DNA from: Octopus vulgaris
Taxonomy: Eukaryota
DNA length: 64,000 bases
Reading direction: 5' to 3'
Assembly: GCA_951406725.2 (NCBI GenBank)
Contig: OX597815.1
Coordinates: 179,242,001 to 179,306,000, forward strand
Positions within the stretch are counted from its first letter, which is position 1, and every line of letters starts with the position of its first letter. Below the pieces are notes generated by a model. The model saw nothing but the letters and a program-made list of their open reading frames with translations. It was not told where the DNA came from and did no database searches. The translations under genes and the position numbers were made by a program. This document shows positions 1-64,000 of this stretch, piece after piece.

Positions 1-653
1 AGATTTCCAGATAATGGTCATGAATTAAAATAAAAATATAAAAAATAAGAACAGTAAAAAGAAAGGAGGAGGTGTAGGGGAAGAAAGAAGAGGAAGACAG
101 AAGATAAAAAGAAAGGGTGAAGAAAGAAAAGATGCAAGGAAGCGGGAAGAGAGAAGGAAAAAGGAGAAAAGAGGTGGGTTTTAAGTTAAACTATGCTAAT
201 AGTTACATGTGACTTTTAACAAATATGATAGACAAGCGCAGTCATTTGGGAGGTGGAAGCGATTAAAAATCATTCAATAGAGAGAGAGAAATTAAATTGA
301 TGGAGAACAACATATATTATCACTGGAAGGTACAGAGAAGGCAAAAACCCAAAACAGACGGATACACAAACACAGAAACTAGGACCCATCAAAATAAAGC
401 AATCAAAATCACTTTCAAAATATGTAAGAACATGAAAAAATATACATTGGTATCTTGTATTTGTTCCAGTCATTAGACTGCGGCCATATATATGTAAAAA
501 ATTAAAACTATCAATCCAAGGTAGGGGTTATAATTTATGGAAACAAGTAATACAATAAAGTAAAATGTAATATCGTAACAAATGTGTGTAAAACTTCCAT
601 AGTGGTCGATAAAAGTTCATAATGAAAGAGGTGGACTTAAATAAAAAGTATCA

Positions 654-702
<49 letters not shown>

Positions 703-1086
703 CGCCTTTAGTCGAGCAAATCGACCCCAGGACTTATTCTTTGTGAGCCTAGTACTTATTCTATCGATTCTTTTGCCGAACCGCCAAGTGACGGGGACGC
801 AAACACACCAGCATCGGTTGTCAAGCGACGTTGGGGGGACAAACACAGACGCACAAACATACATACATACATACATACATACATACATACATACATACAT
901 ACATACATACATACATACATACATACGACGGGTTCCTTTCAGTTTCCGTCTACCAAATCCACTCACAAGGATTTGGTCGGCCCGAGGCTATAATAGAAGA
1001 CACTTGCCCAAGGTGCCACGCAGTGGGACTGAACCCGGAACCATGTGGTTGGTAAGCAAACTACTTACCACACAGCCACTCCTACG
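703..1086 (-). mobile_element. tRNA-derived SINE, family S1 (CORE-like body, internal microsatellite)
   Basis: Minus strand starts GGAGTGGCTGTGTGG (A box) ... GGTTCAGTCCC (B box), then CCTTGGGCAAG. Near-identical copies at 11580, 22734, 40931 and others. Confidence 0.85.
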
Positions 1087-1127
<41 letters not shown>

Positions 1128-1129
<2 letters not shown>

Positions 1130-1315
1130 CCTCGTGTGTACCGTTGGCGATTTTTTTTCCTCTGTCTTCCCTTCTCCTATGTTTCCGACGAAGAGCTCCG
1201 CTCGAAACGTTAAACCCTCCTTCTTTCCTTCTTTCCTGAGCGTCCAATAATACTATATTTGTTCCACGTCCTCGCGTTGTTGTGTTTTTTTGTGCTTTCT
1301 TGTTTGGATTAACTT

Positions 1316-1316
<1 letters not shown>
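1128..1316 (+). mobile_element. Short HHR-bearing repeat, family A (retrozyme/PLE pLTR-like), flanked by (TA)n
   Basis: ~190 bp unit repeated at ~19660, ~28985 and ~57115. Starts CCTCGTGTGTACCG, ends GGATTAACTTT(AT)n, and contains an HHR motif. Confidence 0.75.
1181..1215 (+). ncRNA. Minimal type I hammerhead ribozyme (U4C variant)
   Basis: GTTT-CCGACGA-A-GAGC(TCC)GCTC-GAAACGTT-AAAC: stem I GTTT/AAAC, stem II GAGC/GCTC, palindromic ACGT stem III. Confidence 0.7.
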
Positions 1317-1348
<32 letters not shown>

Positions 1349-1559
1349 ATATATCGAAAACGACTGTCGAAAGGAAACATTTCAAGTTCAGGATTGCATA
1401 TATGCGAAAATATTTGAGGAAAAATATCAACTTAATCGAAGTTCTGCGAAAAGCAATAAAGCCAATGTGGTAGTGAAAAAGTGGCAATATTAATGTATTA
1501 ATCGTTCGGTGGCAAAAACCGCAAAACCAGAAACTTTGAAGAATACCAACAACAGTTCA

Positions 1560-1940
1560 AAAGCTCATATTGACTGTTCAAGGTCGATTTCTCTTGAAAG
1601 AGGGAAAATATTTTTCACTTAAGCATAACACACATATAAAACGGTGGTAGGATCCATTTCTGTATAGGCTTGCTCTTTCCAAGATAGAGCAATGGATTTT
1701 GAAAGGAGCGGAATAAATTTCTTTTAATTGCCATACATGTTCTGGTAAATTCATTGATGTAATGTTTACCGGGTATTTAAAGGAGTCTTTTTGTTGATAA
1801 GATCTCGTTTTGAAGCTATTTTCGGTGGCTCCGGTGTAAGCTTACTAGTAGGAGTATTATTGACCTGGACCTTAGCCCTAAAAATAACTCTTTTGATGAG
1901 GCAATTGCCGTTAAAAGAGCTGTTACTATACAGTTGTCAA
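1560..1940 (-). pseudogene. Decayed PLE GIY-YIG endonuclease fragment
   Basis: Manual minus-strand translation gives FNGNCLIKRVIFRAKV ... YTGATENSFKTRSYQQKDSFK...LPEHVWQLKE, matching a PLE GIY-YIG pattern. Frameshifted. Confidence 0.6.
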
Positions 1941-2611
1941 TTGTAAATATTAGTATATATACTCTAGCATCCATCTCTTCTTTTCCTTTTCTTTTTCCTT
2001 CACCCAAACAGTTTATTCTCTCTTCCTCCATTTTCTCTTTTTCTCTTTTATGTGTTTCACATTCTTCCATGCCTGCAACTTCCCTTTCTTTATTAGGTTT
2101 CAGTATTAAGGCAGCAACAGAGCTGTATTCTGACTGCAAGAGATCCGTTATTATTTTTAAGATATATACAAAGTATATGAAATATTCATCAATGTACAAA
2201 TGATGCTCTGCTATGATCCAATAAGTTATATTTAAATTTTGAGAAAATTTCTTCGGATTTGTATGCTTTGAATATTGGCGATTCCAGTTTTAAAAACATT
2301 CACAAATTCAATTCTTCAGGTCTGTTCATTTAATCCTAAAAAAACCCGCTAAACTCTAACTCCCAACCCTGAAGTGTAACTTCTAATTCTTAATCTTAAC
2401 ACCATAAAAATTGATTCTCACTTTTAGAAATCTAATCTACTATCTTTAAATCACAGAATTCAGAAAATATATTATGAAAAAATTACAGTCGGTTGTGTAA
2501 TGTGAATCGGAGAGAGCGCGGTCTGGCTATAAAAAGAAGTTCCAAAAGGTTTCTTTTCTTTTGTGAATCATAAATAAATTTTCTAAAAAAGTAATAAATG
2601 AAAAAATTACT

Positions 2612-2782
2612 CTACTCATGTATATATTATTCAAATTATATACGTCTCATGTATATATTATTCAAATCATATACGTCTCGTGTATATATTATCCAAAATC
2701 ATATATACATGTCTCATGTATATATTATCCAAAATCATATATACATGTCTCGTGTATATATTACTCAAATCATATACACATG
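2612..2782. repeat. Minisatellite, ~33-36 bp unit x5
   Basis: Repeats of TCTC(A/G)TGTATATATTAT(C/T)CAAA(A)TCATATA(TA)C. Confidence 0.85.
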
Positions 2783-3014
2783 GTTTAATAGACGAACGAA
2801 AGCGTAACTGTGTTGTTATGAAGTTATTTCTGTAGCCTCATCGTTTATAATTCTCTCCCCTTAAATTGCATACTGGTAAGTGCCATTGAGTAGTCTCCTG
2901 TAGCCTTGGGTTTACCGATGCCTGTGACTGAAATATGAAAGACAGAATCTGTGTGGAATCACCACACACGCACACATGCACACTTGCATATATGAATACA
3001 TATAACACTGATAA

Positions 3015-3090
<76 letters not shown>

Positions 3091-3315
3091 ACTTTTGCCA
3101 CATACTGACGTTTTTAGAAATAGCAGCCAAAAAGTTTTTGGCTGGTATTTCTAAAAATGTCAGTATGTGGCAAAGTAATTTATTTTACTCAACCCTAATT
3201 ATATAATGTAATATTTTGAATACGCCTTAAATAGTCCTTTTACATACTGAACACTACTTGGTGAAATTGATTAATAACTAATTAGTTTTACCCTTAATTA
3301 TTGATATATATATTG

Positions 3316-3348
<33 letters not shown>

Positions 3349-3354
3349 TGCATG

Positions 3355-4300
3355 TATATATCCAAAAGATGGAACAAAAACGCTACAGACGACAATAAAA
3401 TATCCGGACAGATAGACGATACAAAGACGGACAGGAAAAAAACAAAACAAGGACGGTTCATTCGCAAATTCCTCATCAGCCAGGTTACCATATTATCTTT
3501 ACAGTTTCGGGTAGTTACACTTGAGATTGTTAAAATCTGGATGTCCTACAACAAAAAAATCTAATCTAAGAGCATTAAACTTTTTGGAAGAAAGCAAGCG
3601 AATGTCTGCAACAACAAAGACAAAAACAGAGAATATGTTACACAATTACAAATACAAGCAACAAGAAAGTAACAGCATGTGTCTTTCGAATAATAAAGAC
3701 GAATCAAGTTAAGCTAGCGTGTTTAGAGTGAAAGCCTTGAGGCAGGAACATAAGAGATGGAGGTCAAGAGACAGGAATATCAGAGATGCTTCGCGGCTGG
3801 CAGTCAAGACAAGAGAGGAAAGAAAAGAGAGAGGTAGCGGGCAGAGGGATTGAGGGGGTAGGGGAAGAACGAGAAAGAGAGGAAATGAAAAGGACATAGA
3901 GAAAGATACAAGGGAGATAAACGAGGAGGAAAGGTGGGATTTAAATAAAGAGAAGGCCAAGAAATGTGGGAGAGGAGGAACGAGAAAAAGAAAAGAGGAA
4001 AGAAGAAATTATGAGGGGGACTAAAAGAAAGAGTAAAAGAGTCGTACAAAATTTAGATGCTAACTTATTTACAAGGTGAGCAAAAGTGTACGTACGTCGC
4101 TATATGTATATATAAATCCAAAAGATGGAACAAGAATGCAACAGACGACAATAAAACAACCGGACAGGGAAAACAATAAAAAGGCGGACAGGAAAAAAAA
4201 CAAGGACGAATCATTCGCAAGTTCCTATCATCAGTCAAGTTACCAAATTATCATTACAGTTTATGGCAGTTACACTTGAAACTATTCAAATCTGGCTGCC
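3355..4300. repeat. Diverged ~190 bp direct repeat pair (3355-3545 / 4108-4300) flanking a purine-rich spacer
   Basis: Both copies begin TCCAAAAGATGGAACAA...CAGACGACAATAAAA and share TCATTCGCAA...CATCAG...GTTACACTTGA. Confidence 0.7.
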
Positions 4301-4344
4301 CCCATCCCCACGCGTCCGTACACTTTTGCTCACCTTGTAAGTAT

Positions 4345-4346
4345 TA

Positions 4347-4414
<68 letters not shown>

Positions 4415-4474
4415 CATCCATCCATCCATCCATCCATCCATCCATCCATCCATCCATCCATCCATCCATCCATC

Positions 4475-4565
<91 letters not shown>
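4345..4565. repeat. (TATC)n/(CATC)n microsatellite
   Basis: Direct reading. Confidence 0.95.
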
Positions 4566-5189
4566 ATGTGCCGTGATAGAAAATTCATATATGCATATAT
4601 AGTACACTCATTCACACATACATACACAATCACGCTTCAATGCATATACGAAGCATTATTGACAGTATTCAATATCAACGTCAAAGAGGTTTTTTTTTCT
4701 GGCTCCAAATCTAACTGATGCTAGTTTAAATCTAATCTATCAGTTGACAGTAAAAGAAGACCTACTTAACTTTCACGGGTTGATTTAATTAACTTCGTTC
4801 GAGTAGCGCTCTTTATTATCCCATATTATATTTAATTCTTGCTTGACAAATTATTCCTTTTAGTTTTTGTGATTAAGTATCATTTATTAGCGCCGTGCAG
4901 ACAGAAAAATGCTAAGAATGCTTTATTAGTTTAACTCCTTAACCTTAACCCCTTGCCTGTTCAAAGCGTCCATGGTTGTTTCCAGACTTTAAGTCAGCCC
5001 TGTTTCATACGTTTTGAGTAATAGAACGCTTTTCTTTCATAAGTCACAAGTTATTCTGAGGATTGAAAACAATCAGGAATGTGTATCAATACCTGATGCA
5101 TACGCATCACGGAAATATATCCTGTGTATTACCTGTGATACACGGATCAAACAAATGGTTAACTTCCTTATACAGTTGTGTATGTACAT

Positions 5190-5581
5190 CTCATCATCAT
5201 TCATCATTGTTCGACCGTGGTCGAGACAATGGAATTTACCATGCTACGCCAGACTTCACGGTCCATCATGGCATTACGGAGGTCCTGTTGCTGGATGCCT
5301 GTATCCCTGGAGATTACATCAGGGTAGGAGAGTGTGCGCCCTCTGGTATTGCGAGTAGATGGCTTCCAGAGGAGAAGAGTAGAAATTACTTCTTTTTCAG
5401 CTCTACAACAATGTCCAGCAAACTGGACTCTCCTACCTTTCACAAGAGATGACACAGGTGGTAGTTTCCCATATATTTGCATTTTGGTTGGATGGCGCTT
5501 CCACGAGAGATTTTGAGCTCTCATAATGAGGCGAGTGTAGGTTCCATCCAACCGCCTCTCAAGCTTCTTTGATAACGTCCA
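5190..5581 (-). mobile_element. 5'-truncated RTE-group LINE 3' end
   Basis: ORF 5204-5551 (LSWKRHPT...RRVQFAGHCCR...LLWKP...RGR...MMDREVWR) is a typical RTE/RTEX C-terminus, followed by a (TGA)n tail. Confidence 0.75.
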
Positions 5582-6266
5582 GGTTATCTACATTATTGAA
5601 TGCGCCTCTTAACTTTAACAACATAGAATGTTATTAATGTTATTAGAGGTATGTTTAAATTTTATTGCTAACAAGTTCAGTGAGTATATCGAAGTTTCAG
5701 TATTGGCTCGATTAATTATCATTTTCACAATTGTGTCGTTAAATCTTTATACGAAACCATGTTTATTGCGGAAGAACTGTATTGTACTTAAAAGTTCAAA
5801 GCCGTTATGAAGCATCGGAAACATTCAAATTGTAATATATGATATTTCAAAGAATTTTGATATGAGATAGAAAATGAATATAAGTTATTTTTTGAAATGT
5901 CACGTTCAAGGTAAACAAACTCACCTTACAAATTATAAATATGAAAGTCTTTTATCAAATTTTATAGCAAAAAATTTTTTCTTTCTACTGAATTGTCTCG
6001 TGCTGCAGAACGCCAGTCAGATCATGATGATTATGTGATTAATATACACTTTCTGACATTTCAAAGAAATTCAGTCACGCTGTGGCAGAATACTTAGAAC
6101 AGAGAAAATGCGTTAGGAAGTCTGGTTTCAATTTTGTATCGAAACATCGCCTAGGTGGTATTATATTTCCATTTTTCCGCAGTCAAGTAAATAAGTACCA
6201 GCCAAGTGCTGAGGTCGATATACTTGACTATACCTCACCTTTAAAAGTGTGAGCTTTTTTTATATC

Positions 6267-6335
<69 letters not shown>

Positions 6336-6480
6336 AAAGGATGTGTTATGATACTATTCCACAGCCATACTAACAATCCAGCATGCTTCCATCATCAGCT
6401 GCCCCACGGATGTCATTATGGTTTCGACACCTGGGCAGTACCATTCAATCCGGCGGTGTCAACAGCACTAAAATAAGTGT

Positions 6481-6573
<93 letters not shown>

Positions 6574-6676
6574 TTAAATGAGGGTGGAAAATTTGATATT
6601 AATTTAATAATACCATCAATTTAACACCAAGTGGCTTAGCACAAAATAACCAAGGGAAAAATATAAATTTATACGT

Positions 6677-6855
6677 AAATATTAGAGAGTGACCACTATG
6701 TGGTTCACTCTTGTGCTAACAATTCGTTGTGTTTCACTTACCTTACGTTAAATGTAGTGGTATTTCTTCTTGGAAACAACTTTTAGTGGCTATACCATTA
6801 GTGGAGCTATTTTTAGCACAAGAGTGAACCACATAGTGGTCACTCTCTAATATTT
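6677..6855. repeat. ~43 bp perfect inverted repeat (foldback) between TA tracts
   Basis: AAATATTAGAGAGTGACCACTATGTGGTTCACTCTTGTGCTAA (6677-6719) and its reverse complement (6812-6854). Confidence 0.85.
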
Positions 6856-6909
6856 ATATATGTATATATTTTTATATACATATATTGGGAAAAATTAGAT
6901 GTGTATTAA

Positions 6910-7385
6910 TATCGCTTTCAAATTTTGGCATAAGTCTAGCAATTTCGGGAGTGGGGTGGAGCTAAGTCGATTATATCGACTCCAAGAGCTCAACTGGTAC
7001 TTATTATATTGAGTCCGAAAGAGATCGATAAAATAAGTACAAGGCAAAGTTGAACTCTGCAGAATTGGAAGTCAGGACGTAGAGACGGACGAAATGCCGC
7101 TAAGCGTTTGGTCCGGTGTGCTAACGATTGGACAAGCCCGACGCCTTGGTGTGTTTAAAGAATGACGTTAAATTCCAATACACATCGATCCGTCCAGCTT
7201 GTAGAATCTTTACGATGCTGACGTTTCGTCCGTCTTTACGTCCTGAGTTCAAATTCCGTCGAGATCGACTTTGCATTTCATCGGGGTCGATAAAACAATT
7301 GCCAGTTGAGTACGGGGGGGGGTCAATGCAATCCACTAACCACTTCCCCAAAATTGCTGGCTTTGTGCCAAAATTTGAAATCAAT
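6910..7385. mobile_element. Two decayed family S3 SINE copies in divergent orientation
   Basis: GAGTTCAAATTCCG...GACTTTGC...GGGGTCGATAAA on plus (7215-7385) and its complement at 6910-7145. Confidence 0.65.
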
Positions 7386-8407
7386 ATTATTACTCTCATT
7401 ATTTCATTGTTATTACAACTTTTATCTCATTTTTTAATGTGTATTTATAATGTTCTTTAATCTAATTTACAGACAATGAAATGATAAATCCAGTTTCAGA
7501 ATCCTCTTTTGTATATGACTAACTCTCTCCAAAGAAAGTGCAAGGATTTATAATTAGAAATATTGCATTAACAGTTCCAGATTCTTTTACAGTTTCTGTA
7601 ATAGTAAAAAAATAAATAAATAAATAAATAAATAAATAAAATTGTTTCAGATGTAATTTTATATTTTACAGCCAAATCTAAACGTTGGAGGTCTGGAATT
7701 GAAAAGAACAACTTTTTGAGAAGAATGAAATTCCTAAAAGTGACTAAAACTTAAAATAATTGCTTTCAAACAGCGCAAGTGAAAGTAGTTAGCAGCAAAC
7801 TGTACATTCGTATGTGTGTGTGATCATAACAGATCATCGATTTTTTTGAACTTTGAAATTGTTGCTTTGGAAAATCTTTGGAAAATCAAATGCGTTGTAA
7901 ATACTCTGTAACTCCAAATAGCAGGATAAGCAAGTTGAAAGTAGCTCGAGTGTATGATTATAAATTCAGAATATCTGCTAATAGCTTTGCAAGTTCAAAA
8001 CAAAACGAACGATTTACCCTACACTAAGAAGAAAGTGGTAAAAACATATTAGTGACTTACATTCTGAGCATAATTTAATTTTATATCGATAATTTTATTT
8101 CAGTAATTTAGTTTGTATTTTAGTTCAAATTTTGTTGTGCTGTAGTGTTTTGTTTGAAGTTTTGAAATCGTGTTTATAAATTACTGACACTTTTTAAATA
8201 ATAAATTATAAGTGTCCATAACTATCCAACATTGGCGATCTTTACACTACATATACATGGGGTGTTTTACTACTAAACACAATCATACGTAATAGAGTTT
8301 TAAAATATTTCTTATATTTTCCACCCTTTCTTTTACTTCTCATTTACCACTTCGCCTCCTTCCTTACCTCTCTTTCCCATCACCGTCCATTGATGTTGTT
8401 GTTGTTA

Positions 8408-8465
<58 letters not shown>

Positions 8466-9679
8466 CATCATCATCATCATCATAATCATCATCATCATCA
8501 TCATCATCATATCATCAAATTCCCTGTAGTTTTACCCCGTACATAAAATTACGTTTTACGCGGAAAGAAAAACACGTGATGTAATGTATTTCGGATCCAC
8601 TACTACAAATGTTTATGTCTAGCGTGTTGGTAACATCTAGTACCACTCGCATGCACATATGTTGCATATACACACACATACACGGGAACAAACATATACA
8701 AGCACGCATGAACACATACACACACATACATATGTACGCGTACAAACATACAAACAGACACATAAATATTTTTGTAATTCCTATTCGCCGTTTACTGTTT
8801 CTTTTTTCTTTTAATGTTATTAGATACACGATGTAAAATATATATTCTATCGCAGAGAGTAAGCCCGAGGCATATATCTGACTATTTTTGAAAACGCTGG
8901 GTTCTATTAATGCAAGCTTTTCTAATGTACGTGAGTAAATAGAATGATGAGAATTCAACAGCAGAAATTAAATATCGGGAAGTCTGAATATTAAAAACCC
9001 ACAGTATTTAAAATCGGAAAATGCACAAGTAGTTTATCACGAACGTCGAGTGTTCAGATTATTGAAACCCAATACTTTAACTTAATGGCGTTGTTTATCT
9101 TATATCATTTCCTTTCTTTTTGTAACATGTCATATTTTCTTGTAGATCTTCTCAAGTATTAACACATTAAACAGATTAACTATTATAGTCGAGAGTACCG
9201 TCAAGTGAAAAAATTCCTGATTAGAAGAGTGAATGATCATTTGATTAAATGTACGCCATTAATGAAGCTTCATATATACGACAATGTCATTTCACCCTTC
9301 AGTCGTATTGTTCTTTTCGATGCAACCTTATTATGTTGAGTATCACAAAACCTCTATTTCGGATAAGTTACCGTCCCGAGAGTACCACATAAAACTGTGT
9401 ATGTCTTAAAAACACTAAGAGACTATTCATACTGTATGGGGAAAAAAACCGATAAGCTATCAAGTTGATTGAAAAGAAAGTCATGTGATGACAGTTCTCT
9501 TTTTCTCCAGCTGAGAAGAATATGTGAATTCCATTTAAATTTGCTCTTAGAGTTGAAAGTGTTTGGCAGATTTTAAATAATTTCTTTGACCAATCTCAGT
9601 TTAGTGAAACAGCATTTGGTATTCATATTGGTGAATAGAACCAGTGTAAGATATTCACTGTTTCGTGTTAGATGGTAAT

Positions 9680-10065
9680 GGATGGAAGCACTCCGTCGGT
9701 TACGACGACGAGGGTTCCATTTGATCCGATCAACGGAACAGCCTGCTCGTGAAATTAACGTGTAAGTGGCTGAGCACTCCACAGACACGTGTACCCTTAA
9801 CGTAGTTCTCGGGGATATTCAGCGTGACACAGAGAGTGACAAGGCCGGCCCTTTGAAATACAGGTACAACAGAAACAGGAAGTAAGAGTGAGAGAAAGTT
9901 GTGGTGAAAGAGTACAGCAGGGATCACCACCATCCCTGCCGGAGCCTCGTAGAGCTTTAGGTGTTTTCGCTCAATAAACACTTACAACGCCCGGTCTGGG
10001 AATCGAAACCGCGATCCTACGACCGCGAGTCCGCTGCCCTAACCACTGGGCCATTGCGCCTCCTC
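9680..10065 (-). mobile_element. tRNA-derived SINE, family S2, with 11-bp TSD
   Basis: Head GGAGGCGCAATGGCCCAGTGGTTAGG...GGTTTCGATTCCC. TSD TAGATGGTAAT at 9669-9679 and 10066-10076. Near-identical to the 46803 copy. Confidence 0.9.
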
Positions 10066-10671
10066 TAGATGGTAATACAGATCTTACAACTATGAATTGG
10101 GACATACGATGTCTAGACAGGAAACCGATTAAGAGCAGCTGAGCTTGTTATTCACAATTCATTGTTGCAAGGTTATAAACTAGTTCAGAATGAATTAGAC
10201 TAAAGCAATTAAAAATAATATGTGGTAGGTATGGTTGGAAGTGAAAATTAGGTCAGAATATGTTAGATAAACGGGAGACCTAATGAGAAAGTGGTTCAGG
10301 TAAAAAAAAGGGATTCAGTTAAAGGGCAGCTAAAAAATTGTTGACAAGATATATTTAGTAAAGTGTTATAAGTGAAGATGAATCTTGACCTTTTCACTGT
10401 TAGCTGAATGTTGTTAAGCATGATATAACTACAAACCAGGATATAGTTTTGAGGAAACAACTGAAGTGGAATCAAAGCAAGAGCAAATGATAGGAGGATC
10501 TTAGTAGAGAATACTGTGTATTGTTGAGATTAATGTCTAGCTTTGCGTTTTGCTACAACTTTCAGCCAAAGGTCTATAAAATTCTCCGAAACATAAGATG
10601 CGTAGTGAGAAGAGCAAAAAGCTAATAACTAGAACTAAATTTGGTAAACCTGTACGATGAGTAGCAACGGA

Positions 10672-11254
10672 GGATCTTATAACTTTGACCGGCAGATTTT
10701 TAAAATAATTTCTTTGTAACTAAACACTTTTAAACTTCGTATACTGGTAGAATGTATTACATAAAACATCTTTTTCTCTTGGCTTTCTTGAGAAAATTCT
10801 GTAGTTTGTAAGCTATTTCTTGTTAAATATCTTGCATTTCGGCAATTTCAACCAATCAATGACGTCTATTGAGGTGAATACAATTTCTGCTGTTCCTTGT
10901 CAACAATTTCTTGCGGTGTCTACTCAGTTTGTCACTGTTATTTATGACATATTTCATATCAGTTACGTTCGTATGAATAAAAGATTATCGTTATTAAACT
11001 TTTATTAATAAACACATATTCTATGTTCACAACATATGCAGTTTTAATTTCCCTCTCTGTTGCACAGATACACGCATTACATATCATATATTCATTTAAG
11101 AAACAAATTGGGTTTATTTACATTTCTGAAGAAAAAAGATACCCTTCCCCCACCCCTAACCCTAACCCTAACCCTAAAACAGATTGAAATGCAATAGATC
11201 GATACAATAGAATATTATTATTTTAAAAATCTGCCGGTCAAAGTGAAAAGATCC
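10672..11254. mobile_element. Non-autonomous DNA transposon (Merlin-like MITE) with subterminal (CCCTAA)4
   Basis: TIRs GGATCTT.T.ACTTTGACCGGCAGATTTTTAAAA and complement. 8-bp TSD GCAACGGA/GCAATGGA. GG...CC termini. Confidence 0.75.
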
Positions 11255-11579
11255 GCAATGGAATGTAAAAGTCAATTTATATAAGCGGAAGGGTGGTGGT
11301 CTTCTGAAAAAGTACTAAGAAATTACCACATGGAAAATAAAATAATGTGCATAGCTTTGCTATATGCAGAGATAATAATTCTGCTCAATGCGGTAGCTAA
11401 GACATGGACGGTTTATTGTCGTAGTCACGGAAATTTTGTGGAAGTTTTCCTTATACATCTTCCACGTTATATGCAAGGATTTGTTGAGTAGCAATGCTTT
11501 CCGTCTAGATACACGCTTCTGTCACACCTGATGTTCTTTAAAATATTTGCCAGTTGTTTGACCGGGTGTAGTATCTTGA

Positions 11580-11965
11580 GCTTGCTAACCAACCACATGG
11601 TTCCGGGTTCAGTCCCACTGCGTGGCATCTTGGGCAAGTGTCTTCTGCTATAGCCCCGGGCCGACCAATGCCTTGTGAGTGGATTTGGTAGACGGAAACT
11701 GAAAGAAGCCTGTCGTATATATGTATATATATCTATATATGTATGTGTGTGTGTTTGTGTGTCTGTGTTTGTTCCCCTAGCAATGCTTGACAACCGATGC
11801 TGGTGTGTTTACGTCCCCGTCACTTAGCGGTTCGGCAAAAAGAGACCGATAGAATAAGTACTGGGCTTACAAAAAGAATAAGACCCGGGGTCGAGTTGCT
11901 CGACTAAAGGCGATGCTCCAGCATGGCCGCAGTCAAATGACTGAAACAAGTAAAAGAGTAAAGAG
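11580..11965 (+). mobile_element. SINE family S1 (5' slightly truncated)
   Basis: Matches the other S1 copies; (AAAGAGT)n tail. Confidence 0.85.
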
Positions 11966-12182
11966 TATAGGTGGCATAGCAGCAGCCGTCCCCGTTGAAA
12001 CAGATTAAATCAAGCGTGCAGGAAGAATGGTCAGTCGCAAACTCGTACGAATTATAAGACTGATTCTCTCCAACCTCCAATCCCAACCATCAATTGGCTC
12101 ATTAACGAATTCTCTTTGTACAGACCAGTTTTTCTACTAGTCTCATTGAAAACGAACAGGAAGCGGGAAATGTATACGTACA

Positions 12183-12229
<47 letters not shown>

Positions 12230-13905
12230 GCATACATACATACATACATACATACATACATACATACATACATGCATGCATGCATGCATACATACAGACA
12301 GACATATATACATACATACATAGATGCATACATGCATGCATACATACATATCTATCTATCCATCCATCCATACATACATGCACATATACATACATGCACA
12401 CATACATGCATACATACATACATGCATGCATACATACATACATACATGCATGCATGCATAAATACATACATACATACATGCATGCATACATACATATCTA
12501 TCTATCCATCCATCCATCATACATACATGCACACACACATACATGCACACATACATACATGCACACATACATACATGCACACATACATACATGCACACAT
12601 ACATACATGCACACATACATACATACATACATACATACATACATACATGCATACATACATACATACATGCATGCATACATACATACATACATATCTATCT
12701 ATCTATCCATCCATCCATACATACATGCACACATATATGCATACAAACATACATACATGCATGCATACATACATACATACATACATATATGCATGCATGC
12801 ATACATACATACATAGATGCATACATGCATGCATACATACATGCATGCATACATACATGCATGCATACATACATGCATGCATACATACATACATACATAG
12901 ATGCATGCATGCATGCATACATATATATCTATCTATCCATCCATACATACATACATGCACACATACATACATGCACACATACATACATGCACACATACAT
13001 ACATGCACACATACATGCATACATACATACATGCATGCATAAATACATACATACATGCATGCATACATACATACATATCTATCTATCTATCCATCCATCC
13101 ATACATACATGCACACATATATGCATACAAACATACATGCATGCATGCATACATACATATATGCATGCATGCATACATACATACATACATAGATGCATAC
13201 ATGCATGCATACATACATACATGCATGCATGCAAGCATACATACATAGATGCATACATGAATGCATGCATACATACGTACATACATATGTATCTATCCAT
13301 CTATCCATTCATACATAATGCACACATACATACGTACATACATACATGCTTACATACATACATACATTCATGCATACATACATACATACATACATACATA
13401 CATACATACATACAGACAGACAGACAGACAGACATATATACATACATACATAGATGCATGCATACATACATACATATATATCTATCCATCCATCCATACA
13501 TACATGCACACATACATACATGCACACAACATACATGCACACATAATACATACATGCATACATACATACATACATACATGCATACATACATACATGCATG
13601 CATGCATAAATACATACATACATACATACATACATAGATGCATGCATACATGCATGCATGCATACATACATATATATCTATCTATCCATCCATCCATACA
13701 TACATGCACACATACATACGTACATAAATACATGCACACATACATACATACATGCATACATACATACATACATACATACATACATACATACATAGATGCA
13801 TACATGCATGCATGCATACATACATATCTATCTATCCATCCATCCATACATACATGCACACATACATACGTACATACATACATGCATACATACATCCATA
13901 TACAT
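12183..13905. repeat. 1.7 kb compound (CATA/CATG/TATC) microsatellite array
   Basis: Direct reading. Recurring higher-order motif ...CATATCTATCTATCCATCCATCCATACATACATGCACAC. Confidence 0.95.
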
Positions 13906-15689
13906 ATCAAATGAATAAACGAATAAGCAATTAACGATCTAGGAAAATGTCTTTGATTCAAAATTCAGTTTATATTCAGTTTTTTACAAATTTCATGCTT
14001 TGAGCTTTTTCGAGTATTCGACTTTAAAATTCATTAACTTGTTATGCTCACACGGATGAATGAGCGATGTAATACACACATCTCTGTTCTTCAGGTCGAC
14101 TAAAACGATTCCAACTTACCTCGATGGTTAAGAATTGGATTTTGGTCCAAAAACTCATGAGCTCGCTACATGCATACATACATAATACATACATACAAAC
14201 ATACACACACACACATACACACACACACATATTTATGTATCGATAAATATTTTGAAGATATACCGAAAACATTCAAAACTTCGTGTGCAGAGCGATTATG
14301 AAGTGGGTTTAATGAGGGCGAGACTACTAAGAGAATCGTGCATGGTTTACTGTTTATGTCTAGTGAAATACAGAAAGTTGTACTTTACGGAAACGGGCGA
14401 AATAACAAGAACATAATTCTATACAGACTTTTATGTAAATAACTATGTGGGAGTGCTCAAATGCAAGAATCAACATTAAAAATTAGGATATAAAATTCAC
14501 TTACGGAAATGACTTGTAGTAATTATGTGGATAAATATTTTGTTATCACTGGGGAAATACGAAACATCGATCAGTTATTTTACGCCGCAAGTCGCGTCCA
14601 TTCAACTGATCTATCGGCCAACATAAACATGAATTATGTTAATGTTCTGTGGAGACATTTATACCTCAGTATATAACAATTCTTTCTTTTTCTGAATAAT
14701 TGTCATAGATTTTACATTTACTAAAGAAATTAATGTAAAAGAAGAAACCGCATAAATCTAGTTTCTTTTTCAATCACTTAATTGTCAAGCTCGGATTTTA
14801 ATCATACTGAAAGTGAATGTAATACATTCAGGCGAGAATTTTCACTCTATGGTATCAATAGTCTACCTAATTGGTGTAAACAAACCACAGGTGTCTGAGT
14901 CAACAGTCTGTTGGATTAACAGCCAAAGTGTAAAACCTTTTGCACAAGGTGAAGGCAAATCGACTGACATTGTGTCCATCAAATGTCTGTGTATATAGAC
15001 TCACTTTTTTGTTCTCTCTTTTTTCCCTTCTAACAGAATAAAAAAAAAACAAAGATGTTCTGGTATTAATCAAACAATGCAGCCAAAAGTACACCAAACA
15101 GTTCGATACAATTAACTGACCAGAAATCAATCTGTTCATTGATTTTCTTGCCGATTTCAGAAAATAAAATTCTAATAACAATTCTTTCAACTATAGGGCA
15201 CAAAGCCAGAAATTATGAGGGAAGCGGGAAAATCGATTACACCGACCTCTCTCCCTGGTTGGTATAAATGATCGATTCTAGAAGGATGAAAAGCAAAGTC
15301 GATTTCGACGGAATTTGAACTCAGATCGTAAAGAGCCAGAAGGAATGTTGCTAAAGTGTTTTGACGGACTCGCTAATGGTTCTGCCAGTTTGTCACCTTG
15401 AATAGTAATAATAATGATTTCTTTATTAATAACGAAGGGCTTTCATTCAGGTGGAAAATGGTGCACGAAGATACAATATGGTATGATAAAACGCGGAGTT
15501 ATACAAAGGCGTGCAAAATAAAGTAACAAAAACAAATAAACAAAAATTCCAACGAGAAAAATTCTTCAAATGGAGGGAGATCTCCAAGGAATGTTTGAGG
15601 ATACAATACAAAACCACGGTTTTCTTAACAACTAAGGCACGCGTCCTCTCTCCATTCTCTTCCCTCCATTTACAGGCTCAGAGCGTCCC

Positions 15690-16330
15690 CTTCTCTTGGA
15701 TGATCAATTATCTTTCAACAGCTTTGCTAGAAAATAACACATTCCTTTTTAATCTCATATCTCATTTCAAGTGGAACTTCAAAGAAGATGATGAGGGCTT
15801 GGCGAGAAGAAGAAAGTGTGCCAATTTGGTTCGTTGCACAACCCTTTTTGTTATGGCCAGCAGATAGATAAACACCTCCTTTCCTTCCTAACAAGGTAAT
15901 CTTCACAATAAACTGACCCGATAACCAAATTCATTCTAAACGTGACAGCAGTTGTTCGACATAAACCTAGAATTCAGTAATACTCGGGCACTGCAGAACA
16001 GTTTCGTCTCTCTGTACACCTCTCACACATCCCGCACAGCTTCGGCTGACGACACATCAATACATTTAGAGTTTATGTTGAGTAAGCAATGCCCCCACCT
16101 CACCCAAGTAGCACTGCCAGGTCAGAGGTTCCTGGAAACTTTCCATGGGCCTCGGCTCAAAAGTTCTTAGAAATAGAAAAAAAAACAGTTGATCGTCGTC
16201 GACGCCCAGAGTTTTCCCGAGCGAGTCGTCGTCCTTGCCCGCCACTAAACCTCCATAGAACATCAAAAGTGGGACCTTCACCTACCGATTTCTCGACTGG
16301 CAGGGGACTGTGGGCGTCTGGCGGCACTCC
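15690..16330 (-). pseudogene. Possible decayed L1/Tx1-like LINE ORF2 C-terminal fragments
   Basis: Minus-strand peptide FHLK*DMRLKRNVLFSSKAVER resembles Tx1-like C-termini; GC content is raised. Weak. Confidence 0.3.
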
Positions 16331-16424
16331 AGGTGCCAGCATATATGCATATACATATATGTATTTATTATTTTATACTTAAATATATGTATATTATATA
16401 TTTATATTTAGCTATAAATTTATA

Positions 16425-16815
16425 CTAGCAGTATCGCCCGGCGTTGCTCGGGTTTGTTTCGACCCTTTAGAATTGGAATTTTTGAACAGTAAAAATTTTG
16501 CATTATGTAGCTTGTTATTCTCTTTAAGTGAACATTTTTCTGGTTGAAATACACCGAAAAATGGCGACACAGCAGTCAAAAAATCGTAAAAAATAGGGAT
16601 TTTCATAGAAAAAAAGCACCTTTTGATGTAAATAATTTTTGGTGTTAACATTGTCCGATTTGAATTTTATTTTCTACGGAAGGAAGAGCAAGCCTTTTTC
16701 TATCAAACTCTCAATTTTGGTCAACTTGCGCCGCAGAGTCTCGGAGGAGATAGTGTTAGTTGAAGGCTACCAAACCTGCCACACACAGACAACTTCAGCT
16801 TTATATATATATAGA
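16425..16815 (-). mobile_element. Non-autonomous Helitron
   Basis: Minus strand 5' TC(TATATATATAAAG)... and 3' hairpin CCCGAGCAACGCCGGG followed 9 nt later by CTAG. Inserted between A and T, no TSD. Confidence 0.8.
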
Positions 16816-17445
16816 TATATAGATATGATATATACTTATATTAATATACATAATATACCTATATTGTATATAAATGTGTGCATGTATGTATAAACACAAA
16901 CACACACACACACACACACACATAAATGTATTTGTATGTGTGTGTGTGTGTGTGTGTGTGCGTGCGTATGTGTATGTGTCTGTGTGTGTGTGCGTGAACA
17001 CGTGCCAGTGTGTAGGCTCTGAATTAGCATTTGTGCCAATGTTTTTGAGAAGAATACAAACATTACTCATCTCGCTCTGGATAATCGATAGTTATTACAA
17101 GCAATATCAAGTTCTATGGTACACACTGCCATTTATGTAGATGGTTATGCTGCGGAAAGAGTAAACTGTCCAATTACGAATGAATGAATTACTGTTCCAC
17201 GTTGGTGTCAGTTATATAGAAAGTTTACAAAGAGGTGTATAGACTATAAATAAACGGCAATTGCATTGCATCTTTCGTCCTGCATAAGAACACTTCAAAA
17301 TGGCTGAATCGGTTGTTTATCATACCAAGCAATCAGTCAACCTGTCGCTCGTTTCTTTCCTGTTTTATGCTGTGCTTACGGTCAATACTTATAATTCTTG
17401 GCGATGGGGAGAGAGAATCTCTACGTCGTTCTTTGAACCATATGA

Positions 17446-17497
17446 AACACACACACACACACACACACACGTATATACATACACACATATATGTATG

Positions 17498-17532
<35 letters not shown>

Positions 17533-19020
17533 CATACACGCACACCTACTCACACACACACATACACACACACACATACCCGCACACACACACACATACA
17601 TACATACACACACATACCCACTTCAGACATACACACACACAGACATACACCCATACACCCACACTCACACGCATACACACACACACATACACACGCACAC
17701 GTACACATACACACACACACACACCCACATACATACATTACACTTGTATACGCACACACATTCATACACACACACACCTACACAGCCATACCCTCACTCA
17801 GACACACACATCTACCTACACACACACAAACACACACTGACACACACCCATATATAGATACATCTACACACTCACGCCTACACACATACATACACACATA
17901 CATAAACACACACACATACACATACACACACATACGCACACACGCATATACTTATACACATGCACACACACACACATACATACACCCATATACATACACA
18001 CACACATACCTACATACTCCTATACGCACATACATACACACAGACATACACACATACACACTCACACAAACATACACACACACATACTTACACACACACT
18101 CACCTGCACGCGCACACACATGCATGACAAACACTCATACACTCACACTCACATACGCACACACCAACATAAACACGCACACGCACACACACACCTACAC
18201 TCCCACACACATACACACGCACCTACATACACACACGCACGCATACACACGCATACACACATACATTACACACGTACACACACACCTACATACACATGCA
18301 CACACACACACACACAAACATGCACGGACACACCCAGACATACATACATACACCTATATACACACGCCTACACACCTACATACACACACATATACACACG
18401 CCCACACAGCTACATACACACACATACATACACACATACACGGACACACCCATACATACTTACATACATACACCTATACACACACGCCTACACACCTACA
18501 CACACACATGCACACACACACACATGTACGCACATACACACACATATACGCACACACATATATACCCACACACATGCACACACACACACATACGCACATA
18601 CATGCACGCATGCACACGCGCACACCTACACGCATACACACACACACACGCACGTACACATACATACATACACACACGCATACATACACCCATACACATA
18701 CATGCATCCTACACACACATACATACACACTCACACATACATACACACACACGCACTCACTCACACACCTGTATGTTCGCGCACACACATGCACATACAC
18801 ACACTTCCCCACACCCACACGTACATACATACACACTCATACACACATACACACACACACACACACACGGACATACATCTATGCACACACATATATACAC
18901 ACATACTCACATACATTCATCGGACACACTGCCACCCAGACATACACACAGACACACTCACACATCCACACGCACACATACGTACGCGCACACTCGCAGG
19001 CTCGCGCACACACGCGTTTG
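17446..19020. repeat. Long degenerate (CA)n/(CATA)n low-complexity tract
   Basis: Direct reading; source of the His/Thr-rich spurious ORFs. Confidence 0.95.
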
Positions 19021-19737
19021 CGCCGGTTCGCGCACGCATGCGCCCGCATGCACCTCGCCCTTGGATCCGACGAGACCTCCCGCCCGTTCCTGGGATGTCG
19101 CGTGTCGTTGGGTTTTCCCACGCCCGTCTCCGCGGGACCACTCCTCCATCTTCCCCTCCGCTGGAGTCCTTTTCCTAAACCCCCCCCCCCCCTTTTTTTT
19201 CGTTACACACACGCGCACACATATACACACATTGCTTAAACATATACCTCACTCTTACACACATTCAATCTACTCGCCACTAATACTACCACGACACTGG
19301 ACACACACACACACTACCACTCAACACACGCTGGCACGCTACATACGCCCCCACCCCTTCCCCTCCCTCCCTTCCTCCTTCCTCCCTTTTCTCACTACTG
19401 ACCTTTGTCTGCTATGCTGCTGCTATGCTGACCACCGTCTCGCCCTACCTCACACGCCTACACACAGACGCACACACTAACACATACATATATTTTTTGT
19501 TTTTTACCTCGCCTCACACACACACATACACACACGCACACGCACACACTCACACATACACACACATCTGTTGCGTTACCAACCTTGTCTCCACTCTTTT
19601 GCCTTTAAAAACCCACTTTGCTCTTGTTATCGTAAACATCCGCCTTTCACCATGTGCTTCTGCTAACACCAGCCGTTTTTTTCTCTATCTCCGTTGCCCG
19701 CTCCGGGATCTTTCTTTCCTCTCTCTTCCTTCTTTAT

Positions 19738-19772
19738 GTTTCCGACGAAGAGCTCCGCTCGAAACGTCATAC
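19738..19772 (+). ncRNA. Hammerhead ribozyme motif, family A (GUC site), within a unit at ~19660-19865
   Basis: GTTT-CCGACGA-AGAGCTCCGCTC-GAAACGTC-ATAC; one mismatch in stem I. Confidence 0.6.
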
Positions 19773-19858
19773 CTTCCTGCTTCCATTTCCTGAGCGCCTA
19801 TTAATAATAATACTGTAATTGTTCCCTTGTTGTTGTTTTTTTGTTTCCCGTTTGGATT

Positions 19859-19894
<36 letters not shown>

Positions 19895-19959
19895 ATTGTG
19901 TCGTCTTCTCAATGTTTCACGTTCTTGTCCCGTTTGTATATTTTTTTACTTTTACATAA

Positions 19960-19998
<39 letters not shown>

Positions 19999-20537
19999 CG
20001 TGTGTGTCTGTATGTCTGTATGTCTGTATGTGTGTGTACGTTTATGAATTTGTTTTGCAAGTTTTTTGATGTGAAATCTTGTGCTGAAACAGATATTGTT
20101 ATACTTGGGGATGGCCATATTTTGCCAGTTAAACACACACATAATATATGTCTAGTCTTTACATTAAATATTACAAAAAATACAGTACAGTACTGTTTCT
20201 ACTTCGCGGATTTTCACCTATCGCGGTGGTTTTGGAACGTAACTCCCGCGATAGTCGAGGGATGACTGTAGTGTATAAATAAGAAGCAAAACAAGTAACA
20301 AACTCCGAGAAAACCAAGCCTATGTACGTATGTATGTATTAATAATAATAATAATAATCGAAGTGAACGAGAACTACAGAAACGAAAATATTGGTTTAAA
20401 ATTTTAGCAGAAGGCCAGCAAGTTCGGGATGCTCAATCGGTTCCTATTTCATCGATCTCGGAAGAAGGAAAGGCAAAAATCGACGGCGGCGGGATTTGAG
20501 CTCAGACTGTAAAGGCAGACGATATGCCGTGTAGCGA

Positions 20538-20780
20538 GTTGGCTGAAGGCGGCGAGCTGGCTGAAGGCGGCGAGCTGGCAGAAGGCGGCGAGCTGGCTGA
20601 AGGCGGCGAGCTGGCAGAAGGCGGCGAGCTGGCAGAAGGCGGCGAGCTGGCAGAAGGCGGCGAGCTGGCAGAAGGCGGCGAGCTGGCAGAAGGCGGCGAG
20701 CTGGCAGAAGGCGGCGAGCTGGCTGAAGGCGGCGAGCTGGCAGAAGGCGGCGAGCTGGCAGAAGGCGGCGAGCTGGCAGA
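20538..20780 (+). repeat. 18-bp tandem array GAAGGCGGCGAGCTGGC(A/T) x~13, amplified from the S3 SINE head
   Basis: The unit equals the 5' end (A-box region) of the S3 SINE that follows immediately. Confidence 0.9.
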
Positions 20781-20995
20781 AACGTTAGCACGCCGGGCGA
20801 AATGTCTTGCCGTATTTCGTCTGCCGTTACGTTCTGAGTTCAAATTCCGCCCAGGTCGACTTTGCCTTTCATCCTTTCGGGGTCGATTAAATAAGTACCA
20901 GTTACGCACTGGGGTCGATGTAATCGACTTAATCCGTTTGTCTGTCCTTGTTTGTCCCCTCTATGTTTAGCCCCTTGTGGGTAATAAAGAAACAG
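20763..20995 (+). mobile_element. tRNA-derived SINE, family S3
   Basis: GGCGGCGAGCTGGCAGAAACGTTAGC...GAGTTCAAATTCC (B box)...GCCTTTCATCCTTTCGGGGTCGAT...AATAAAGAAA. GATATGCCGTGTAGC is duplicated on both sides of array+SINE (20521, 20995). Confidence 0.9.
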
Positions 20996-21800
20996 ATATG
21001 CCGTGTAGCATTTTTCCTGGCGTACCAGCGATTCTGCCAGCTCGCCCCACCCCTTTACGCAGAAACGAAAATATGAATGAGCAGGAATACGAGGTGGATT
21101 TAAAATAGAAAAATCTTCAAGTTGGAAAATTTGAATGCTACAATAATCAATACAAAGAAATAGCTAAAGGATTAAAATAGACATGAAATATTCCGACAGA
21201 CCAACAATGATCCCTGAGATAAAACTAAATAAAAGAACAGTAACGATAACAGAAATAAAAGAGAAACAAATGGAAACGAAGTTTATGATGTTTAGGAATC
21301 TGCCCGTAGTGGACTTCGTGAAAGTAGATCCGAAGATCATGACAAATAAGAGATGCAGTAGTCGCACTAATCCGATAAGAATCTCTAAAGATTGTGGAAT
21401 ATAAGCATACAAAAAAGATCCCAATTTTTAATCTTTGATGGAATAAAAAAAAAAGCAAAAAAGAAATGGCAAAAATAAAAAGAAGGAAAAATTACTATAT
21501 CCAAACAGCAATAAAAAAACAAAAAAAAAGTGATCAAAATCAAAGAATGTCAAAGTCAAAGAGAAGAAATCCGTCTTTATGAAAAACGAAACCAATTCTT
21601 TGATGAAAATTAACATTTTGATTCCAACAAAAACGTTACTATGAGGTGGGCAAAACCAAAATTTAGATTAATGCATCGCTAGCAACAGCACGAGCAGCAG
21701 GTTTTTGGTCAGAGTACGGACAGCAAATAAATAGCCAGAAAAAGAATGTTCCATTGCTGTTCGTTATCTTCGCCTCATGTTGTCAACTCTAATTAATATA

Positions 21801-22321
21801 GGAGCACTCCGTCGGTTACGACGACGACGAGGGTTCCAGCTGATACGATCAACGGAACAGCCTTCTCGTGAAATTAACGCGCGGCTGAGCACTCCACAGA
21901 CACGTGTACCCATAACGTAGTTCCTAGGGAGATTCAGCGTGAAACAGAGTGTGACAAGGCCGGCCCTTTGAAATACAAGTACAGCACATTTTTGCCAGCT
22001 GAATGGACTGGAGCAACGTGAAATAAAGTGTCTTGCTCAAGGATACAACGCGTCGCCGGAAATCGAACTCACGAGCTTACAATCGTGAGCCGTTACAAGG
22101 ATGGCCCCTCTGAAATACAGGTACAACAGAAACAGGAAGAAAGAGTGAGGGAAATTTGTGGTGAAAGAGTACAGCAGGGTTCGTCCCCCCCCCCCGCCGG
22201 AGCCTTGTGGTTCTTCAGGTGTTTTCACTCAATAAACACTTACAACGCCCGGTCTGGGAATCGAAACCGCGATCCCTCGACCGCGAGTCCGCTGCTCTAA
22301 CCACTGGGCCAGTGCGCCTCT
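21801..22321 (-). mobile_element. Composite S2 SINE (S2 head, second tRNA-like head, S2 tail)
   Basis: S2 head at 22321-22100; second head GAGTTCGATTTCC...CCTTGAGCAAGAC at 22090-22000; shared tail to 21801. Confidence 0.75.
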
Positions 22322-22733
22322 ACACAAATACTTAGGAATTAACGAACATGTAACTGTTAAAAGGAAACTAATACCAATACAAAACGACACAGAGTAAAGA
22401 CAGAAACGTGAAAGAAAGTTTCTTCTCTGTCTTGAAAGAAGCCAAGAAATGTGAAGCTGAAAAGCGAGAGTTCAAAGAAAGGTCAGAAATGGTGTCATCG
22501 AACGACAGAGAACCATACGCGTAGACAAACCAATTTATACCAACAAGGAAATTAATGCAAGTCTTTTAAATATTTTCGTCAATGTTCATTATGCTCTGTC
22601 TCTTCGTCATTGTATCTATTCCAGCAATTGTCAATATAAGTCTACGAGGCATGATGTAAATGACCAAATGTAAAGACTGAGAGACAGATTGAAGAATTAT
22701 AGATAAATATCCAAAGAAAATGCCAGGATTTAC

Positions 22734-22893
22734 AGGAGTGGCTGTGTGGTAAGTAGCTTGCTTACCAACCACATGGTTCCGGGTTCAGTCCCACTGCGTA
22801 GCACCTTGGGCAAGTGTCTTCTACTATAGCCTCGGGCCGACCAAAGCCTTGTGAGTGGATTTGATAGCCGGAAACTGAAAGAAGCCCGTCGTA

Positions 22894-22978
<85 letters not shown>

Positions 22979-23197
22979 TTGTGTGTCTGTATTTGTCCCC
23001 CTAGCATTGCTTGACAACCGATGCTGGTGTGTTTATGTCCCCATTACTTAGCGGTTCGGCAAAAGAGACCGATAGAATAAGTACTGGGCTTACAAAGAAT
23101 AAGTCCCGGGGTCGAGTTGCTCGACTAAAGGCGGTGCTCCAGCATGGCTGGCCGCAGTCAAATGACTGAAACAAGTAAAAGAGTAAAGAGTAAGAGT
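22734..23197 (+). mobile_element. Full-length SINE family S1
   Basis: A/B boxes, CCTTGGGCAAG, internal (TA)n(TG)n, (AGAGTA)n tail. Confidence 0.9.
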
Positions 23198-23439
23198 ATA
23201 CGGAAATTAGCACGACTGCACACATTGTATATAAAGTATCTTCAACAGCACGAAGAACATTCTGAAATGCCGTCCGTTGAGCAGCAAATGGGAATAAACA
23301 TGCAATGAAGATATCTTTTACTTGTTTCAGTCATTGGACTGCGGCCATGCTGGGGCACTGCTTTGAAGAATTTTTAGCCAAATGAATCGACCCCAGTATT
23401 TATTTATTTTTATTTTTGTAAGACTGTTATTTATTGTAG

Positions 23440-23705
23440 TGGAGGTGCAGTGGCCGAGTGGTTAGGGTAGCGGACACGTGTTCGGAGGATCGCGGTTTCG
23501 ATTCCCAGACCGGGCGTTGTGTGTGTATATTGAGCGAAAACACTTAAAAAAGCTCCACGATGCTCCGACAGGGCGTGGTGGCGACACCTGTTGTACTCTT
23601 TCGCCCCAACTTTCTCTCACTCTCTCTTTCTGTTTCTTGAGTAACGCTGCGATGGACTGCCACAGAAACCGGGAAACCGGGCCCATGAGTCTGGCTAGGC
23701 TTGAA
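23440..23705 (+). mobile_element. S2-headed SINE with alternative tail
   Basis: GGAGGTGCAGTGGCCGAGTGGTTAGG...GGTTTCGATTCCCAGACCGGGCG. Confidence 0.75.
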
Positions 23706-24114
23706 AATGGCGACATTTTTTTATTCATTGCACGGGTTCCTTTTGCTGAATCACTTAGCTACGGGAACGTAAACACACCAATACCGGTTGTCAAACAGTC
23801 CTAGTAGACAAACACAAAGACAAAGACACACACACATGTGCGCGCGCGATTATGTAAGCTCATACAAAGAGGTTCTTTCAGTTTCCGTGTATCAAATCCA
23901 CACATAAGGCCTTAATCGGCCAGAGGCAGCAGTAGAAGACTCTTGCTCAAGAAGCCACGTTGTGAGATTGAACCCGAAACCATATAGTTGGGAAGCGCGT
24001 CTGTTACCGCAAAGAGGCACGCCTGTGCTTATACCGTTACTAAAATATTTCTAACATATGCACCAAAAGCTTCAAATCTGTGGGTTTGGTGAGCTGGGCC
24101 AGTTCGATATACTC

Positions 24115-24335
24115 TGGTGGCAGAAACGTTAGCACGCCAGGCGAAATGCTTATAGGTATTTCGTCTGCCGCTACGATCTGAGTTCAAATTCCGCTGAGGT
24201 CGACTTTGCCTTTCATCATTTCGAGGTCGATAAATTAAGTACCAGTTACGCACTGGGGACGATGTAATCGACTTAATCCGTTTGTCTGTCCTTGTTTGTC
24301 CCCTCTATGTTTAGCCCCTAATAAAGAAATAGGTA
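24115..24335 (+). mobile_element. SINE family S3
   Basis: Matches the 20763 copy. Confidence 0.85.
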
Positions 24336-24985
24336 TTTAAGTGATACATAGTTTATTGATACATAGTTTATTGACCCCGAAACGGTGACATGTGAAATCA
24401 ATTCCAACAAGATTCGAGACCAACAGATAAAGAAATTTGACCCAATATTACACGACAATATGTCCAATGATATATCACTTCTGCTTGTTCAACGCTCTTT
24501 TAATACTGTGAAATATTGTTGCTGAACGAAATTTAATATCGTTGCTAAGAGATGAATTCAATTAACGTGAGATTGCTGGAGAGGCCTTACAGCGGCAATA
24601 ACATAACGACGTTGCTCATAAAATATTCTTAGGGCAGAAAGCAACACGCTTTACAAGACACAGGAGTTTTGTGTGTATAATTCAAAAGGTTACTGGTACT
24701 TATGTTCAATGCTAATGCTTTGGAAAATAATATTGAAAACACTGCTAAAAGCTTTTGAGGAGAAATCATCGAAATAAACTGTAAAGGGTTTCATAACTAG
24801 AAACTAATAAACAGCTTTATAATTAAACATAAATTAAGGACTTTAATTACTTGTTCTTAATTAAGTTCTTCATCCTAGCTACTGACATTAATAAATCTCA
24901 TTTCAACCACTGGAAATCTTCATATTTCTTTTAGAGTAAAACTTCAAAGATAAGTAGGACACTTCAGGTTTACACATACACACAC

Positions 24986-25025
<40 letters not shown>

Positions 25026-25122
25026 GCACACACATATATATAGCACATATATGTATCTATTATACATATATATATATACACACATATGTATATAGTATAT
25101 ATACACATATATATATATACGT

Positions 25123-25157
<35 letters not shown>

Positions 25158-25205
25158 AATTATTTATGAATATATATATATACACATATATTTATTGTAT
25201 ATATA

Positions 25206-26325
25206 TATTGGCAAATGTTGGAATCCGTGGAAAACTTCTACACTGGATTAAGTATTTCCTGGCAAATAGAACACAACATGTTGTAGTTGATGGAGTCCAC
25301 TCAAGCCCAGTAAAAGTCAACAGCGGTGTCCCCCAGGGGATTGACTTGGGTCCGCTACTCTTCATAATTTACATAAACGACTTTTCCAGTGTCGTACATT
25401 ACTGCAAATTTGCTGATGACACTAAGCTCCAGCAAATCGTCAATGAAGAAGCAGACCGAACTCAACTCCAGTCTGATCTATATGCTGTGAGTCAATGGGC
25501 AGACAGAAACAAAATGCAACTGAACGAGGGAAAATTTGAGCTGATGCATTTTGGAAGAAATTCCTCACTAAAACAGCCATACTCTCTTCCTTCAGGGGAA
25601 CCGCTCACAGCCTCTAACAATATCAGAGACCTGGGTGTAATTGTTGATGACGATCTCAGTTGGAGTGCACACATCAACAAGAAAGTCGATATAGCTCGTA
25701 GGATGAGTTCCTGGATCTTAAGAACTTTCCGGTCCAGAGAACAAGGTGTCATCATATACAAGACAAAACATCTCGAGGATTGAATCTTCCCAGAGGGCAC
25801 TCACTAAACGAATTGAAGGCATGGCTGCTCTCGATTATTGCGACCGCCTTAAAGCCTTGAAACTCTACTCTCTCCAGCGTCGCCGTGAGCGGTACATCAT
25901 TTGTACGATGTGGAGAATATACCGCCAACTTTGCCCAAACGACCTGAACATTAGCTTCAAGGTTCATCCAAGACTGGGACCACGGGCCATACGTCCCTTG
26001 CCCAATTCAAGATCACAGCATATATGTACATTGCAACATAATTTCTTTTCCTCAACAGGCCCTGCCCTATTTAACATTGTCCCGAAAGAGATCAAAGAGG
26101 AAAAGGATCCCATCAACTTTAAACGGAGTCTGGGTAGATTCCTTCAAGGAATACCAGATAAGCCACCCATAATTGGATACAACTCACCCAACAAAAACTC
26201 ACTACTTGAATGGACCATAAACAAAACTTGACTTAAACAGGATTTAGATAATCCTATCAGGTGGTGCTATTAAGTTAGACATGGCCTGGACCAATCTTTG
26301 GTCGAAACATATCTAAGTTTATCTA

Positions 26326-26330
<5 letters not shown>
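25206..26330 (+). mobile_element. 5'-truncated CR1-group LINE (RT C-terminal half plus 3' UTR), frameshifted
   Basis: [53 protein letters not shown] motifs. Terminal tandem ATCTAAGTTT x2. Flanked by (TA)n. Confidence 0.9.
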
Positions 26331-26381
<51 letters not shown>

Positions 26382-26431
26382 AATAAATGAAATAATAGAG
26401 TTGAACGACGAATTAATAAAATTCCTTTATT

Positions 26432-26510
26432 TTCGACATATGTTTCGAAGGCTGCATATTCCTAATTTCGAAGGAATAAGGGGTGCATTATGCCACCTTC
26501 TCATTAGGAA
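26432..26510 (-). ncRNA. Hammerhead ribozyme motif with long stem II (G5A core variant, probably inactive)
   Basis: TTC-CTAATGA-GAAGG...CCTTC-GAAAC-ATAT-GTC-GAA, followed by AATAAA. Confidence 0.6.
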
Positions 26511-26693
26511 AAACAAGGAACTTATGTCAGCATCAAGATGCACAAAAACTATTAGATGACTGCCCACACGGAGCCCATAGCGATAATCTCTGCCCTAGGC
26601 ATGTAGCTTCAACCGTGTTTTTCTGACGTGAATTTGCTACCCAGGTATCGGTTAACCGAATTATCCATAATAAGATAATTCATTCAACTACTC

Positions 26694-27480
<787 letters not shown>

Positions 27481-27876
27481 TTTACGATTGGACTGTGGAA
27501 TACCTGACAGACATTCGGGGTTATGGGGTATTGATATGTGATTTGGATGGAAGAGTATTGTTTCAACATTGAAACAAACTTTTGTCGGCCAATAATTTCC
27601 AGAGTAATCACAATAAACGAAAAAAGCTACGGTGGTTTTCTTATTAAAAGTTTTACTCTTCGTGAGTTTAACCCATCAAGTGCCAAATTTTTAAATTCAT
27701 ATTTTTTGGCTTTGCCAGGTGTCTTAGAAGTTAAAATAATATATGGTATTTAAATTTTCTTCATATGTGAATTATTTTGGAAATTATGATAAATTTTTTG
27801 AAAAGTCTCCAGCCTTGGCCGATGTTTGGAAGACCACCGGTCCAAGTTTCTGGCTGAGTGCAATTCCGCTCTATAT

Positions 27877-28110
27877 CTATTTCTTTATTACCCACAAGGG
27901 GTTAAACATAGAGGGGACAAACAAGGACAGACATAGGTATTAAGTCGATTACATCGACCCCAGTGTGTAACTGGTACTTAGTTTATCGACCTCGAAATTT
28001 GAAAGGCAAAGTCGACCTCGGCGGAATTTGAACTCGCAACGTAACGGCAGACGAAATACCGCAAAGCATTTCGCCCGGAGTACTGACGCTTCTGCCAGCT
28101 CGCCGCCCTT
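27877..28110 (-). mobile_element. SINE family S3
   Basis: Reverse complement of the S3 consensus. Confidence 0.85.
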
Positions 28111-28114
28111 ATAC

Positions 28115-28700
28115 CGCTCTATACCATGATGGTCTGTTCTCCCCATGAGTCTCTCTCCAACATACAGACATCGACATGACGTTAACCCCCTCTTCTCTAA
28201 CCCTAGCTCTGCTATCTACCACAGAAATGCAATATCGAATTTTGTCAAAGAAGGCTACAGTCCCCCTGTCACCAGTTCTGACGTTTTTGAGTCCACTCCA
28301 GACGTGCCCGTCGATGAGGATCTGTGAGGCTTGGGCCTCTGGCCGAACGTCGACAAGACAGGGTGGAAGATTTCAGCCGGTGACGAACTGATTCTGCACA
28401 AATGGGTCTGTGGTGAGTCCCTATGGTCTGCCTAGCTGATTCCGTTATCCTCTGGAATCGGTCCTGCAAGTGCTGCCGGTGCAGGTAGTGATCTTGCCGT
28501 ACCGTTGTAACCCTCGGTCGTCCACTGCCTGGACCGTCATCCGCGCTGTTTTTGACATTATATCAGCAGCTCAATTTTCCGAATATTGCTGTTCAAGTCG
28601 TTAGCAATGACCCATGAACGTTGACCAGCATGGAGGCGTCCGAGGGCTTGCTCCCTCTGATTTCGTGTCCGTCTTGCTGCGTTCGGGAAGCGAATGACAG
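28115..28700 (-). pseudogene. Tc1-family transposase relic (HTH domains and start of DDE)
   Basis: NQREQALGRLHAG, GRPRVTT.RQD, ICAESVRHRL...SLTDPHRRARLEW..KRQNW pieces with stops and frameshifts. Confidence 0.75.
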
Positions 28701-29053
28701 GCTGGAGAATTTGGGTGACTTTTATATCCATTACTAAAACACGCACACGCACACAGAAAAATACACATAGACACACACTCACGCGCGCACACACACGAAC
28801 GCGCGCACACACACGAACGCGCGCATATTTAGTGCCTTACCATACAGTATTGACCGCTATTTTATGGGGACGTAAACACACCAACATCGAGTTTCAAGCG
28901 ATGGAGGGGGGACAAACACAGACACACACACAGATACACACACAAACACACACACACATCCATTGCCTTCCGGTCATTCAATATGTGACCGCGTGTGTAT
29001 CGTTGGCGATTTTTCCCTCCGTCTTCCCTTCGTTGGATCTTTCCTTTTCCTAT

Positions 29054-29088
29054 GTTTCTGACGAAGAGCTCCGCTCGAAACGTTAAAT
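29054..29088 (+). ncRNA. Hammerhead ribozyme, family A, canonical CUGACGA core (unit ~28985-29195)
   Basis: GTTT-CTGACGA-AGAGCTCCGCTC-GAAACGTT-AAAT. Confidence 0.75.
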
Positions 29089-29195
29089 CCTCCTTCTTTC
29101 TTTCCTTTCCTGAGCATCCAATAACACTATACTTGTTCCACGTCCTCGCGTTGTTGTGTTTTCTCTTTGTGTTTTCATGTTTGGATTAACTTTAA

Positions 29196-29261
<66 letters not shown>

Positions 29262-29343
29262 GTGAAAAGGAACACACGAGTTGATATATATGAAAAAACA
29301 AGTCAAAATAGAAAATGCTAAAATAATTTTATAAAGAACATTT

Positions 29344-29381
29344 CAGTACCGGTTTCGGTCATTTTGAGACCTTTTCAACTG
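29344..29381 (-). ncRNA. pLTR hammerhead ribozyme (U3-A8 compensatory core), 3' pLTR
   Basis: CAG-TTGAAAA-GGTC(TCAAAAT)GACC-GAAAC-CG-GTA-CTG. Confidence 0.75.
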
Positions 29382-30077
29382 TAACGATTAAATAATTAAA
29401 TTTAGAAAAATTAGAAGAAAAGTTTTTTTAAAGGAATATTTGTATAGTAGTGTTCAAATATAAGTGGCATTCTGCCTTTCTCTGACTCCCTTGTTTGCAC
29501 TTGTGTGTTCGAGGTCGTTGTGAATTCTTGGTAGGGTAGAAGAAGAAGAAGGCTGAAGAGGAGAGGGGGTGGAAAAATTTGGGAGTGCCTTGATTGTTGT
29601 ATTTTGAATGGTCAGTGACGGCTAGCAGTTGCAGTTCAATTCAGGAGAATATTTCTATTGAGAGATTTGTTTATGGAATTTGCGTAGGTGTTTTACTAAA
29701 AAGCATTAGTGATAAAGTTAAGAGGTAGAAGGTGGAGCAGAAGAAGAAGAAGAAGAAGGAGAAGAAGAAGAAGAAGATGACGATGTTGATGATGATGATG
29801 ATGATGAAGAAGAAGAAGGAGAAGGAGAAGAAGAAGATGATGATGATGATGGTGGTGATGATGATGACGATGATGATGATAATGATGATGATGAAGAAGA
29901 AGAGGAAGAAGAAGAAAACAGAGAAGGGAGAATATGAATGGGTGAAAGTAGTGAGGTGTTGTATGACTTGAAGTTGGCATGTTATGGATTATAGCTGTGA
30001 TTGGGGCTGATTAGTAATGGATTCTTTGGAATGTAATATTTGTGTGTGTATTTCTTTTATTCTAAAGTTGAGGTATA

Positions 30078-32409
30078 TTAATCGTTTGTCGTAGACCCGT
30101 TAAGAAGTGGCCTGTATTTTGTAATAAAGAGAGTTTCTTTACTTATTCGTTGTCTCGAGGTTGTATCGTCCCTAAATTGGTAGAGGGGGAAAATCCTGAA
30201 GCCTGGTGTTTTGTTGTTGGCGCAAGTATCTATGTGTTGGCTGAAAGCTATTTTTCTGTTTTGGGGAATTTTTATCTGGGATCTGTGCAGGGCCATTCTT
30301 TTACGCAAACTATTTTTTGTTTGGCCTATGTACTGCTCTTGACACCCGGAGCAGGTTAGTGAGTATATTAGGTTCTCCGAAGCACATGTGAAGTTGCTTT
30401 TCACTGTAAACCGTTGTCCCTGTTTGAAGGAGAACTCTGATCCCTCAATTAGATAGTCGCATATCCCGCAATTGGGTCTTCCACATTTTTTTACTGTCGG
30501 CTTCTGTGTTGAAGAGTGAATTCGGGCTTGTGTTAGGAGACTTTTCATGGATTTAGGCTGTCTCTTGCTTTTTATGATCGTGTGTGTTTGGAGGATTGTG
30601 TTCATTTTGTGGTCTTTTTTTAGGAGGGGTATGTTGTGGAGGATGGTGCCGAAGGCTTCGTTATTGAGAGGGTTGTGTGTGGAGATGTATGGTAAGGCTT
30701 TTGGTCGTAAGTTTTTCTTTGATTTGGGATGTCTCAGTTCCTTGATGTTAAGTTGAAGGGCACGTTGAATGCACTTGTCAATAAGTGAAGGTGGATAGTT
30801 CCTGGTGATAAGGGTATCTTTTAGTTCTTGTAGTCGTGTGTCTCTGGTGTTTGCATTAGAGACTATAGTGCATATCCTTTTTGCTAGATTGAAGGGGATA
30901 TTCATCCTGGTGTGTCTGGGGTGGCATGAATTGAATGGAAGATATTGCTTAGAGTCTGTAGGCTTATAATATATGTCTGTTTCTATTACATTATTAGCTT
31001 TCTTAATGAGGATATCGAGGAAGGGGAGTTGTTGCTGGCTATATTCCATCGTGAATTGGATGTTTACGTCCAGTCCGTTTAAAATTTCTCGGAATTCTAT
31101 GAGTTTCTCAATATTTTCATGCCAAAGGATGAAACAGTCATCTAGATATCTCTTCCAGTTGTTTTCTATGTAGATGGAGAAAGGGCTGCCATATCTTTCT
31201 AGAACCTTACGATACAGACTGATCTCTAGATATCCTATGACTAGGTTGGCAAAGGAGGGGGCCATTCGTGTACCCATCGCAGTCCCCGATTTTTGTCGGT
31301 AGAAGTTGTCATTGAAGGCGAAGAAGTTATTTTCCAGGATGAATTTAACCCCTTCTATCACGAATTCTTTTTTGATGCGATGTGGTAGTTCGTTGGCGTG
31401 ATTCTCTAGCCAGAATTGGATTGCCTCTAGTCCTAGGTTGTGGGGGATATTGGAGTAGAGGTTGACTACATCGAAGGATACCAGTATGGTGTTTTTGTTT
31501 ATAGTATTCGGTAGGTGATTGAGCATATCCAAGTCGTCCCTTATATAGCTTTTGACATGTTTGAGGAGTGGTTTTAACAGGGTGTCTAAAAAGTTACTGA
31601 GGCGGTGGGTTTCGCATGCGGGACCTGCTATTATGGGTCTCAATTTGAGGTCATTAGGATTAGGGACTTTAATTATTTTGTCTGTAGCTATCTTGCATGC
31701 GTTGCTTATTTTCTCACTTTTGTGTATCTTAGGTATACCGTAGAATTGGATGGTTTTACTTGTGAAATTGGTCATATAATCATATTCTTTGTCGGTGAGC
31801 CCTGCTTTGTATGGGTTTAACATGGATTTTAGTTCCCTCATTATTTTTTGTTGACTGTAGTTTTGTGCCTTTTCATAGTATGTTGTGTCTTCCAGCATAG
31901 AAAGTACCAAAGTTATGTAAAATGTCGTATCCATTAAGACAACAGCACTCCCTTTATCGGCCTCTTTGATTGTTATTGTTTTATCTTGTTTTAATTTGTT
32001 CAACTCAGCCCATTCTTTTTTGCTGAAGTTTGGTTTGTGTTTTTGTTTGTGTATATGTTGATATGGGTAATTTGATATGTGGTCACAGAAATCATCAAGT
32101 GTTTTGTTCTTACCTTTAGAGGGGGTGTAGTTACTCCTATTTCTGACTAACGATTCGTCCTCGTTGTATTTATCGTATAGCTCCTCAGGTAAGTCTTAAT
32201 TTTCTGCAGAATTCTGCGATGTCTTCTTTCATTTCATTGTAGTTGGGGTGTTGTGGGGTGGGTGTAAACTTGAGTCCTTTGGAAAGTATGTTTATTTGGT
32301 TTGCTGTTAGTTCCTTGTGAGTTAGATTGATAATTTTTATTACTTTTGGTTCCTCCTGCTTGTTTGGTGCTATCTTGTGTCTCTGTGTTTGCGTATTGGG
32401 TCTAAAAAA
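30078..32409 (-). CDS. PLE reverse transcriptase + GIY-YIG endonuclease; N-terminus extends beyond the tracked ORF (1-nt frameshift at ~32188)
   Basis: ADKG, GIPKIHK, LRPII, SFDVVNLY, GTAMG, RYLDD, PFLD, CGRPNCGIC linker, LIY...YIGQT..LRKR motifs. Upstream INLTHKELTANQINILSKGLKFTPTP (PLE N-terminal motif) in a neighbouring frame. Confidence 0.93.
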
Positions 32410-33605
32410 TGAATGCGGTGGTTGGGACGGTAGCTATTATATAGTTGTTCTTTGTTGATGTGGGGTCTCCTGTTGTGATTTATGGTGTGTGTTCTTGGAG
32501 CAGTATTGAGGAGAGCGTCCCGATATCCCATATTCGGGTGTGGTGTTCTAGGAGGCCTTCGTTGGTAATCATTGCAAGTGGTGTGGGTTTGTTGTGCATG
32601 GTTGTTTAACCGGTTGATGGGACGAAGATTTCGTTGGTAACTCTTTTGGGTGGGGATAAGGTTGCAGTGTCTATGCTGTGGGTGTTGATTTATCCTTTCT
32701 CTGCTTGAAGTAGGGGTATTCCTGATATTGTATCGCTGGCTGCTTACAGAGTTAGGGTTAGGTCCTGTATTCTTTTTTTGATAGTAGTGAAGGTTCCGAT
32801 TTTTAGACAGGTGTGTATCGGTGTTTGGGTGTTGTTTTGGTTTTCTTATTTTCTGGAAAGGGTTGTTGGAGGCGTGCTCTGTTGGAAAGACGGCTTCATA
32901 GTCTGAGAACCAAGTGGCGCTTTTCTCCCAGCGTTGGAGAGATTTTAGTTCTTCTTTTTCACAGTCCTCTTTCCATAGTTTGGAGAACTTCTCTTGATCT
33001 GGGCCTTGGGTCATTTTGCGAATTTCTTCGTTGATATCTTCATCGGTGGATTTTATTTTATCCTCATTCGTTTGGGCCCTCAATTTCAGAAGTTTTATTT
33101 CCATTTTCATTTTTTCCAGTGCCATTCTTTCCCTGAGGCGTCTTCGTGTTTCAGGTTCCTCTGTAATAGTTTTGAACTGGAATTTACGTGGGAGGATTAA
33201 CGGGGTCCGGTTGAGCCATTTTTCGTATATATCCGCTTTGTTGTTGTTTTGGATCATCTTCCAAAAGGCGAACTTTCTATCTCTGAGTGATTTGTTCCAT
33301 TGTGGTATTATGTGGTGTTTCATTTGGTATGTTGTTAGAGTATTGATCCCATATATTGACGCGTTTGGGGGTCCTTGGTTAGCGTTGTTAGAGAAAAATG
33401 TTCTAATTGTTTCGCATAAGTTTCCAAGGTTTTCGACAATTTCGGAGGTTGTATTTTTCGTATCAGCTTCCTCATTGTTCTCTCGATTGGGTTGATGTGT
33501 CGAGTCGAATTTGTTCAAAAATGTTGACAAATTTGTGTTGATTTTCTTGAGTTCTTTCAGTATTTCTTCATTTATGGAGGTGATTGTGTCTGTTTTTGTC
33601 GGCAT
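32370..33605 (-). CDS. PLE1 ORF1: ~410 aa unknown protein, central coiled coil, basic N/H/R/P-rich disordered C-terminus
   Basis: Uninterrupted ORF between the 5' pLTR and RT. First ATG (MPTKTD) at 33605; the track's GTG start lies inside the pLTR. Heptad-like RLRERMALEKMKMEIKLLKLRAQTNEDKIKSTDEDINEEI. Confidence 0.8.
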   Translation of the reverse strand: MPTKTDTITSINEEILKELKKINTNLSTFLNKFDSTHQPNRENNEEADTKNTTSEIVENLGNLCETIRTFFSNNANQGPPNASIYGINTLTTYQMKHHIIPQWNKSLRDRKFAFWKMIQNNNKADIYEKWLNRTPLILPRKFQFKTITEEPETRRRLRERMALEKMKMEIKLLKLRAQTNEDKIKSTDEDINEEIRKMTQGPDQEKFSKLWKEDCEKEELKSLQRWEKSATWFSDYEAVFPTEHASNNPFQKIRKPKQHPNTDTHLSKNRNLHYYQKKNTGPNPNSVSSQRYNIRNTPTSSRERINQHPQHRHCNLIPTQKSYQRNLRPINRLNNHAQQTHTTCNDYQRRPPRTPHPNMGYRDALLNTAPRTHTINHNRRPHINKEQLYNSYRPNHRIHFLDPIRKHRDTR

Positions 33606-33724
33606 TTTCTGTATCTCGTGTGGGTTAATGATATGTATAAGGGTGAAAAGGAACACACGAGTTGATATATATGAAAAAACAAGTCAAAATAGAAAATGCT
33701 AAAATAATTTTATAAAGAACATTT

Positions 33725-33762
33725 CAGTACCGGTTTCGGTCATTTTGAGACCTTTTCAACTG
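33725..33762 (-). ncRNA. pLTR hammerhead ribozyme, 5' pLTR
   Basis: Identical to 29344-29381. Confidence 0.75.
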
Positions 33763-33999
33763 TAACGATTAAATAATTAAATTTAGAAAAATTAGAAGAA
33801 AAGTTTTTTTAAAGGAATATTTGTATAGTAGTGTTCAAATATAAGTGGCATTCTTGCCTTTCTCTGACTCGAACACACAAGTGCAAACAAGGGAGTCAGA
33901 GAAAGGCAGAATGCCACTTATATTTGAACACTACTATACAAATATTCCTTTAAAAAAACTTTTCTTCTAATTTTTCTAAATTTAATTATTTAATCGTTA

Positions 34000-34037
34000 C
34001 AGTTGAAAAGGTCTCAAAATGACCGAAACCGGTACTG
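34000..34037 (+). ncRNA. pLTR hammerhead ribozyme, inverted pLTR
   Basis: CAGTTGAAAAGGTCTCAAAATGACCGAAACCGGTACTG read directly on plus. Confidence 0.75.
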
Positions 34038-34085
34038 AAATGTTCTTTATAAAATTATTTTAGCATTTTCTATTTTGACTTGTTT

Positions 34086-34475
<390 letters not shown>

Positions 34476-34490
34476 CACGTGTGTATGTGT

Positions 34491-34530
<40 letters not shown>

Positions 34531-35199
34531 ACATATATCTAGACGAGTAGGTGGATATGCACACGTCTATTTGATGCATAGATGATGATACATTTTCTAC
34601 GACTTCTTATCTTAATACCGAACGGCAAGATAATAAATGTGTGTGCGCGCGCACGTTTACGTGCGTGAGTGTGTGTGCGTATGCGTATGTGTACATGTGC
34701 CTGCGTGTGTGTGTGTGTGTGTGTGTGCGTGTATTTCAATCATTGAAATCTGTGAATTGGTGTGTGGCACATCTCTTAAAACGTAACCTTTGTTTCGTTG
34801 CTGTTCTTTCATTATTTAGCAACATACCACTCAATAAACTATCAAGACCGAATGGCTTTTAAGTCTAAGGCAGACTCCAGTGCATTTGCTTGACCTTTGC
34901 TGGTGACATTTTAGGCATTTGAAGGTTATATCCGTACCAAAGACGATGTTCTTATCGAACGTTTTGAGGCCAGATGAAATGTATACATATATGTTTAGGA
35001 GAGAGTGATCACCTGATTATAGGATTTAATGCGAAATGCATCTGTTCACCGAGGCAAATGTCTGAGCTGAAGCCAATATTACTGTTTAAAGTTATTGCTC
35101 CGCTTTATTAGTTCAAATCGCGACAAATTTGACTTTGCATCATTGCGGGCCTTTCTCTGCTGGTTTTCATTGTAAACTATATACACTCATTGTGTATAT

Positions 35200-35381
35200 A
35201 GAGTTCAAATTCCGTTACGTTCTGAGTTCAAATTCCGCCCAGGTCGACTTTGCCTTTCATCCTTTCGGGGTCGATAAATAAAGTACCAGTTTCGCACTGG
35301 GGGCGATATAATCGACTCAATCCCTTCGTCTGTCCTTGTTTGTCCCCTCTATGTTTAGCCCCTTCTGGGCAGTAAAGAAAT
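35200..35381 (+). mobile_element. SINE family S3 (5' truncated)
   Basis: Matches S3. Confidence 0.8.
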
Positions 35382-36984
35382 ACATATACACTCATTGTTG
35401 TTGCTATATCGCCCTGTAATAAGTGGTTCGGCGAAATGGACCGATGTAATAATTATCAGGCTTAGAAAAAAGAACTGGAGTCGATTCGTTCGACTAAAAT
35501 TATGCGAGGTGGCGCTCCAGCATGGTCACATTCTAATGGCAGAAACAAATGAAAACACAAAGGTACTTGACTGCCATTTCTAACAGGTCAGGTAATCAGA
35601 TAGGTCCTCCATCGTTGGCTATGATTAACTTGAAGTTGATTCAATAAATACTCTGCTGTTTTTATAATCGTTGCAAGTAATCTATAATCACTCAATCATG
35701 GGGATATACCTTGCTGGACAACCATTTGAAATGGGAAGGTGGAGAGATTATCTCATTCAAATTCATGAAAGTTATTTAATAACTAACGGATGGTATACTT
35801 AATCTGTCAAAATACCGGCACCAAATGACTGAATGCGAGCCATTATTTAACGAGACTCTCTTGAGGGCAGTTTAAAATCTAGAATGAAACAAGGGCATTA
35901 ATTCCAATAATATTACTTTATCGAAGTGTTTGGTCAATATAGACAACATACAGTATGTGTCTAGAGTTTATTAGTAAGTTCGACTTTTCAGTTTTACAGA
36001 CACACCGGTACCTGTTAATAAACTATTAACTAAAATAGACAACAGCAAATGGAAACTGGACTGGAAGAGGTCTTTAAATGAAACTCGTAAAATTTGCTAC
36101 TTATTTTATCGATCTGGAAATGATGAAAGGTAAAGTCTACCTCGCCAGTATCTGAATATCCTGCAGAGTTATTCACACAGCAGTAGCCACCGCAAAATAT
36201 ACAATTCTTTGGAAATAAAGGCCTCGGTAAACGTAGAGACACTGTTTCAGCTTGTTTGAAGGAGTTAATTGGGGTAAACTTTGCGTGCCAAATCGCTACA
36301 TTCAAAAGCATCTCTCCATTGTAAAACCTTCCACCGCGTCAAGAATGCTGTCATAATTGACATCTTACACTCCTACGAAGGGCAGGAAATTAATTATAGC
36401 AAGGGGATTTGAAAGACAATGGGAAACTGAGGGAGAGAAAGAGAGGAGAGGGCAAAAGAAGAGAGAGAGAGAGAGAGAGAGCAAAATAGAGAACGGCATC
36501 AAAGTTGAGAAATGTCGACAATACACCACCAATAAAAGATAGATGGACGACATATGTCGGGATTTATTATTAATCGAAAGAAACAAAACCGATAAAGATA
36601 ATAATCGAAATATAGTCTATAGTTTTGGCAGCAGAAATCGAGAGATATTTCTACTTCCTACAAGAAGAGAAGCTGATGATAAAAACAGTGGCAGTAGTTT
36701 AAAGGAAAAAGAAGAGACTCATTCTCATGAATGTTGTGATTATTTTTCAACGTTCAAACGTTTAGTTTTTGCGACTCCTTCTGTGGTTGAAAAGCCATAG
36801 ATTTCGGTTGCCATACAAGTTTATGATATTCTGTGTCTGTAATTTATCAAGCTATTATTTTGCGAAAGAAATAATCTGGAAACGGTTGAGTAATATGAGG
36901 TGGTAAACGAGGCAAATGTAAACTAGCCGTAGTCGCTCACCTTTGATCTCTGCACGCTTAGGATTGCCATGGTTTGGTTAAATT

Positions 36985-37214
36985 CTTTTATTCTTTTACC
37001 TGTCTCAGTCATTTGACTGCGGCCATGCTGAAGCACCACCTTAAAAGATGTTAGTCGAAGAAATCAACCCCAGGACTTATTCTTTGTAAGCCTAGTACTT
37101 ATTCTGTCCTCTTTCACTGAACCGCTAAGTTACGGGAACATGAACACACCAGCATTGGTTGTCAAGCGATGGCAGGGGGACAAACACAACCACACACACA
37201 CACACACACACAAA

Positions 37215-37266
<52 letters not shown>

Positions 37267-37430
37267 ATACGACGAGATTCTTCCAGTTTCCATTTACCAA
37301 ATCCAATCACAAGGCTTTGATCAGTTCGTGGCTATAGTAGAAAAGACTTGCCCGAGGTGCCACGCAGTGGGACTGAATCCGGAACCATGTGGTAGGGAAG
37401 CAAGCTTCTTACCATACAGCCACACCTGCA
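36985..37430 (-). mobile_element. SINE family S1
   Basis: Reverse complement of S1. Confidence 0.85.
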
Positions 37431-39114
37431 CCAATGTGTAGAATCTAATCAAAACTCAGATCCCTTTCACCATTTTATATGGATGAGTGCATCCAGGGTG
37501 GTCAATGTCACATAGAGATTGACCTAAAAAAAAAAAAAAATTCAATAAAAGTCAGAAGAGAGATGTCGGAATGCCTGCATCACTTCGGTGGTGTAAGTAG
37601 TTCCTTGCATTGCGCCAGAAAATATCCGAGAAGATTGCAGCGTCTCTCTTTTTGCAAGAAGCAAAACGGAAAGGATTCTCGGATCGGATCGATCAGCATC
37701 TGTTCCGAAGTCGGTACTAGTATGGTGTAACGGATGATGCGCCGAGGCTACGGCATCTACCATAGATTCCTGGGCGGCAAGCGTCTTGGTTATTTACCAG
37801 ACATATTTTCCAACAACTTCTTGTTGTTTTTTTACTCATCTGCTGTCCTGTACAAACCGGGAACAAATGAAGACACTCGAAAAACAAAATGTTGTTTGCT
37901 CGGACCAACAACTCCTCCCTGCTATCTCTCTCTCTTAGTTTGGCAGGAAAGATGGTCGGGGAGACGTGAATACTTTTGAGAGAAATTGTAAATTATGAAC
38001 GGCAATGTAGTATGAAGTAGTCAGGAGAGTGTGTGTGAAAGAGAATGTGTGTGAGAGAGAGGAGGGAGAGAGGGAGAGATAGCGAGAGAAAGAGAGATAA
38101 ATAGAGAGAGAGCATACACCTGAAGATAGGCTTTGTAAATAGACTTGACTCTTTCTGTGTGCCTTTACCTCATTAGTATTCAATCTTGTACATATCTTGT
38201 AGTTACGACTAATAACATGGACTTGAAATAATTCAGCATCTAATGAAAATCGTTATATTATTTATTTTATTCTCTTTATATTGTCTGTCCGTATGTCACC
38301 CGAACCCTCTTCGCTTTTACATGTCTGGGGCCGATTAACATAAATCTTCACATGAGATCGATTTTATTGATTACCTAACCTCCAAATTTGTAAGATTGTA
38401 CTAAAATGGCAAATTATTATTAGCATTGTCACAATGCCGAAGACATGGTCTTTGAATTCGATTGTTTGTATGCTTGAGACTTTAGAATATGCTTTGTCCA
38501 AGAATTAATTTCTCTACATTTAGGGGTCTTCTAGGTTAAAAATAATGTTTCGTTCTCACTTAAATGCGTCATTTGTTCCAGACAAACGTATTTGTTATTA
38601 AGGTCTATGCTATGACGATAAAACATTTCGGATATCGATTAGCTGTTCATCAATGCAAATGCCACGGCCTACCATTTTCCTACTGATTTCTTCGTACAAA
38701 AGACTGTATAAATTTCAAATTTTAAATCGTCAAATACAAAATCGTTGAATCAATTAAACTAAAGTGAGAGATTGTCAGACAAACAATACACAAAGCTTGC
38801 ACTTTGGCACATGCTGAAGTAATCAAGTCACGTGTTCAGTAGAAAAGAAATTTTGTCATTTATAGTACAATGAAAAACATAAAGGCATTTTCAAATTCTA
38901 AACATATAGATGTGAAATACAGACACACAGACGCAAACCAACATACACGTAGATACACACACCTATGGATAATGGTTTCAAATTTTGGCACAAAAGCAAA
39001 CAGTTCAGAGTTAATCTAATCCCGAAAAATTGAAATCAATGTTGACCTCAGCAGAATTTGAACTCAAGACGGACGAATTGCCACAAAGCATTTTGACCGG
39101 CGTGCTAAAGATTC

Positions 39115-39350
39115 TTATTCCTTTACTTCCCACAAGGGGCTACTCACAGAGGGGACAAACAAGGACAGACAATCGGATTAAGTCGATTTCATCGACCCCA
39201 GTGCGTAACTGCTACTTATTTAATCGACTCCGAAAGGATGAAAGGTAAAGTCGACCACGGTGGAATTTGAACTCAGAACGTAGCGGCAGACGAAATACGG
39301 CTAAGCATTTCGCTCGGCGTGCTAAAGATTCTGCCAGCTCGCCTCCTTAC
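39115..39350 (-). mobile_element. SINE family S3
   Basis: Reverse complement of S3. Confidence 0.85.
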
Positions 39351-39554
39351 GCCAATGTATTACGATCTGATTAAGCAGTTATATGCATTTTCATCTTCCA
39401 TAAAAGGAAAATACAATAATCTCTTCTCATCTTGAAACAAGCTATGGAATATATGCGATAACTATTGAAATATTTCTTTTAAAAAAAGTAGATTCCAAAG
39501 AAACTAGTGATGCCATGCGTCGTAAATTTTAAGCAGAAAAGTTCTATATTTAAG

Positions 39555-39740
39555 AGATGAGGAATTATGCCTCATTATTTACATTATTTACATTATTTAC
39601 ATTTGACGGATATTTGCCCTTGTCTTTTGTTGTTAACACGTTTTGGCTGATATACCCTCCAGCCTTCTTGGGGTTAGTAGTCCCAGCTCTTAACCACTAC
39701 GCCATATGCCCGTGGTTAAGAGTGTGGGTATATGGCGTTT
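39555..39740 (-). mobile_element. Internally deleted copy of the tRNA-headed HHR SINE
   Basis: Shares GCTGATATACCCTCCAGCCTT and GGGTTAGTAGTCC...CTCTTAACCACTACGCCA with 54869-55204. Confidence 0.7.
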
Positions 39741-40930
39741 ATATACATTGGTGAATATCAAGAAGTGATCATCCGGTGGACTAGATTTTGCAGTAAATCT
39801 GGGAGGGAAATCATGTAATATTTAATAAGAATAAATAAATTCCTTCGGCGTATAAATGTTTCTAATTTTGATCTTAAAATACTATGAGGTTATAAGCCCT
39901 AAAAAGCACAAGAGTCGAGAAACTGAAAGATCAACATTACAACCGAAATGCGTGCAGTTTTAGCATCGGGGCTGACAGAGACCCTTCCATAAATCTTATA
40001 TATATCTTTTTTTTTTTTAAATACATACATTAAAGAAAATATATGTAGTTTCTAACAAAGCTCTACGTTCCATCGCTGGTATTTAGAAAACAACATTGGA
40101 GAAGAACTGGAATAGGTGCTGTTTGTGTGTGTAAACCATTATCGTAAAAGCAAATTTCTACATGGTGAAAAATACTTCGGCCTGCATAACACTAAACTGT
40201 CTCTCACATTTATAACAAGGAACTGAACGAAAGGAAAATAAGGGAAATATATGATTTAAGAGGAATTAACAGTCTGTTAGTGATCTAGGTTGGATAAGCT
40301 CGGCCTAAAACATTTTTAAAAACAGGCCTCTATGTCCCTTGGTAACATCATCTTGTATTTACGGATGCATGTACGTATCATAATTGTAAAAGTATAATTG
40401 TAAATAACTCATGCTAGACATTACAGTCATTTTGTTGATATGAAAACGGATGTGATGTAAATATTTCGCTGTTTGAATAAATACTGTATTTGTGTTTGTT
40501 TTGGTATCTTAATTTTCACCTGGTCACAGAAAAAAGAAATCAAGGACAGATTGCAAAGACACTGTATGCACGCGCGCGCACACGCATACACACACACATA
40601 CACGCATATACACATAAACATACAGGCATACAGTTATGCTCAAATTCAAACACACAAGCATACGCAAATATGCAATTTACATCCAAGGGAAAATATGCGC
40701 CTGCCTATGTGTAAGTATAGTTTCTATGGAAACATCCGTGAAAAACAATAAAGCCAGTTTTTTTAAGTACTCGATCGCTTCTGCCTCGAGCTACACACAC
40801 CCCTGTATCATTTTCACTACCCGAAATATACCCAGCGGTTTTGCTCTGAGCACTTTAACATAAAAACAGTCCCGATACTTTTAAATCAGACCTCGTGTAG
40901 ATGTTTCTGCTTTTGGAAATGTGTGTATAG

Positions 40931-41329
40931 TAGGAGTGGCTGTGTGGTAAGTAGCTTGTTTACCTACCACATGGTTCCGGGTTCAGTCCCACTGCGTGGC
41001 ACCTTGGGCAAGTGTCTTCTCCTATAGCCTCAGGCCAACAAAAGCCTTGTGAGTGCGTTTGATAGACGGAAACTGAATGAAGCCCGTCGTATATATGTAT
41101 ATATATATATGTGTGTGTGTGTATATGTTTGTGTGTCTGTATTTGTTCCCCCAACATTGCTTGACAACTGATGCTGGTATGTTTACGTCATCGTAACCTG
41201 GTGTTTCGGCAAAAGAGACCGATAGAATAAGTACTAGACTTACAAAGAATAAGTCCAGGGGTCGATTTGCTGGACGAAAGGCGGTGCTCCAGCATGGCCA
41301 CAGTCAAATGACTGAAACAAGTAAAAGAG
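40931..41329 (+). mobile_element. Full-length SINE family S1
   Basis: Matches the 22734 copy. Confidence 0.9.
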
Positions 41330-42617
41330 CTGGTTGCATGACTCTGTAACTGAGTACTTACGTGGTTGAGTCACGTCCTTGTGTATAACCAAAAATGTGT
41401 CGAGAAACGTTAAGATTCATAATATTGTGGCTATTTCTCTTCAGAATAATGTTCTCGTTGTAGTTGCTTTGGCCGATTTATGAGTGCTCCGATGAAGCAG
41501 ACCGACAATCGAAAGCAGAGATCAACAAGTACTTTTATACATGGAGGAATATCTTGTTGAACGTGCCGCAGTTTTTAAGTCCGTAGACTGTGATTTAAGA
41601 AAGAATTGATTGCTATTTCTAGCAAGTCTAAATAATGCGCACAGACACCTCATTGTTACTTTTCTGTGGCGTTGATTATGGAGGTGAATATTAATGAAAC
41701 TTAACCGCGAAATGAGTCATCTTAAAACACTTAACAAAAGCGAAATAACATTTTCTTCGACTTTCTTTTGCTTTTTACAAACCAACTTAATCTGAACTCT
41801 ATCGACACCGATTGCATATTGATTCTCTCACATGTTGTTGGAGAACTGTTTTTGTTCACCGAGACATGTTTACAATGAACCATTCCAAAGAAAGCGAAAA
41901 GTGTAATTAGAAAATAATACTCAGGATTGAAAGAAATTTAATTGAATATCATTGATATTTGCTAACACTAGCAGTAAAACTGCAATAATTACAAAAATTC
42001 TTTATATTTGCCTGAGGGGCGTCGGATGAAGGATATTATAAGGAAATTACAAAATTAGCAGAATCGATATTGTCAAAACAGGCGTGGAATTAGTTTCGTT
42101 CTATAACCACCTGAAGAAAACTGTCCGGTTTTCCCGGTCGCAGGAGGGCGGCAGGTTGTTTCTCGGGCTTCATTCAGTTGATGGTGGGATCCCGCCTATC
42201 TTGATGTTTAGCATAACTCTATAAGTAAGCAATGTTAAGGCAGTGAACAAGAGTCTGGGGCAACGATGCCGTTGCTCTGTGTTCATCTTCTAATGGTTTT
42301 TTACTGACTTCAGAGTTAATACCAAAGTGGCATGGTTTGTCGCTAGCAATGCCAGGCAAGAATAATTTTGAAGTTATCCAGATTCCAGAACTGGAAGCTG
42401 ATAAGTTGATCATTTTCCATGCCGAGAGATCTTTGAGAGCATCGTTGCTGTCATGGACAACTTTTTTCTTTCATCCTTTTAGGGTTGATAAAACCGTAAC
42501 GTGCCCGCCAAGTACTGTAATTAAGTTCATATAATCAAATTTCTCGACATCCACAAAATTTCATGCCTTGGGCCTGTTATAAACAACAACAATTAATATT
42601 ATATAATATAATTTTCC

Positions 42618-42885
42618 GTGCCTATAATAATTGGTGCGTTGGGAACAGTAAACCAAGATATAGACAAATGACTGAAAGAGATTGAAGTAGAATTCCTGGT
42701 AGAGCTCTTACAGAAAGTTTGTCTCTTCGGGACAACAAAGATTAGCAGGAGGGTTCTAAACACTTGAAAGACTACTGAAAAATTGTGAATACCTAAGGTT
42801 ACAAGAAGTGACCCGCTATCCAAATAATTCCTACAAGGAATAAGACCGAACCTGAGCCAAACCAAAATAATAATAATGATAATGA
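42618..42885 (+). mobile_element. R4/Dong-clade LINE 3' end
   Basis: VPIIIGALGTVNQDIDK*LKEIEVEFLVELLQKVCLFGTTKISRRVLNT*, then 3' UTR and (TAA)n. Confidence 0.7.
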
Positions 42886-43689
42886 TAAAAATGCAAAGGA
42901 AAGCAAAAAATGCAGGTTAAGGCCCAATGCTTACGTAGGTATGAAAAGAGAAACAAATCTTACAGACAAAATAATGTTATGTTAACGGGGCTAAAGTGCT
43001 CAGGGTAAAACTGCTGGGTATATTTGAAACCGGTGCTAGAGAGTTAGGGAAACAGTCGATCAAAGTAAAAGACCCGCCTGACATAAAAGTAGTGACATTT
43101 TGGAAGAGTATATAGAGCAATAGAAAGGAATTCAACAAAGAAGCTGAATGGGTATGGAGATAAAAAGAAAGAATGGCTAAGATTGAAGAACAAGGATGGA
43201 ATGGTACTACAATGCAGGAACTATTTCAAGTTCTCGTTAAGGTTCTCTCAACAGATATTCTATAGAAATTATAATCGGCATTGATTTTTGTTACTACGTT
43301 TCGTATACGAGACGTCAGATGTAAATCAACAATGAGATCGAAAATGAAAAATGGGGATTGGGCGTATATGCATATTTCAGGAATTTTTCCCCCTTCATCA
43401 GTATCTGTCTAATCCATTAATCATCCTCGAACACATTGCTTAAATATCCACACTATATAGTGGTGTGTAGTTGCTGGATATACCAATTTACATATTACAC
43501 GCATTTCTGGAGCTGGTACGTAAATATTAATGATTTTTAGGTACGCGGTATTCCGTAATACAACCATAATATACTATAAAGTATACTAATCGTTTTTATA
43601 AGTCCCAAAATTCTGGCTTAATAGCCTCTCATCATCACATTGTCAGTTAACGGAATGTTTCTCTAACACCATCAGAAACCCCAAGAAGA

Positions 43690-43845
43690 CTCCAAGTTGG
43701 TTAACATTAGGGAAAATATACCTACTCCCTAAAACAAATGACACAAAAATCCCCCCAAAATGACAGTCCTATCACTTGTTTGACCACCATGTACAAATTA
43801 CTTACATCCATCCTCACTGGAAGGGTGTATCAGTTTCTCGATGGA
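43690..43845 (+). pseudogene. R4-clade RT fragment
   Basis: PSWLTLGKIYLLPK ... PITCLTTMYKLLTSILTGRVYQFL. Related FWKSI*..FNKEAEW piece near 43098. Confidence 0.6.
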
Positions 43846-43854
43846 AACAACAAA

Positions 43855-44340
43855 CTTATTTCTTTACTACTCACAAGGGGCTAAACACAGAGAGGAAAAA
43901 CAAGGACAGACAAAAGGATTAAGTCGATTATATCGACCCCAGTGCGTAACTGGTACTTATTTAATCGAAACCGAAAGGATGGAAAGCAAAGTTGACCTCG
44001 GCGGAATTTGAACTCAGAACGAAGCGGCAGACGAAATACCTATTTCTTTATTACCCACAAGGGGCTAAACACAGAGGGGACAAACAAGGACAGACATAGG
44101 TATTAAGTCGATTACATCGACCCCAGTGCGTAACTGGTACTTAATTTATCGACCCCGAAAGGATGAAAGGCAAAGTCGACCTCGGCGGAATTTGAACTCA
44201 GAACGAAGCGGCAGACGAAATACCGCTAAGCATTTCGCCTGGCATGCTAACATTTCTGCCAGCTCACCACCTTCGGCAGACGAAATACCGCTAAGCATTT
44301 TACCCGGCGTGCTAACGATTCTTCCAGCTCACCGCCTCGT
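43855..44340 (-). mobile_element. Tandem S3 SINE dimer
   Basis: Two head-to-tail copies joined at GACGAAATACC|TATTTC. Confidence 0.85.
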
Positions 44341-45089
44341 CAATGGAAACAGCATACCACGACCCAACTTGATCTAGTGGGACTGAACCTGGGACCATGT
44401 GGCTCGGAAGCGGATTTCTTACTACACAGCCACGCCTGCGCCTATATTATTCATGTAGATCTTTATTTTTTCTGTTGTTGTTGTTGTTGTTGATGTCTAG
44501 GCTTTTGATTGATACTTCTGATGCTCTGCTTTGAGAATTGATGTTATTCTCGTAAATCCCAACATTATTTACCACGTTTTTGTATGATTGTTTTCCACTA
44601 AACACCGTCCATGTCATTTGTCGAGTCTTCAGCTGGAAAGTTTGATCATGCTTCAACTACAACTCTGTCACCAGTCTCAAGAGAGAGAGAGAGAGACATA
44701 TCTTTGCTCTATTTTCTCTCTCTATGTCTTACATTTTCTCTCTTCCCCCCCTCTCTCTCTCTCTGTCTCAGATTTCTTCTCAGCAAACGTTATTAGTTTA
44801 TCACAAAGATCCATGATTGCTTTGTTTGTTTGTTTTTTTTTGTTTTTTTTTTTTAATCGAAATGTAATGAATTGTGTGTAGACAAAAATGAAAACAAACA
44901 TTTTTTTTTTCGGAGTGGAGGAAAAGGAAGAATGATATGGAGAGGACACTGACTCCAAATGCTAACTTATTCGCTCGTTTTCACAACTGACAACAGAAAT
45001 GATAAAAGTAAATTCCCATTCGGACAAAAACAACGATTCATTCTGAAAATTCACGGATATGTTTTGAAGCGTACCTTTTCTGTTGAAGT

Positions 45090-45148
45090 ACAGCAACAAC
45101 AACAACAACAATAACAATAACAATAACAACAACAACAACAACAACAAC

Positions 45149-45185
<37 letters not shown>

Positions 45186-45400
45186 GTAATAGTGATAATA
45201 ATAATAATAATAACAAATAATAATAATAAATCATAATAGTAGTAGTAGAAATAAAAATAATAATAATAACAGTAATAATAATAATAATAGTAAGAAGAAG
45301 AAAAAGAAGAAGAAAAAGAAAAAGAAGAAGAAGAAGAAGAAGAAGAAGAAGAAGAAGAAGAAGAAGAAGAAGAAGAAGAAGAAGAAGAAGAAGAAGAAGG
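45090..45400. repeat. (CAA)n(TAA)n(GAA)n trinucleotide tract
   Basis: Direct reading. Confidence 0.95.
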
Positions 45401-45527
45401 AGAATAAAGTGATAAGTAACACTGAAAAGATATTTAACTCGAGAGAATACTACTTGGATGTTTCGAAATGTATCAAATATCAACGACATATAAACATAAG
45501 ATGAGCTTGAAAAAGTGATGGAAATAT

Positions 45528-46349
45528 TCTTTTCTATACTAAGCACAAGGCCGGAAATTTTTGAGGAGAGGGCCAGTCGATTACATCGACCCCAGTACGC
45601 AACTGGTACTTAATTTATCGATTCCGAAAGGATGTAAGGCAAAGCCGATCTCAGCGGAATTTGAACTCAGAACGTAAGACAGACGAAATACCTATTTCTA
45701 TTTCTTTATTACCCACAAGGGGCTAAACACAGAGGGGACAAACAAGGACAGACATAGGTATTAAGTCGATTACATCGACCCCAGTGCGTAACTGGTACTT
45801 AATTTATCGACCCCGAAAGGATGAAAGGCAAAGTCGACCTCAGCGGAATTTGAACTCAGAACGTAAAGACAGACGAAATACCGCGAAGTATTTCGCCCGG
45901 CGTGCTAACTTTTCTGCCAGCTTGCAGCATTAAAGTGATGGAAATATCTATTTCTTTATTGCCCACAGGGTGCTAAACAAGAACAGACAAAGGCATTAAG
46001 TCAATTACATTGACCCTAATACGCAATTGGTATTTAATTTATCGACCCCGAAAGGATTAAAGGCAAAGTCGACCTCGACGGAATTTGAACTCAGAACGTA
46101 GCGGCAGACGAAATACCTATTTCTTTACTACCCACAAGGGGCTAAACACAGAGGGGACAAACAAGGATAGACAAACGGATTAAGTCGATTATATCGACCC
46201 AGTGCGTAACTGGTACTTATTTAATCGACCCCGAAAGGATGAAAGGCAAATTCGACCTCGACGGAATTTGAACTCAGGAAGTAACGGCAGACGAAATACC
46301 GCTAAACATTTCGTCCAGCGTGCTAACGTTTCTGCCAACTCGCCGCCTT
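45528..46349 (-). mobile_element. Tandem array of four S3 SINE units (two dimers)
   Basis: Head-to-tail copies. AAAGTGATGGAAATAT occurs at 45512, 45932 and 46350. Confidence 0.85.
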
Positions 46350-46802
46350 AAAGTGATGGAAATATTGAAAGATAAATACTAAGTAACATAAACATTATTG
46401 TTCAGTATGACATGTAATTTCTGTTTAACGAATGGTCATATTTTCTTGCGAATTTATTCTCTTAGTGAATAAACTATCGACACACGGTTCATAACAACAT
46501 CAGACTGAATCGCTATCCGTCAAAAGTAACAAATAATTCAATTCAAAAGCCTACAATTTAGTCTGCAGGAAATAAAAGAGAAATACTTTGATCCTGAGAA
46601 CAAAAAGTACAAAAAATACGGCGCATATAAAACTCAACAGCACAAGAAACAAATAAAATGGTTCCAAATGAAAATAACGAGGGTTTAAATAAAGGGACGA
46701 ATTCCTTAAAACTACGAAATGGAACAAGAAATACGTAAATGCATGGGAGCAATATGTTCCTGTTCTATATTCGTGTAAATTGAGCGATACTACACCAAAT
46801 TG

Positions 46803-47161
46803 TGGAGGCCCAGTGGTTAGGGCAGCGGACTCGCGGTTTCGATTCCCAGACCGGGCGTTGTGAGTGTTTATTGAGCGAAAACACCTAAAGCTCCACGAGG
46901 CTCCGGCAGGGATGATGGTGATCCCTGCTGTACTCTTTCACCACAACTTTCTCTCACTCTTACTTCCTGTTTCTGTTGTACCTGTATTTCAAAGGGCCGG
47001 CCTTGTCACTCTCTGTGTCACGCTGAATATCCCCGAGAACTACGTTAAGGGTACACGTGTCTGTGGAGTGCTCAGCCACTTACACGTTAATTTCACGAGC
47101 AGGCTGTTCCGTTGATCGGATCAACCGGAACCCTCGTCGTCGTAACCGACGGAGTGCTTCC
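46803..47161 (+). mobile_element. SINE family S2 with 14-bp TSD
   Basis: TSD ACTACACCAAATTG at 46789-46802 and 47162-47175. Confidence 0.9.
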
Positions 47162-47672
47162 ACTACACCAAATTGAAACTACGGAAAATATGGAGGGAAA
47201 ATTATCCAGATTTAAACTAATGATGGACACCCACAGACGAGCTAACTTAAACAGTTGTTAAAAAAATAATCAGCTGAAATATCATTTCAAAGAAAGAACA
47301 TTAGAAAACAATTAAAGAACGGAATTGAAGGAACAGAAATAGAAACATTGAAATCATGACCATGGAATCTAAAGGCTGGAATAAATAGCGAATTATTAAC
47401 AATAGATATCACAAGAATAAAACTAATCGATAAAAATAGCAGCGGCAATAAAGTTCGATAAAACGTAAACATGGCCAACACACAGTTCAGTTCATGTAAA
47501 CAGGTACAAATGTTACGAATATTAATATTTCCAGTTTAAACGAAACAATGTGCGGCAGACATAGAACTAACACAAAAACAACATTGAACGTTTCCAGAAT
47601 TTTTCAAGTAAAAGCATTCTTAAAATGTACGTCAAATTAAGACAGAGAACCGAAATCAAACGTTTTTAGATA

Positions 47673-48550
47673 CGTAGTCTAATCCGGACTGTTGCCATAG
47701 TAATGAAGCCAAAGCACTCAGAGTAAAGCCGCTTGGCACAAATTGACCTTACCTTAAATTCTGCACTAAGTTTTAACGTTATAGCTTACTTTCGCTGTTT
47801 ACAGCAGTGCTTGGAAGGAAGGTGTGTAGTGTGTGATCGTCGCATTGACCATGACAGAAAAAGTCAAGTAGGGAATCTGCATCAAATTTTGTCAAAAACT
47901 TGGCGATACCTGCTCAGAGGCCTACGCAAAGTCTTCAAAAGGTCTTCATCGTTCTTGACACAATCAAGGAGATCTTGCGCAACTGAAACCCAAGTGTTGT
48001 TTTGGTCAGCTGAAAACGGTTTTGGCACAAACTTGGCAGACACGCGTCTCATACCCAAATGTTCAGTGATAATGAACTGAACTGAACCGTAACTAATCTG
48101 CACATCCTCTGATAACTCACGGATAGTGATTCGACGATTTCCCCTCACAGCTGCACGCACATATGCGATGTTTTTCTCAGTTCTGCTGGTTGCGGGTCTC
48201 CCAGAACGTTCGTCATTATCGAAATTTTTTCGGCCGTCTTGGAAATGTCTGAACCACTCGTACACCTGTGTACGGCTCATACTCTCGTCTCCATACACTT
48301 TCTGAAACTTTGCGTAGGCCACTGAGCAGGTATCGCCATGACAACTTTCTCTGTCATGGTCAATGCGACGATCGCACGCTAGACACGTTCTTTCCAAGCA
48401 CTGCTGTAAACAGCAGAAGTGAGTTAAAACGCTAACACTTAGTGCGCATGCACAGCAGGGTTCTAGGTCAATTTGCGCCAAGTAGCTTTACTCTGCGTGT
48501 TTTAGCTTCATTACTATAGCAACAGTCGGATACTTATTGATCAGACCTCG
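47673..48550 (-). mobile_element. Foldback mariner derivative: two inward-facing 5' ends with a transposase N-terminal fragment
   Basis: TIR CGAGGTCTGATCAATAAGTATCC flanked by TA. HTH peptide VYGDESMSRTQVYEWF..F.DGR....DERSGRP...RRVSAKFVPK. Diverged ~250 bp inverted arms. Confidence 0.85.
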
Positions 48551-48729
48551 TACTCATTGAAAAATAACAAAAATAGTATTGAAAGTTGTAATTTAAGTGA
48601 CAAATATTATAAACAGTAACAAGAACCCCACCGCTAGCAGCAGCTAAAACAAGGCGGTATATTTTGTTGATGTTGCAGGTCATAGTGAGGCCCTTCATAT
48701 AAGCCTGCTCCACAAATAGAAAACATATA

Positions 48730-48907
48730 GAGGAGTGGCTGTGTGGTAAGTAGCTTGCTTACCAACCACATGGTTCCGGCTTCAGTTCCACTGCGTGGCA
48801 CCTTGGGCAAGTGTTTTCTACTATAGCCTCGGGCCGACCAAAGCCTTGTGAGTGGATTTGGTAGACGGAAACTGAAAGAAGCCCGTCGTATATATATATA
48901 TATATAT

Positions 48908-48995
<88 letters not shown>

Positions 48996-49298
48996 AGGCG
49001 CAATGGCCCAGTGGTTAGGGCAGCAGACTCGCGGTTGTAGGATCGCGGTTTCGATTCCCAGACCGGGCGTTGTGAGTGTTTATTGAGCGAAAACACCTAA
49101 AAGCTCCACGACGCTCCGGTAGGGGGTGGTGATCCCTGCTGTACTCTTTCACCACTCTTTCTCCCACTCGTTCTTCCGTTGGCCTGCTCGCTTAGCCAAC
49201 GGTGTGGCGTCATTCAAAGGCTAAAACAATGCGAACGCATTGTGACCAGCGTTGTGTAACAACATCTGATGGTCTGGTCTGTCACGTGACGTCACGTG

Positions 49299-49332
<34 letters not shown>

Positions 49333-49550
49333 GTGTGTATATGTTTGTGTGTCTGTGTTTGTCCCCCAAAATCGCTTGGCAACCGATGTTGGTGTGTTTA
49401 TGTCCACGTAACTTAGCGGTCCGGCAAAAGAGACTGATAGAATAAGTATTAGGCTTACAAAGAATAAGTCCTGGGGTCGATTTGCTCGACTGAAAGTGGC
49501 CACAGGCCACAGTCAAATGATTGAAATAAGTAAAAGAGTAAAAGAGTAAG
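48730..49550 (+). mobile_element. S1 SINE interrupted in its microsatellite by an S2-headed SINE (48993-49290)
   Basis: S1 head 48730-48890, nested S2 head at 48993, S1 tail 49330-49550. Confidence 0.85.
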
Positions 49551-51519
49551 AGAGAATAACTCTTTGTCCAATAATTTTATCCAAGAAATGAGGTATATAA
49601 AAACTATCGATTTTGCAATTAGCAGATTGAGCTCCCATGTGCCCCCAATAAAAGGGTTATGAAAGAATTGGAAAGGAACATGTAAGATGTGCAGGATATG
49701 TGCTCCTCGATTGGAGAAAATCCTATAGAAGTGTGTACCTGAATATGAGGTAGAGACGTGCGTTGGCAATAGGTGACTTTCTGGCACGCATAATGCTCTT
49801 CTGGCAAGATTTGTAAGCTAGTCGAACAAAGTATGACGGTGCGGTGCATGACACAATACGGGGCCGTTAAGGTCGCTGGTACTTTTGCAATATGGCATTA
49901 ATGTATTGATGTTGGTCAGATTATCATTTTTTTTCTTTGTTATAACGAAATATTGACGGGTAATGTTTCAGGGTTTCAGCCAGTAACCAAGAACTTTGTA
50001 AATTTCGTGGACTTTCAAGTTGATTGCAGATCTTTAAAATATTGCCGAATTTTTTGCTGGATATGATACCTTTGTGCATTTTAATTACTTTCGTTTCTTA
50101 TCATAGTGTTTTTAGAATGGGTTAAATATGTTTGCTCTATATTCTGTTCCTGTATGCTTCAACCGCCAATGATGCGAGTATGTCATGTAGTGTTGTGATG
50201 TTTTCGTGTTAACGTCCATGGAAATTATTTTGCATTTGATTAAAATACCTTAACGTTTTCTGTTTTGAAGTGTGTTATCTCGCATAATATTTTTCGGAAT
50301 ATTTCTTTAACCATACTTTTACTTACCTTTTATTGATTCTATATTTTAAAAGAAATTGTTTTCCTTTTAATTTCCATATTAGAGTTTTCAACTTCGCCAA
50401 GTAAAAACAGGTCTCTCTGTTTCCGTTTCCATTTTCCCTAGTATATTTTCTTTTCACTTTTGTGATGTTTCGCTGAAGACAGCCTGACTTCATTAGGATC
50501 AAGCCTGATTTCCCTCGATGCTGTCTCTGAATAGATAAGATTATCCAGTCAGTTGATATTAGGGTAATACACATGCGTGGAATGAATTTATTGCCGGGCT
50601 ATGTGACATATTTATCATTTCGTAGAGGTGCATATTTCAGTAGCGTTTTGGTAGGCTTTATGCATTTGCATAGAATTTATTGATCTTTCTTGCTTTCCTC
50701 TAACTTTTTGTTAGCCTCAATGGTGATCAATTCTGATGGTATGCTTTCAATTGATTTGTTCTTAAGTGTTGAGTCGAGGGCATTATTTTGTTGTGGTTGT
50801 GTCATTGGTTGAACGAGACCGCAGCGAATTTTCATAATCATTTTGGCTATTCTTCTTTCTCTAAGTCTCCATTTGTTCTACTTTAATACCTTGTATTGTT
50901 CGTGTGAGGCGGGTTCTGTAATATCTTCATTATTCTTTGAATCTTCATTTTATTGTATGTTTGTTTGATTGTTATGTGTTAACTTCTTTTCTACTGTGGA
51001 GATTTATATCTTCTTGTTTTGATGAGGCGAATACTGTTGTGATGCAGCCATTACTTTATGAGATATTGAGATATTATCTTTTTCCGTGTGGTCGATTGTT
51101 TTGCATATTTTCAATATTTTTTTTCTCTTAATGAATTGTTTATTTCCGTTTCTGATATCTGTTTATTGAATATAAATCTTTTCTCCATTCGCTAGGGACT
51201 TAGATTTAGTGACTGTCTTATTTTCGATTTCTCCTCTCCACAACGTCTACGGCTCCTTGACATTATTCATGTATGTTGCACAAAGCAAACAAGTAGATTA
51301 CGAATGTAAAGCGTCAGTGCACGGCTTGTTGTCCCAACTTTCTCATTTGCGATTGCTTTTAATTTCATGGACATCAGTCGTACGAGAGAGGACCCAACTT
51401 GCTGTTGCTGTTGTTGTAGTTAACTTATTCGAAGAAAATTCTCAGCTTATTTTACTGCGTTTGATGGAAAGTGTCAGCTGTCTGCAGCCAGCAGATTAAG
51501 GTGGCACTTGTTTACTGGT

Positions 51520-51875
51520 CATTATTCAAGAACCCTGCGAAGAATGATTGCAGTTCCAAGCGAGGTTGGTTTTTGTAGGTGTTCTCCCTTCACACTTGTA
51601 CCAATCTTTTTGGTCCACGTTGGTAGTTGAGTGCAGATACTTCCAATTATTATTGGTATCACGTCTACTCTCCTCATTGACAGCAAACTTCGTATTTTAC
51701 CTACTTCAAACCGTAATAGTTGTTCAGTTTCACTTCTTCTTTCTCTTTCATCCTGTTGTCACCAGGGCATGCTATGTCGATTATCATGCATGTTCTTTTT
51801 TTATTCACCACAACAGTGTCCGGTTTCCGATGCCTGGTCAGGTAATCGCACTGAATCATTGCATTCCACAGGATT
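51520..51875 (-). pseudogene. R4-clade restriction-like endonuclease fragment
   Basis: ILWNAMIQCDYLTRHRKPDTVV...IIDIACPGDNRMKEKEEVKL...IPIIIG. Confidence 0.65.
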
Positions 51876-51884
51876 CTCGCTGAT

Positions 51885-52120
51885 TATTTTTATTATTCTG
51901 TGTTTGACTTTTGCTTTACATTTGTACAAGTTAGCTCCAAGTCTCACCCAGAGACCTCAAGAGATAACAAGTTGGAAGTTCATGTTGGTGTTATGCCTAG
52001 GGTGCCATATATTTGGTTTTCTACTTAGTGTTGTACTAGTGAATGTTTAAGAAACCATAAGAAAATTATGTTTGTTTTAAAAATTTAGATTACATAGAAA
52101 GTATTATTATTATTATTATT

Positions 52121-52153
<33 letters not shown>

Positions 52154-52330
52154 ATATGTTTGACTTTTGCTTTGTATTTGTACAAGTTGACTCAACGAGA
52201 GACCTCAAGAAGCAACAAGTTAGAAGTTCAAGTTCATATTATGACTCGGGTGCCAATATTTTTGGTTTTGCACAAAGTACTGTTCTAGAGAATGTCTGTG
52301 AAAATGTAAGAAAACTAGAAGTTTGTTCTA
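51885..52330 (-). repeat. Two diverged copies of a LINE-like 3' end ending in (TAA/CAA)n
   Basis: TTTGACTTTTGCTTT..ATTTGTACAAGTT...GAGACCTCAAGA at ~51903 and ~52159. Confidence 0.6.
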
Positions 52331-52577
52331 AAAGCAATTTAATTATAAGACGACAGTGTAATGTTAAGACGAAAGTAAAAGGTGGGATGTGTTTGTTAGT
52401 TTCTAAAGTAATTTTAGTATTCTGCCTGCCGAATAGAATACGTGCAATGTAGGTTGTGCTGTTTGGTAGGCGACATATATATTTCGCATGTAGTGTGTGA
52501 TCAGTGCGAAATATTTTAGTGTAAGAAGTCGATTGTATAAAATATAAGAGGGGCAGGTAGGGATATATGAATGATTA

Positions 52578-52783
52578 AGGCAGCGAGCTGGCAGAAACGT
52601 TAGCACGCCGGGCGAAATGCGTAGCCGTATTTCGGCTGCCGGGGTCGACTTTGCCTTTCATCATTTCGAGGTCGATAAATTAAGTACCAGTTACGCACTG
52701 GGGTCGATGTAATCGACTTAATCCGTTTGTCTGTCTTTGTTTGTCCCCTCTATGTTTAGCCCCTTGTGGGTCGTAAAGAAACA
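52578..52783 (+). mobile_element. SINE family S3 (internal deletion)
   Basis: Matches S3. ATATGAATGATT is duplicated on both flanks. Confidence 0.85.
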
Positions 52784-53454
52784 TATATGAATGATTCACG
52801 AGGCGGCTGTTCTGTTTATCGGAACAGTCGTCATTGTCGTAACCAGGGAAGTGCCAGTTTTTTTCTGAGCATGCGTCGTATGCAGAGAGTTGCGCATTTA
52901 AATGAGAAAGGAACAGCTCTTACTAGAAACATTCTCTTTAGCACTGTGGGTATCTTTTGTTTTATATTTTATTCCCATATTTTAAATCTTACCTAATGCT
53001 TCAGTTATTATTTATTCTGCTTTCATTTTCATACGCCAATTCCAAAATATTCCATTTTCAAAGTCCTTGTACTTGGACAGTTTCTTTACTTTTTTTGCAG
53101 ACAATGTTTAGGTCAGAAGCCATCGAAGAATTTATCGGAGTGTAAGCGTTTTCACTTCAGCTACAACGTAAGTTTTGAATATTATTTCCGGATCATTTAT
53201 CTACATTTCCCCTGCGTCCAAACAAGTACATCTCGAATAATTGCGGTGAGGATGTTGTCACGTGTCTTGTTCAACGCATAATTATACCACTTCTTATCAG
53301 TTCTCTCTTCAAAGTCCTGCCATGTTTCCCCGTGGAACTACCTGTTAATTCAATCGTGTCTATGATATTCTCGAACTGGGCAATGATTGGGCAGCGGAAA
53401 AGATATGGTTAATAACCTTATTCTTTGGTCAATACACACACATATATACGCACA

Positions 53455-53489
<35 letters not shown>

Positions 53490-53509
53490 GCACATATATA
53501 TATATATAT

Positions 53510-53545
<36 letters not shown>

Positions 53546-54163
53546 AGAAAGAGAGAGAGAGAGAGAGCTGGAGAGAGATAATAATTGAAATAAATAAAGA
53601 ACTTGGTTTTTAATGTACAATATCTATATATACATGTATATATGTAAAAAGAGAAGGCAAAATTTTCAGATGATTAACAATCAAGTATAAATGTATATAT
53701 ATATATATATATAGGTTACGTAGACTCAATGAATTAGAGGGGAGAAGGCGTTACAAGTCCGACAACTGTTTCTGGGGGCTCAAAGTTACATCATAATAAT
53801 GTTGGCAGATGTAGTTCATAAAGAAATATGTCGCCTGTGTGCACAACTGCTGTGTTTGAATTTTCTTTAGGAATGGGTTAGCATGATTTTCGTTTTGAAA
53901 TTCGTTTTTATTTTTTTGCTAAATCAGACAATGTTATTTTCCCAACGTCGGAGAGACGTTCATTCTCTGTGCACACAGGTTGTGAGATTCTGGTCTGATA
54001 CTATGTCGGTTACGACAATGAGGGCTCCAGTTGACCCGATCAACGGAACAACCTGTTCGTGCAATTAACGTACAAGTGGCTGAGAACTCCACAGACACGC
54101 GTACCTTTAACGTACTTCTCAGAGAGAATCGGTGTGATACAGACAAGTGCACACCTCTACAAA

Positions 54164-54234
<71 letters not shown>

Positions 54235-54868
54235 ACCCACACACACACCCACATACACACACGAAAACGTGTATGCGTGTGTAGTTGTGTGTGTATGTGT
54301 TAGTATGTATATATACCTCTAGGCTGGTCACCAAATTTGTGCTTTAAACAAAAATATATTTTGGCAATTACTTCCAGTAGATGGAAGTGTCCAAGATATT
54401 AGCGGAGCCTTTAAGCTGGTGTGATATATATCGCTTATGCTCAAGTGTGCTAATCAATAAATTATATTGTCTGAAGTAAAAGCAAAAGTATAACAAAACT
54501 ATTGGAACAAAATGATTTTAGGACATCATGTGTTATGTGTCTATAATTGTTACTGAAATCACAATATGTGATGAACTAACTGACCCCTAACCTACTTCCA
54601 TTTAAAGGTTTATGTTGCTCTCGTCGTATTCTCGCCCCCTTCTTGAAAATATATAGATTGGTTGTATACTATAAAATTTTTTAAATGAACAATTTCATGA
54701 TTGTCTTCTGTTTCTGTTTAATGAAATGTTGATTCTAAACTCTTTTACATAAATCCGAATAATAGAATATTATTCTAATGTTCGCTTCTCTAGTATGTGG
54801 TTCTAGTTTCTATCCGCATTCGCTGCACCCTGAGAAGGTTTCTTTTACTGTAGACATGGATTAACCAA

Positions 54869-55036
54869 CATTATTTATATCATTTATATTATTTACATTT
54901 GACTGATATTTGTCCTCATCTTGTTTGTTGTTAACACAACGTTTCCGCTGATATACCCTCCAGCCTTTATCAGGTGTCTTAGGGGAAATTTCGAACCTGG
55001 GTTCTATTTTTCCTAAGGTATTTTTCGATGTTGTTG

Positions 55037-55110
<74 letters not shown>

Positions 55111-55204
55111 AATATTATTATTATTATTATTATTCAGGTCACCGCCTGAAATCGAACTCGGAATCTTGGGGTTAGTAGTCCGCGCTCTTAACCACTACGC
55201 CACA
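54869..55204 (-). mobile_element. tRNA-headed SINE carrying a hammerhead motif, 18-bp TSD
   Basis: Head GTGGCGTAGTGGTTAAGAGCG...GAGTTCGATTTC, (TAA)n, body, AATGTAAAT-type tail. TSD TAGACATG(G/A)ATTAACCAA at 54851-54868 and 55205-55222. Confidence 0.85.
54933..54978 (-). ncRNA. Hammerhead ribozyme motif in SINE body (G8A in this copy)
   Basis: GACAC-CTGATAA-A-GGCTG(GAGGGTATAT)CAGCG-GAAACGTT-GTGTT. Confidence 0.65.
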
Positions 55205-56209
55205 TAGACATGAATTAACCAAATTCTGGAATTTGAAAATGTGTGGAGAAATTGAGAGAGCTTGTTCTCATCTATTTCGTTGCTCGTTGTGCGAGAAACA
55301 GCAACTAAGTCACACTCCGACATTTTCTATAGGGTAAGCACACATGAAGCAATGTAACCTGACCCTTAAGATAGAGGGAACGGTGACAATCCGAACAACT
55401 TTTACCCAAAGTCTGCACGGAAAGTGTGAATTAAAGGTCGTACAACAATTAAACACCAATGCAATCCATGCATATTTTGTTGATGAACTATAAATGTCCC
55501 CTGGGTAATATATTCACAGCGATGAGGAACAGGTGAATGAAATAACATTTTCTGCTGATATTCAGTAAGAATTAAGTCAAAAGTCATTTTTTCTTTAACG
55601 TAATAAAATGGGAAAACTGCTTTCTAAATCAAAGTCGTTTTTCATCAAATACTGTCTTCACTGTTTAAACTTCGCGTGCTACAGATATCTTGCTACAGAC
55701 ATATTAATATAAAGCTGTTATAAGCTTAGAGAATAATAACAATCCATTATGCAAGACTTAATAAATATGACAGTCGAAAGTTACCGCTTGCGTGACATCA
55801 CCGTAAAAACGCTATCAGTGTTGTTAACATTTCGGATACTTTACTGGACTATTGAGAAAATCAGTTCCCATAATAATTAAGGTAGAAGGTCTTAATCTCA
55901 CTGAAGACTTTCTCTCATACGCTTATACATAGCGTTAGTGATTTATTCTATGTCACAAAAATACTTGGAGAAAAGACTAAGAAGCTGTCCCGACAAGAGG
56001 TTCCCAACCTTTACTCTATCGAAGACGACTTTAATTTAAATGAATTTTCTTGCCGACCTAAATCTTTTGAAAAATATGTCTACTAAAGAAGACAGTTCCA
56101 ATAACTTAAAACAAATGGATTGTCTTACTTTTATATCCATCAACTGAAAATATATGTAACTGAATAAACAACCTCAAGTAATTTACCCTTAACAAAGATT
56201 TTAGGGGGT

Positions 56210-56910
56210 TTACAAACAGTACCAAATGCAGGTTGATACATTACAACTGTTTTTTTTTAAGTTGATAGTCAAGCCAAAATTATCACAAGCTGAGTCAAAT
56301 GCAGATACAAGAGATTGCAGACCTGTTTCAGAATGACTGACAAGATCGCAATCGTCAGCGTATAAAAGTTCACTAATGAGTGAAGTAAAAACCTTCGTTT
56401 TGAATTCCAGTCTGGTCAGATTAAAACCATTCCCTGTTGTTCGATATTTTATGTAAATACCATCCCCAGGGAGAACAGTAAATAGACATTTGTTTCTAAC
56501 TGACATCGCTTCTATTCATAAGCGCTGGGTAGAACATTTTTCTGCACTTTTGAATAAATCATCATCTGCTGACACCTTCCAGTTATAGAAGAGATGGCAT
56601 TTGAACCAACTCTAAATGACATTTATTTAGCTGTGAATAAGCTGAATAACAATAAGTCTACAGAGTCTGATGGAATCTGTGCAGAAGTCTTGAAATATGG
56701 GGGTGACAAAATGTTTGAACTCTTAAATATATTAATTTGTCATCGTTGGAGAATTGAGAAAGTACCTCAAGACTGAATTGATGACATTTTAGTCTCCTTG
56801 TATAAATCGGGGCCAAAGGGTCTGTGTGGTAATTTTCGTGGGATTTCGCTTTTGTCTGTGGTCGGAAAGGTAGTTGCCCACATTCTGTTAGAATGTTTAA
56901 ATACCTTCAT
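56210..56910. pseudogene. Two RTE-clade RT fragments in opposite orientation
   Basis: Minus: ISELLYADDC...FGLTINLKK. Plus: RWVEHFSALLN, NNKS..SDGICAEVLKYGG, CGNFRGISLLSVVGKV. Confidence 0.8.
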
Positions 56911-56961
56911 ATAGGTATATATATATATATATATGTTTCTCTCCTTGTTTTTTCTGTGTCC

Positions 56962-56997
56962 CTTTCTGGAGAAGAGCGTAGGCTCGAAACGTAAAAG
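56962..56997 (+). ncRNA. Hammerhead motif, family B (unit ~56935-57090)
   Basis: CTTT-CTGGAGA-A-GAGC(GTAG)GCTC-GAAACGTA-AAAG. Stem I covaries with family A; A6G in the core. Confidence 0.6.
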
Positions 56998-57183
56998 ACT
57001 TTTTCTATTCCTGAGCGTTATACTAATACATCTGTTTGTTTTGTACACCACCTGTCTTCGTCTTTTGTTTTTTTCGTAAACTCTCCCTATATAAATATAT
57101 ATAATTTCAATATGTGACCTCGTGAGTACCGCTGGCGATTTTTTTCCTCTGTCTTCCCTTCTCGGGATCTTTCCTTCTCCTAT

Positions 57184-57218
57184 GTTTCCGACGAAGAGCT
57201 CCGCTCGAAACGGTAAAC
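57184..57218 (+). ncRNA. Hammerhead motif, family A (U16.1G, probably inactive; unit ~57115-57320)
   Basis: GTTT-CCGACGA-AGAGCTCCGCTC-GAAACGGT-AAAC. Confidence 0.55.
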
Positions 57219-57403
57219 CCTCCTTCTTCCCTTCTTTCCTGAGCGTCCAATAATACTTTATTTGTTCCACGTCCTCGCGTTGCTGTGTTTTTCGTGTGTT
57301 TTCTTGTTTGGATTAACTTTATATATATATATATATATATATATTATTAGTGAATTGAAGAAATGGAGTTGAACGAAGATTGAACAGAAATCGTTTTATT
57401 GCA

Positions 57404-57483
57404 TTCTACACGTGTTTCGAAAGGCACAATTTACCAAATTCCGATTGAATAAGGAGACCATATTGTGTCTTTCTCTTCAGGAA
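57404..57483 (-). ncRNA. Canonical hammerhead ribozyme (left arm)
   Basis: Reverse complement of 58329-58408. Confidence 0.85.
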
Positions 57484-58328
57484 GAAATAGGAAATCCGTT
57501 GGAAAAAACAAAAACAGAACAGAGGCGGAGCAAAACAAATCGAACGAGGCTCCTAAGAGCCCATGGCCAAACTGTTTATCAATGTATGTTGAAAACAGGG
57601 TGGTGGGTGCGTTGAAGATTTTAACGGGTCAGGCAGCGGTCATCCGGTGGGTGAGAGCACGGGGTGCTTAGATGTTCTTTGTGACCGAGACTAAAGTTCT
57701 CACTATTTAAAGAATATTAGGTGTATTATATGGGGCGAGACAAAATCTACTTAGAAACATGTGTGTGTGTACTGTTCTATATATGCGCGGCCGCAAGTTG
57801 GTAAGAAGCGCTACACTCTGGTCGCTGCTGAGAAATCCGTCAGGGGGTAGAAAATATTTTATGTGTTCGTATGTGTGTTTGATCACGCGGCCGTCAGTTG
57901 GTAAACAGCCCTACACAATGGTCACTGCTGTAAAATCAGTCGGGTGGCAGAAAAATAATTTTTTACGTGTGCGTGTGTTCGTCTAATCATGCCTTGTCAA
58001 AGAAACCCCCCGTCGTCAAAACAAACCACCATTCGTCTCCCAGGAGTAATTCCCCTTGCAGGAGTAATTCCCCTCGCCCCATATAATACACCTAATATTC
58101 TTTAAATAGTCAGAACTTTAGTCTCGGTCACAAAGAACATCTAAGCACCCCGTGCTCTCACCCACCGGAATGACCGCTGCCTGACCCGTTAAAATCTTCA
58201 ACGCACCCACCACCCGTTTTCAACATACATTGATAAACAGTTTGGCCATGGGCTCTTAGGAGCCTCGTTCGATTTGTTTTGCTCCGCCTCTGTTCTGTTT
58301 TTGTTTTTTCCAACGGATTTCCTATTTC

Positions 58329-58408
58329 TTCCTGAAGAGAAAGACACAATATGGTCTCCTTATTCAATCGGAATTTGGTAAATTGTGCCTTTCGAAACAC
58401 GTGTAGAA
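58329..58408 (+). ncRNA. Canonical type I hammerhead ribozyme with 12-bp stem II
   Basis: TTC-CTGAAGA-GAAAGACACAAT...ATTGTGCCTTTC-GAAAC-ACGT-GTA-GAA. Predicted cleavage after 58405; AATAAA at 58412. Confidence 0.85.
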
Positions 58409-58618
58409 TGCAATAAAACGATTTCTGTTCAATCTTCGTTCAACTCCATTTCTTCAATTCACTAATAATATTAAAATTCAATTATCCACACCAACGCACG
58501 GTTGCAACACCATAGGGTTGTACCCCCAACCTTGCTGTCTTCTGCTGTGATTTTTGCTACCAAGGTATCGGTTAAACTTTTGATTAATCTGCAACAAGAT
58601 TATTCATCTTTCTATTTC

Positions 58619-58667
<49 letters not shown>

Positions 58668-58674
58668 AGATATT

Positions 58675-59032
58675 TTTTATTCTTTAACTTGTTTCAATCA
58701 TTTGATTGCGGCCATACTGGAACACCGCCTTTAGTCGAACAAATCGACCCCAGGACTTATTCTTTGGAAGCCTAGTACTTATTATATCGGTATCTTCTGC
58801 TGAACAGTAAGTTACAGGGACGTAAACACACCAACATCATAGGTTATCAAGCGATGGTGGGATGAACAAACACACACCCACGAATACACACACGCACACA
58901 CACACACACAACATATACACGACGGTCTTTCAGTTTCCATCTACCAAATCCATCCAGATCTTTGGTCGGCCCGAGTCTATAGTAGAGACACTTGCCCAAG
59001 GTGCCATGCAGTGGGACTGAACTCGAGACCAT
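58675..59032 (-). mobile_element. SINE family S1 (diverged)
   Basis: Reverse complement of S1. Confidence 0.8.
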
Positions 59033-59081
59033 GCATGTATATATGTATATTCATGTATGCATGTGATATATATATATTTAT

Positions 59082-59398
59082 AGCATGGCTTAGTGGTTAG
59101 GATATTCAGCTCACGATCGTAAGGTCGTGGGTTCAATTCCCGTCGACGCGTTTTGTCCTTCAGCAAGACAATTCATTTCACGTTGCACCAGTCCACTCAG
59201 CCAGTAACAATGAGTTGTACCTCTATTTCAAAGGGGCCAGCCTTGTCACACTGTGTGTCACGCTGAACCTCCCTGAGAACTACATTAAGGGTACACGTGT
59301 CTGTGGAGTGCTCAGTCACTTTTACGTTAATTTCACGAGCAGGCTGTTCCGTTGATCGTATCAGCTGGGACCCCCGCCGTCGTAACCGACGGAGGGCT

Positions 59399-59400
<2 letters not shown>
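59082..59400 (+). mobile_element. tRNA-derived SINE with S2-type tail
   Basis: GCATGGCTTAGTGGTTAGG...GGTTCAATTCCC head; tail shared with S2. Confidence 0.8.
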
Positions 59401-59448
<48 letters not shown>

Positions 59449-59931
59449 CTATGTTGTCGGCATCCTTTCGTCTCGGGAGACAATGGCATTGCGCATAAAG
59501 TCAGTTTTGTGCAAGCCTGGGCTAGATGTACGTTAATCCTGGGTAGCCCAATCGTTAGAATTCCTCTCTCGACCTTGCTGACGTAGTCCGAAGGAGTGCA
59601 GAGCATTATGTTTGGCACCAGCTTGGTTGCAGGAGCTGCAGGAAGAGTGTCGAGTTGAACACTAAACAACCTACGGGGCTCCATTCCGGATTTCTTTGAA
59701 GGTTGTCTCCTTTTCGTAACCCTGGATAGGGGCCCGTACCGGGTACTATCAGCCGGAGCCAGTTGAACACGGGACTCGTGTCAGGCGGGGTCGTCACTCC
59801 CTGAAGTAGTGAAGAAAATCACAACCCACTACAGACCTATATATATATATATATATATATACATACATACATAAATATATACATATAAATATATGTACAA
59901 GTATGTGTGTGTGTGTGTGTGTGTGTGTATG

Positions 59932-59996
<65 letters not shown>

Positions 59997-60074
59997 GTTG
60001 AGTTGTGGGGTATCGCACGAGTGGGATTATATAAGAAAAAAGGTTTGAAAATGCAATTTAAACGATGTTTATTT

Positions 60075-60115
60075 ACTTAACCGGTTTCACTCTTTGGTAA
60101 AAGATTGTCAAAAGT
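60075..60115 (-). ncRNA. Hammerhead-like motif (U3-A8 variant) in the PLE2 terminus
   Basis: ACTT-TTGACAA-TCTTT(TACC)AAAGA-GT-GAAAC-CG-GTT-AAGT. Confidence 0.55.
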
Positions 60116-60128
60116 TACATTTAAGGAA

Positions 60129-60358
60129 ACATTGAATAATATGGGTTCAAAAAAGTTTTTTACATAATTGTCACATTGAATATTATGCATTCAAAAAAGT
60201 TTTTTACATAATTGTCACATTGGATATTATGGGTTCAAAAAAAGTTTTTTACATAATTGTCACATTGAATATTATGCATTCAAAAAAGTTTTTTACATAA
60301 TTGTCACATTGGATATTATGAATTCAAAAATGTTTTTTTATACATAATTGTCACATTA
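60129..60358. repeat. ~44-46 bp tandem repeat x5
   Basis: CACATTG(A/G)ATATTATG..TTCAAAAAAGTTTTTTACATAATTGT. Confidence 0.9.
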
Positions 60359-60717
60359 TTTGGGAAAATTTGGCAGAAAAGGATAAAACAAATATATTAT
60401 TGGGAATTGGTTGCGTTAATTATTGGTTGTCGCAAATTGTCACATTACATGTATATATATACAATCTTTGGTATATATATACAGCGTTTTGACAGCAAAA
60501 ATTAAAATGGATTTTTTGTACATCTCAGAATATTTTAAGTATGTTTTTACTGACCTGTCAGTATTAGCAGAAAGGCTGAACTGAGAGAACAGAAGAAGTA
60601 GCCAATGTGGTGTATACTTCCCCTTTATGCATGAATGATTTTGGGGTTATCAGGAGGTTAGTATGCGGGTGTGAATAGATGTGTCCGTGCCTGCTGGTCA
60701 GACAGCGTCTGTTTGTC

Positions 60718-60924
60718 ACACACATATATATACACACAAACACACACACACACAACAACACACACACACACACACACACATAGTATACAAACACACACCA
60801 CATACAAACAACACACACACACACAGAACACACACACCCACACACAACGCACCCACATATATCACATATACACACAGCACACAAATATAACATGTATCTA
60901 TATATAACATACACAGATATATAA

Positions 60925-60977
<53 letters not shown>

Positions 60978-61784
60978 CACACGCACACATACATACATAA
61001 TATAAATATCACACAAATACACCTAGCATATATATACACACATACAATACACACATACAGCATGTAAGTAATATACATACACAATATATGCATGCAATAT
61101 ACATACGCAATACATACATATAATATATATATATATAGACAATGCATATACATATATACACATATACATATAAATAGTGTTTACATACACATACATAGAT
61201 GTACCACATATACACACAACACACATACATACAATGCATACACATACACGTACGCATACATATAATATATATATACACACACACACACATAACATACATA
61301 CACACACAATGCATACATATATATACACGCAATGCATATACATGTATTCATGCACATATAGCACACCTACAATATACATATATACAGTGCACACATACAC
61401 ACAAATATATACACTTAATTGTACACGTACACATACACAATACACATACATACAATATACATATACACAATGCGCATGCAAATAATGTACATGTTTATAC
61501 ACACATAAACATGCAAATAAATATACACACACACACATACACACACACACATATATATACACATATATATATATATATATACACACATACATACATACAT
61601 ACATGCACATACATATATTTTTTCACACACATACACACACATATATATATATAAAAATTCACCACCCCCCACACACACAAATTACAAACCTATAGCGTAC
61701 ACACTCAAATATATCTCTACATGCCGCACATACACACAAACAAAGTACTAACATATACACACATACCATGCATATACACACACA

Positions 61785-61832
<48 letters not shown>

Positions 61833-61868
61833 AGATACATATGTAAATACATACACACGTACACAATG

Positions 61869-61903
<35 letters not shown>

Positions 61904-62002
61904 GCACACAGTGCACACACACACACACATATATACACACGTGCACACACACACACACATACAACGCGCGCACACACACATATACACACACACGCACACA
62001 GT

Positions 62003-62036
<34 letters not shown>

Positions 62037-62070
62037 CACTCACACACATACATCACCTACATATATATAA
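60718..62070. repeat. Degenerate (CA)/(TA) low-complexity tract
   Basis: Direct reading. Confidence 0.9.
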
Positions 62071-62208
62071 TGCATGCGTGTGCATGCCACGTATGTGCGC
62101 TAGTGTGTCCTATGCGTGCCGATGCGCGCATGTGCCCGCCCGCACGATATGCTGTGAGCGTGCGCGCGTCCCTGTGTGCTTGCTCTGGATGTGCTTCCAG
62201 GGGGTATG

Positions 62209-64000
62209 TTAGAGTATGTTTAGTTGTGGTCTGTATTTTTGAATAAGATTACTTTCCTTATTTATTCGTGTTTGGTCTGTGGTGTTGTCCGAGCATTGGT
62301 ATAGTGGGAAGACTAAGAATTTGGGGGACTTATTGTGTGCACAAAGGTCTAAGTGTCCACTTAGTGGTATCTGTCTTGTGGAGGGGTCCCTCAGTTGTTG
62401 TCGGTAAACTGTCATTCTGTCTCTGAGGGTAAGGCTCGTTTGCCCTATGTAGTCTTAGTGGCATCCTTCACACCTTATGACGTAGAGTAAATTTTTTGAT
62501 GCGCACGTGAAGTTATTTTTTATGATGAATGTGTGTCCCGAGTGGAACTTGTACGACGATCCCTCAATGAGGTGGATGCAGGTCTTACAGTTGGGGCGAC
62601 CACATTTTTTGATGGTGAGCGGTGGGTTTGTGTTGTGTAATTTTGCGTTGGTGAGGAGGTTTTTTAGGGATTTAGGTTGTCTCTTACTTTTTATTATTTT
62701 ATGAGCTGCCAGTATTTTTTTCAGGCGTGGGTCTTGATTTAGTTGTGGAATGTTGTTGTATATAATAGTGTAAGCTTCTGCATTCCTTGGGTTGTGTGTT
62801 GAGAGATAAGGGAGGCTATTGACTGTACTGTGGATGTGTTTGGGTTTTCGAAGGTCTTGAATGTTGATTGATTTGGCCCGTTCTATTCCGTTGTCTACTA
62901 GTGATGCCGGGTAATGTCTTTCGAGAAGAATTGCCCTTAGTTCCCGGAGTCTTCTATTTCGTGTTGTGTCATTTGAGACAATAGTGCAGATTCTTCTCGC
63001 TAGGTTGAAGGGGATATTTGTCTTTGTGTGTTTTGGGTGATTGGAGGTGAATAGAAGGTATTGTTTAGAGTCAGTGGGTTTGTAATGGATGTCAGTTTCA
63101 ATGTTGACGCCTTTTTTAATGATTAGGATGTCAAGAAAAGGGAGTTGGTCCTGACTATATTCCATTGTGAATTGAATGTTGTTATTTACACTGTTGATAA
63201 GGTTTTTGAAGTCTATAAGTTGGTCGAGTGTGTGGGACCATAGGATGAGGCAATCATCTAAGTAGCGTTTCCAGTTCTCCAACAGGTATTTGTGGAAAGA
63301 CTGGCCGTACTTATATTTGGATTTTTCATAGATATGTGATTCCAGGTAGGCCATCACCAGGTTTGCATAGGTAGGTGCAACTTTCGTACCCATTGCAGTC
63401 CCTGAGACCTGTCTGTAAGTGTTGTTGTGGAAATACATGAAGTTGTTTTGCAGAATAAATTTGAGGCCCTCAATTATGAATTCTTTTTTAATTCTTTCCG
63501 GGATCTCATTGGGATATTTATCCAGCCAGAATTTAATGGCTTCCAGTCCAAATTCATGTGGGATTGTGGTGTAAAGATTAATAACATCAAAAGAAACGAT
63601 TAAGGTGTCTTTATCGGCATGTTTGGGGAGATGGTTTAATAGGTCCAGGTCATCTCTTACAATACTTGGAATGTGTTTCAGTATTGGCTTTAAGATGATA
63701 TCTATAAAGTTGCTAAGTCTGTGTGTTTCACAACTTGGGCCTGCCACTATTGGTCTCAGTTTGAGATCAGTGGGATGTGGTATAGTGATGCAGGTTGAAG
63801 TGGACTTTTTGCAAGCTTCTGTGATAATTTGACTCTTGTGTATTTTTGGAAGCCCATAGAGTGTGCTGGTTTTGCAATTAAATTTAGTAATGTAGTCGCA
63901 TTCCTTTGCTGTCAAGTAATTCCGGTGTTGGTAAATGAGTGCCTTCAGATTGGTCATTGTTTTGGATTGCTGGTAGTCGACTACTCTTTCGTAGTATGTG
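62209..64000 (-). pseudogene. PLE2 RT + GIY-YIG with one premature TAA (62455-62457) inside the GIY-YIG motif
   Basis: ORF 62455-63957 (GLPKIHK, RYLDD, CGRPNCKTC, LLYVIRC) continues in frame as *DYIGQT... into ORF 62209-62415. Clearly homologous to the PLE1 protein. Confidence 0.92.

Follow-up and report, generated by a model that had tools for sequence, protein, structure and literature searches.

The 38-nt motif carried in three copies by the pseudo-LTRs (pLTRs) of a Penelope-like element of Octopus vulgaris is, judged by its sequence, a genuine minimal type I hammerhead motif. It lies in a window of 64,000 nucleotides (the whole stretch of DNA analysed, from contig OX597815.1), and its C3–G8 pair is replaced by U3–A8. 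It is probable that this Neptune-type min-HHR cuts slowly, only when two copies are paired through their ACCGGU palindromes, and probably with the aid of a protein. The element and its motif copies are laid out as follows.

29198–29260, no strand: (TA)n target, left flank
29261–29513, minus strand: 3′ pLTR (minimum extent), with a 23-nt tail (29261–29283) at its end
29344–29381, minus strand: copy of the minimal type I hammerhead motif in the 3′ pLTR, sense to the RT
30078–32409, minus strand: frame for RT and C-terminal GIY-YIG endonuclease, with DKG, CX4CxxC linker and CCHH
32370–33605, minus strand: ORF1, 411 aa; 8 related elements have homologous ORFs upstream
32403–32409, minus strand: U-UUU-UUA slippery heptamer where ORF1 and RT overlap, putative site of a programmed −1 frameshift
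33642–33870, minus strand: 5′-truncated direct pLTR, identical to 29261–29488 bar one extra base
33725–33762, minus strand: hammerhead motif, 5′ direct pLTR copy, sense to the RT
33868–34097, plus strand: inverted pLTR, 230 nt, 100% complementary to 29284–29513
34000–34037, plus strand: hammerhead motif, inverted pLTR copy, antisense to the RT gene
34090–34316, no strand: (TA)n target, right flank

The host appears to be a Neptune-type, endonuclease-bearing (EN+) Penelope-like element inserted in (TA)n, a clade name taken from protein motifs and target alone. The long frame matches RVT_1 with E 4.6e-8 and GIY-YIG with E 1.4e-4, the latter at 22.5 bits against a cut-off of 22.6. DKG is found at residue 80 and CX4CxxC between RT and endonuclease at residue 571 (Nematis has a CX2-5CxxC-type linker as well; PMC8557442), and within the CCHH motif C615, C618 and H637 are invariant and H654 nearly invariant across 37 sequences. 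The RT frame of the window copy is broken near 32190, so that this copy would need the protein of another. The 23-nt tail is missing from the inverted pLTR, which joins the truncated direct pLTR at a junction with a 3-nt overlap. Downstream of a partial sister element at about 62211–64000 there is no recognisable pLTR motif. We rejected a non-LTR retrozyme, which is built of tandem repeats, short and non-coding, that each carry a hammerhead, since the unit here is 4381 nt and encodes RT–EN.

All 38 nt of the motif, CAG-UUGAAAA-GGUC-(7 nt)-GACC-GAAACCGGUA-CUG, are identical in two sense copies and one inverted copy, as the sequence-only reading had described, and the 4381-nt spacing that it gave for the two direct repeats, both sense to the minus-strand RT gene, is exact. 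A 32-nt core stretch has exactly 3 matches in the window, with a chance expectation of 0. In the 29344–29381 copy, U3 is at 29378, A8 at 29373 and A17 at 29347, with the predicted cut between 29347 and 29346; in the 33725–33762 copy the cut is predicted between 33728 and 33727, which leaves 122 nt to the ORF1 ATG downstream. Each copy has the core elements UUGAAAA, GAAA and UA, with position 3 paired to position 8, in type I topology: a 3-bp stem I (with 4 bp beyond a mismatch), a 4-bp stem II that opens with G10.1–C11.1, and a stem III made of the 6-nt palindrome ACCGGU. The base between positions 9 and 10.1 is absent, as it is from the relative L022; an unpaired base there belongs to the min-HHR consensus, but published entries from M. 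japonicus and S. kowalevskii 2 lack it too (Fig. S3 of PMC4209133), so we count it as a typical and not a defining feature. Because the pLTRs are 99–100% identical and come from one insertion event, agreement among the copies is not conservation: a single insertion multiplied a single motif, and the three do not count as independent findings.

When the 253-nt pLTR is dinucleotide-shuffled 20,000 times, any minimal hammerhead appears in 4 of the shuffles and one with a palindromic stem III in none. A covariance model (R3) of 9 C3–G8 relatives, none from the window and all picked for a common 6-nt palindrome, ranks the three copies 1–3 among its 12 matches in the 64 kb (25.5 bits, rough E 4.9e-4). 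A broader model (R1) of 23 mixed C3–G8 relatives, whose alignment fitted 6-nt palindromes badly, misses all three at E 5, and a pattern search lacking loop II gives no match. The Rfam search (clan CL00010) scores each copy at 20.9 bits with HH9 (E 0.29), below the gathering threshold of 52, and the motif is thus not filed under any Rfam family. A CUGANGA search also misses it, as had been foreseen, which confirms that searches with this core fixed undercount Penelope ribozymes.

Relatives of the element place the U3–A8 core in a wider pattern. Across 97 related loci, positions 3 and 8 form a Watson–Crick pair in 27 of 27 distinct sense-strand motifs (20 C–G, 5 U–A, 1 A–U and 1 G–C), in keeping with the compensatory change proposed earlier for this minimal type I hammerhead; the 12 remaining core classes are represented by no motif in these loci, and shuffles yield at most 0.07 per class. 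At the level of sequence, Watson–Crick pairs are thereby shown to exchange freely at positions 3 and 8 across families, which adds evidence for all four pairs in Penelope-like elements. The motif is present in 9 of 13 close relatives, as C3–G8 in 7 of them; L019, L020 and L023 are among these, with identical GAAACCGGU. The window motif sits at the site where related elements have their C3–G8 motif, on the 3′ side of the endonuclease gene, and it shares the stem III of theirs. In a quick tree, from which L025 and L026 were left out for short matches, the window element falls in a 9-row set (SH-aLRT 96) whose other motif-bearing rows are all C3–G8 (6/6). A second U3–A8 family inside the window carries U17.

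Copies of the family itself were viewed only through contigs from sequencing runs. Among the 40 of 76 rows listed, conservation of the motif does not exceed that of its flanks, with 3 variant places in its 38 nt and 14 in the other 246 nt of 29262–29545; none of the variants in these rows lies at A17 or in the core. The commonest motif variant among the rows listed, C11.1 to U (34% of depth in run X3), sits inside a CpG and may be simple CpG decay. Beyond the cut site, 58 family contigs of run X3 end by passing into (TA)n at 29284, and 9 of run X8 at 29263. Among viral contigs, 0 of 50 candidate stretches proved to be relatives.

Folding predictions favour a paired form. The monomer does not exceed shuffled sequences in fold stability (z −0.2 to −0.9), and stem II has a probability of only 0.11–0.17 in a 270-nt monomer context. 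When two copies are folded together, the predicted structure is a double hammerhead, as had been suggested from the palindromic stem III, at −27.1 kcal/mol with U3:A17 paired or −24.9 when folded as the active form; two separate monomers come to −19.6. The 6-bp intermolecular stem III of the double hammerhead has a probability of 0.93 in a 120-nt context. Also predicted is a form in which U3 pairs with A17 at the cut site, resembling the known C3–G17 trap. This form is the predicted minimum of both monomer and dimer, by 2.2–2.3 kcal/mol in 52-nt folds; in the 120-nt dimer, where another register competes, its probability is 0.005.

The motif likely cuts only weakly, as a pair. Two copies would join through their palindromes into the double hammerhead, with U3:A17 pairing predicted to hold part of the RNA inactive, and cutting may trim or turn over tandem or read-through transcripts, though only a minority of them. 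New insertions would be copied from RNA uncut at the motif sites, or re-joined, with reverse transcription probably beginning downstream of the cut, at 63 or about 85 nt. The three motif copies are the usual outcome of one insertion with direct, direct and inverted pLTRs. Hammerhead dimers are known to cut weakly (PMC4209133), and the hammerhead of an anole Penelope-like element cleaves only with the element's protein and is dispensable for insertion in vitro (PMC11167929). The idea that a linear unit-length RNA is excised as template finds no support: the insertion runs 143 nt upstream of the 5′ cut and 86 nt downstream of the 3′ cut, which a doubly cut linear template leaves unexplained, and family 3′ ends also extend past the predicted cut.

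A less probable reading, though the strongest competitor, is that the motif is nearly inert. Here U3:A17 would extend stem I over the cut site as C3–G17 does, and the fold would be a passenger, a dimerisation site or a protein-binding site. The predicted minimum points this way, as does the at least 300-fold loss that C3–G17 trapping causes in minimal hammerheads, according to the portion of PMC3884650 drawn on here. The published pair of U3–A8 motifs in the 2014 alignment has U and G at position 17 (PMC4209133), four strict U3–A8 loci among the relatives have U17 or C17, the second U3–A8 family has U17, and Naiad elements spread without hammerheads (PMC8557442). A U–A pair is, however, weaker than C–G, and nearest-neighbour energies leave out tertiary contacts of the core; moreover, U3 with A17 recurs in L082 and, doubtfully, in L029, and the family rows listed keep A17 and the core free of variants.

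Somewhat less probable again is a circle: both sense hammerheads would cut, the 4381-nt unit would be circularised, and RT running round it would produce more-than-unit insertions with pLTRs. The exact spacing of the cut sites suits this proposal, raised by the sequence-only reading and already made in 2014 (PMC4209133); a circle would account for sequence on both sides of each cut, and the two sense copies of one transcript are predicted to be able to form the dimer in cis. An uncut tandem transcript nevertheless explains the same insertion structure, in a transcript that enters by way of the inverted pLTR the 5′ motif would be trapped in a hairpin of about 190 bp with 38 of 38 bases paired, and the anole element mainly uses uncut RNA as its substrate, with no reads starting or stopping where the ribozyme cuts (PMC11167929). 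An origin by chance in repeat DNA rich in A and T, with pLTR duplication then raising the copy number, would fit the AT-rich core, the weak monomer fold, the low Rfam score and the non-independent copies, but is in effect refuted by the shuffles, the 3–8 pairing in relatives, the position and stem III shared with their C3–G8 motifs, and the top rank under an independent model. We also considered a splice site, since the CAG that makes up the 5′ side of stem I follows a U-rich stretch, much as at the end of the intron next to the D. virilis hammerhead; 0 of 3 contig joints have splice ends and close relatives are without the AG, and the idea is unproven.

Upstream of the RT, ORF1 has no match in Pfam and no usable match in the ESM Atlas. 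The U-UUU-UUR heptamer at the ORF1/RT junction is conserved in 8 of 8 relatives, and ORF1 likely joins the RT frame there by a programmed −1 frameshift; a fused ORF1–RT protein is found in 0 of 2966 long candidates, which is weak evidence. The legend to Fig. 1 of PMC8557442, to go by that legend, lets ORF1 be separated by a frameshift. The site is a separate lead on RT dosage in these elements, perhaps worth more than the hammerhead. An improbable, more far-reaching interpretation would combine the two: the U3–A8 switch in an A17 lineage would make a self-locked ribozyme, U3 clamping the cut site until the element's protein releases it, and that protein would be made sparingly, by way of a conserved −1 frameshift out of ORF1 that is hitherto undescribed in this endonuclease-bearing clade.

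Motif type, core variant and circle hypothesis have each been published before, and the window copy as given matters little; no novelty attaches to the UUGAAAA core, U3–A8 being in print already (PMC4209133, PMC3088659). The combination of U3 and A17 does offer a cheap test of whether base 3 sets the cut-site rule.

Among known systems, Cervera and De la Pena (2014, PMC4209133) reported about 1,300 U3–A8 motifs in S. mansoni, and the UUGAAAAA motif in a Cercyon element. Like the Cercyon min-HHRs of S. mansoni, the window motif is of type I, occurs in both pLTRs and has a palindromic minimal stem III, a short stem I, G10.1–C11.1, and U-rich 5′ and AU-rich 3′ flanks; its UUGAAAA core equals that of S. 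mansoni (4) in Fig. S3, and close opposite-strand copies are described there too. Unlike them, it has a Neptune-type host, no base between 9 and 10.1 and a 4-bp stem II. Its palindrome is of 6 nt, as opposed to the usual 4 nt, and A17 together with U3 occurs in none of the U3 motifs listed in that paper, whose supplement file has no octopus entry. Covariation of C3–G8 to U3–A8 in several natural hammerheads, with variants active in vitro, was reported by Perreault et al. (2011, PMC3088659); in the parts of that paper considered here its examples are not tied to Penelope pLTRs or dimers.

The element itself resembles Neptune EN+ elements (Craig et al. 2021, PMC8557442) in its order of RT then GIY-YIG, CX2-5CxxC linker, CCHH, DKG and (TA)n target, but differs from their description in an upstream ORF1, its overlap with the RT frame lying at a conserved slippery site. 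With Pen2a_Av (Arkhipova et al. 2013, PMC3846280) it shares two direct pLTRs, one inverted pLTR and a one-sided tail. As in Poseidon PAc of Anolis carolinensis (Frangieh et al. 2024, PMC11167929), there is a pLTR hammerhead, a tail defined by two adjacent 3′ ends and an AT-rich target; the PAc core is C3–G8 as opposed to U3–A8, and its start codon lies inside the ribozyme, whereas ORF1 in the window starts downstream of the cut.

The three identical hammerhead motifs described here lie within a single Penelope-like insertion, flanked on both sides by (TA)n runs, and therefore count as one observation.

Features of the main Penelope-like element and its hammerhead motifs (window positions)
29261–34097, whole insertion
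33868–34097, first in minus-strand order, inverted pseudo-LTR (pLTR)
33642–33870, second in minus-strand order, truncated direct pLTR
32403–32409, minus strand, U-UUU-UUR heptamer, in the overlap between ORF1 and the beginning of the RT frame, which lacks a Met
29344–29381, minus strand, 38-nt motif
33725–33762, minus strand, identical 38-nt motif
34000–34037, plus strand, identical 38-nt motif
Within each motif: stem I, CAG/CUG; core, U3-U-G-A-A-A8-A; stem II, GGUC/GACC with a 7-nt loop; GAAA; palindromic ACCGGU; A17, predicted cut site

On the minus strand, the direct pLTR is followed by ORF1, RT-endonuclease, the 3′ untranslated region and a pLTR ending with a 23-nt tail. The RT-endonuclease protein matches RVT_1 and GIY-YIG and has the DKG, CX4CxxC and CCHH motifs, given for Neptune-type elements in PMC8557442. 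Its frame is broken near 32190, where 12 of 14 tested homologues match two frames, the remaining 2 starting downstream. Trinucleotide repeats of mixed type occupy about 190 nt of the 3′ untranslated region (29730–29920). At stem I, a U-rich stretch ending with UUACAG (29379–29430, minus strand) has the look of an intron's 3′ end, but none of the run contigs showed splicing there.

Probably the best lead of the analysis is the ORF1/RT overlap. ORF1 encodes 411 amino acids and has homologues upstream of RT in eight loci with related elements (E <1e-7), all eight with an in-phase U-UUU-UUR in the overlap (L001, L019, L020, L023, L024, L025, L026 and L029); the heptamer also occurs in L018 and L027, and its shuffle probability is 5e-5 to 0.043 per locus. 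This co-occurrence indicates that a programmed −1 frameshift likely joins ORF1 and RT. The heptamer is absent from the similar loci L067, L072 and L085, and no downstream hairpin common to the heptamer loci was found (−0.2 kcal/mol in the window). Athena elements have such a frameshift site. For Neptune, a literature search that covered text passages of PMC8557442 found no paper on a −1 site; for some Penelope type, however, the legend of Fig. 1 in PMC8557442 describes ORF1 as separated by a frameshift, so novelty for the Neptune-type clade is uncertain.

The motif that the sequence-only reading placed in three pLTR copies is present as claimed. A 32-nt pattern has three matches in the window, with none expected by chance. 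When the 253-nt repeat was shuffled 20,000 times, any such motif arose in 4 cases and one with a palindrome in none. The monomer fold is unremarkable and the Rfam HH9 score is only 20.9 bits. Judged by sequence, the motif is real and of a known kind, with a known core variant and predicted cutting.

Relatives were scanned at 97 loci (17 plus 80 of 364 confirmed stretches) using a descriptor with positions 3 and 8 free. The sequence-only reading named a lack of stem conservation among copies as a refutation; between families the motif withstands this check. Positions 3 and 8 are paired in all 27 distinct sense-strand motifs (20 C-G, 5 U-A at 4 loci, 1 A-U and 1 G-C). None of the other 12 core classes has a sense-strand motif at these loci; the opposite strand has one A-A match, and 30 shuffles gave at most 0.07 motifs per class. 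The natural A3-U8 and G3-C8 cores lie in Penelope-like loci (L058:1969 and L066:117). Among 53 distinct model-aligned matches, 52 keep the pair, a count biased by training on C3-G8. The motif lies 3′ of the endonuclease gene in 9 of 13 close relatives (7 C3-G8, 2 weak U3-A8), and three of the 13 share GAAACCGGU with the window motif. When the model was built from nine C3-G8 relatives that have 6-nt palindromes, the three copies were its best matches in the window; a broader, badly aligned model from 23 mixed C3-G8 relatives (R1) did not recover them there. Its relatives mark this as a real hammerhead motif. A quickly built 41-row tree places the window element among C3-G8 elements, with the U3-A8 rows scattered, which suggests repeated switches.

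Within the family, contigs of three sequencing runs (4215, 532 and 19 aligned) cover the pLTR; a further run, of raw reads, had none that aligned. Among 40 of 76 variant rows listed, the core, stem I, stem III and A17 are untouched, and variant places number 3 in the 38-nt motif versus 14 in 246 nt of flanks; the family alone therefore shows no extra conservation of the motif. In run X8, all 4 T-to-C places fall outside A8, so A8 is not G at a level of at least 2%. A sister subfamily over 29363–29381, seen in 55 contigs of run X3 and 2 of X17, differs just upstream of the motif but has retained CAG and the UUGAAAA core; one X17 contig appears, from matching depths, to have A10.1-U11.1 replacing G-C.

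Other remnants occur in the window. A second pLTR family (60074–60116, minus; 26895–26937, plus) shares stem III GAAACCGGU and has a U3-A8 core, UUGACAA, with U17 at the cut site. Each of its two remnants has 44-nt tandem repeats upstream and terminates in (TA)n, and one has an inverted arm (26761–26813). A canonical C3-G8 minimal hammerhead (29053–29089, plus) lies in an abundant short repeat (about 28981–29197) directly left of the (TA)n target. Further copies (1180–1216, 19737–19773, 56961–56998 and 57183–57219), three with U4 changed to C, are, like it, probably solo pLTRs of another family. R1 gave more hammerhead-like remnants at 54933–54978, 39637–39674 and 43366–43406 (all minus). A partial second Neptune-like RT-EN gene (about 62211–64000, minus), with 66% DNA identity to the main element, runs out of the window end. 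Some database records that carry Penelope-like elements are annotated as bacterial genomes or as proteins of symbionts (L001–L017; P0047, P0048, P0053, P0075, P0092 and P0102); the elements there are most likely host DNA within assemblies.

The sequence-only reading also proposed that the two sense hammerheads could release a unit-length or circularisable RNA. The predicted cuts are indeed 4381 nt apart, and a circular template, as in the model of Cervera and De la Pena 2014 (PMC4209133), fits; so does an uncut tandem RNA. A doubly cut linear template is not supported, since the insertion extends past both predicted cuts, by 143 nt on the upstream side of the 5′ one and by 86 nt on the downstream side of the 3′ one, and the junctions of family contigs with (TA)n lie at 29284 and 29263. 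In a transcript entering via the inverted copy, the 5′ motif is predicted to be buried in a long hairpin.

The variant has precedents in the literature: natural U3-A8 covariation (Perreault et al. 2011, PMC3088659), and about 1,300 U3-A8 motifs in S. mansoni and a Cercyon element motif, UUGAAAAA (both PMC4209133). A search for an octopus hammerhead, or for the core variant by name, gave only PMC4209133 in coverage that left out most subscription papers.

Two copies would pair into a double hammerhead, with a predicted active shape at −24.9 kcal/mol versus −19.6 for two monomers. The lowest predicted dimer form (−27.1) has an extra U3:A17 pair that closes the junction, a trap that is not dominant in folds of longer context. 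A17 accompanies C3-G8 in the nearest relative, L002, and in L021, so the clash may date from the switch to U3. Even in dimeric form, the minimal hammerheads published for PLEs show weak cutting (PMC4209133), and the anole PLE hammerhead requires the element's protein for cutting and is not needed for insertion in vitro (PMC11167929). Together these favour, with fair confidence, slow, dimer-dependent cutting of a minority of transcripts, probably assisted by the element's protein. The U3:A17 pair is of the same kind as the C3-G17 pair of minimal hammerheads, which PMC3884650 proposes as the cause of their crippling by G17.

Follow-up and report, generated by a model that had tools for sequence, protein, structure and literature searches.

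Endonuclease-bearing (EN+) Penelope-like elements (PLEs) are generally annotated as one ORF. In the window, a stretch of 64,000 nucleotides of the Octopus vulgaris genome in which positions are counted from the first letter, one such element carries a second long ORF (ORF1) ahead of the frame for reverse transcriptase and endonuclease (RT-EN; ORF2). What does ORF1 encode, and how is the enzyme behind it translated? Judging from the sequence, RT-EN is likely made by programmed -1 ribosomal frameshifting at a U UUU UUA that is conserved shortly before ORF1 ends, in which case this EN+ PLE would likely function in the manner of a gag-pol retroelement.

Layout and affinities of the element

On the minus strand, the element runs from (TA)n through an inverted pseudo-LTR (pLTR), a direct 5' pLTR, ORF1, ORF2, a 3' UTR and a 3' pLTR to (TA)n (table 1). 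The 5' pLTR is 98.75% identical over 240 nt to the 3' pLTR region at 29250-29488 (self-blast), and the inverted arms at 29284-29513 and 33868-34097 are 100% complementary over 230 nt, which is the direct and inverted pLTR arrangement of EN+ PLEs. On a contig of 216 Mb the element is placed at about 179 Mb, within a chromosome arm, with (TA)n on either side. The telomeric position and the reverse-complement telomeric repeats at the 3' end that characterize Athena/Terminon elements were not found for it.

Table 1. Features of the element, with positions counted from the first letter of the window.
Feature	Position	Strand	Remarks
Inverted pLTR copy	33868..34097	+	5' end of the element, abuts the (TA)n tract; from arm complementarity
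5' pLTR	33641..33870 (ends approximate)	-	direct repeat of the 3' pLTR, 5'-shortened; self-blast
Minimal hammerhead-like motif in pLTR	33725..33763	-	core UUGAAAA...GAAA...GUA; pattern match, weak alone
Further hammerhead-like motif copies	29382-29344; 33999-34037	-; +	pattern match
ORF1	32370..33605	-	411 aa, ATG 33605 to TAG 32372-32370; 437 aa stop to stop
Candidate -1 frameshift site	32403..32409	-	T TTT TTA, a slippery heptamer read in frame with ORF1 (His-Phe-Leu)
ORF1 stop TAG	32370..32372	-	10 sense codons past the slippery Leu codon; candidate roadblock
ORF2, 5' part	32185..32433	-	-1 frame, 82 codons: linker, IINLT...LSKGLKFTPTP...FCRKL
ORF2, remainder	30078..32195	-	RT (YLDD), C-x4-CxxC linker, GIY-YIG with CxxC between motifs
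3' pLTR	29260..29513 (ends approximate)	-	with hammerhead-like motif, then (TA)n

ORF2 matched Pfam RVT_1 (E = 4.6e-8) and, with the motif NLIY...CSGC...YIG, Pfam GIY-YIG (E = 1.4e-4; 22.5 bits, 0.1 bit under the cut-off of 22.6), which places a C-terminal GIY-YIG endonuclease behind the RT as in other EN+ PLEs. A 1-nt insertion near 32188, peculiar to the window copy, splits its ORF2 into 82 and 705 codons; sister copies have a single ORF2 frame of 784 codons. The RT of the window copy is broken, so this copy is not intact. Open frames of 668 and 681 aa were rejected as ORFs of the elements' own, and represent 5'-truncated copies read through (TA)n.

The element is one copy of an endonuclease-bearing Penelope-like retrotransposon with two overlapping genes, most likely of the Neptune type. 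As in Neptune, the RT is followed by a CX2-5CxxC linker and, at the C-terminus, GIY-YIG with two cysteines between its motifs, and the pLTRs, the inverted 5' end and the (TA)n target agree as well (PMC8557442). Compared by eye with Fig. S2 of that paper in six printed families plus the ninth, the linker and the stretch of about 25 aa before the GIY motif have the spacing of Neptune and not of Nematis. Canonical EN+ PLEs are described as single-ORF (Craig et al. 2021, PMC8557442), whereas the present element has an ORF1 of 411 aa that overlaps with RT-EN, the latter being in the -1 frame. Since two overlapping ORFs were seen in all nine families of the element in this genome (A to I, see below), we regard it as a variant rather than a canonical EN+ member.

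This contrast with the printed record had been overstated in the initial annotation, as some EN+ PLEs carry extra ORFs or domains (PMC12602865, PMC5408684, PMC8557442). Esterases have been described in Neptune-like PLEs of fish and molluscs (PMC5408684), Chlamys elements with a gag-like ORF1 are listed (PMC8557442), and a further source gives PLEs as either single-ORF EN+ or two-ORF EN-lacking (PMC6431247). The killifish Neptune element repeat.CL27 resembles ours by its description, having two ORFs and an ORF1 without database similarity; that ORF1 is of 420 nt and non-overlapping, and the passage describing it gives no mechanism (PMC12602865). An upstream ORF1 with coil and disordered regions is also found in Athena/Terminon and in two-ORF Coprina elements (PMC6431247, PMC13159263). 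These elements, however, lack an endonuclease and sit at telomeres, whereas the window element has GIY-YIG and sits in (TA)n inside a chromosome arm.

A second PLE begins at 62004 and runs to the end of the window. It is 98.4% identical to family D and 5'-truncated inside ORF2. Whether it too has an ORF1 had been raised as a check on the layout: this copy, being truncated, has none, but full-length copies of family D carry one. The hammerhead core pattern was present in all three pLTR copies of the window and in families A and H, and was not found in five other families. With Rfam HH9, the pLTR motif scored 20.9 bits (E = 0.12), below the gathering threshold of 52; on folding, its stems I and II form, with z = -1.0.

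ORF1, a conserved gene and its predicted product

The ORF of about 410 codons that had been noticed between the 5' pLTR and the RT and GIY-YIG frame, on the same strand, is 411 aa long. A search of the 2.8-Gb genome gave 1507 candidates, of which 150 were scored. The same 411-aa ORF, starting from the same ATG, recurs in 15 of the 30 best-matching loci, which as best matches are biased towards intact copies; this recurrence argues that the ORF is not there by chance. Counted from the core of ORF1, RT is in the -1 frame in 26 of these loci. Two others have a different frame after breaks in ORF1, and two have no RT start.

Further queries led to nine ORF1 families in the genome, with cores about 42-97% identical to the queries. 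Between families, dN/dS by the Nei-Gojobori method was 0.09-0.27 in the core (aa 91-255), where dS was computable, 0.18-0.49 in the N-terminus and 0.26-0.74 in the tail, values that are rough because dS is near saturation. Between A and A2 the ratio was 0.56, a value based on few changes. These ratios indicate that ORF1 is a real, conserved coding sequence under purifying selection. A PLE RT lies downstream of ORF1 in 9/9 families, and the ORF1 and RT trees are broadly similar, which argues against a nested insertion. The two-ORF EN+ layout proposed in the initial annotation thus holds: ORF1 was found neither closed in other copies, nor evolving at a dN/dS near 1, nor derived from an unrelated insertion.

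Searched against 1.84 billion representatives, a profile of seven ORF1 cores matched 899 clusters (counted at 50% identity) with E <= 0.001. Lengths among the best 150 of these range from 100 to 553 aa. By these matches, ORF1 evidently belongs to a large unnamed protein family. Searches of ORF1 in Pfam and NCBIfam and against PDB sequences and the ESM Atlas gave no specific match.

AlphaFold (97 sequences) predicted aa 1-260 of ORF1 to be all helical, with a pLDDT of 88.6 and helices at 7-37, 49-76, 85-132, 152-198 and 202-243. The protein would begin with a helical hairpin (aa 7-76), continue with a conserved core of three helices (aa 85-243) and end in a tail (aa 256-411) that is basic and of low complexity, with pI 11.3 and 28 K+R versus 7 D+E. 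Of the coiled coil and basic disordered tail first ascribed to it, long helices and a basic low-complexity tail are supported. Foldseek of the model against PDB and viral models returned nothing at E <= 0.001, and the best VIA-align match (Z 8.6, rmsd 4.2 over 154 residues) is generic for helical bundles. The empty fold and family searches do not make the predicted fold a new one. From the long helices and the basic tail, we infer that the ORF1 product would oligomerize and bind RNA; its anatomy and position suggest a role in coating RNA. Gag and LINE ORF1p are marked by a capsid, RRM or esterase fold; the ORF1 model is all helical.

The ORF1/ORF2 junction and a candidate frameshift site

ORF1 stands upstream of RT-EN as annotated, but the two are not simply adjacent, and the slippery junction had been missed. 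The ORF2 frame, which is -1 to ORF1, opens at 32433 and shares 61 nt with the end of ORF1; the N-terminal PLE motifs lie in the frame that opens there, upstream of the start of the long RT frame. T TTT TTA is the sole X XXY YYZ heptamer in the overlap and is read in the upstream frame, as in frameshift signals. In 9/9 families a heptamer stands at the homologous place, T TTT TTT in G and T TTT TTA in the other eight, and from it the -1 frame runs into the N-terminal RT motif in all nine. This frame opens 4-10 codons before the heptamer in eight families and 35 before it in E. ORF1 is open from the core to the heptamer in at least one copy of 8/9 families; family F is represented by a single broken copy, and in family H ORF1 is open to the junction in 1 of 15 loci. 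The heptamer is kept in 28 of the 29 other copies of family A.

The elements' own codon usage predicts T-TTT-TTA in 1.3-1.8% of HFL/PFL peptides; it was observed in 5/5 junctions versus 0/20 other Phe-Leu pairs. Phe-Leu within the last 45 aa also recurs in 65 of 77 full-length distant homologues (those of at least 340 aa among the best 150 of the 899 clusters), compared with 3 and 5 in control windows; these homologues were compared as protein sequences. Metagenome scans and a viral scan gave no confirmed DNA locus for them.

We propose that most ribosomes would end at the ORF1 stop and release the 411-aa helical protein with its basic tail; like Gag or LINE ORF1p, this protein would oligomerize and coat the RNA of the element. 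The remaining minority, slipping by -1, would yield a fused ORF1-RT-EN protein of about 1175 aa, and this would enter the same particle and perform target-primed reverse transcription into (TA)n. Classical -1 signals have a stimulatory stem-loop or pseudoknot, whereas the nine families here are without a local one: folding past the site gave z of -1.8 to +2.3 in eight families and -0.5 to +1.0 in the ninth, and in the window copy no stem of at least 4 bp starts within 20 nt downstream. With no RNA fold predicted downstream, the heptamer itself would have to bring about slipping, perhaps with help from a ribosome that terminates 10 codons ahead.

The main rival is splicing, in which the T run followed by AG would be a splice acceptor and RT-EN would come from spliced RNA. 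PLEs carry introns, and the junction is acceptor-like in 8/9 families (TTTTTTAG); in family G the sequence is TTTTTTTACGTCAG, with CAG a few bases on, where splicing would divide ORF2 at the same phase. G, E, D or A, residues whose codons begin with G, follow Phe-Leu in 46/65 distant homologues, while the residue in the other 19/65 has a codon unable to start with G. An in-frame join from ORF1 would need a phase-2 donor, and no phase-2 GT in ORF1 of seven families scores more than 3/6 against AG|GTRAGT. With a join from the 5' UTR, no AUG would precede the first RT motif in 6/8 families: in six of the eight families with a readable ORF2, the first Met of ORF2 lies behind the (I/V)INL(S/T) motif (0-based codons 67, 69, 190, 139, 159 and 46), C and D being the only two in which an in-frame AUG stands shortly before that motif. 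In the window copy, the 5' part of ORF2 has its first Met only at codon 68. The tract is moreover pure T rather than mixed pyrimidine, and the frame is fixed. Contigs of three runs from three studies bridge the junction unspliced, a weak point since these runs are RNA only by guess. Contigs of four runs likewise guessed as RNA, which cannot show expression, contain two joints (31171-31363 and 31475-31591), neither at the junction. No RNA data set is recorded as containing the element. Altogether, we consider splicing improbable.

Termination-reinitiation, known for LINE-1 and SART1, could instead translate ORF2 separately from a start beside the ORF1 stop. The 13th codon of the -1 frame, counted from the heptamer, would serve as AUG in C and D and as AUA in A and B, and it overlaps or adjoins the ORF1 stop in A, B and D. 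It is, however, CTG, TTG or CTA in E, F and H, and in C, E, F, G and I the ORF1 stop comes at least 30 nt later. Reinitiation beside the stop would thus fit A to D and not E to I. It also leaves unexplained both the invariant in-frame heptamer and the -1 frame that is open between heptamer and 13th codon in 9/9 families, and we give it as little credence as splicing.

The change of frame could also occur in transcription, by polymerase slippage that adds one U on the T6-T7 run. One extra base would yield the same fusion, no RNA stimulator is seen, and some genomic copies are indeed fused by indels in homopolymers close to the junction. Slippage of this kind needs no X XXY YYZ register, yet every family whose ORF1 is intact keeps that register; for such slippage 6-7 T make a short run, and contigs of the four runs, which would drop rare variants, have no inserted base at 32403-32409. 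We rate this reading lowest, as very improbable.

In families E and G, several copies are fused in frame by small indels. A fused master element was considered for family G, where 6 of 107 matches exceed 1100 aa, and was rejected: the fusions come from at least three different small indels, and the fused copies share no private substitution that would mark a lineage. Searches for long fused forms gave three matches at 299-2000 aa, all under 400 aa, and none at 939-2680 aa, both weak evidence.

Ribosomal frameshifting at the heptamer would bring the element close to retroviruses. U UUU UUA is also the heptamer of the HIV-1 gag-pol -1 frameshift, and the logic of an abundant structural protein and a rare polymerase fusion would be the same. 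Unlike retroviral gag-pol, the element has no stem-loop after the site, no protease and no zinc knuckle, and it is not a virus. A frameshift between ORF1 and RT has reportedly been assigned to Athena; unlike Athena/Terminon and two-ORF Coprina elements, the window element has no pseudoknot or stem after the slippery site. According to the Fig. 1 legend of PMC8557442, a frameshift with a pseudoknot can separate ORF1. A literature search whose scope lay outside Repbase entries and the 2017 Terminon paper found no paper on a slippery or programmed frameshift in PLEs, and the accessible parts of PMC3846280, PMC6515669, PMC5718144, PMC13282606, PMC13159263 and PMC7544508 hold nothing on the ORF1/ORF2 junction. 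There is a fair chance that specialists have already drawn the ORF1-frameshift layout; the unnamed ORF1 family, the absent RNA stimulator and the fixed slip-to-stop distance remain new here.

If frameshifting is confirmed, relatives of telomerase would share with retroviruses the control of structural protein to enzyme through a gag-pol-like slip. Annotations of such elements that give RT only would leave out a third of the protein and begin at a wrong codon, a point of concern for any attempt to express them. The proposal is testable because very young families exist, copies within family G being 99.2-99.7% alike.

Slip-to-stop spacing

The distance from Phe-Leu to the end of ORF1 is exactly 12 residues (Phe, Leu and 10 codons, then the stop) in 23 of the 65 distant homologues and is never shorter among them. 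The last ten residues are unalignable among these 23. In the genome families, the distance is 12 in A, B and H and 13 in D; it is 22, 22, 32, 25 and 25 in C, E, F, G and I.

A tentative explanation, by analogy, is a structure-free -1 frameshift driven by collision, in which a ribosome terminating 10 codons past U UUU UUA would make the next one slip. Ten codons are about the offset of a eukaryotic disome, and to our knowledge collision-driven -1 slipping is otherwise known only from engineered bacterial reporters. In an E. coli reporter (Smith et al. 2019, PMC6815119), -1 slipping by the trailing ribosome was about 2-fold higher when a stop followed the slippery heptad after a 9-codon spacer; that system was engineered and bacterial, whereas here the spacer is of 10 codons, the elements are natural and eukaryotic, and the effect is proposed. 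The nearby stop of SARS-CoV-2 has been proposed to act differently, via pseudoknot refolding (PMC8168617). Collision would make RT-EN output scale with ribosome load and termination speed, and would provide a natural eukaryotic case of the mechanism, in a widespread lineage of two-ORF EN+ PLEs. With its fixed gap of 10 codons, the layout lends itself to a straightforward natural test of whether collision drives recoding in eukaryotes.

Several observations make us doubt that collision is at work. Five of the nine local families are without the 12-residue spacing, and the trait is clustered, with 21 of 25 rows in one clade and 12 changes versus 21.8 when shuffled (quick tree). Frame-0 stops arise as by-products of Ile, Val and Leu codons in ORF2, so a geometric null (P ~1e-17) is far too generous. 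A by-product origin could also explain the value of 12, if the RT motif sits there in distant families; in families A, B and H, however, the ORF1 stop lies 10-13 codons ahead of that motif. A secondary periodicity of the stop distances (22-25, 32-34) was rejected, because these stops, in families C, E, G and I, coincide with Ile/Val codons in the conserved N-terminal motif of ORF2.

Ends of ORF1 and its junction with the RT

Six distant ORF1 homologues, known as proteins only, lack the Phe-Leu pair of the candidate slippery site and carry DFR, NFR, YFR or HFF endings instead (P0017, P0147, P0060, P0073, P0067 and P0093). Judging from the residues, NF and DF would be compatible with other slippery heptamers; in P0147 and P0017 they lie 12 residues from the protein end. 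Families C, D, E and F and homologues P0001-P0004 share a conserved DT(R/G)W motif at the end of ORF1, and its Trp codon sits exactly at the stop position of families A, B and H.

In some copies, small indels near the junction join ORF1 and the RT in frame (loci L121-L126 and L138 in family G; L107 and L110 in family E), resulting in an open frame of up to 1214 codons. The indels may be genuine mutations, or they may reflect homopolymer errors in the assembly.

Tandem copies and the hammerhead-like core

Full elements were found arrayed head-to-tail in tandem (loci L082-L084, L086 and L077/L078; G000 C23, 4.57-4.60 Mb). Array spacing is 4.3-4.4 kb in families A and G and 5.8 kb in family D. 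The hammerhead-like core reads UUGAAAA in family A and UUGACAA in family H (L154:rc 554), and in both U3-A8 replaces the usual C3-G8 pair.

Second PLE copy and other repeats

The second PLE copy of the window lacks ORF1 because its 5' truncation falls within ORF2. A short piece of inverted pLTR lies approximately 1.3 kb beyond it. Both long near-perfect inverted repeat pairs are probably other young repeats.

Features in the window
Feature	Position	Remarks
Second PLE copy	62004-64000, continuing in L100 to about 64362	98.4% identity to family D (L077)
Hammerhead-like core, family A	33763-33725	
Inverted repeat pair	57341-57599 and 58213-58471	259 nt, 100%
Inverted repeat pair	9683-10014 and 46831-47162	332 nt, 98%
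LINE reverse transcriptase-like fragments and mariner-like transposase piece	24935-26231 (+), 5204-5587 (-), 56210-56515 (-), 47727-48487	Assigned by eye
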